Positions 1-64,000 are shown, numbered from the stretch's first letter. The stretch: 64,000 nt of DNA from Trichoplax adhaerens (GCF_000150275.1 NW_002060943.1:6440299-6504298), one strand, 5' to 3'. The notes: a model not told the origin generated them from the letters alone. Made by a program: numbers and translations.

Positions 1-1944
1 ATCAAATTTTAACATTGGACTAGATAGACTTAAAGTGGCTGTCCTTACGCATCGGCTTATTAACCTAACCTCCAGATCACTGCTAACAAATGATGAACCA
101 TTTACAAAGTGTGATAATCCTTAGTTTACAATTTCAGGCTTTGACATTATATGTGTAACTATTTAGTGTATACGTGATATCTTTCTCTTGCGATCGCCTT
201 CGGGCGATGCAACTGTATGCATTATTGTATCCTTATCGATGCATATATGTAATAATGATTCAGCTAATATAGATTGTTGATGGTAGTTACAATTAATCAT
301 TTTGTTCATGAGTTCTCGTTGCGTTTTATCGGAATAATTGCAGATCTCGAACGGCGATCAGTCTATTAAATTGAAGACAATGTACTCATATAGCAACGAA
401 TTATGAAAATTTCTTGAACAATCAAACGCATCGCTTTAGTTAATTTACCAAAGTGTCTAGATAATTTTATTTTATGAAGAACATTTGACTGTATTTTCTA
501 CGTTTGTAAGCATTATAGCGTTTTGTATATGCTTATAACATTTCGGCGTCATATTTTCTGATTGTTTCTACACTACAAGTATGTTATAAATCGTATTAGT
601 TAAAATTTAAATGCGTTCAACCATTTATAGACCAGTTAAAATGTGACGCTATCGAAACAATGATGCACACAGCCTTTCAACGTACATTTTACGCAGCATT
701 ATAAAAGGAGAAGTATCGCTAGCTTTATAGAATAGATCGAATACTTAATACTTAACTTGATGACTGTAATTAACCATGCAACAAGCTAGTGGATGACACA
801 TTTATGTTTCGGTTGTATTATATATATGCATATGCTATACAATATATAATAAATTTAAACATGTTTTGACATGACAAACCCAATAAAGGACATACATGTT
901 ATCGATTTGCGCAGAAGTCATTTTTGCGAGTCATTTCGTATTATCTTATAAGGTTAAGATCCATAATTTTATAGCTTGCTATCATCAGAAAATGCTTCAC
1001 ATAGGTAATTAAAATTTTAATCAGTAATGACGGCATAGCATAGCAGCCGATCAGATGATGAATTCTGTTTCGACTATGTAGTGATTTCAGCTAATCACAG
1101 TAGTTTTGTGTACAGACTTCTACTATTTCAAATCTTGAACTTTAGATTTCGAATTTTTAAATTTTTATATATTCATGCTGGATAGAGTTTTCAATGTGAA
1201 GTCGTTCATGTATTTCATGCTCGGAAACATTCCTACTGAAGGTTAATAACTTACTATAGTATTAAAAAGTGCATCCTTGTTACATAAGGACCTTTAGGAA
1301 CTATAGTCTTGGCGGATTGATAACGGTTCGCAATCCTCGATATCAACTTAAAGTTGACAGCTTTATCCAACTAGGATGTTAGGCACTCTTTAACTCGTTA
1401 GAGCCGTCATTGAAATTCCTACTTTATTTTTGGTATTGTTGTATAAGTGATTAATCAGCGTTCTACTCGAGCCAATTCTTTAGTATTATTAGGTTAGGTT
1501 CTCGTTCACCTGTACAAGCTGTACAAACTCATATTTGTTAAAATGCAAAACTGCCGATTGATAAAAAAGCAGGCAGGCAAATTCTCACCGTTAAAATTAT
1601 ATTTATTTACGATTCAAGATAAAGTCAACTTGATCTCTTGATCTAGTGTAAAAGTTAGAATATAAAGTAAGATCAAGAAGCAGATTATGATTAAATAAAT
1701 TTGTCGAGCAAGTATTAATAGGACCTTTAAAAAATGTTTTTATGTTTGGATTCAACTTGAATTGCAACTAAAGTAACAACTGATTTCCTTGCTCTGTGAG
1801 TGATTGCAGCTATAAACTCTCTGCTAGAATCTACCATAAAGAGTATTTAGCTATGCCAATACAGATATTTCCTAGAAATGCTAGCTATTTTAAAATGCGG
1901 ATATGTAAGTTGATATTTTCAACATTACGATAAAATAGGTTAAG

Positions 1945-2041
1945 ATATCATTTAAAAGTTTAAATTTTACATTAAATATCATTTAAAAGTTTAAATTTTA
2001 CATTAAATATCATTTAAAAGTTTAAATTTTACATTAAATAT
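1945..2041. repeat. Perfect tandem repeat, 3 copies of a 31-bp AT-rich unit
   Basis: atatcatttaaaagtttaaattttacattaa at 1945, 1976 and 2007. Confidence 0.95.
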
Positions 2042-2594
2042 TAGCCGGTCAGGTATCGTTAATCAAAAGCATTCAGTTTATGGATATAGCAGATTCTATT
2101 CTAGATTAATTCTTCAATAAATCAAGGTACAGTGTATCGCATTATGCTACACAGTATATACTCACCGAACGAATACCGCTGTATGTCTACATAGAGTCAG
2201 CGGCAACGTTGTTTAAAGTTATACCTATTACATGTATAACTGAAGTCGTTATTTACCGTAATGCTATCGAAAAAGTTAATTTATTCTATCCACCTTTTAC
2301 CTATTATGGTAATCTTGACGGTGAAAAAATAGTTATTTATACTTTTCGTTCTTCAGCTATAATATTAATAAATCTCCACATAGCTGGAATAAAAGAACTC
2401 AAGATATGCCGTTATTTCATAGAAATAATTGCCAATTATAACCAATTTTATTCCTTATTAACTCTTTAGTCGTAGAAACTCCTATTTCATGTTTTTTTCT
2501 TACGTCTGCTCCCATGGCTATATGTAAATTCACAATATGATTATTAGACCAAAGAATATGAATATAGATTATGGATCCATGATTAATTATTATC

Positions 2595-5500
2595 TTACCG
2601 AGTAGCGCCAGCTTTAAGAAGTTTCTTTTTCAGTTCCCCTTTATTATGCATTGCTATCACATCACTAGCACCACCTAAGCATTCGCCATTTAAAAATACT
2701 CTAGGTACCTAATATTGTATGAGCACAACAAAATACATTCACTGCTTTTGCAAAATAATTGTGATCTTAATATTGGTAGGTAGCCATAACTAATCGGTAA
2801 CTTTTCTTTCATTTTATTATACCGTAAAGTTATTATATGTAGCAATGATAACATTTACAACGCTACTATTACGAAACCAATTACTTGAGATAAAAAATTA
2901 TTAAACATTTAAAAGCCAATCTAACGTTTGACTGTAATCGTAATCAAATTGTAATTTCATAACACTTTTAGCGACGTCACTATTTTCAAATTGAAGATCA
3001 TGAACATGAATTGAAACACAAATGGTGCATCATTTTCCCTATTGTTAAAACTGCTTACTTTTATGACATTATAATTTTTTTTTGTTATAGGAATTAAATG
3101 TTATCCTGATTAATTATTTACCAATGAAACTATCTTTTTATTGCTAACGTCACTTCCATTAATCGACTGAAAAACAATACTCATTTACAGAAAAGCTCAA
3201 CAACAACCACAAGATATTCTAGTCTTTAAATAATAGTAATTTTATATTGTCATGACAATAGTTCGTAAACATCTAAATTTCTCTGTACGGAAACCGAAAT
3301 GCTGGAAATTGATCCATTTAAAATTAATTAACTGTAATCGTGTATAACTTATGCTTGAATGAAAGCCAACGAAAAATATTTAATCACTAATTTTTCTGTC
3401 GATACAAATTCGTATAAGATAGTTATACATGAAATGCAGTTGAAAGAGAGTCATTAAGGTACGGTAGCCAATAAGAAATGATGAATGAATAATATTCTTG
3501 CATGATACAGTATTCAAACACTAGGCATCAAGTCTTCCACGAAAAATTTTATCCACTTGCAAATAATATCCTCGTATCGACTTGTAATATGTTGAAATCT
3601 ACGATATAAGTTTTTCAAAAGTGCAAATATGACTGTCATGGTACGCCGTTACTAATTAAGTAACTATAAATTAATGAATGCTTATGAATAGATAAGATAA
3701 GGTTATGTGCTATGTTTTAATGCGCTTGTAGCTGATAATAGGATGGTAGAAATGAGATAAAAATAGAAGTTGTTAGCAGTTAATTTACTGTAGGTTTATA
3801 AGTTGTGTTAATCTCTAAAAATTGAGCTGTATATGGACGAAGGTTAAGCGTCTTAACACCTGATAGCTTGTAGCTATCTAAGTCTGAGGATATCGACATG
3901 TATATTTAGTAATGGTATTATACTAATTAATGTAACTTGTAAAGCATGAATTCTCACTCGTTAATATTGGAATTCACTGTAGAAACCTATTTAAGCGCGT
4001 GTGTTTGTAGAATAAAGAAAGTAATTGCTCAAGAAACGGCAAGACTCATATCGTGAAGAATAGTGTAATAATTAGTCAGTTGTCTGTGGAGATCAGCCGA
4101 GAAATCGAGTTCTCAAATACTTCTCTCATAGAAACTGAAAGTACTGGGAGAAATAGCCCAAGTTTTAAGTAACTACACTAGAGTTCTTTACTTTCCTTTG
4201 CCACAAGTGAGGGTTGTGACAATGACATTATAAATATAGAAAATGACCAAATTCATACTAGGTACGGTATCTAGCCTTTATTTCCTACAACTAATTGAAT
4301 GTCATATATCATCGTTATCGACACATTAAAATAGATTGATGTTTAGAGGAGAATGCCGGTACATTGTGGCAGAATAACAACGCTTATAGTGCTGAATCAA
4401 GAATTTAGGTAATATTACTGTCATTTCTGTACTTGTGGGCTGCTAAAGCTAAGAAATCATATTGGTGCTGATCCTACATTGTAGTGATAAAGAGTTAAAA
4501 GGCCAAAAGTTTCTACGCGAAGTGTTTTAGCGAGTTTAGTAATTCATATGCCTTCAAAAGCCATAACTATAGATATTGTTGAGCATGAAATTTATAGGAT
4601 TTCACTATCTCTCCTGCTAGCGCCGTAAAGCAATAAAAACCGAAGAAAAATCGATATTATACGAGTACTTTACATCAAATAAATACTTGTATCATAGAAA
4701 TATCGATTAGAACCGTTAAGAAGTAGTGTTTGGATAGCACTTGAGTCCGGATGTCTCTAGCTAGCAAAACAAGGACGAGCACACCACTGATCCTATTGTT
4801 ATATGAGCAAAAGCTGAAGAGTTGTAGCATAGTTGCCTAGAGAAGTTAGATTAAATATCTTCTACAACGGCGGTATATGATTATGATGGTTATAGAACTA
4901 TGACATGCCGTATAGTACTGTAGACGAAGGAAACAAACTAGGTCTCAGATCTATGGTTCCTTCATAAGGCTGTCATAAAGATAAAAATGGCATTCAAAAT
5001 TGGGATATGTTACTTACTTAGTGCTGAAGAATTTCATCTGAGTACTATAAATTTAGCAATGATACTCTTACAAATATTATAATCGTATTAGATAGAGTGG
5101 GCATTTAGTCAGATTTTTTCTGTATAAATTGGAAATGTGAATCTTTAATTTGTCAATTTAATGCTATTTTCAGCACAAATAATTAGCCTTAGCGACTGTA
5201 AAACTGTTTCATATTCAATTTCAGCTTCGAAAATAAGTACAGATGCCTCAGATTAAGCATATCCATAAAAGATTATTCGAATTATAGATGATGATAGCAC
5301 GTGATGTCAATAGTACTTTAAGTTCATATAAAATTCCTTAACAGTTCATACATCTTATAAAATCAAGATTTTTCAATAACTACTCGTTTTACTCCATAAA
5401 CAGCTTTTTCTTACTGTTAATACTGACAGCATAGCCATATGAATAAATGCCTAAGCAAAATATTAAAGAGTGAAAAGGTCGCACTGGAGTAATAGATGTG

Positions 5501-7040
5501 AAGAAAAGCGGCGTTAATTTTTAATGGGCCCTAGCGCCTAATTTCTAGTATCCTCAGTTACTGGTTGAAAATTAATATTAAACTATTTTGTTTTCCTGGT
5601 GTATCGAATTAATTTCATCATAAACTTCTATATTGGGATACGTATTGATTCCACTATATATATTTTAGTCCCTTGATAGTTAATTTACCATAGCAGTCGA
5701 TTCTCTTGCAAATTAGTCTCAGTGTGCGTTCTCTGATATTATCATTTACAGAGTACTCATGGTTATTATTCTACGTTTTCTACCTTAGCCAATCAGAAGG
5801 TTTTCTAAATTTTAACTTTCTTTAAACGAATGCTTGAATAAGTATTGCGATAGTAATAGCGAGTAGTTTTAATGAAATATTTCGTATGTGCACAACATTA
5901 AAATTGCCGTCTTGAAATCGATTACGGCAGAAACCTTCGCTAATACAAGTAATTTCGGTTAAATTTACTCATCAACTTGCATTCCATTTTTCTGTCAATT
6001 TTACTAGAATCTAGTTATCAACGATTATAAGGTAATTTATAAGCATTTTTGACTCAGCCAGCTTGAATTTAATTACGTCATGTTTGGAAATAATATTGAT
6101 TGTAGAATTACGATGATTTATTAAAGTTACTTTCTACCAAATGTTATTGCAACAACTTGGTCGAAAAGACTAGAGCAAAAAATTATTTATACTAATTATA
6201 ATTACTATATTTAAATGGATACATTCCATCCGAGGAGATACGGCTTGATTCTCTTTCTGGTCATTTTCAAATAATATGCTTATTGAAATCATGTCATGAA
6301 GGAAACTATATTTTTTTTAAGAGAATTCCAGGCAAATATTAATTCTCCTTTAGAAATAGCCTGCCGTTGTTATGATTACATAGACACTTCTTATGGTATA
6401 TCCTTTAAATTGCCCATCTTCACCGTGGTAGACTGATGAGTATAAAGAACGATAACAATTTATACAATACTATTTCTATTTCTAACTTGTTTCGGTGGCG
6501 ATAAGTATTTCTTCAGTAAAAATTAATACATTGTTATTACTAATAGCCCAATATAAAATGTAAAGCCATAAATGATATCGTTAAGACTATGCACATTAAG
6601 TTATTGAAAATGAAGATATTTCATTAAGATAAAATACTGCAGTTCTGAATTTTAATCCAAATTATAATACAAGGAAAACAGAAAAGTACTACTCAACAAA
6701 AAAACTTTAGATAATTAATAATTGTGTCATGTTATGTTTCTGATAAATTTAGTTTTGCAAAAATGAAAAAACTGCTCTTAGGTTGGTAATTGTAACTTAC
6801 CGTAGAAGCTCCAGTTTTTTGTTGTAAAATATTTTGTATCCTCCTTCCATCGCCACGTAAATCTAATTCGATATATTGACTTCTAACCGATAATTTCTTG
6901 AATAACGCTTTAACGTCATCACAGTATGGGCAATAAGTTTTTGAAAAAACTACTACCTTATGCTTTGCTATGGCATTCTCCACAAAGACTTCCTCAGTTG
7001 ACTTTGGATGGATTGATTTTTTCGATGAAAAGCATCCCAT
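2595..7040 (-). CDS. GLRX: Dithiol (CPYC) glutaredoxin, 2 exons (7040-6801, 2708-2595), 117 aa, ~4.1-kb phase-0 intron
   Basis: Exon 1: MGCFSSKK...VVVFSKTYCPYCDDVK...IELD...IQNILQQKTGAST, then donor GTAAGT at 6800. Exon 2, after a TAG acceptor: VPRVFLNGECLGGASDVIAMHNKGELKKKLLKAGATR-stop. Splicing recreates the glutaredoxin TVP motif; CPYC and GGxxD are present. Confidence 0.93.
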
Positions 7041-10000
7041 AATTTGAAATATTAATAACTAACTATTTAATGATAATGGTTTCTCTTTCGTATGATAGTT
7101 TTACGTCCAAAAAAATGATCAAAAACTATACTTTAATATTTCTATTTTCTGCTTTAATTCAGGAATTCTGTACGATAATTTTAAGAAATTGCGGCTTACG
7201 TTTAGTGTGACTATGTGCTTTAGAATGGGAAGTTTTAATGGGCACAACATTAAAAATAAAGCAACAGACCTAAATCAATTTACTGAATACAATTACCAAG
7301 GTTACATTAAATCGTTCTATTAATTGTTATTAAAAAGAAAAGAACATGACAAAAATTAATAGAATTCATAAGTCAAGATTAATGAGCATATTAGTCAATA
7401 GTAATAATAAAATTTATTGGATGATGAACTACTGTTTATCTTAATGTGTAACATCTGTTTGTATAAAAGTATTTCGGATAGGATGCTTAACCTTTAATTT
7501 ATCATTGCATTCAAAACAACTTCTATTGCCTGCTTTTTTACTACAGTATAAAGTTATATTAAATAATTATTATTAATTCCTTTTATCTATTCCTTACCGA
7601 AAACTAGTCTCGAATATCGCGTTGGATGATTGTAGATTGGCTGACAAAATGACTCTAATTAAGCAAAAATGTTATTTCTATAACATAATACATTAGCTAT
7701 TGTAATGATGATGATATCGGAACCATGGAAAATCTAATCAATTTAATAATTAATCTATTGAATAGGTACGATAACAAATAACTATTTTTTAAATTTTCAA
7801 AATTGAAAGATTGTTATTCTCATCAGGGGCAAACTAACAAGCAAAGTATAAATTGGCTTTTATTCTAAAATCAGCCAAGACAATTGCATTTCTCGTCTGT
7901 TAGAAATGGATTGGATTTTCATATTCATAATAATTTGTAACATAATAATATTAAATATCCTATAGAATATCAAGATTTAACCTAAAGGCCATTTCATTGA
8001 TGCTTTGGAAGTAAAAACAACTCGTACTGTAGTGTTACAATCTCTAACGTCTAATTAAGATTGAGGGTGTGGGTATGTTTAGTTCATGATCTATTTAAAC
8101 TATTTCAATTAAGCACATTTAAATATAATAAACACGCGAGAGTGATGCGAGTTATAAGGAAAACTATGATAAAAATAAGGCTTATTATGGAAGATTTATG
8201 GCATCTACATTGGAGCCGTATATCAAATATTGAATCCTTAGTAAACAGTGCTAAAGCCAGGTATCATTGACTAGGTATCTAAATTTACTTTTCCCATAGA
8301 CTGCTAAATTAATTGTAACCGATAAATAACATACCAGATTTACATAGATGAAAGTATTTAATAAATCTCATATAGTGATTTACTTCCGATCGATTAGCTC
8401 GATATCTTCACTCTTATTGTATACTGTTAGATCAAGCTCTCGAAAAATCTAGACTTACTTTCTGGCATAGTTACCCTATTTAGCTTATCCTTGTCATCAA
8501 TTTTTTACTTACTTTCCATCGCTAGTCAAACAATCGATAGATAAGCTTACATACAGGTACTTTGTTAGTGTTGCCATAGAATAAATTCGGAGTAAAATAC
8601 AAATTTTAAATCGTCCATACTGTGTACAGAGGTATGAAGCAAAATATATTATTCGCGCCTATATGAGCACGAGTAATTGAAAGTTACTCTAGCAATGTAA
8701 GATTGGTATTAGTGTGCGTATAGAGCTAATTGAAAGCACTCTCCCAATTAAGACTTGATTATATGGATTAAATTACTCCCTCATTAAAAATTGGAAGAAG
8801 TAACTTCACATAACGAATACGTAGAATAGTTAATAATAGCTTGTGTAGTTTCCATATTATGATAAAGTCTTTGCATTAAACTTTTTTAGCATGAAAATTC
8901 TGCCATTAGTATTTATATGGTAGCAACTTATTTCTAATAGCCAGTCTTGTACATTTCATACTGACCTATCGAAAAAGTCTTTCAACCTGAAAGAAAACAT
9001 AATACAAGCGATTACAAATTAGGAATAAATAAAATAGATTGTGTCGTGACAATAATCATGTTGTGATTTCCTATTTTTAATATTTAGATTACTAAAAAGA
9101 ACAAGACAATCAGAAAATAACACAAATAATTACCGATGGTAGTTATGGATATATTTATACACAGATACAACATGTAACTAATTAGTCTATGTTACACTAC
9201 CATGAAACTAATTATTGCTTACTGTATTCATGTATCCGGTATCAAATATAATTATAGGTTGCATGTCACATCCGTTATTTATCTACTTTTAGAGTATGCT
9301 GCTATTTTAAGGCTATTGCCTTGGTACTACAGCAATATTGGTTCGCTATCCGATTTGAGGGATGCTATATCTCAAATGAACAGAATTAAGAAACTATAAG
9401 CATACACGCGTTTAATAAATGGATATTCACTGCAAATGACGAATTCACATTATAATTGAATTTTGATATTAATTTGAATATAATTCCCCGCAAAATATAG
9501 CAAGGAGACTTGGCTGAGTGAACTTTTTTTAATATTAATCACTCATGCTGTTGTTCATTAAGTGATTTCATATAAAAGACCACTCTATAGATAATATGTT
9601 AACTTCTATTTGTGCAAACGAACAGAAATAATATACGTGCACTATCATACTAGAATAGTTTTGAATTGCATAAGGATACTGGTAGTTAATGATAAGTTAA
9701 AGAAAAGACTTTAACCAGTAAATAAAGTCATTTCTTTCGATTATTTACTAAATTAAAAAGTAAAATTTGTTCGATTGAACTGCTTGCTATTTGACGTGTA
9801 ATGCTAGCGTCTTCTTAATCTTCTTAATCAATAAAAATTATAAAATTAAGGAGTGCCAATTGCAACTGTAGATTGAGAGTTATGAGTTTGGCAGATGCAA
9901 ACACTTAGTAATAAATATAGGATGACTCATTATGGTGTTCTTTTATAAATTAAATGATGTACATTAACCTCGTGACTTATGGACTAAATGTTGCTATTAC

Positions 10001-10677
10001 AGAATTATGTAAATGTTTATCTACCTTAAAGCAATTAATAATAAGGAAAATTCTTCAGCGGTAGCATACCAATTTAACGTCAATAACACAGATTTTATAG
10101 AGCGAAACTTCCTCGAAATAATTTCTCATCAGCGATACAGCAATATCATGCCATTCTCTTCCGAGAAAATAAAATATAAATGGAAATATTATTGTGTTAT
10201 CTACTTAATCTTGACCCTTAAGTGAAAGATCAGCTGATCTACGTGATAAATAATCAGATATTTTGCAGCAAAACTATGCGGTCTGTATACTATACTGTAC
10301 TCATAGTTAAGGTTAATTTTACTCACTGAAGCTGGTTAAAATTATCTTATCATGTTCAACTTTATATACTATGTTAGCTATTTAAAAGCTTGGTAATTTA
10401 CGCTATTTGTTGATCTGTTGTCTTAACTATGTCTAGTAATAAATTATGTGCTGTTACTGCAGTTTATTTCTCTTTCTCATAAATAATTCCAGTAAGAGCA
10501 TCACATTCATTTCTAGGGACTGAAATTCTTGCTATATTGATAGTGAACGTATAAACATCAAAACTGAGTTTTATGATAACATACTTTAAAGAGCTTTATG
10601 GTAAAGTAGCAACTAATAAAATATTTAACGTAGCCATTTTTAATTCGAAATTGCAAATTATAATTTCCAACCATACA

Positions 10678-10707
10678 AGATACGGTACTGTATCCAGTAC
10701 CGTATCT
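10678..10707. repeat. Perfect 13-bp inverted repeat with 4-nt spacer
   Basis: AGATACGGTACTG-tatc-CAGTACCGTATCT. Confidence 0.9.
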
Positions 10708-11094
10708 GTTAGGGTGGTTAATGACCAATGATTTAGTGTGTCAAGAAAGGATGTTCAAAATTGAAGTAGTAGATATTCTCCGTTACATGCATGGAAAAAT
10801 TATGTAGGCATATGAGAACGCGAACAAAGTACCAGGTTGCAGGTATACGATCTCGAAAATTCATACTAACCCCAAATCGTTCTAATTAAGATACAGTTTA
10901 CTTGCAGCTCGTGCAAACTTCGCTTATAATCTGGGAATATGGCTTCGCGATTAATAGCAAATATGATTCAATTGCTTTATTAGCGATTATCAAGAGTGTA
11001 GTTTTAAATCCACTAGTTTGGGTTTATAATTTGTAATTTATGAACTGTTTCAGCTGGCAAGAAGGATATTAATGTGAAGCTATTACAGCTATTT

Positions 11095-11240
11095 CAAATC
11101 TGAATTAATCAAATAATGTTTTTTTTTTAATCTGTTAGCATTAGCTATATTATCGTATGAAGCTACTACTCTTACCTCAAATCTGAATCAATTTAACTGA
11201 AGTTTTTTAAATCTGATAGCATTGGCTATGCAGCTACTAT
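11095..11240. repeat. Degenerate tandem duplication, ~83-bp period, 2 copies
   Basis: tcaaatctgaat...ttttaatctg(t/a)tagcatt(a/g)gctat...agctactact occurs twice. Confidence 0.75.
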
Positions 11241-14200
11241 CATTTAATACGATGGGATACAACACATAAACTCTCAAGATCTAGTATTATTTTCTGAAGT
11301 CACTTTAGTAAAGTATTACAACTTATTTTTAATACTTGAAGACGTTTGAATGCCAAAGAGTGAAATCACTATCATATAATTGAGGCGAATATTTTCAATT
11401 GAAAAAGTATCCGTACGGCATGTTTTAGGAGTTTACAAAATCTCGTTAACACAGGACATATTATCGAAGAGATTAAGGACATTTAACTATCCTTTCATTT
11501 AATGACACTTTTAAAATCTTATAATTTAACAATCGTGAGTTAGACTATTCTTGTAGGATCTTACAATTTTGACCTTAGCTTTACATGGGGCTACATCGTA
11601 TTCGTCAATAAAATTTGAAATCGAAATAGATTCTATTTTATATGCCACCTCTACATTTATCCAGGTGCGAAGTAAATGTAACGGATAGTGGCGTGTTTAA
11701 AGTAGAAAAAATGCTCCATTTTGACTATCAATAAATAATGACTGCTGAACAGAAATCTGTAAGTCATAATCAATGCATTAGTATTCCATTTTGATGCTTA
11801 CTTTTGATTGCAGCAATATCCCTCGCCAACTATGCTACAATCAATTCTTGATCAGCTCGCTCTGTAAATACTAAAATTAGATTTTACAAGTTTGCCTGTA
11901 GATAGAATTCCAGCTCACCTTCCTTCCTACAGATGCCTAAGAGAAATTATAATACAATAATGCACGTATAAATCAACCTTTTAAAAATTTGCTCTGGAAT
12001 ACTCTTTATATCTTTCTCGCATTTGAGATCACTCGCTCCGTAGTACTTCAGCATAAGATCCATTCCCGGTATGCTATACTGTATACTTGTGTCACGTTCT
12101 GTAATAGTTACATAATTAGTATGTTACCTTCTTTCTATATATGGTTAAATATCACGATGTTATCACGTCAGGCGTATATAGATGTAGTTATGGTACTATA
12201 TTAAGGTTATCTATATATGTATTCTCATGTTGCCATACTTGGCATGATAGTCTATTTGTAATGACTAAACTAGGGAAACCTTTCTGTTAGTGATGATCTT
12301 GTGATCTACGTTAGTAGATCGAAGGTCACAATAAAGAAAGTATATAAACTCTTCATTTTAACAATAAAGTTAGTTCTTCAACTTAATTACTGGGTCTCCT
12401 TGCTGATTGCAGATCTAGTACTTGTTACAAAATTTGGAAGTTGTAACAACTTCCTGGTTATATCGGCAAACTTTCGCAATGTCGACATATAAATTCGATC
12501 TGCAATGCAAGTTCAGATATTCATCTTACAATCGATTAGGCTGCTGAGAAAGTCATTCATGTTTAAGAGCAATATTTATGATCCCGCTACACCGAGTAGG
12601 CCTCCAATATAATTACTTACCTTATAGCATCGAAATTAGCTTTGGTTTATCATTTCGTGTTGAGAAAAAACTCTGAACACGACTAAGAAGCGATTAAAAT
12701 ATAGACTTAGCTATTGCCTTCGTTCTTGTTGTGCAATAATAGTAGTTTCATAGCAAAAGCTTACTTCGGATAGTAAGTATAATCATTATTTCTGAATTCC
12801 TAGATTAGCCTTGCCTAGCAATTTCCTATCTCGATATTCTACATTGAATTGAATGAACGTACGGTAATTTATATCTTCAATTTGGAAAGAAATTGGCTCA
12901 TGCATCACTTTGTTCTTTCACTGAAATCTCTGTATATAATGCCTTTGGCCATTGTCACATATAGCAATATAGCATATTTTTGTATATGTAATCTGTATAA
13001 GTGTCAATCATTGCATAGCAGGTAACTAATTACGATTTGTTCTGAATACATGTTATAGAAGTTGTAGTGCTTTTGGGTTCGCATTTGACCCCTTATTTGT
13101 CTCAGTTTCATTTGTATATTGTACCTTATTGCAACCCATATTTCCTACAAATGTCAAGCGAGACTGTAGGTATTCTTACTTTAATACACGGAAAGTTGAT
13201 TGATAAGCCTATGACTTGCGTGAACAGCTTAGGAATAAGAAAATTATAAAAAATACCATGGAAACTCTTAGCTTTCAACAATAAAATTATTCTCACATCA
13301 TTCCCCTCAATAACTTTTGTCTCATAATAGGCATATAAATCTAGTCTCCAAGGTATAAAAGATCCTATGATCAATTCTATAACAGTATTCAATTTACGGT
13401 TTTCACATGATTTAGAGAGAACGTTTATTTGCTGTTCCAATCGATAATCGAGGTTCGAAAGTTAATTAAAAATAAATGGCTAATGCATTGCCTTTGATCC
13501 AAATAAATACCGGTACATTGAACCACCCTCAGCTAGAACTTTAATTCTATGTTCTCAAAAATTTCGAATACTGACAACCAATTTACTGAATCTGGTAAAA
13601 GGTAAAAAAATTTCATCTTTTTACTAGAACTGATGCCCCCTGCACTTGCCTGATTAAAAGAAACATGAATTAATTAGTACCCTAGTTATAGTATCCGAAG
13701 GATTAGAATAAGGAAATGGTATTAGTGATGTATCTGCTATATGTATTGCTATTTATTTCTGGATCTATTGAAAACTCTTGTAAATTATCTTGTAGCTTTA
13801 GAATTAGTTTGCAGTTAACGCAAAGAATTATAGTTAAATATTCGACATCTCACTTTACCAATTGAAAAGCTAGGATTAGGTATTACGAAAATATTTACTT
13901 TTCCTTATGATATACTATCGCTACTATGTCTTAACACTGAATAATTAGGTAAAGAAAAATTCTTAAAAAGTACTTTCTCATTTGTACAGAAATTTCACGT
14001 ATAAAATTCCATCATAATCGTCATTTGACATCGAGATCTACCAAACTATTCAATCCTCTGAGTTATATTACTATTCTCAGTAAAAGAATCGCATAGTAAC
14101 ACACTCTAACTAATAACATTACCTAATATAAGCTGTAAGCATAGTATCATTAAAGACTCAAATTATGGAAAAAGAAGCTATACTATCAAGGCGAGATATC

Positions 14201-14924
14201 ATAGTTTGTCGCTAAAAGCAAGAAATTCAATTATTATTGTGAAAATAGGTAATACAATTGTAGTAAAGTCAATTATTAAATATAAAGTTCGGCCTAATAT
14301 TGAAAGCTGCTTCAATTTTGGAATCATGATCAAAATTTTGCATTAAATGATAAATCATTAACAGTTACAGAAAGAAAGCCAATACTTCAACTAACATAGC
14401 TTCATTTTACAAGTATTTCTTGAATCTTTGGGAGTATGGCAATAAAGAGTTTCACTGAAATTTTATTAGTAACGCAGCCTCTAATTGATCAAACATTATT
14501 ATAGTATTACAGAAGGGGTCAGTACGTTCCCACCTATATAATCTGCCAGTAAAATCTATTTTCTGAGCAAAGAGTCTCAATTTTGAAGTTCAATATAATA
14601 GAATCAAGGATTAGTTATAATCTTAAACCTCATTAAAAGTTATTTACACTACCGCTGGCCATAAGGTTGAAAAGCTGGTGAATTTATCTTATATCCTAAT
14701 TGAAGAATTGCGTGAACTATTCTCTAAAGCAGTCATAAAGTCTTTCACGAAATGGCTATGTTTTATATCATTCTTTACCTTTTTATAATTAACGCCAATA
14801 TGTCTATGTATGATGTTGCTCTATGATGAAACCAGGGGTTTGTGTCCAGGTAAATTTGTCCATTTAGCCAATATATTTTAATTATCAAACTTTCTTTAAC
14901 AGTAAATAATTCTACCATAATAAC

Positions 14925-15442
14925 TCAATGCTTTTCTCAGACAAGAATATTAAAGTCAGTGGTGAATACGTCAGCCTAAAAAATAAAAAATATAATGTTG
15001 TAACTTTTGACGTAACTTGATGTCTAATTAGTTGATTTAGGGATAGTTATTATTAGCCTGCCTTTAAAACTTAAACTACGAAATAATCACACATATTTAA
15101 TGATTTTTCTTAGACTAGAATATTAAAGGTAGTGGTAAACACGTCAGACTAAAGTATAATAGTTTTCTTGTTGCAGCTTTTGACGTAATTCAATGTCTAA
15201 ATAGTTGATTTAGGGGCAGTTATTATGAGCCTGCCTTTGAAAATTAAGCTATAAAATAATCAAATACGTTTAATGTTTTTCCTGGGTAAGAATATTAATG
15301 CTAGAAGGAAACACGTGAGACCATAGTATAATAATTTAATGTCGCAACTTTTAACGTAATTTGATATCTAATAGGTTGATTTAGGGATAATTACTATTAA
15401 CCTGCCGTTGAAAACTAAGCTAAGAAATAATCAAGCATATTT
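14925..15442. repeat. Diverged tandem array, 3 copies of ~172 bp
   Basis: agaatattaa...acgt(c/g)ag...ttt(g/a)acgtaa...gttgatttaggg...cctgcc...aaataatca recurs with anchors at ~14960, ~15132 and ~15304. Confidence 0.9.
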
Positions 15443-18400
15443 TTAATTACGCATCAGGATAAAAGCCGTGCTAAATAACCGAGTATAATTTGTTAAGGAT
15501 AACACCTTCGGTAACTCCTTTGGTTGAAATCACACTTAATAGCCCCATCAAATAGTTTAAAATGAAACAGCTTTGAAGCGAAGACGATCATGAACGATAT
15601 TGGATGTATCTAGAGTTTACCCATCCAAAATATTTCCAAATGAGCGAAATTACTAAAGGTATACAGTTCCTTGGTTACAAGGCCTGGCAAAATTGCCATA
15701 ATGGCTTTCTATGTTATTAATTCATATTTTTAGACGAAAAATATTTCCGACATAAGCCGTCAACGCCTACTATTATTATAAATTATTACAATGTTTAATA
15801 CCCTTGTTAGTTTTCAATCATAAAAATTTTCATTATTGGCATTTATTGGTTTACCAGCAATTATTCATTTTATGGTATGATTTTATTGTGTAAGTAAAAA
15901 ATGTCCGGAAAAATCATTGAGAATATTAATTAGCCATTATTGCACCTTATGAATAGTATCACTATTCTAGCCTGATTGTCTTTGCTAATGAAAGTATGCT
16001 AATTGATCTATTTTATTGAAACTTGCATAGAATTTCGAATAATATGTCAGTTTTATGCATTTAATTTTAGCACCATGAGTTCGTGATGGAATCATTATCA
16101 TAGAAATTGGTCAGATTCCAGAGATAGAAAAATACATAAAATGTTGTATTGGTATTCAATCTGACTCATGAATTTTTCATCCTTAAGTAAATATTTTAAT
16201 AGAGATAAAAGCATTCCTTGATTAACACCTGTAACTAGCCGCACTAGAGCAGATGGAACTGTGATATTAGGCACTACTAGGAAATAGAAGGGTTATGTTA
16301 CTAATAAGGTAACAACCTACCAATCTTTCTAATTGGAGAATAAATATGTTGAAAATTTTTACATCTGGGTGAAACTCTTTGTACCTTAAGATGAAACATT
16401 TAATCTTGAATAAACAAGTTATTTTAAAACATTCCACACGATTATAAATCTAGGCGTTTCAAAGTTATTCCAGAATATAGATTCTTTAATCTTGGGGCCA
16501 ACTACTTTAACCTTATGATTAAGGCTTGCATATGGCTAACAAGAATCATGCAATAATTGTACCTTAAGAATCATGTATCGTTTCATGGCCAAGTAGAGAG
16601 CTACAGTAAAGCTATAAATGAAAACAAACTGCCATATTCTGTAATATCGTAGGGTAACTGCGTCATTATTAGTTGTATCTTATTTCGCCGTTGGAATAGC
16701 TATCTAAACAAGAATAAATTTCGCAGGAAACAATCGGAGTTTATATCCTTCGACGTATAGAAGTGAGCATCTATCCATCTATCTACACCATCAGACTAAT
16801 AAGATATTAATAGAATACTGTACAATAAACTATAGGAGGTCAATAAAAGAAAGGTTACAGTACTTTAATAATCAATCTCTATCATAAATTTTTATGATTT
16901 ATGTGGTTAAGACTTTATGAAAAATAGATCAACATGGATTAGAATAATTGTAAAACTTAAACTGTTTCTGCTACAACCTACGCAGTAGAAAACATATCAG
17001 CGGTACAAAAAATTTACTGAATGAAATGTTTGAATTAAACTTCAATAGTAGCTCCTCAAAATGATCCCAGTTGAAGTTTTTAAGCTACAGCAGCAAAGAG
17101 ACTTTGCGTTTAATTACTGAATCGTAGCCATTGTCTTTCATTATTACGATTGTCAAATGTAAGTACAAATACGCAGACATCAAGTCAAAATTAAATATAA
17201 TAGTCAACTAGAAATTTTACTTTCTATTGCAACTTCGATCAAATATAGTTTTTGAGTAGCTAACTGATCGCTAATAATTTAGATTGCTGGAAAGTAATTA
17301 AATCGAGGCAATTGAAATCGAATACAATCAATTTTAGCCTCGCTGTAAAATTGCTATAAGCTAGCTATCAAGGATAGAAGTTTATAAATGGCAGCAGTAA
17401 AATGGAAAAAATTGGTTACAGTTGACATTAAATCTATTTACATAAGTAATGTTTTTAGTTCAATTAAATATCGTTTTTAGAATATGTCAAGAATTTTCAA
17501 GTGATATCTAATCACTATTATGCTTCTATGCCGTTGTTGATTCCCTAGTCATTTATTCTATTCTAATAAAGAAAATAATTTCTAAAGTTTTGTAAAAGTA
17601 TTTAAAATATTTTTGAATATTCCAGCCCCTTTTTCCTCTTGTAATAGGCTTGCAGCCTAACTTGAAACATACCACTTTGTTTACCAGCTTTTCATACTAT
17701 TTCTAAAATACCATTTCATGATCGACTTCCGTTCCATACTTTTACATTCTACTCAATATAATAAAAAGAAGTGCTATTTCCCAGCTCAATTTTGTCGTCA
17801 TCAATAAAGACGCTATTATATATTACTTGGATAGAATTGTTTTTGTTCATTACAGTATCAACTTTCAATAACTGTCTACGACAATAATCATCATTGCTAA
17901 TATGAATGTAAAATCAGTCAAAATGTATTTTCTATTGATTACAGCTGCATGCCAACCTAACAGCTGTATTTACAAATTGGTGTGTTGTCTCTATTGATAA
18001 TTTCTTTCGCACTCATTATAACTAAAGGATTAGCGATCAATGGATGATATAATGTGTATGAATTTACAGCAAACATTAGATCATAGTCTATCCTATTTGA
18101 ACATTTGATAAAAAAAGCTGTTATCATGAACAATGCCAATTGTTGCTAACATTATTTAATCTATTATTTCACGGTCATCGACCTAAAGGAAATTATACAC
18201 TATATCAAATTCATTTTGACCATAGTTGTGAATTGATAAAGGACAAATGACCATTGATAGCATTTTTCTCTATTATACGAGTAAGATGTTTGCCAAAAAA
18301 GAATTGAATAGATACTTTACTACTAATATAATTTAATTTTAACGGTGGTACAGATAAGATGAATAACAAGATACACTTATATCACCATCTTATTAGCTTA

Positions 18401-21400
18401 AATGAAGAACCTGATCCTTTCTGTTTATTCCTGATATGATTTCTAATGTTATTCGTTAACAGAAGCTGATGAATAAGAAGTCGTTGTAGTCGGTAATAAA
18501 ACTTTTAAAATTAGGACATAAAATACGATGATTCACTGAAAGTTCTGAGTATCTGTCCATTTTATTAAAATGGATTCTAATTTACTAATGTAAATATCAA
18601 TCATATTACGTGACATTAGTGAAGTAAATAATTGTTTGTATTGTAATAAAGATATAGTGTGGATCTTTATTTCGCTTTTGTCGTTTGATTAGTAGTATAA
18701 CAAAGAGTTCATGAAAAAATATAGCTCTATAATAAACATAGCAAAAATGCTACAGATTTATCAGTGAGATGAAACTTTGAACATTTCTTCTATCCTTAGA
18801 AATATTGATCTATTACTGTTAGCAGCGTAACATTATTATTACATGATATCCATTGAATCGAAGTAAATCAGAAAATATAGTTGATATTTACAGTTATAGC
18901 TTCTTCAAATCAACCCATTTCAATACATATCTAGCTATAAATTGTGCTTACTCGAAGGTTAGCAAGAGTAATTGATTGATTAATGTTTATTAGTAGGTTG
19001 GTCACCTTAAAACTCTTTACGTAATATATTAAATAAACGCTTATTAATCAATAATTAATACTTTGAGCATTTAGATAGCCCCATGATGAAGGGGATTTAT
19101 TTTGTATTCCAGAATTATAGTCAGATACATATCACTTGTATTCTAGTATAAATTTTTTCAGAATTTACTTTGCTTGCTATCGTTTTCTGATAACTATTAT
19201 TAACTTTTACGCAAATTTGAGATAGATAACATTGGGGACAGAGAAAATACCCTCAATCTTACGAATAGGACTTGAAATTTATCTATTGTAGTGGTTACCG
19301 TAGGATATTTTCTATGAATAGATTTTCTTTATAATGTCTAAATTAATATCATTTTCCGTCCTATGCACATTGTGAAACTTTACGATTAGCAATTTTATAT
19401 TAATACCGGTAGAAAATTGTTGCTACTGAATCATCTAATAGGAAATGCTAAGTTGAATTTAGTATTTGAATTATTCTTTACTATTTTTTCTTATTGTAAT
19501 AATCTATTATAAAAAATTTCACGATAGAAGGGAAATTTACCGTATACCGCCATAGCGAGCGAATTAATTGCAAAGTGTATCTCAAAGCAAACGCAGCGAA
19601 TTAGAAATACGCAGCCGGATTTATATTGCTATCAAACTCTATATCTCAGCTATTTTTCTCAGGCTGTGTTTAACTCTATTCGATCCCATTAAGTTTGATA
19701 TCTCATCTGTTTCATATAAGGAAATATTAGATTCCATGTTAGAGTTGATCTATCCTTTATTTCAATCAGCAGACATAAATCTAAAGTAAACAAAAACGTC
19801 CGTAAAAACGGCGAAAAAACCGTTATGTTACGGATAGTTGGACAGATGGAGGATGGAACCAAGCAATAGGATTTCATTAAATAAATACGTAGGTCGATGC
19901 TCGCAATGGGAGAAGATATGGGAGAAGATGCTTATTCTAAAAGGCGGAAGAATGGATCCTTAGCTCATTTTTATGGAACTGAAGTACAATTTGGCTTTAT
20001 ACAGTAGTAAATAGAAAGTATATTGTACTGTGGGAATATTACTGCAAGAGTAATTACGGAAAGAAATTATGGCTTTGTTGTTGCCTACTGTAGATTGATA
20101 ATTGTCTATTGCTTGCGGAAAAAGTAGTTACAATGTTGTTTTGATATTATTGATTTTTGAGGATGTTATTGCAATAATATATAATAAAATGATATAATAG
20201 TTAGCCTTCTGAAGATAGCATATGATACCCAATAGTAGGTTATGCGTATTTTATTAAATTACTACGAATACTATGGGATTGGATGCTAAATGAAATTCTA
20301 GCACATGATTAAGTAATCAGTATCTCAATGATTGACTATGTAAACAACATTAATACCCTCTATCGAAAGTCTTCCTAACGAAGTTTGATGAATTGATGCG
20401 ATAGCATTTCGTTTGCAGGAATTGATGGAGATGCGCTAAATAGCAGTAGCTCATAATCTTTAACTAGATGGCCTATATGTGACTATCTTTATTTTTTATT
20501 TGAGGCTTTTTTTAATTTAGGATCGACGGCAAAATCAATCGATTGATTCATAAACAATGATTATTGAACTATAATATCATTGAGTGCTTAATTTTTTTAC
20601 CATTTTCGTAAGTCACATTTAATGACCTTAGTCAGGTGATTATGTTATTGTCAATAATGATATTTAAAAAATGTATAGTCAGTGATAGTAGACTCGAATA
20701 TCAGCACAATAGCGTCAAAACTGGGAATATTACGCAAAATATATTTTAATTTGATCATTGACCATTTTAAAATATTCCATAATATCAACATTACTATACA
20801 GTTTGATCAATATATTACTTGCAACTAATTGTGGTGATCTAAGCTGCAATCGAAGCTTCTGCTGCTTGAATTTAATGCTAATAACATGCAAGTGTTGTTC
20901 TGTTTCCTTCATCACTCGCTTATTACCTTTGACGAATCAATGCCACTCATTTAATGTCAGAAAGTGGCCTAACAAGAGGTGCTACTTCATTAGCATGATG
21001 AATATTATCTTGTGCAATCTTATCTACGCCTCCCATAGTCATTGCCACTCATTAAGTGGACTAGTTCAATTTTGCAACAATTGAATGCATGGTATTTAAG
21101 TAGAGTATAACTCTGATCGATATGGAGTTTTCAGAGTTGAAAAATTGGTTTAGCTCATTTCTCTAAGCTCCTTTAGATCGATTTGCTTCGTTATTTATTT
21201 TCTCTATAATTTGATGCCGTCTATAGTACACACTATTATAACATCCATGGTTACTTTTATTATGGTAGGGGTAGAATATCAGCGACCAAGTCTGCAATGA
21301 TCACCCAATTCGTAGCATACCGTACCCTATCGTTTTGAAATGATCGATGATTTATGCATTCTTCCAGCATTCTCAATCCATTCCTAGTGTTTCATTGCCA

Positions 21401-21543
21401 TCAATCTCTCTACTGTCACTCGATGTACCTTGATTGACTAAGATGAAGTAACTAAAATGTGATTTCTACTTCATCCAAGTATGTACTTTACACCCCGCTG
21501 TAAACTATCATGAAGTGACTATCAAGTGATTTACAGTATCGTG

Positions 21544-22180
21544 CTCTCTCTCTCTCTCTACCTAAACACCCTTTCCATTGATTTCGACTTTGCAACTTCT
21601 CCTGTCTGTTTTCCTCCTTACTTACTACCTATTCAATCAAAATCTTTCTGGATTGAATAGAAAGAATTCAAATCCATCAGTTGTTTTAATATTTGATATT
21701 ACGCCATCATCATTCATTGATTGAGACTGTATTTTAATTAAGGAATCGACTGTCATTGTCAGTCAAGAATAACTTGTGATTTATGACCACGTGAGGCGTG
21801 GCCAAGTCTATGATTGGCTTACAATAGGAGTTGGCATTCAAATCAAGCTAGCGTCAGACGTTGTCGTTCCCACGGTCCATTACAACAAATTAATATACAA
21901 ATGGACATCGGCAGCAAAATCCATCAACATTGTATCCATTTTATATAGTCAATATTTTCTATTCTTTTCATTTAGTTCAACTTTATCCATGGTGTATAAC
22001 AGTAGAGTGATTGCAATAGTACGCATCATTTGCTTTTTCGAGCATTCCATTTGATTGAGCTATATAGATAAAATACATATATATATATTCCAACATTACA
22101 CCTGATGAAGAATTAGTTCGACCCTCGCTATCATTGACTCATCTTGGATATTGATTACATCACTATTCTTCATCGATAAG
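21544..22180 (+). other. Putative non-coding 5' exon / promoter region of Su(H), beginning near a (CT)8 tract
   Basis: (CT)8 at 21544-21559, pyrimidine-rich start and a strong donor AAG|GTAAGG at 22180/22181, ~2.5 kb upstream of the first coding exon. No transcript evidence is available. Confidence 0.35.
21867..21874 (-). promoter_or_regulatory. Canonical CSL/Su(H) binding site CGTGGGAA
   Basis: TTCCCACG on the + strand. A second site, TGTGGGAA, is at 20029-20036 and a CACGTG E-box at 21788-21793. Motif match only. Confidence 0.35.
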
Positions 22181-24711
22181 GTAAGGAAACGTAGAGCTAA
22201 TATTCCCTTATTTGAACAATTTATCATGGAGAGAGAAGAGTACGGAAATGGAGGATAGCATAGATTGATGATAAGCTAGGATAAATAGATTGTAGGCCAT
22301 CATTAAGTCCATAGTGCATACTTGGGGCCGTTGCTATTTCCTAGACGATACGATAGTACCGTCTAGCGCTCATTCGATTAACGTATGATTGACTTGAACG
22401 AGGGTAACGACCATAGTCTAAGAGATAATTAAATTAAGGTCATTGAAAATTATTTTTTAACCGCTACTATTTAATATCCATGTTGTTTAGCATCATTTTA
22501 TATTCATACTATAAAATTATCATTTTCTCACTTCAATCAGTTGAAAGAGTAGACAATTCGATAGATTTAGTCCATGTCGATATCGCCAAATAGAACGATG
22601 GAAGTCAAGTTTTTCCTCATATACTCTTCTCCTATCCACTACTTGAGTAGACATCGACTGTAACTTTTTAATGTCATATAGAATTTAAAATAGAAGTAAT
22701 CATTTACTGCTATTATCTCGTCATAAAACTGATTTGATAATGTCTTAATTAACATTAAAGTAAAAACGGACTAATAAGATAAACTGCTTCCAAAAAAAAT
22801 TGAACTGGTTATTTGAGTTTTTCCTTCTTCTCTTACTCTAATTGACTTTGATTAAAATTATCCCTTTGGGCAATAATTATATTATAACTTCTACAATGTT
22901 ATATAACATCATAATGGCTATGTCAAGATGGCAAAAGTCGATAGCGTTGAAAGCCAATAAGACAATTTACAAAATATTGATCAACTTCTGCGATACAACC
23001 CTATCATAACTTGAATAGCATGTTATCAATGCTTGCTATGTTGTATATTGTTCACCGCCTTGATCATAGACATCTTTTTTTCTATCTGTTCTATTAATTT
23101 AAATAGGATTAAAACAGTTTATTTCCTCATTGGTTTAGATATAAAAATAAAAATAGCTATAATAAAGAATAGAGATAAAATGTCAATTTCGATCTTATAT
23201 TTAGACTTACTGCTAGTAAAAACAACATCAATTTGATTACTGACTAATTAATTAACTCAATGTGTTGGCAAGGATTATCATGTTCATACAAATTGTAATA
23301 TTGAATTGGCCTACTCAATCAATCGTTTTCTTTCCAATCGACGTGGAGTGATATCTCTTACTCTATCTTCGATGATAATTGAAAATAAGATCATAGACAT
23401 TCAAGACATTCAAATTTACATCATATCCGCTAAACTTGATATCAATTCATAGTTACCGGTAATCTATCATCTCACTGGGATGATTTCAATGCGATCGATG
23501 TTATAAATTGTTCTACTTTAATTTCAATTTTCTATATTGTGGTTAGAAAAATAAACACATTAGAAAAAAATAATTTTGATATGCTAATTTTATTTTGACA
23601 ACCATGTTCTATACCCTCCAGACAAATATGGACCAACGTCTATTTCATTCGTACAGAGCAATTACAATCCAATCGAATTGCTTTTAAAGTTGCATCAAGT
23701 CAATATGATAATTCTATCATGACTAGTTATAAAATAATCCATATTCGATTTGACATTTACTCTTATCCTGACAGGCGGTGCTTGTCGTCATAGCTTACGT
23801 ATATTTTTTTATTAATCAATTTTCAAATACGTTAATATTTATTTGCCAAAGGATTAAAAAATCATTTTTTAATCTATTAGTTAAGAAACACGCTTATCCT
23901 TATTTTTTTCGACGTATTTATTAACTCTATTGTTGGCAAATTTGAATTTAGCTTACATCAATAAAAATCGATGCTTACATTGATAGTTTACAACGTATTC
24001 ATGGATAGCTATGTAGATTGAAAGTGAGACGATGACTGTCGTTGGAATACAAAGTGAGAGAATTTTTTTACAATAGTAAGCGTATTTACATCATTCTAGA
24101 TATAATAAATGCTATTGGTACTATCCGATGATGGACGAAAGTATTTATATTAATTTCATCTTGTTCCTTTTTATCTGCTGTATTATACTAATCAATCTGA
24201 CGGACAACTGTTGTATATCAATAAAATGAAACCTATTAAACAGTCGAGCAATTGACAATATCGACGACTGAGGAGAGATTAATCAACTAAATTCAACGAT
24301 TGCATCGGCGGCAGTGTTGCTTAGTTACTGTTCTTTCCATTCGAATAGTTTTAAAGGTTTCGTTATCGTTAATTTTTGTTCTTTTTTGTCACATCTTGAT
24401 GCCATATCCTGTCCACTACAGACTAGACGAGAAGTCGAGACCACTTCCACAATAAATTGGACAATAACAAATAAAGAGCTTTTTCTATTTAATGTAGAAT
24501 ATTAAATATTGAAATGTAATAGGCCTATCGATTGCTTTAAATAGTTCCAACCGATTATAATATTATCCATTTAGACAAGTTCTAAGTTCAGTCATTGCAT
24601 TTTTCTAATTATCTTATCTCGACCTGAATTTAAGATTGATTCAAACTGGATTCGTCTCAAGTTGCTACTTCTTACTACGTTAACTCGTCGGCCTTACCTT
24701 TTACGGGCGTC

Positions 24712-31232
<6,521 letters not shown>

Positions 31233-34200
31233 TTGCGTGCTAAAGCATGAACCTATTAAATCTATACTACAGTACTACGGTGAGTTACTAATATTAAGTT
31301 GCTATTTATTCATTTTTTGCAATAAATAAGTATATTGCTATCTCAGTGCATATTTCTAAACTTCCTCCAGCTAATCAATAATTTTTTATTTTTTCTTAGA
31401 TCTCCGTTGATTGAAGATGAGCATTCATTACATTATATCCAATAGTCAGCGTATAATTAAACAGTATATAATTTATCTCTCTCTCACTTTCTTTGCGCCC
31501 TTATTCGTACGTGATTGAATATTAAAATAATTCTGTTTTAAATTAATAAGAACTCAGTCACATACAAATTATAATACTGGCGTTCTATCTAAATGCATGA
31601 AATTCATTTTTCTTCCTTATTAAGCTATCAATTTAATAGACCAGACTAATCATATCCGTTGTTAATGTAAATAATAGCCTATGAATTCGAATCACAAGCT
31701 ACCAATTACGTTAAAAATGCTGAGTTTAATGAATTCAGGTAGAAATAATATCACTGTGTGATTGCTACAATTTGAAATATTCCTGGTATTTCTTGGGTAG
31801 CGATAACAACTCAAAGCATGATTGATTGATAATTTAACAAATGATTTAATTCTTCCAATAAGATTTATCCGCTCAAAAGGTCGCCTGTGTGCTTTTAATA
31901 AATAATTAGTTTATGGAAGTATCTGTAACTAAAATTTTGAAACCAATTTACGATGTAATACAACAAATGTAAAAAATTTTATTAATTGATCTGTTCATTA
32001 AAGGCTATTTAATGTTATAAGATTAATATTCATTATGATTCATCTACTTGCAATGTATCTTATGTATTATATATATATCATACAAATTTCGAAATGAATT
32101 TCGATCATATTGATATATTAAACAGCGTATGTAATAATAATAGCCAGATTGATAAAGTCATTTCATATACTTTCCACTAATAATGGCGTAAAGAAGTTAA
32201 ACTTTACACTACCTAATCATTTTTAATACTTCAATTGCCTAAAGTTATTGAATACTACTCTGACTATATTATTTAAATTGAATCTATATTATATCACCAT
32301 TTGTTGTATGGCTAATTAGCTAGTAAAAGTCGATAAAAATTATATTTCATTCTGAAAGACTTATATTAGTCTTTTTAATGCGTCGATTTTCTGTAGATAA
32401 AAGATTGTCTGGATAAAAATTAAAAGCTTGCATTCATTTCATTTCGTGATCTTAAAATTTCCTGCTTTCATTATATTTGAATATCCACCTACCTTACACC
32501 TATATCCATATCTATAGATGTATACCTGTATAATATCCGGTATTGTATATATACTTACAGTGTTAAAGACATAAAAATTTAAGCAAACAGATACCACAAT
32601 ATGATACGGTAGAAAGACAAACAATAGTGACCTCATAAAAATTTGGCAGAATTTTTTGGCAATCTTGATTGATTAGAATAATTTTCGTTTAGATCTGTTA
32701 AGGCATTAATAAAACTATAGAAGATAAATGCATACTTTCATTTTTGTAACCAAGATTCATTATGATAATTTTACGATTGATCATCTCGCCAAATATTCTA
32801 TTCTGAAATCTCGTTATCAGATCATATTTTAAGGACTCAAAATGATTGTCTCAGCTTGTGGCCTCGCATGATATACTATTCATCACAGAATTCTAACTAT
32901 AAAATTACTATTAAATAAAGTAAATATGATAATGCAAGAATTTCAGACATATGATTGCTTTATATAAAATGCCGTAATTAACGAAGTTAACTTTAGCAAG
33001 TAAACTGTGACTGCCTTACAATATCGTCTAATTGTCTGTAGAAGACTTGATAAATATTACTACGTGTAATTTTCATTCATACTTTCTCTGCTATGCTTAA
33101 GCGAGTAAACTAAGAACTGACTTCTTCACGATTATTGTATGGCTTGGCTTATTAAACCTATAGGTTCTATAATATGATAAAGCAAATTTTAGCTGTTTAA
33201 TATTAAATCTATAACTTGGTATATTTCAGTCATTTTTTTAAAACACATTTATATTAATTTATTGCTTGCTTATAATTTCAGAATTTGACTTATGAAAAAT
33301 CATGAGTACAGTCATTATAGATTAGGGATAGATCTTAATATATTCTGCCATATATCATGACGTTAATCCGGTTCTTAGAACTAGGTAAGGTATTGTTTTT
33401 TGGCAATAGTATCAATGACATTTGCGGCATAATAAAGATCGATACGTACACTTATAAACATTATAAATGTAAAATAATTGGCGTCGCTTTTAAAATTACT
33501 ACCTTTAACTAACCTAAATTTCTTACAAAGCTAATAAAATATAAGGTGTTAAATCATTTAATATTTTGATTGTGTTAAGAATGTCTCTAAGATTCATCTG
33601 CAATTCTGCATGTTCACACATGTACGGTGCATTGGTCAGCATTAGGGGCGGATACGCAAATTACATTCATAACATTTTTTCATTTTTTGAAATAGTAAAT
33701 ACTATAAAAGTCAATTAATTAATTTACTATTCAGAATTCGTACTTTTATTTTATTGTTCTCTTCTGTCATTTCAATATTTCGCGTTAATCAATATGACAT
33801 AATTAAATTCGTTAACGTGCTTGATAGTCTACTTTACCGTCATGTGAGAGACTATCTGTGAACTACGCATGGATCTAATGAAATGATATGTAGATCTATA
33901 CTTTTTGCATATATTAGTTTCAACTGGTTTACTAACTAGTAATCTGTTAAAATTTTAATTTACAATGATGCAGTCTATTCCAAATTAAAAATGCTTAATT
34001 TGAACTGTCTATTTGTGATTGTAGGTTCATAATAATATTTACAGTATGAGATTAGCCATTGTCAAAATCATACCCGTGTATACAGTGAGTATGTGATCTA
34101 CTGCATACAAATTGTTCGATCGCATTAATCATATCCTGTCATATGGTTTGCTATTACGGTATAGTGCAGGATAGATGGGACTTTGATCGAAAATTAATTA

Positions 34201-36774
34201 AATTTCTTTACGATGCTGTTTACAGTCCAAACCCTAAATCTCAATTTCCGTCTTGCTATTGAGGTATCAATGCTTTAGTCTAGAATTAATCTGAGACGCA
34301 ATCGACAATCAGTTGATACTTATCCTACTATCCGAAAAACGTGGTCTATAATTGGTTCAGATTTCTATCAACAAATAAGAGCATAGCTTTAGACGAAATT
34401 AGATAGAAATATGATATTTAACCAGTAATTAAGAATTGGATTCAATTCTGCTGATGTTCACGTAATGTTTACGTCATGTACATTTGCAGGGTGCAAGTCG
34501 TTATCATAGACCGGATGTCGCCGGTATATTAGTTCATATCCTGTTCTTGGCTTTATTGGCATATTATGCATTGAACTGATCACTATTTCCTGAGGTTGAT
34601 GACGTCAATGCAAAATCTTAATCTTCATCATCTTGACCATTAATTGATTATGAATACATAACTACTATTCAATACTTAAATAGCACAATGACAGTTAGCA
34701 ATTGATGTTGCGTAATGTATCTGTAGATTTTGAGTTAATTACTATTGCATGCGGTTGTCATATTTGTTATGCTGCAATATGCTAGGTTGTAAAACATAGA
34801 AAAAGCTACTTTGCACACCAGTACTGTAGATATAAAGTACAACACTAAATTTTTTATATATCTACATATTCTAAATTGAGAAATTTAATGCTAGTCTAGG
34901 GTATGATTGTAGGCGTATTTAGATGACTACGTATCTGCATCGCAGCCCTTATCATATTTAAAGGGTTAATCTGTTGCTCTCCATACTTTTAATCCCTATT
35001 TTAGTTATATGATGTATTTATTGATAGCTATATATAGATATACTTACAGTTTCACTTTATTAGGTCAGGTGAAATCCCTATGTATGTATAGAATTTAGAC
35101 AAAGACAATTGACTGAGTAATGGTTTCTGCTATTTCAAGCATACCTACGAATACGCTACAAATTTATAACTGCGTTAACAGTAATTTCGTGATTTTAATT
35201 CGAAGTGTATATTTAAATATTTTAAAGACTATGCATTTTATTTCGATCTCTATTGCCTGCTGCATGCCGGCAACGTTAATTATTATGGGTATATCCTCGC
35301 AGCTTTGAGAGCATATTACCAATGGTAGCGGATCCTTTACCGTTAATACGATAGTAGGAAAGTAGGCAACGTTGATACCACGAATCGATAATCATGAGTA
35401 CGATGGCGGCGCTAGATCTTAGTGAATCAACGGTGTCAAGGATATTACATTTATGATTTAGGACAGTCGAGTGCTGCTAATGTATAATTTTGAAGACAAT
35501 AGCTAGACCCTTAAGTGAGAATGCAAGAATGCAAGACTCCTCGATATCTAGCTGTATGTAGTTTACGTGGTCTAAGTTTTACTACTGTAATATTTAACAA
35601 TAATTTGTAAGTATTAAATTATATTTAACCGCAAGATCCGTCAGACAAATTATTGAATGAGTAGTTCAGAGTAGGGCTAGAAATAGAGCTTTATTACAGC
35701 AATATCTCTTCAGTAATAGATTTATTAAATTGTATTTACGCTATTGACGGACATACATATGCTATAGAAGTTTACCAATTGCGTTATAGAAGTGATAATG
35801 GATATCGAAATGTAAAGGTCAATTTTTTAGCTCATGTTGCAAATAATGAGCACCTCAGATTTCCTTCATCTGTGCTGCTAGTAAGGTTATTCGTTTTTTA
35901 CTGTTAGTTTACTTATATAATCATGTCCTTCATATTTATGAAAAATATTGACGCCGTGGAGGCAACTAGGAAATGGAATAAAAATAATGTTAAAATCTTC
36001 TATTGGTTTATTGCTGTATTCCGTTGTATTTATTAACAGAAAAAAGATAGAAATGATACTTTAACTTAGAAGGAAAATGCAATAGATGAGAAAGATATTT
36101 CTGACATAATTTATTCTTCTCTCTAGTTTTAATCCTACCGAGAGGTATATTTCTGATATATAATGGGAAAGCTCTAGTGCATGACAAAATGGTTCCTGCT
36201 ATATTCTCTTTAAAACAGTTTTCACCAAAATCAAATCTTGCTTGCAGTGATACCCCAAGATTTGATTGCATTAATTGCCACATTCGATATAGCTGAGTTT
36301 CTAATATAAGACGCTATTGCGTTGCTGGTATTAGAAAATATTGATTATAAATAATAAAACAGTCGACGATAATTATCTAAGTATGATACGGTAAAAGTAT
36401 GCATAGTCTGTGTGATATGATAAATTATATACTTGTGACGATACTACCAACTTACTGTGTTGGACATTGACAAAAAAGTAATAATAGTTGAAAAGATACA
36501 TTCGTGCGTAGGATTGATTTTAATTATTTATAGGTGGGAAATTGTTTTTATATTGATCATTCAGGTGTAATTATAAGCCACTTCATTACCATAAACAGGT
36601 TGAGCTAAAAATACTTCAAAAAATTCAGGTAGGAACTCGTGATTCATTCAGGTTCAACAATTAATTATTGTACTTCTACTTCTCTAAAATATCGTTGTAA
36701 AAATATTTTTAAATTCTATTTTGGACTATTATTATGTGAAAATTCAATTTCTTTCTAATTAGATGGAGAGTTAG

Positions 36775-37220
36775 ATACATTTATTACATTGCCATGCTGT
36801 AGCTGCTAATGACGAAAATATGATATCGTCCTATTCGATACTATAGTAAGGGATTGAATTCAAGATTGAGATATTTTTTGATAAAAGAGCAACCGCATAT
36901 CAAAGTCAGCGGTATGAAAAAGATGCAAAGCTTCCCAATTAGGTTCAGTAGTACTATGATAAGCTTGTATTCATAAAATTAGCCCTTCAATAGCGATACT
37001 TTATTACATTGGTATACTGCTGCTGCTCGACGTCGCAAATATGCTAGTTGTCCTATTTCCATACTACTGTATAGCAAGGGATTGCATTCAAGATGGTGTC
37101 ACTTTTTGGTCAAAGAGCAATTGTATATCAAAATGTGCTATATGAAATAGATACAACATTTTACAATCCTGTTTAGTAGTACTATAATCAACTTGTATTC
37201 ATAACATTAGCTATTAAATA
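36775..37220. repeat. Diverged tandem duplication, 2 copies of ~225 bp, upstream of the mega-thrombospondin
   Basis: tttattacattg...gtcctatt...agggattg(a/c)attcaagat...aaagagcaa...atatcaaa...agtagtactat...cttgtattcataa occurs twice. Confidence 0.85.
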
Positions 37221-37293
37221 GTCCAATTTCTGTAGACGAATTAGTGAGAATTAATTTCGCCACTTAGTGACTCTATGATATAGTACTAAGGAG

Positions 37294-37400
37294 CAGTTTA
37301 CCGACAGACAGACTACTTGCAGCGAGGCAGAGATTGGAGATTTGAGATCAGTTTACCGACAGACAGACTTCTTACAGCGAGGCAGAGATTGGAGATTTGA
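37294..37400. repeat. Near-perfect 55-bp tandem duplication
   Basis: cagtttaccgacagacagact(a/t)ctt(g/a)cagcgaggcagagattggagatttga at 37294 and 37349. Confidence 0.95.
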
Positions 37401-37875
37401 TTACAGTACAATGCATCATCATCGGACGCTGGCCAAGTTGTAACATTCCGTGAAGTATTATGCTCTATACCATCGATTGTATCTATAGTGTTTCTACTTG
37501 ATGTTCTCGACTGGCATGTTCTGCTACGATCACAACAGTACAGTACATTACACTAGGCGGTTTTTTTCTGACCTCTACAGTATATGCACTGTACTCACAG
37601 CACCGTCTTGTAGCATGATACTGTATTACCCTGGAGACCGGCTGGCCAGATTACTCACTCACACGTTTCATGATCTCTTCATAAACACTCATCGCTGAAG
37701 AAAAATCAATGCTCATCATCTTCCAAGATTAACTACTACATCAATTTACTTTAAAATTGAGTTATATTATAGTAGAAGAAACAGGCTAGTCGTATTAGCT
37801 AGCGCTATTGTAAGGTAATCGGCTAGATATAGAGTAGAGCGAGTGGCGTTACTGTGCGATCAAACGGCAATCATC

Positions 37876-40800
37876 ATGTCCTCCTGTCGAAATTGGCCTT
37901 TATTAGCCATTTTAATTTGCACTATAGTATCAACAGTCCAATGCCAAACTTATTCAAGTTCTGCTTTCTGGAACGGAAAATATGGAGGTCAGCCCGGTTG
38001 GGTAACCTACGCTACTAGTCCTGAATGGAATGGAATGTACGAGTGGACCGGTGATAGCAACATGCGAGGTTATGATCGACGAGAAAGTGCTTATGGTACA
38101 TCATGTCCTTGTGCTAATAATTGCAATGACGAATTCTTGGATTGTACTAGCGTTACCGGAACAACTTTGTATGTTAATATTGGATTATGAATGTTTTTAT
38201 TATTCCGATCAATCTGTTTTAGATTAGACTTTCTTTTCAATGGATAATATCTGCTAATGATTAAAAATTGATAAATCAATGGTGAAATAGCAATATCTTA
38301 CATATCAGTATTATGCGTGTGCTTTCAGCATTAAATTTTTTTCTTTTCATTTGTAATGGACACGCAAGTAGTTCACGTTACCATTAGTGTATAGTGTGCG
38401 ATATAAATATCTTAAGTTGAAAGTGTCTTTGATTTACCTCTATAATCTACAATTATATACGTAAGGAAGCTGTAGATAAGGATTATACATCCTTTATTAC
38501 ATCATTGACGTGTCAATGCGGCCAATATAATTATTCGCTATGCAATTTAAGCGCAGATTGTTTATACGTAAGACGTTGATATCGTTTATAATTCAGCGTA
38601 CTTATCCCTATGGAAAGTCTAAATCTCGTTTGCAATTCGATTTTTCGTGTTTTTACTTTAAATCTTGATTATTTAAACTTTTAAATTTGGGACTTAGACT
38701 ATTGATAGGAATATACAGTATACTATTATTTACTGTAAATTAATTTGCCTAAAATTTTCGCATTTTTCACTTTATCATCTTTCACCAACAGGGCAATTAG
38801 GAGACAAACTGGTAAAGCTTTACGTGCGATTCCCAAATTTGCCTTTCCAAGTAATCCAGCAATTACATCCTTGTAAGTCGTTTAAAATGAAAACATTTTG
38901 AATACTAGTTGAATACTTAATCGAGTCTAAAAATTCTATGCAGGCTATTATAATATCGTTTAGAAAGTAGACCTGCCTGTGTTCATTATAGCAAAAGCAA
39001 TACACAAATTATCACTTTTACCTGGAACAATTTAAATGATATGAAGGACTAATAATAACTCTGACTCGTTTTAAACTACGCTTAGTATTTATCACCATTT
39101 ACTAACTCAGTATCATGTCTACTTTATGGTGAATATAATAGTATAAAACTTGCTCGATTCATAGAGTGCATTTCACCTATTTGTCGCAGATTTATTTAGA
39201 TAATATTATAGTGTGTGACTAATTTCCGAGATAGTAAAAAAAAGTAAATTATATATTGTGCACCTTTCTCTCGCAACAGGTAGTAGGAACCTTTGACCTA
39301 ATTTTGACAATCGTTCATAAATACTACTAATAACCACTGTATCATCATTTAAGTACAAATTGACAGTATCGACAGCTACAATGATAATAATTGAAGTTCG
39401 ACAAACAATTATGCTTATGTCTCTGATTGTACTTGAACTTTATAATCAAAAACGGTAATTAACGGTTTGTCGTTACTTCAGTTGAAAATTCAGTAATACA
39501 TTAATTTATCTTGCAATCATAATTTCATGAATCGTGATCAATTTAATATTACCAATATTTATCTTTCCAACTAAGTGCCATATGCACTCTATGATCGCCA
39601 AGATAGCATAGTAGGTGTAATTTGCTTGTTAGACTTCATAATCAACGATACGCCTTTTCCTATCTTTTACGCGAACGCTGGTGCTTTAAGGTTTATTACT
39701 TTTATGTACGATAATTAGTCTGATAGCCTTGAAAAGTTACACTAAGATATGGAACATTATATTACTTATTTGAATTTTTTTGTTACCTAACTTCACTATT
39801 TAATTTTGTTGCTGTTGCAATAGAAGCGTTTAGTTAATCATTACAAAATCTTGCAATGTATCATTTAGCGCATTAAAATGGCACCTTTCATTCAATTATA
39901 TGTATCCATGTCGTATAAACTAATAAGAAGTACGCAGATCATCGCTCAGGTTTCTTAGGTTTATAGCGGTCTGCTATAACTATAGCAGAAAAGTGCAATA
40001 CATCAAGAACTAGCGATTGTAATCCATCTTTGAAATATGTTGATTTGAACTCAATCGATAGCTAGCAAGTGTTTAAGGATTCTATGTTGCATGCAGCTAA
40101 TTAATAGATGTTGTAACCGACGTTATGCGGTATACTTCGTTTCTTAGAATTAAATGCTTCACGTTGATTTGGAGTCTGCCTATATCTACGGAGCGTTAAT
40201 ATGCTCCAACGGGCACTATCACTAAATGAATTTTGCGCGATTGCAATGCTACAGACTTTGACTGAGTACAGCCGCTATATCGATATACATACACAAAGTA
40301 ATGTATGCCTACTATTGATACAGTTACTGTTTGTAATATGAAATTAAGTCCTATATCTTCTTCTACCAACTTCGCTACTATAACTGTAAAGATTCTTCTT
40401 CGAATTACCTTGACTAAATAATAGTTTCGATTTCAATCGTAGTAGATCGTTAGATGATCAGAAATATAGATCATTTCATTAATGAGCTGTTCTAGCTCTT
40501 TTCCGTATCTGTAGTACATGAAATTATTCCTACAGGGTTGCATCAGCGTAGCTAATTTTACCATCATTTCAACATGTTTTTCATGTTCAAATGCAACAAT
40601 TTTTCAACGTCGTTATGACGTCAATCGGCGTTGTGGAAACGGCAATTCATATGCAAATTATTTGGTGTATGCCTTCCAGGCTCTTTTCATCCACTTGTTT
40701 ATGTAGCGGTGCCTAAGTAAAGATGCACTGCACAGTACCTTTGTGGTACACAAGCTATGGTCAATCAGGGACTTTAATCTATTTATGCATCTGTACAGTA

Positions 40801-43800
40801 TTATAGAGTTTAGAGTAATCAATAGAACATTGGATAGGACAAGATAAAATTTTTTTTCAAGCGATAATTAATTGCCTGCGCACAGTAATGTTCGAGAGAC
40901 TCTACTGTTCAATTGTACGTCAATTGAATAAAAATTTTAAAATATTATACAGACATGCAGACATACAGACTATAACAATTGCTAGATTATGATAACGAAC
41001 CTAAATACAATATAGTTCATCGATGTTAATTTGCAGCTTGCTTGCTTGCTACTACAGGAAAATATCGGGGACAGTTTGAATATTCATTATAAGTGTAAAT
41101 TTCGCTCATGCTCTTCGAAAAAGAAGCATCTATTGTATATTGACTAATTAGTGATTAGTATGAGTGATATTTCGCTATGAATTAGGACTAGAAGATGAGA
41201 TTGATATCTGCTGTAAATTTTGCTTGCCCTATTCGAGTATCATTGTTAAGGAATTGATCTACGATATTACTTAATTAATTCTATCGGTAATCTGTGAGAT
41301 CTCGTTGATCCTGACATAGCACTCTCATTGTATTGACGGTAAACTGATATTACTTCGATAAAGATTTCTTAATCCTTGCAGGTTGAAACGGAATGTTATG
41401 TTATGATTTATGTAGCAGTAGGGATAGCCAGTTAATAACACTATTTTATAAACAATATTTACCGTAGAATTGATTAAGTGCTATATTAAAGTAAAATTAC
41501 TGCAAATTGAAATTTATACAACCTGTTGATATTTTTATGACTGGTAATTGAGTTAATTATAGCTGCGGACATGCATTGCTTGCCATGACACTTTCCATTT
41601 CGTAATAATATCCTAGTAATAGATAGATATAAATGTAAACTTTGCTTTCAAAATAATGGTCATAATATATTAGCATAAACAATCGTATGAATTATTCGCG
41701 AATGAGTTGTAGGCAAAGTGTTAATGATATCTTTTTCGATACAGGGAAATTATGTGGACCAATATCGATTATATTCATCCCCAGGCATTTGAGAACTTAA
41801 CTGGATTAACGGAAATGTAAGTGTAGTTCTAATGTTGTCGCAAGATCGATTTTTTATTTTTATGTCTTGCCGCCGTGAAGTATAGTTACCTGCTATAGAT
41901 AACACCATATTCAGCTATACGAGAAATTAAACGCAGATGAGCTAATAGTATTCGTCTGATGATATTTTTTATAGAGTTATTTATAAAAATCAGATTAAAC
42001 TCTTTCCGAATATTTCTACGAATATTAATCTTGTCCAACTGTAAGTATCTAAATTTATCCAACTAGTATCGCTGTACTTATTTGTCTATAAATTTGATTT
42101 AAGTAATCATACCTTTATCTGAACTTTACTATTGATGCCAACTTTAGTGACTTAGGGGATAACCAAATCGAGTTTCCTATCAATAATACGCAAGGAACAA
42201 AGTTACCATCGACCCTGACACATTTAATTTTACTGAAGAATAAAATTAATTGGTTCCCTATTGATTTATTGGCCGGATCAAAGCTGCAATATCTGTAAGT
42301 CTATTATTTAAAATGCGGTAGCCAATTTAAACCGTAAATAATGTAGTGTATTGTAATTATGAAATGTAAATGTGTAATATTGTATTTATTTTTTGTGCAG
42401 GAGTTTAAGCTATAACCAAATGACATATTTCCCTGGTCACAAGTTTCAGGATATGACAGATTTAGTATACCTGTAAATCAACGATGTTCATTAGAAAGTT
42501 TTCTATCGCTACCGTTTGATATATTATACTGCAAACGATTAATAATAAATATAACTTCTCTTAATTTAGTGGACTGGATGGAAATAATCTTACTTATGTG
42601 ACTAAAGTTGATTTAGTGCAGTTTTCTGCAGTAGGCCATCCATTGCAGCACCTGTAAGTATACATAGCTGTTGTGAGTCAATTTATGCAAAATGCGAATA
42701 TTGGAATTTTATGTTTTCTGAAAATTTTAAAAATTGCTACACGAGTTAATCTACAATAATATGTATGATCTTATTTCCTGCAGCAATTTAAGTAACAATC
42801 AAATCGATTACCTCGTACCGGAATCTTTTGCTCAGATCCCGAACTTAAGAGTTTTGTAAGTAAAGCTTATTAATTAAGTTTCTTAGATTAAGTAAATCTA
42901 ATGCAATACAAATATGCTTCTTCACATATAGGGAGTTACAAAATAATTTGCTAAAAAGAATCGATCAGAAGGTTTTTTGGAATCTTTTAGAATTGCTACA
43001 CTTGTAAGAACCCTTCAAAATATATATAATGTTGATATCATTATAGTACATTATTTATCTTTAGTTATAAATTTAATCCTCCTCTTTTTATATGGTCTAT
43101 TACCAGGGATCTGTTTGGAAATAGTATTAACGAAATTTCCAGTCAAGCATTCCGGAATCTACCAAAGCTCAGATGGCTGTGAGTTTTAACCTTTGATTTC
43201 CCGTAATTTACGACTAATTATCTAACACAGCTTAATGTCTGAATTTTTTATCCTTTCGATTGCAGAGGTATGCAAGGAAATAGTATTAGCTACGTACTGT
43301 ACGACACCTTCCAACAAGTACCGAGTCTTACTGCAGTGTAAGCACATAACATGAAATTACGTTGAACCTAAAATATTAATGGTGGCTGTAAATCCTGTAA
43401 CTTTGTTACTGATTATATGTTCTCTGTAGGTCATGGAGTAATAATGCTTTGACGTCCTTTCCTCACGCTGCATATGCCCAAGAAGATTGGAATGCCTTAG
43501 TCAGCTTGTAAGACAAAATTACACAATCTTGAAACTTTACGCACAAAATTTTCAAGATATATTGAAAAAATAACGGTAATGTTTTAACTTTATTTGCGTA
43601 CAAAGTTGGATCGACGGCAATTCTATAACTAACGTCAGTCGCTTCGAGTCGAAACATTTCCTAGTTAACAATGGGCCTCATTATGAGTAATGATGTTATG
43701 TTATCTTTCTACCTTTATTCCGCAACAGCCTTCGGCAATTAATATTTTATATTTTATTTTCCACTACAGGTACCAGCTAGTAAATCACGTACCTTTTTCA

Positions 43801-46800
43801 AAACTAAATGTTTTACAAAGCTTGTAAGCGTTTTCACTGTTGCGTTGTGTTTAATTTGGTAGCGATTATTTTAAAGGATGGTTAGTCGATTCCACCTACT
43901 TATCGAATGCTTCTTGAATTCTTTGGTAGATACATGAGATCTAACTCCATAGGAGGAGTTGATAAAACCGAGTTTTGCCAGCTGCAAACACTTCGATTAT
44001 TGTAGGATTTCGATTCTTCTAATATTCATTAGCTTTATCATTTATTTACTTACTGTTTGCGCTAATGCAAGGTTTTTATACCGCTTATTAACACCAGGCG
44101 TCTTGACACCAATCTAATACAAAATTCTACGCTACATTCCGAAGCGTTTGCTTGCCTGCCTGTTCTCAATACATTGTTAGTTGTTGTGTAATTATTTTAA
44201 ATTTGGACGTACTAAATAGGAATTTAATACACTCGACTTTTGCTCTATTTTCTGTAACTTTTTCATGTTATTTATGTATGCAGATCAATGTCATCCAATC
44301 GATTTCAGTATTTGCCCCTTGCAATACAACATCAATGGCGTGTTCCGGCGTTAATAGAACTGTAAGAAGCAAATGACATGAGCTACACATTTCAGTATCT
44401 ATTGAACTCTAAATAAAAGTACTATTATTTCAACTAAACTCGCTTGTAATTACCTTTGATTTACTAGTGACCTGAGTTCTAACAGAATTACCTATTTATT
44501 AAGAAATCATATGATTAACGTCACCACCCTGCAAATATTGTAAGTTCAGTTAGCCATTTAACAAGTGAATATAAAATACTACTATTACAGATGTGTTACA
44601 ATATCGATTAACCTTTCCTCGTTTAAAATTTGTTACGAAATGAATTATGTCAATTCAGATACCATATAGCAAAAAGTAACAATCTCTTTACATTTGGCAG
44701 GTATTTGGACAGTAATCGGATATTAACAATTGAAAATGACACATTTCCAGTCTCACTTGTAACTCTGTACGTACCTCCTCGACGTAAATTGACTTCGTAA
44801 ATTTCGTCTAACATTAGATATGACTATGCCAACTATTTCTTTCGTGAATATAATAAAGGACTGTACGCAAATCGCCTTTCCGTTTAAACTATCATAAATA
44901 TAATTTTTTATTTATCTTATACATAGGCACTTACAGAGCAACCAATTCGACTTTCAACACAAGTTACCATTTACGAATCGCTCCAATTTGGTCACTTTGT
45001 AAGTAGCGATTGCTAGCTTTACGCCTTAGGATATTTTGTACTTAAACTGCTATTATGTATTATTTTGATACTCTGTTATTGTATAGGTACCTACAAAACA
45101 ACCAAATTAGTTACATTCCCAATGATGCCTTTCAAGGATGTACGGCTTTAAGTGATTTGTAAGTTGATGCATGATATCATAGGGCTAATCTATACGAGAT
45201 AATGGTTAATGTCAATAATTTATTATATTCATATAAACATAAGGAATCTGTGTCACTGAAAATTGGTAGCTACAGTATCAATCGATTTAATTCATCATAA
45301 TATTTAATGCTGACTAATATATTCGCAGGAGAATGTCTAATAACAAGATTGGTCGTATACTTTATCCAATGTTTAGAGATACGAAACAATTGATTCGTTT
45401 GTAAGTCTATTCTTTTAACATTCATTCATATTTATCGATTTTAACTTTAGCGTACATAAGTCATAAAACAAGCTATCACCGAAAGGAGTTTTTTAAGAAG
45501 ATTAAAATATAAATTACTCGCCAACATTTATTGTTAGTGTCTTAAATTATGTGACATTCATCATGATCCATGTAGGCATCTACAGACAAACAGAATTGCA
45601 TACATCGAAGACGGCTCATTCACCCATATTAACCGATATCCTGGGCATAGCATGGTTGATTTGTGAGTTGTTATCATGAAATTGAGCCATTATAAATTGT
45701 TAAAATATCCAATGGTAACTTTATTTATGCCATCGAAGAAATCGACCCACTTTTTAATTATAATGCTTATAAAATTCATAGCTTTCTAAATTCCAATGAA
45801 CTAACTAAATTACCAGATGGTGGAGACTGGCATGACTTTGGTGCTACAAACATGTAAGTTGACTTAAGTGCTGACACATAAAATTGATGTTATAAAATGC
45901 CGTCCAAACACTATTTAAAAACCGATATTTAATAAATTATATGTACTGTATCATCTTTCTTGCATTTAGATATTTCCAAAATAACAGAATAAATCACATT
46001 CAAAGTGATCTTTTCAAGAATGTAAAAAGCTGCAACACCATGTAAGTATTAGACTAATTGTAAATTTAATTCTTTGTAACTGAATTGATAATTCAATCAT
46101 ATCGCAGACAAGAACTCATTTGATATTTCTTCCAACATTGCGTGGTTGTAATATCTTATATATTTGTCAAATTTTTATAATAGGAATTTTCGAACGAATG
46201 AGATTTACACAATTGATGGCTACGCTTTTAACGATGTTACCTGCAGCTACATGTAAGTTGAAGGCTTGCTAGATCAATCAGCCGTAGCTAGTAATTTCAT
46301 ATAATCTTCTTACTTGCTAAGTTTAAATTTTTATCATTCCTTAGCTACCTCGATTCAAATATCATTCGAAATATTAGCAGCTACTCTTTCAATACGGTTT
46401 CAACAGTTGACTTGTATGTAATTAATACTTTTCTATTACATTAATAAGCTATTTATACTAAAACATATCTATAATTTTAATTCGAAATTCATGTTCTTTT
46501 GATTTATCAATAAAATTTTACACCTGTAACGTAGTCATATTGACGATATGAAAATGCAGCAAATTCCAACTATGGCCTTCGTCAATTTCGGTTGTAGTGG
46601 CGAATGGTAAATTGCGATAGTGCTACTATAAGAAAATAAAACATCAAGAAATAAAGCATTTGTGAACTGAATTAGTATTAAAGTATTGGAAATTAATTGT
46701 TAATTTTTAGTTACCTCGACAATAATGAAATCCATTATATTGCTGAAGACGCTTTTGCCCCTCTTACAGCTGGCAGATTGTAAGTTAACTTGAATATGAT

Positions 46801-49800
46801 TACCTTTTTAATTGATATTTTGCTAATCTTGTGTCGATATTGTTCTTAGACATTTGGAATATAACCAATTAACAACGATAACCAATAAAATCTTTAAGGA
46901 CGGAAGCTCAATTAATTATTTGTGAGTATATCTGATCAAACTTATTTTTAACTAATGTAATTACTGATTTGAAATCTAAATGGCCTTCTGTATATTTCAG
47001 CTACATGCACCGTAATAAATTGTCCGTCTTTTCGCCAAAGTCACTTTCTGGTATTACCGTTGGAACTGTTGGTTTCTTGTAAGCCACTAATTTCATTGAT
47101 GTACCTTTTTGTTGTCGTAACCGTAATTAATACACGTAAATTTATCAATCCTGTTCATTCTTCTCAATTGCATTTAATTTTGTCATCTATAGCTACTTAG
47201 ACAATAACCAGTTCACCTTATACCCGCATTTAGCTCTAAATGCTATTCGCATCGCACGAATGTAAGTATTTGATTTTATAACGAAGCAACTGCTTTTACG
47301 AGTATCAAGATGGTAGCATTCATTACTGTTTGATTTGATATAGCTAATAAGTTTTAGAGCAATTTCTTAATCTTAGTGTAAGCAAAAGCCAGATAGCTTT
47401 TACATTGTGTAATTTAAGTTCAAACCTCTTAAAGTTATCGAACTTATGAAATAAGCTATTAATTGATTTTAGATACTTCAACGACAATCCCATAGTTGTA
47501 TTGCATGATGGTGCAATAGCTAATCAAGTTAATCTCTTGGAGCTGTAAGTGTATTATTATTTGCATTACCAAATATTTTTATGCCAATTTAAGAAGAGTC
47601 ATAGCGCTTATATATCAACAAATTTTCACTTAGGTATTTACATAGCAATCAAATTCGTTACTTGCCCAAAGATTTATTTAAAGGCTCAAATGCTTTGAAT
47701 ACCCTGTAAGTGAAATACTTTTGTACAGAACTTATTTTAATTTCAGTTCTTAATCATATTTCGTGCATGTATGTCTTAATCTTCCAATGTGATAGCTTAT
47801 TTCTCATAGCCATTTCTTGGGTCGCACTAATTCACTAATTATGACCCGTAGGTATTTACATAGTAATGTCATATCAAGAATTGAAGAAGGAGCATTTAAT
47901 GGATTGCCTTCTCTTCGCACACTGTATGAACTATGATATTATATCGATTTTGAATAGCTTTACTTATATCAAATTGTAATTTTATACCTATTTTTTTCAT
48001 TTCATATTCATTATAAATCTTTTCGATTTTATTAGGCAACTACACAGCAACTACTTACCTTACTTGCCGTTGCTTTCCTCAGATTTGACCGCCTTACAGA
48101 GTTTGTAAGTAGTTCAAGTATATACTGTACCTATATGTAAAAATATGGTGAGTCATACGTATATTGATTGATATACGAGTATTTCGTAGCTTGTTTAATG
48201 TAGATTTTAAACAAGATAAAAAAATTTCGTTCAAGATCATGCACATCTAATAATTTATTTTTCCGACTAGGACGTTGCAAAATAATAAAATCGAAGCTGT
48301 TTATCGGAAAGCCTTTTTTTATCTCAGTGCTTTGACTTCAACGTACGATACATTAATCTTACATATAGATTATTAACTAAAGTTGATCAATTATAACACA
48401 TATTACTTTTAATGTAGATGTAACTAAAATTTGCAATTAAGATTCACATATTATATCAATTTAGTGACTTGTCCAATAATCCTCTTGGTTGTGACTGCAA
48501 TGTTTATTACACCATGGATTGGTTTAACAATACGGTATTAACAAGCGGAACATGTGCGACTCCAACGCAAACTGCAGGCGTTTTATTTGGCACTACTAAT
48601 ACTAATGATGCTAAATACTTCAGAAATGAGAACATTGACATCTTTACTTGCTGTAAGTCTTAGTTTATCAAACAGTGGGTCATATTCTTTTTAAAAAATT
48701 GCAAGTTATGTACGGTGAAGTGTTCTTGCTATCGGTAATAAAAGGACAAAATTTTTTCTTTTATTCTAGCTCCCGCCAATCTATCTATCTCTGCTCCTAC
48801 TGATTATACCATTTATATTAACTGGTCAACGCCTCTATTATTCCCTGGAGCTAATCCTGCATCCTATTCGACGGCTGCCTGGCAATACCATGCTAACTGT
48901 TCAAGTGAAATTGCTCCTACGATGCTTAAAACTGTAACAACAAATTCGGTAATAACAAACATTCAAATGTTATCATCAATCATAGCTTATTCGCCTATTC
49001 CTTTGATTACATCAATCAAGAGTTATGGGTCCTTCTTAATGAATACAAAATTTTTTCTGTATATTCTTTATTTAGGTCTCATTTACGCAAGCAGACGGTG
49101 TTCAAGCTGGAACAGACTATACCTGTTACGTTTCATTGGATACAACAGTAGTACAAAGTGCAAGAAGTCGTCCATTGTACATTACTACATTGGAATTTGT
49201 TGGTAGGTGACAATATTATTAACATGCTTTGACTACTTTTACAGCATGAAGTATCTTTACTAGATATAGAGGCTACTTTCAACTTAAAATATTTCACTAA
49301 AAGTCATAACTATCATTTTCCCTGTTTTTATATAGTCAATTATGCTAACTGTACACCGGAGAACAATTGTCCAGACATTGTTCTAGATGTGACTTATCGT
49401 GATTTTAGGTACAGTATATCTTAAGAATGTCCTAGAATCAGTCGATATTTAACTACCGCTATTAATTGTTAAAGTACTAATTATATATGTATTAAAATAG
49501 TATGATGCATCCAGATTTTACTGGCAAGGAAGTTATAAATCATTTAGTCTTTCCAGCTTTTATTAAAAGTCCTTATGGTAGCTGGCTAGCCAAGAGTTTT
49601 CCACCATCAACATCTGATACCTTAACTCAATGGTTTGTCACATTACCGCCAGATAATTTTGCCATAGAAACTCAAATACTGATCGAGAAATTGAATACTA
49701 CACCTGCCGGGCCGGATCAAATTAATCGAAAGTACGATAATCCATTTCGGCCCGTTGATGGTCGAGGTTTCCGGTCTGAAGGTCAACGTGATTGTAATAG

Positions 49801-52800
49801 CCAATTAAGAAATAGAGGGTGAGAATAGCCTATGATATCTTTTTGCTTACATTTAGGAATAATATCAGAGGACTGTTATAATAATACAAGTTTAGGGTGT
49901 GAAATTCTGTAGTCTTAATTTACTTAATAATTTTAATAGGTGGACAGCTACAATTCACGCTGCTATAACTTTTAATGGTACGGAAGTACTCACATTCGGT
50001 GCTGGTGATGAAATGTGGGTCTTCATTGATGGTTATATGATTGTTAGCTTACCGGATGCTTCCAATCCTGTTACGAAGCCTTGTCGTCAAGTATCGCTTT
50101 CACCTTTACTGGCGAGTGAGGGTGGCTATCCGGAAATTAGAGGCGGAGTAATTAGTGGCAACGAATGTGTACTTAACACAACTATTTCAACCAATGTTCC
50201 AAAATTCAAACTAGTCGTAAGTTGACTATAATTAATTTGAAATCATGTCTTTTAACGAAACTTAATTTTTGTCCATTAAATTTGTTATTTAACATATTTT
50301 AAATTCCCTTTTGTGTTTCTATTGTTTATTAACGCAAGTATTTGCTTGTACATTTCTCCTTAGGTTGGCTATACGTATCATCTCGACATATTCATTGCTC
50401 ATCGCGGTGTAACGTGCTCTACGCACTTCTTCTTCGAATCGCAAGGAGCAAAATTCACAAGAACTGTTCCTCCACTAGATTACGTTGTTCAAACTCCAGA
50501 AAATTTAAATGTTGGTAGTTTAATAACTCGCTTTAACTTAACAGGTTTGCAACTAAAAAAATCACCAGATCTTCAATTTTTTGACAATGGATGGTAATTT
50601 CATTATTTGATGTGCATCACGTTGATCTGTATGTGTTATTATAGATGCCTATAGCAATGGCACTACGTACATGCTACAAATCGAAAGTGGAAATACTTAC
50701 GGACATTTAACAATAAATAGTAACAATCCTACGGCTCCTTTGACTCCTGCTGCACCCACAACTTCGACCTTACCTACAGTGACAATAGGAAATCAAACAT
50801 TTGGTATCTGTCTTAATAGCCCACCACCATTATATACGAATGGCGCTCCTGCAACCCTGTTCGCCGTCACCACTACTGAGGCTATGGTTGTAAGTCAGGA
50901 ACCGCTAGACCATGAATTTGTTACTTTTTATGACTTTCTTATCAGCATAAATGATACCGGATATTCGCCACCCAGAATAGGACAAGCCATGATTAAGGTA
51001 AGTAATTTCAAGTTAAGTCGGTTTTTAAACTAAAAAATTTTTAGAATTTATAATATCACTAATGACTAATGAGAGTAAAAAATCAATTTCAGGTTTTGGT
51101 TCAAGATATAAATGATAACTGTCCGATAGCTACATCTGATTTACGAACGCATGTAGCTGTGACCGCTTTGCAAGTTCCTCCTCTCTTTCAAATTAACGCG
51201 ACAGATCGTGACAGTACAGATAACGGTGCAATGATATATACTACACAAGATATAACCGTGACGTAAGCGTAAAATATAGGACTAACTAGTTTTTATACAG
51301 AGAAAAATTTTGGTGACCTTGTAACGCCCTTTGTTACTATTTAATAGAGCTCCAGCAAATACTACGAAAACGATAGTATATACATTTACGGTCACGATAG
51401 TCGATAAAGGTACACCTACCCTTGGTACTTATCTCATGTTCAATGTGACAATGTTTGAAAACTGCAACACGTCACGAATGACATTCCCATTAAATGAAAG
51501 CTCTCCTGGTATTGTCGACGTTTACTTACGTATTCCTGGCTATATTACCTTTTCTAAGTACAGTGAGTACTGCATGAGTGAAATGATGTCAAATTCTCTT
51601 TGACGGCTGTTAGCCTCTATACTAACTTGTTATTCATTAATACTTAAACATTGTTCTATATACTCAATTTATCTTCATAATTTAGATGATACTGAGTGTG
51701 CTAGGTGTCCAACAAGTTATTACTGCTTCGGTGACGGACTAAAGCACAAATGTGGTTGTAATCCTAATACCACCGATTGTTCTGGTCGTAATGATACTAC
51801 ATATCATTCCTTTGGTGCATGGGATCACTGTGAAACATGTCCGCATGGCTGGATTTGTCATGATGGCTATGCTTTACCATGTCCTCCAGCTACTCATGCG
51901 AAATGTAACTACACGGTAAGTAGTTTAAATTGTATCGTGCCTAGGAATGCTAACGTAACAATTACGGTAATACATGAAAATACTATTTTCTCGATCATAT
52001 TTGGTAGTAATTATATTATATCATTCATTTTAGTACTGTCCACCAGTATGTGAGGCTTGCCCACCAGGTACTGCTTGCTATCAAGGCAAGATAACTGGAT
52101 GTAACCCTGGAACTTACGGAACTGGCGCTACTACTCAATGCGAACCTTGTCCAATCAATACCTATGCCTCCTCGTATAATGCTAGTTCTTGTCCATGCTG
52201 TCCGCATGGCACTCACAGCTTTGAAGGAGCATCGGTAATGTAATTATATCTTTTTGTGTCTATTGTAAATATCTTAATGACGTTAATTTTTTGGTTCATG
52301 ATACAATAATAATGTCATAATAATTTTGATACTCATAAACCTTTCTGTAGGATTGTGTATTTTGCCCTGAGGGTATGTATTCGAAAGGTGTCTGTGATCA
52401 TTGCCAAACGTGCTCTCCTGGTCAATGCCCTTGTGTGGTAGATAAGCCCTGTTTTCCGGAAGTAGAATGTCGTAACATTTTATATGATAACGGCACTTCA
52501 ACATTTGCATGTGGCAAATGCCCAGTTGGCTTCACTGGAGATGGAATCAATTGTACCGATATTAACGAGGTAACAATATCATTTTATGCTAATGTGCCTT
52601 CGCTTGTAATAATACTGCATATTCTGTATCTTACCTGTAATTGCCATAGATACCATACATAATACAGAATAAAACATTTTTACCTCAATTGCGATATTAT
52701 TACTTTTAATAGTGTGCAGCAGGAACATTTTGCTATGATCAAGCCAATTGTATCAATTTCGCTCCTGGTTTTGCTTGTGCAAGCTGTCCATTAGGCATGA

Positions 52801-55800
52801 CTGGAGATCAACCTTCAGGCATCGGTGTCGATTACGCCTTGTCTCACAAGCAGACCTGTACCGATATTGACGAATGTGCTCTCGGGGAACATGTTTGTGT
52901 GCCAAATGCTTATTGTAATAATACTATTGTAAGTCTACCACTTGATTAAACTATTCAACTTTTTCTACTAATAATTTTACACATATTGTCTAATACTAAC
53001 TACAATACATGCTATAAAATGACAAATTAGCATGTATCATTATAATTCAATTATACATCTATACATTTGTTATTTGTAGGGAGGATATCTATGTGGTAAT
53101 TGCTACGCTGGTTACTTTGGTAATGGATATACTGGCTGCATATTTGGTGACTTTTGCACCAGTAAGAAGGACAATTGCGATGGAAATGCTACGTGTATTT
53201 TTACAGGAATGGGAACATTCGTCTGCAGGGCATGTATTAACTTGATCATTACGGTTGTTAATGCCTTTGTATTAATTTCTAAGTATTAGCTATTAATTGA
53301 TGGACGCGTTATATTCCATTATAGTGCAATCCTGGTTATGCTGGTAATGGTGTACATTGTGGACAGGACGATGACGCTGATGGCTTTCCAATCGCTTACG
53401 TTTACTGTCATGACCGCGGTTGCCAGGCTGACAACTGTCCGATCGTTCCAAATAGTGGCCAAGAAGATGTTGATGGAGATACTTTAGGCAATACTTGCGA
53501 TTTTGACGATGATAATGATCTTATACTAGATATTACTGTAAGTTTCTTATATGTTATCAGCAAATTAAGTGTATATCTTCAATAGGTGAATTGTAAATGT
53601 TTATGCTATAATGTGTAACTTTATCTGTGGTCTTACTGTTAGGATAATTGCCCATTGGTCGCAAACACTGATCAGACAGACTCTGATGGCGATGGAGTTG
53701 GTGATGCTTGTGATAACTGTGTGTCTACTTCTAATCCTTCGCAGTTAGACAGCGATAATGACGGTGTTGGTGACGATTGTGATAGTGACAAAGATAACGA
53801 CGGAATTGCTAATGGCAGTGATAATTGCGAAGTTGTTGCTAATCCTTCACAAACAAATTCTGATGGAGATGCTTTTGGTGACGCTTGTGATAATTGTCCG
53901 TCGACTTCCAATCCAACTCAGGTAACTTATACTCAAGAAATAAACACTTTTATATCATAATGATAATTTCATTGTGTCTGAATATATTATACAATAAGTT
54001 GTAATGATACGAATTGCATTTCGTAATTGAACACCACTATAGTTGATAACATCGACGTAGACGTTTACATTTATTTTTACAACTTTAAAATTTTTTATAC
54101 TCAGGCTGACACCAATATGAATGGTGTTGGAGATGCTTGCGATTGTGCGAGTTTAGGTTATTTGTGCGATAGAGATGGTGATGGAATTATAAACACCATT
54201 GACAATTGTATCAACAATCCTAATCCATCACAAATTGATACAGATGGCGACGGCTTAGGTAAGCGTTATGACTTAGTTAAATAATATTTTGTACTACTAA
54301 AATCCTGCGATCGAAATAGTACAGTTCAATGTCGTTAATTAGCTATCCTTTACGCTATATTAGGAGATGAGTGCGATCCGGACGCAGACAATGACGGAAT
54401 CAGTAATGCGTTAGATAACTGCCGCTTATTAGCTAATGCTGATCAAAATGATACCAATTCCGCATCACCGGAAGGCGATGCATGCGACCCTGATTTTGAT
54501 GGTGATGGAATCAATGATGATCAAGACTCTTGCTTCTATAATAAGTTTTATATGCATACCAATTTCACAAGACACCAGGTTATATCATTAGGAGTCACTA
54601 ATACACCAGCGGCAGTATTTACAATAACTGATCAAGGCTCTGAAATAACTCAAACTAACGCTTCATCGCTGCCCTTTATCTTAGTTGGTAGGTTAATTTA
54701 TGTATTACTAGTCCATTATACAGTAACCTGATAATAAATTTCTTTTCATTAATAGGATATGATCAGTTTACAGCCGTCAACTTTACTGGTACTCTGTATG
54801 TCAATACTCAAGAATCGCGTAATTACATCGGTTTTGTGTTTGGATACCAAAACAATCGTCAATTTTATGTCGTTATGTGGCGCCATAAAAATATTAACTA
54901 TCAAGGCGGCTCAACTCCACCTGAAGCTGGTATTAAAGGAATTCAAATTAAGGTAATTACGATATAGTAAAAGGCAGCACTTTCCTGTATGTTTTTCTTT
55001 ACATTTTTTTAAGGTTATGGGTACTATTAGGTATTTTTGGACACAAAAAGATTATATGAAGAAATAAGTGTCTGTCATATGCATCTCATTTTTCTCTCTT
55101 TTTTATCTAGCGAGTTAATTCTACTACTGGTCCAAGCAATGCTCTTGCACAGGCATTGTTTGACACATACACTACTGCAAATCAAGTAAGCATAACTATA
55201 GCCTTCTGCCAGCTATAAGATCATCTATAGGGATATTCATGGTATTACTTCGCGCATTTCATATATGATTAATCGCCTTTGATTACCTGTAGGTTAAGTT
55301 ATTGTGGCAAGATCCAGCCATGAGAGGTTGGGAACACGAAGTAGCATACTCCTTCCATCTGGTCCACCGACCATCTCTGGGGCTAATTCGGTAATAACAT
55401 TACATACGTGTAAAACCATAATATTTTCAACATAATTTTAAAGTGATCTTCCTAAGTCTTTAAATTATGAATGTAATTGTAGGGTCTGGATATACCATGG
55501 CGCAACTCTATTAACGGACTCAGGAAATGTTTTTGATACCTCATACTCGGGTGGCCGATTGGGAGCGTTTGTTTACAATCAACCTGGAGTTATTTGGTCG
55601 CGATTATCGTATAAATGTATAGACCGGTGAGTAAATGCTAGTTTATGACTATGTTTACTATATAAATATTCTAAAATACAACCACGTTAAAATAAAATGT
55701 AATTTCTGTTTACTAGCATGAATCAAGCGTTGTCTCTTGATGGCGCTTCCGCTATCCGATTGCCTTCTTTTCAATCCATGTCATTGCTGAAGAGGTTGGT

Positions 55801-56929
55801 ATCTAAAATACTTAAATTACTGCAGCATATCTGGTAGAGTTTTTAATAAGAAGACACCTTTCATTTTGCTAGTTTCACTATGGGTGCCTGGGTTCATTTG
55901 CCTTCAGGATATACTACGGACAAGGAGCCAATCCTTTGTACTTTAAACAGTACTGCCTGTCTATACATTTCTAATAGGTAATGATCCTTGAATAATTACG
56001 TTTGTTAAAAAGTGTCGCTATCATAGTCTACGGAGTATCTCCAATTACTGAGCTACTATTACGCTAAACTTAGGCGCCTTACTGGCCAATATGGCGATAA
56101 GACCGCTGTATCATCGACGGATCTACCGGGTGGTGTTTGGAATCACGTAACTTTTAGATATGATGCTTCCAATCAACAGATAGATATCTTTGAAAATGGA
56201 ACTGTAGTAGCTACAACCACTGGTGTACCAATTTATGAATTTGTGAGTTACATTGAATTGCAAGAGTAGGCATTTAGCTCATTAATTATAATGGAACGAT
56301 AGTTAACTAATTCTCTATCCTTGGCTATAGTACAACGAAACTTTCCTATATATTGGTAGGGACCAATCTAATTTCATAACCGGAACATTAGATGAAGTAT
56401 GTCAAAAATATATTAATTTTACTGATATTCCCGTAACATTTTTAGGATATGACTCTTCTCGCTCTGATCGTGTTGTTAACATACATAATTATCTGTGCAA
56501 TAGGTTCGTATCTGGAGTATAAAATTGATAGGGTCACCATCCATAATTGATTATTGGAAATACCCTGGTTTAACACGAGAACTGCATAAGAAAATTATTC
56601 ATGCTCATTACGACATGGATCTTACTGCAGAACATTTACTGGTCGATAAGGACATTTATGCGTTCCATGGTCAATTTGAAGGTGGTCCACAAATAGTTTA
56701 TGTGAGTACTATCAATCCGTAACATTGTACGACTGTAACATTAGTGATATCGCTTTACGTAATTTGGCTAAATTTATCCATATTATCCGATTGCACCTAG
56801 GTAATTAAAATATTTGGTTTATTTTTTTAGAGTTCATTAGAAGAAGGTCGATTCCAAGCGACATATCCGAACAACCGCCGTCGTCGCCGAAGCGTCCAAG
56901 ATAGTACTGATGTTCACATAGAATTGTAA
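37876..56929 (+). CDS. Mega-thrombospondin-like secreted protein, ~66 exons, ~2,750 aa (LRR array-LRRCT-FN3-fibro-slime/PA14-2x cadherin-Cys-rich-EGF-TSP3-TSP_C-LamG-like)
   Basis: Continuous in-phase chain of exons from [23 protein letters not shown] (signal peptide; exon 37876-38168) to ...[17 protein letters not shown]-stop (exon 56831-56929). The TSP type-3 repeats and the GFVFGYQ...FYVVMW C-terminal domain are unmistakable. The length was summed by hand and is approximate. Confidence 0.92.
38792..48652 (+). CDS. Mega-TSP segment: 36 phase-2 LRR exons (mostly 66-87 nt, modal 72 nt) plus the LRRCT exon 48465-48652
   Basis: Examples: 41745-41816 ([23 protein letters not shown]), 45087-45158 ([23 protein letters not shown]), 47852-47923 ([23 protein letters not shown]). 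The cap reads [11 protein letters not shown]...CATP...IFTC. Confidence 0.92.
48770..49202 (+). CDS. Mega-TSP segment: fibronectin type III domain (exons 48770-48948, 49076-49202)
   Basis: [22 protein letters not shown]...WQYHANC...[14 protein letters not shown]...[11 protein letters not shown] fits the FN3 P-N...W..P...Y...GT.Y...S.P pattern. Confidence 0.75.
49336..50450 (+). CDS. Mega-TSP segment: fibro-slime / PA14-like domain (exons 49336-49408, 49501-49818, 49940-50216, start of 50364-50544)
   Basis: [15 protein letters not shown]...QWF...[10 protein letters not shown]...[32 protein letters not shown]...[14 protein letters not shown]...STHFFFES. Confidence 0.75.
50475..51460 (+). CDS. 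Mega-TSP segment: two cadherin repeats
   Basis: Calcium-linker motifs in order: [39 protein letters not shown] (exons 50364-50544, 50645-50997, 51092-51262, 51348-51562). Confidence 0.85.
51686..53365 (+). CDS. Mega-TSP segment: GCC2/GCC3 (ephrin-receptor-like) Cys-rich repeats followed by four EGF/cbEGF domains
   Basis: [14 protein letters not shown]...[16 protein letters not shown]; then PCFPEVEC...[28 protein letters not shown]...[22 protein letters not shown]. Confidence 0.88.
53366..55626 (+). CDS. Mega-TSP segment: thrombospondin type-3 Ca-binding repeats and TSP C-terminal L-lectin domain
   Basis: [34 protein letters not shown] (repeated), [17 protein letters not shown]...YIGFVFGYQ...FYVVMW, LLWQDP...GW...[33 protein letters not shown]. 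Confidence 0.96.
55717..56929 (+). CDS. Mega-TSP segment: concanavalin-A/LamG-like (pentraxin-like) domain and C-terminal tail
   Basis: NQALSLDG...SFTMGAWV...WNHVTFRYD...IDIFENG...LYIGRD...GTLDEVRIWS...HYDM; tail [19 protein letters not shown]. Confidence 0.85.
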
Positions 56930-58084
56930 TCGCATATTACTACGTCAATTTTATTCACTCTATTGGCATAACGTAGCAAGTTGTGCCCCCTTTGAAATAC
57001 ATTTTGTTTAGTATCATTTTAGTTGTAAATGTATATTCTGACTAATGGTCCAATAATGCATTACGTTATTGTTCTGAGACTATTTTGCAGTAAAGTAGCA
57101 AACTATACTAGACGAATATGGTACTTTTAAGCACTATATGATAGCTCAGAAAGAAAATTTAGTCTTTCAATGTGTAACTGTTGATGTATTATTGGATTCC
57201 ATATCCATTTTTTTCTTATATAAATATTTAACTACCTTCAATGAATTAATAGCCTTGTAATGTCTAGATGGTATCTGACGAAAAAGACAAATCATTTGTC
57301 TTGAAGAATTTTAAAAAGCATTTGCCAGAACTCAAATTTACATATAGTTTCATTACCGTCATTCGATCCATGTTTACAGTAATGCACTATAAACGTGATA
57401 ATTTTTTTAATTTTGCAACTTTTGATAAAAAAATACCCAGCTCAAAATATTCTGTAGCTCAGTTTTCATATTACGTGTCTATTTTTAAATGTTATTAAGA
57501 ATCATATCTTTTATATCTTTATCTTTTTTTATCTATCGGATAAGAGATTGCGTCTTTATCGATTTAATTACACCCTTATCGGTTGTTAAAGTTTTAGTTG
57601 AACTACGAATTCGGTATCCAATACTTATTTAAGAAACCGAACTCAGTTCAGTTGCTAACACTATTGATTATAACAATTGTTTAAAATTGAATCTGTATGT
57701 AAAAATTATCAAGAGAGTAAATGTTAAATAAATACTATACTTCTAAAATAGAACAAAAATAATATGAGATGTAAAAAATTTGAGACCCAGCCTATGTTAA
57801 AATTTGGCGGATCGAGATAACAGTTAACCAATATAGCGTCGTTACAAGGTAGTAAAATGACAATTTTATCTATAGTTACCAATACATTCTTGTAAATACT
57901 GTATATACTGTACTTTATATATACAATGGTTGGATACAATGGAAGGTCGTATAATATTTGTTTAAAATGTAGTCAAGTAACGGTGAAGTATACTAATACG
58001 AGCATCTTTCTTGTAATTTACAAATTTCGGTAACCCAACATCCGCTATTTAAAGTTAGTTTTGTGTGTCTATGGAAGTCACAAA

Positions 58085-61000
58085 TTAAATTTCTTCCATC
58101 AGATCTTCAGCTCCCGGTAGAGCTGAACTGTTTCTTTTGAGACGTCCTTGTGATGAATTTGACCTATTAAATTGAAGTGCGGTAGTTATACGAAGATATA
58201 CAGTCATTGAAAAACTATTTGATTACTTTAATTTTCATGAGATATCGTACTAAACTCATACCCCGTGCTATTATTTCTAGATAATTGACTGGAATTTTTA
58301 CGTAGAGAACGGGTTTTAGGTAAAGCTGGAAGATCGTCAGCATCCGACTTTATTGCTGCTCCTCGGCGCTTTCTCCTATTTATAAAGAACATCAAGTCAA
58401 CAACAATATCCCACTTATTTGCAATTCTACACTAAGCTTACAAAAATCTGAATCACATTGACTGAAACCACTTTATTAATACCTCTTAGCTGTAGGTGCG
58501 ACACAAATATTACTAACAGTATCTTCAAGCATTAAACTTGAACTCGGTAAGCTATTTTCATTTTCAGTGGAGGTCGAGCTAGTACCAGGTCCACTATGAC
58601 TTGTACCCGGCAATAATAAATCGTCTTCTTCCTCTTTCTCGACTTTACATAGTGACAGAATAAGCAACGTTTACATATAGTGTTTTATTCCTTATGTTTA
58701 TTTACTATAGCGAAATTTATACCTTTAATTTTCTCCTCCATCTTGACACTGGTAGGAAACGTGGGCATATTCCTAACTAAAAAAAGGAACAGCCCATGTA
58801 CCAGTCAAGATAAAAAAACACCACAATAGTTGTCAACAATACTGCCAGAATTCTTTTAATGCCACAGCATTAATTGTATGCAGTAGCAAATTAATTACCT
58901 TGATTTGTAAGTGTCCTAATTTTATTCTTCTTGCTATTGAGTACTCGAATGAACTATACAATTTACATGATACCGATATTAGTATTATTTATTTGCAAAG
59001 GGATTTTTCATTAATCAATACCATGCAGTAGCAAATACAGTATAAAGTATTCTAGCTGAAGTTAATTCTCTGATACCTTGGCTTTATCACTTACTTTGCC
59101 ATACATGTCCACTTCTAAGTTCTCTTTTGTAACTACAAATTCCTCGAGATTCTAATTTTGTATACATTATATATTCAATTTAATGAGTCACTTAGCATTA
59201 AAAATATGGGTATTTCTACGTTGTCCTAACTTACCTTGAGAGATTCAGCTCTCTCGCTAGATAGACGTTCATTTGTAGAATTAAGCGATGCAATATTCAT
59301 CTAAAAGTGATATTAATGGCAACTGGAGTAAGGATACGCAATCAATATACACTTTATTTCTAAAATATCGAGTATAATTAGCTACATGGCAAATGGACCG
59401 TTACAAAAAAAGTTACAAAGTAAATTACTTTTAAGTTCGAAATTTGGCTCAAGCTGAAATCAAATAATTCGCTTATAATTGCTTTCGGGTCAGTGACTGC
59501 GGCCATTTTTAATTTACCAAGCTGAAACTAAAGGAAGTGACAGCAAGGATATTAATCACTTTCATCGATTTGAATTTCCTTTCATCAGAATTGTTAAGAC
59601 CAATAGGATTGGAAACAAATGTGAAAGTTGCATCATTTTGTCAATATACTTTATGATGTCTAATTCATCTACTGCACATTACCCAGCTTTAGTATTAGCT
59701 TTAATATTAGAATATCATAAAGCTTACTTTCATATCTTCGCTTCTTAGGTACTTCTTCCAAGCAAACTATGCCAAGAGAAAGATTATTGTTATTAGTCAA
59801 TTAATGCCTAATCTTTGAATAAAATCTAAATGCAGCTATGCATCCGTTCGAATAATTCAATATCAAGTAATGCATGATGACGACGCAATTTCAATTTACA
59901 ACAGTTTTAGGGATGATCATTTGCAGAGTCTGTCATCACTTTTAATCATGTCTTCAATTTTAATAGCAACCTCGACAGTGTTATGGTCCGGCAGCAAGGA
60001 GACGCCGAAGTGAAAATTAGAATTGGCGGAAGAATTTGCTGTAAATGCTTTCTTTGTCTGTTTTAAATATTCATGCAAGTCCATTTGAACACTTCTAGCC
60101 AATCGGTTAGCAACACCATCGGTAACTGTAAGAGACATCAAGAAAGAATAAGCAAGTGTAGAGCATAGCGGCGTGAAATTGATCAGCCGAATTACGTACG
60201 GTAGCGGAGAGGTAAGCAATCATCCTAGTCAAGTATGAATAGCTAGTAGAACTATTTGCATGGAAAGTCTTCTCTAAATTAGTTAAGGTACAGTACTGTA
60301 CAGTATGTATACGAGCTTATCTAATACATTACTTCCTAATACAATATCATTTATATTGGCATGGAAAATCCTATATAAACTAGGTAAGATATACTGCTTA
60401 CGTATGAGCTGATATTGATTATTTTATCTCATAATACGACACTATTATTATTACTATTTTTGACCATCTAGTTGGTTTGTTCGACTAATGTCAATGCAAT
60501 GGATATCATTCAGATCCTCTTCTAGCCCATTATAGGATGTAATCAAGACAGTAGACACACGATGTAATTTGCGTCAATGAATTCTAATATAACTCATAGT
60601 CAACTACTTGTAGAACCAACTGGTTGCGCCATGACGACTCTGTTGCCGTCCAATCCGTGTGATGTTTCCAATCGATATTAATCCATGGGATTGTGTTGTA
60701 GTGCAGCATAGAATGCTGTTAAGAAAGTACACAGCATATAATTTGCTTGAATCATTTCAAATGCAACTTATAGACTTAAAAGAGGAGTACTTATTCTAGT
60801 AGTGTGCAACAAATGGCCTGTTATCCCTAACTGGCTGCACAATGACAACTCTATCTATAGCCGTCCAATCCGTATAATGATTCCAATCGATGCTAATCAA
60901 TCGGATTAAGTTGTAGTGCGGCATAGGATGCTGCCAAGAAAGTACACACCATGTCATTTGCTTGAATCATTTGAAATGCAACAGACAGAATTGTAAGAGG

Positions 61001-61366
61001 AGTACTCATTCTAAGCGTGTGCAACTGATGAACTGCTATCACGAACTGGCTGTATACGACTCCGAAGCCGTCCAATCCGTGAGATGCTGATACTACAATC
61101 CAATTCTCCAAGCTAAAGCAAAGCCCATACCATTCCTATCATAATCTCTATCCATATAGCAGAAAGGCTACGTCGTATATCAGCGATTACAACTAATTGG
61201 ATCGCATGACTTGAGCTAGTTAGTGCTTACCTACAGTATGCCAAGCACTTTGGCCATCGGTTAAGAAGAGCTTACACAATTGATCGACATCGTCATTCTC
61301 CCATGAAGTCATCAAGTAATACTTCTGACCAGCAGCTTCAATACGACAAAGATATTTCTCCTCCAT
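58085..61366 (-). CDS. XRCC4: DNA repair protein XRCC4 (NHEJ); exons 61366-61231, 60125-59971, 59766-59728, 59527-59429, 59300-59235, 59151-59095, 58953-58899, 58776-58723, 58642-58483, 58375-58262, 58163-58085
   Basis: Spliced product MEEKYLCRI...YYLMTSW...LFLTDGQSAW...FQLG...DPKAIISELF...NERL...EEFVVTKENLEVDMYGKFIRVLNSKKNKIR...KRRRKRR...AEDLMEEI parallels human XRCC4 ([41 protein letters not shown]). All junctions are GT-AG and in phase. Confidence 0.95.
60615..61085. repeat. Diverged tandem array (~210-bp unit, ~2.2 copies) in XRCC4 intron 1
   Basis: gccgtccaatccgt anchors near 60645, 60860 and 61067; shared blocks aagaaagtacac, tttgcttgaatcattt, aagaggagtact, gtgtgcaac. Confidence 0.9.
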
Positions 61367-62425
61367 GATAATAGTCCTCTTGTCAATTCTTCCTTTTAAA
61401 CTACCGATCGTCTTTTCCTTTTACTTCTAGCAGCTAGAGTAGTCCAGATGAGATTGAAATATTGCGTGCAGGATAAGGCAGCAGCGGCGTAGGATTAACG
61501 ACACAATCGGTCCGGTACTAGTACCTTGTTCCCTTGGACTATCTACTGTATCAAATAAAGGCAGTGATACCATACTGTAGCAGTCATGATGTTAGTGAGT
61601 CTGGATTGTGACTCACAACACCTAGTGGGGCATTGGGGGTGTGTCAGAACATGTTTTCATCGTTGATTCTGGTCTATCATGAAAGATCCTCTTGGCCGAG
61701 TATTGATCGTAGTAAGCATTGATGAGGTTAACATACAGTAAAATAGAGCTATTTTAGCTCTATTTGTAAAGTTATTTTGTGATTTAAAGGTTATTGGGTA
61801 GGGCTGTGGCCTACTTTAGTACTGATAGTACTAATACTGATACATCTATCCAATCTATAGCCTACTGTATGATTTAGGTTCCAATTTGGGCGGACCCGCT
61901 GTGTATCTCTTCAGACCTTCCATATCCGTCCGTCTGTTATGGATAGACTCCAGTACGAATAAAGTATTGCTAGGCAATACTCATAGTAAAGCAGTATTAA
62001 TTCAGTCGTAGAATGGACATAGTATAGTCGATGGTCGACAAACGTTCCTTGGTTACGGTGGTGAAGGAGCAAAGCAATTTGCTGCTAGGCTAGCAGGAAA
62101 GAAGAATTTTGTCATCAAGTTGAAATTAGCTTGGCATCCAACGTTTTTAATCGCTTGCAACCCTTGCAATTGTCCCCTAATAGACTACTGTAGCTGCCAG
62201 TCGTTCTCAAGACGATAGCAACCCACTTACACTAGTACTATCACTTTATGAACAAGGTGAGAGCAGTCATTTTACAGTCTGGTGCTCATCGACACGTTGT
62301 TGCACACTTGCACATATTTTGTAGCAGCAAAATCATTTTACTAGGCAGACTAAAAGCGTGTTGCAATTGGTAACATTCATTCAAGCTCAAAATTGATTGA
62401 TTATTAAGCTTCGATCAAGCACATC
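61367..62425. promoter_or_regulatory. Putative bidirectional promoter between XRCC4 and PDCD4
   Basis: Head-to-head start codons 1.06 kb apart and locally higher GC; TGACTCA (AP-1 consensus) at 61609-61615, GGGCGG near 61888, and an 11-bp inverted repeat at 61741-61765. Confidence 0.55.
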
Positions 62426-62621
62426 ATGTCTTCACCGGATAAAAATCAAGGTAAAAATGCCAATCGAAACTTGGTCGATAGTGACCAACTCAATCCGATG
62501 AAAGAAGATCGATCGAAACAAAAAGTGGATAAAAATACCAAGATGGCTACTGAAGACAGTAAAAATAAGGCTATGGACAGGCATTCGCGTATGGGTAAAG
62601 GGCGTGGAGAGCCGAAGAAAG
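62426..62621 (+). CDS. PDCD4: Programmed cell death protein 4, first coding exon; the gene probably continues beyond the window
   Basis: ...AMDRHSRMGKGRGEPKKG|gtcagt matches the PDCD4 motif LDRRSRSGKGRGLPKKG(GAGGKG). No MA3 domains are visible in the window. Confidence 0.8.
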
Positions 62622-63129
62622 GTCAGTTATTACCTATATCCATGATGATAGATAATGAGCAATGATATTGTTGTTAAAATAGAGGATGGATAACATTGCA
62701 ATCGTGTTCCTATCTGTAAAGCCAGAATCTACATCTCTATACGGTAGAAATAGATGCCTAACTAGCATACAATGTAACATCTTGACGATCGGTTGTTTTA
62801 ATCTTGGTCTACAACTATTTCGAATAGACCTACTCAAATCATTTTCCATCGATCAATGACCACTACTGCCTTAATCCATCCAAAATGGCAGAGACATACT
62901 TCAACTCGTAAGGAAATGATCTCTAGACTGCTTAACTGCCATATTTTATCTTCTATACTACCTAATAATAACAGTATAAAATCGACGGCTATTACAGTCT
63001 ATGCCACAGCACAACCATCGCGAATTTGTCCCAGAAAGAGACTGTTTCAAATAGATTCTTAATTCATCCAAATCCCTATCCAATATTGCAAAGAAAATGA
63101 TCAATGCGTCTCAATCACAATTGTTCATT

Positions 63130-63890
63130 ACATCGAATCAATAATACTAATCGAGCGATTTCGCTCGTTCCTATATGCCATAACAACAGTGTTATTGACA
63201 CAAGCTCTGCCAGTAAGAAAGGCCAGAACAAAATAATCAATGGCGTTCCTACGCTAGGAATGGAAAGCTCATTCCCTTTAAAAGAGGCTCCGACTTAATT
63301 AGTGGTGATTGTGATTACACCCCAATAATTGACTGTAGTTGTCCATTACACCTAATCGACAATACTAAGCTAACGATATCGTTAGTTCTGACAACAGCAC
63401 AGCCAGTAAGAAAGGCTAAGAACAAAAAAATCAACGGTATTCCCTGTGTTAGGAAAGGAAAGCTCATTCCCTATAAAAGGCTCCAACTTGAATGGTGATG
63501 GTTGTAAATACATCCCAATAATTGACTGTAGTTGTCCATTACACCTAATCAACCATTACTATGCTAACGATATCGCTAGTTCCCCATAGGCCATGACAAC
63601 AGCATTATGGACAAGAGCCAGGCCAGTAAGAAAGACCAAAAACAAAAAAAAATCAACGGTATACCTGTGGTAGGAAAGGAAAGCTCATTCCCTATAAAAG
63701 AGTCTCCAACTTGAATGGTGATGGTTGTTAATACATCCCAATAATTATATATAATTGACTGTAGTTGTCCATTACACCTAATCAACAATACTAAGCTAAC
63801 GATATCGCTAGTTCCCCCTAGGCCATGACAACATCATTATTAACACGAGCAAAGTCGGTAAGAAAGGCCAAAAACAAAAAAAATCAACGG
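63130..63890. repeat. Diverged tandem array (~190-235-bp unit, ~3.5 copies) in the presumed PDCD4 intron
   Basis: (c/g)gtaagaaag...aacaaaa...atcaa(c/t)gg, ggaaagctcattccct and ttgactgtagttgtccattacacctaatc recur; anchors at ~63210, 63403, 63622 and 63857. Confidence 0.92.
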
Positions 63891-64000
63891 TGAAGAGCAA
63901 GATAGATATCCTGCTAGCTTCCCAATTCGCACTTGATTGCAGTATAAAGCTGACCGATTTTTACGTTTGCAGCACTGTTCAAAGGCCCATATTTTACTGG

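Follow-up and report, generated by a model that had tools for sequence, protein, structure and literature searches.

Furin-type and HXEL-class motifs on the terminal exon of the Trichoplax adhaerens mega-thrombospondin: a possible removable ER-retrieval tag

The mega-thrombospondin gene and its terminal exon

The window (the whole 64,000-nt stretch of the Trichoplax adhaerens genome that was analysed) carries on its plus strand a long multi-exon gene, whose features are collected in Table 1. Pfam profiles were run on its exons one by one and returned matches to EGF_CA (E 1e-07, single exon), TSP_3 (E 3.6e-19 and 2.6e-13), TSP_C (54758-54952, E 3.1e-23; 55293-55388, 8.5e-11; 55484-55624, 1.6e-17, the last reaching position 198 of the 198 positions of the profile) and, on exon 56075-56242, Laminin_G_3 (E 1e-06; 29.4 bits against a cut-off of 27.6). 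A cadherin match on a single exon (E 0.0058) lay below the threshold, and exon 49896-50222, scanned alone, gave no Pfam match at E <= 0.01. EGF_CA, TSP_3 and TSP_C followed by a second ConA-like domain and a short tail make up the layout of a mega-thrombospondin (mega-TSP); all mega-TSPs possess the second ConA-like domain, after which comes what has been called a "terminal, nonconserved sequence" (PMC6526912).

Which mega-TSP is it? Three motif strings given for the T. adhaerens protein TaMT (Suppl. Fig. 2 of PMC6526912) match exons of the window; for the N-terminal part of the mega-TSP layout (signal peptide, about 1,000 aa of LRRs, one or more central cadherin domains) this match gives indirect support. 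TSP_C is present as a single copy in the assembly searched (105.6 Mb, 1414 contigs). Thus, the host gene is the published TaMT (jgi Triad1 51999, 2,494 aa; Shoemark et al. 2019, PMC6526912), encoding about 2,500 residues with EGF, type-3, TSP_C and second ConA-like domains. The Hydra mega-TSP, HmMT, was also considered as the identity and was rejected, since its motif rows differ from the window exons where the TaMT rows match. The predicted signal peptide, read by eye at 37876, agrees with the initial annotation, which had described an extracellular-type protein entering the secretory pathway.

RNA contigs from four RNA-type runs of three studies (two of the runs are on record as RNA) were aligned to 53000-58900. 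The contigs bear out all upstream joints of the gene's 3' part. They connect the TSP_C exons to the ConA-like exons and these to the tail; the joints of the exons between 55717 and 56701 are GT..AG in all four runs, with phases that are consistent when counted back from the stop codon. Through the joint 55626/55717 the transcript avoids an in-frame TGA at the TSP_C end and continues into the extra ConA-like domain. Here the TSP_C exon ends CG/GTGAGT (the slash marks the splice site), and the unspliced product would read ...SYKCIDR-stop, ending where canonical thrombospondins end, which hints that the extra domain was added by splicing beyond an old stop. Upstream, a joint at 53229-53325 was scored as GG..TA with one ambiguous base; shifted by one, it is a GC-AG intron (AGG/GCATGT...TATAG/T), used in all four runs.

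The terminal exon encodes, in order, ...YPNN, five arginines and 12 residues ending in HIEL (codons 56915-56926), and the window translation places the TAA stop of the mega-TSP at 56927-56929. The joint 56701/56831, a GT..AG junction that skips 129 nt, was found in the contigs of 4/4 runs, and none of these runs shows a variant letter or indel within 56831-56929. From 56831 the contigs pass through the stop without a break, as far as 58161 in three runs; the fourth contig ends at 57739. An alternative terminal exon was sought and rejected: the RNA contigs contain only the 56701/56831 joint, and no LamG-like open frame was found downstream of the tail on the plus strand. RNA contigs can conceal rare isoforms, and a minor alternative end may exist. 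The exon, the junction and the stop given in the initial annotation are therefore upheld by four runs from three studies, and the different terminal exon that it had named as a refutation was not seen in the contigs or in the scan of downstream frames. Beyond the 3' untranslated region lies a convergent minus-strand neighbour (58181-58900, with a CT..AC joint at 58374/58482), to which RNA contigs bridge from the mega-TSP 3' untranslated region; one run has a 6-nt TCTTCT insertion at 58623.

The tail sequence occurs once in the 105.6-Mb assembly. The genome has about 31% G+C, and the five arginines (56876-56890) are all encoded by CGN codons. By rough residue frequencies, a proteome should contain far less than one protein that ends in H-x-E-L and has R-x-[KR]-R among its last 30 residues; the motif pair was chosen post hoc. 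In raw genomic DNA, about 27 chance occurrences of R-x-[KR]-R ... H-x-E-L-stop would be expected, which in the absence of gene models look like true ones.

Table 1 Features of the mega-thrombospondin gene in the window (positions counted from its first letter)
Feature	Position	Strand	Details
Start codon and predicted signal peptide	37876..37944	+	ORF listing; hydrophobic core and small-residue site read by eye
TSP type-3 calcium-binding repeat exons	53643-53921, 54105-54258, 54364-54687	+	Pfam TSP_3; RNA joints; TaMT motif strings
TSP_C (L-lectin-like), 4 exons	54756..55626	+	Pfam TSP_C; RNA joints; last exon ends ...SYKCID-R
Splice donor GTGAGT with in-frame TGA (55628-55630)	55627..55632	+	used in 4/4 RNA runs
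Second ConA-like / Laminin_G_3 domain and conserved linker, 5 exons	55717-55794, 55873-55977, 56074-56242, 56331-56396, 56504-56701	+	
Last intron, 129 nt, GT..AG	56702..56830	+	donor GTGAGT at 56702; acceptor AG 56829-56830
Terminal coding exon	56831..56929	+	32 codons (56831-56926, phase 0) and TAA
RRRRR-S, furin/PC-type R-X-[KR]-R/S motif	56876..56893	+	CGC CGT CGT CGC CGA AGC
H-I-E-L-stop, HXEL-class KDEL-like C-terminus	56915..56929	+	CAC ATA GAA TTG TAA
3' untranslated region, about 1.2 kb	56930..58161	+	RNA contigs; abuts convergent minus-strand gene

Conservation of the tail within Placozoa

These data raise the question of whether the two motifs are kept in evolution. An orthologue was reached through a 68-aa fragment matched by exon 56504-56701, which led to two ENA metagenome contigs (L001 and L002) that together cover exons 11-14 of a placozoan orthologue. 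Splice sites and stop are at matching positions in L001, whose last intron has the form GTAAGT...TAG. Amino-acid differences from L001 amount to 4/56 in exon 11, 3/22 in exon 12, 3/66 in exon 13 and 4/32 in the tail, so that 28/32 tail residues are identical (L001:936-1031); all four tail differences lie in the last 11 residues. RRRRR-S is identical with one synonymous change, followed by V in the window (RRRRR/S-V) and by L in L001 (RRRRR/S-L), and the protein ends H-L-E-L-stop in L001 against H-I-E-L-stop in the window. The initial annotation had made its reading depend on conservation of the motifs in orthologues; both, RRRRR-S and H-[I/L]-E-L, are kept in this one diverged placozoan contig. 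The count of five arginines is also the same in the diverged relative, so the run is not a freely slipping triplet repeat.

How much constraint does this indicate? Four-fold degenerate sites differ at 35/68 positions (52%), that is, silent sites are near saturation. A crude neutral simulation run with this divergence retained H.EL in 0.8% of the trials and gave at most four changes in the last 11 residues in 0.14%; in no trial did the first 21 residues of the tail remain unchanged. Because the observed conservation is so rarely matched under neutrality, the tail is, as far as one comparison and a simple model go, under purifying selection within Placozoa, and at the sequence level the arginine run is constrained as much as the globular domain that precedes it. 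The simulation reveals constraint and does not indicate which function is constrained. Taken together with the machinery and the docking model described below, the motif pair on the tail is real, selected and mechanistically possible.

Such constraint can also be read without any trafficking role. The tail may be kept for the fold or as a surface on which the second ConA-like domain or a matrix partner docks, with the arginines forming a basic glycosaminoglycan- or cell-surface-binding patch and HIEL being incidental; we regard this as rather unlikely. Constraint extends over the whole region: the 87 residues before the tail show 96% identity between the two placozoans, and with a single orthologue and a C-terminal region conserved at about 95%, the motifs are not clearly better kept than the sequence around them. 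Within the C-terminal region, change is in fact fastest in the last 11 residues. Within them, on the other hand, H, E and L and the stretch D-S-x-D-V are kept while 4/8 of the residues other than H, E and L have changed, and no codon of H, E or L has changed despite 52% four-fold divergence, which speaks against an incidental terminus. By eye, the end of exon 13 (56600-56701, ...GGPQIVY) resembles the opening strands of a further LamG_3-type domain and then stops; this resemblance favours a structural role for the region, and the segment may be what is left of a third ConA-like domain such as coral sushi-TSPs have.

Outside Placozoa, the wording "terminal, nonconserved sequence" of PMC6526912 argues against conservation of the tail and likewise favours incidental motifs, as no conservation of the terminal sequence among phyla is reported there; the supplement of that paper shows three internal motif panels and no C-termini. 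A scan of JGI metagenomes with the exon-13 alignment found no relative. With exon 54366-54686 as the query, the best 150 matches were all multi-repeat type-3 proteins, among which phmmer found no TSP_C or tail match.

Proposed retrieval, cleavage and mechanism

Another important question is whether the genome encodes the partners that both motifs would need. For the C-terminus, three ER_lumen_recept (KDEL-receptor) loci were found. One (L005, on contig C1413) is a canonical intron-split receptor. The other two (L003 and L004; G000:C1410:6045034-6045459 and 6050147-6050575) are tandem intronless divergent paralogues of 237 and 241 aa, about 5 kb apart; by eye, both carry Lys where the canonical receptor has the arginine of the Tyr-Arg pocket, and their ligand range may differ from that of the canonical receptor. 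BiP-like HSP70 and calreticulin genes end in KDEL, which indicates that the retrieval system is in use and that HIEL is a non-canonical variant here. The classic retrieval pattern is [KRHQSA]-[DENQ]-E-L, and the Ile at position -3 places HIEL outside it. That bona fide ER residents of this genome use KDEL counts against a tag and in favour of incidental motifs; the departure of HIEL from the classic pattern also counts against a tag. Still, the protein combines a predicted signal peptide with a free H-I-E-L C-terminus of the K/H/R-x-E/D-L kind, and HXEL endings, including the HIEL of human CES1, are documented ER-retrieval signals (PMC5818367). The assignment of HIEL to a class of KDEL-receptor ligands, made in the initial annotation by analogy with CES1, is thus supported, and a free lumenal H-x-E-L end of a documented ligand class speaks against incidental motifs.

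One additional piece of evidence was provided by a complex prediction that paired the 32-residue tail with one of the intronless divergent paralogues (L003:1411-2121) and not with the canonical L005. The predicted complex scored 0.69 against 0.15 for the best of three controls; the score mark had been reached by 51/78 solved complexes and 2/108 mismatched pairs, and peptides lie outside this calibration. Model runs agreed in at least 65% of the contacts, with a pLDDT of at least 48 for the partner. The modelled interface consists of tail residues 25-32 in the receptor pocket, where the terminal Leu, Glu and His face positions that align by eye with the Arg, Asp, Glu and Trp of the known KDEL pocket. 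We infer from this model that the tail could bind a KDEL receptor. Since the structure of a KDEL-receptor/peptide complex has been solved, the high score may come from the predictor reproducing that complex. That the model engages exactly the last eight residues weighs against an incidental HIEL.

For the arginine run, RRRRR/S agrees with R-X-[K/R]-R with a permissive P1' residue (Ser), and one locus (L028; Peptidase_S8 E 1.1e-30, P_proprotein E 8.8e-26, Furin-like_2 E 1.2e-52) is a furin/PC5-type convertase gene with many furin-like Cys-rich repeats. Its last exon (G000:C1412:5304500-5313500) has an open frame of >1,430 aa with furin-like and growth-factor-receptor Cys-rich repeats, unusually long for a PC5/PACE4-type tail. 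The convertase-type motif before Ser described in the initial annotation is thus present and kept in L001, and a candidate enzyme is encoded. From the motif we infer that RRRRR/S may be cleaved and that cleavage may affect secretion; the same five arginines could also be a glycosaminoglycan-binding patch, which counts against the tag.

Cleavage could also be the only function of the tail. C-terminal trimming or release of a short propeptide occurs in many matrix and zona-pellucida-type proteins, and a site that fits R-X-[KR]-R/S and is invariant in the second placozoan, together with a convertase gene, would suffice for it, HIEL then being irrelevant. Trimming as the sole function is very unlikely in our estimate, since it leaves unexplained both the retention of H, E and L while half of the other eight residues of the last 11 changed and the docking result.

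These observations make it possible to suggest, tentatively and with rather less than even confidence, that an HXEL tag retrieves TaMT through a KDEL receptor and that a furin/PC5-type cut at RRRRR/S removes the tag late in the pathway. On sequence and model grounds, a removable ER-retrieval tag on the tail is plausible. The H-[I/L]-E-L end would act as an HXEL-class ligand of the KDEL receptor, probably a weaker one, and tagged TaMT that reached the early Golgi would be carried back, resulting in a larger and prolonged ER pool. In the late Golgi, a furin/PC5-type convertase would cut RRRRR/S, 12 residues from the end; TaMT escaping retrieval would thereby lose its tag and pass beyond further retrieval.

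What, then, would set the output? The initial annotation had proposed that the precursor is recycled until folded. KDEL receptors are not known to sense folding; what they read is the C-terminus and pH. A folding gate therefore does not follow from established KDEL-receptor biology, and this part of the proposal is unsupported. Output would instead be set by the escape fraction and by receptor occupancy, as proposed for MANF and CRELD2, and not by sensing of the folded state.

A different reading dispenses with the switch. TaMT may be mainly intracellular, in the ER or early secretory pathway, with HIEL as a plain retrieval signal and the arginine run uncut or cut only in a few escapees. To our knowledge, placozoans have no basal lamina by electron microscopy, and the conserved HXEL end and the docking model suit such a residence. 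Vertebrate thrombospondins overexpressed in muscle are found largely in the ER and vesicular network, where they act via ATF6-alpha and vesicle traffic, a role common to Drosophila Tsp (PMC5063588). We nevertheless hold a mainly intracellular TaMT to be unlikely: its architecture is that of an adhesive matrix protein, the cnidarian mega-TSP is treated as an ECM component (PMC6526912), and the conserved R-R-R-R-R/S-V/L fits the preference of convertases, a gene for which is present. In a fuller form of the removable-tag proposal, which on sequence and model grounds we consider somewhat unlikely, the tail would be a natural protease-removable KDEL-type tag, with HXEL keeping a large ER pool, either for metered release or for an ancestral intracellular thrombospondin role, and the convertase committing escapees outward.

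Meaning and comparison with known systems

The TaMT gene and its domain layout were known already (PMC6526912); new relative to that paper are the motif pair on its tail and the conservation of that pair within Placozoa. The initial annotation had not recognised such a system as described for thrombospondins; PMC6526912 does not mention the motif pair, and the host gene is the published TaMT. If the motifs are incidental, the finding amounts to a confirmed 3' structure of a published gene. If the removable tag is real, it would be a native case in which a matrix-type protein is secreted under the control of a protease that removes its ER-retrieval signal, and a native counterpart of engineered "cleave the KDEL to secrete" switches. 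It would also bear on a debated point. Thrombospondins have conserved roles within the ER and vesicular network (ATF6-alpha, trafficking of membrane complexes), and a retrieval signal on the sole TSP-family gene of an early-branching animal that shows no basal lamina would make the age of the intracellular role testable.

Among the described mega-TSPs, TaMT is the same gene with the same layout (signal peptide, EGF, type-3, TSP_C, second ConA-like domain, short end). PMC6526912 calls this end nonconserved and mentions neither KDEL nor furin, whereas here the tail is kept within Placozoa with both motifs. Carboxylesterases (CES1 with HIEL, Ces1d with HVEL) share the tetrapeptide class, the lumenal location and a cleavable signal peptide. 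They are resident enzymes without an upstream convertase site; TaMT, in contrast, is a giant matrix-type protein whose signal is predicted from sequence.

CRELD2 and MANF/CDNF are closer in that they carry a KDEL-like end on proteins that also act extracellularly, as may be the case for TaMT. CRELD2 is described as both ER-resident and secreted, with more secretion under ER stress (PMC10018036). Like TaMT, CRELD2 is Cys-rich and has EGF-like domains. Release of CRELD2 and MANF/CDNF is generally attributed to competition for the receptor or to masking of the tail rather than to its being cut off by a protease, and, unlike in TaMT, no convertase site is known to adjoin their tails.

AB toxins of the Pseudomonas exotoxin A type also combine a furin site with a KDEL-like end. 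These toxins travel in the opposite direction, into the ER; their active fragment retains the KDEL-like end, and the furin site lies at a distance from the tail, so the resemblance is one of motifs only. In our literature searches for a natural convertase-removable KDEL-like tag, only engineered systems (PMC8904541) and toxins were found. Among the engineered systems, lumER/membER (Praznik et al. 2022, PMC8904541) follow the same logic as that suggested for TaMT: a C-terminal KDEL holds back the cargo, which is secreted once a protease site just upstream is cut. They are synthetic and chemically controlled, with a TEV-type protease acting in the ER, whereas in TaMT an endogenous convertase would act in the late Golgi, and cleavage would follow escape rather than cause it.
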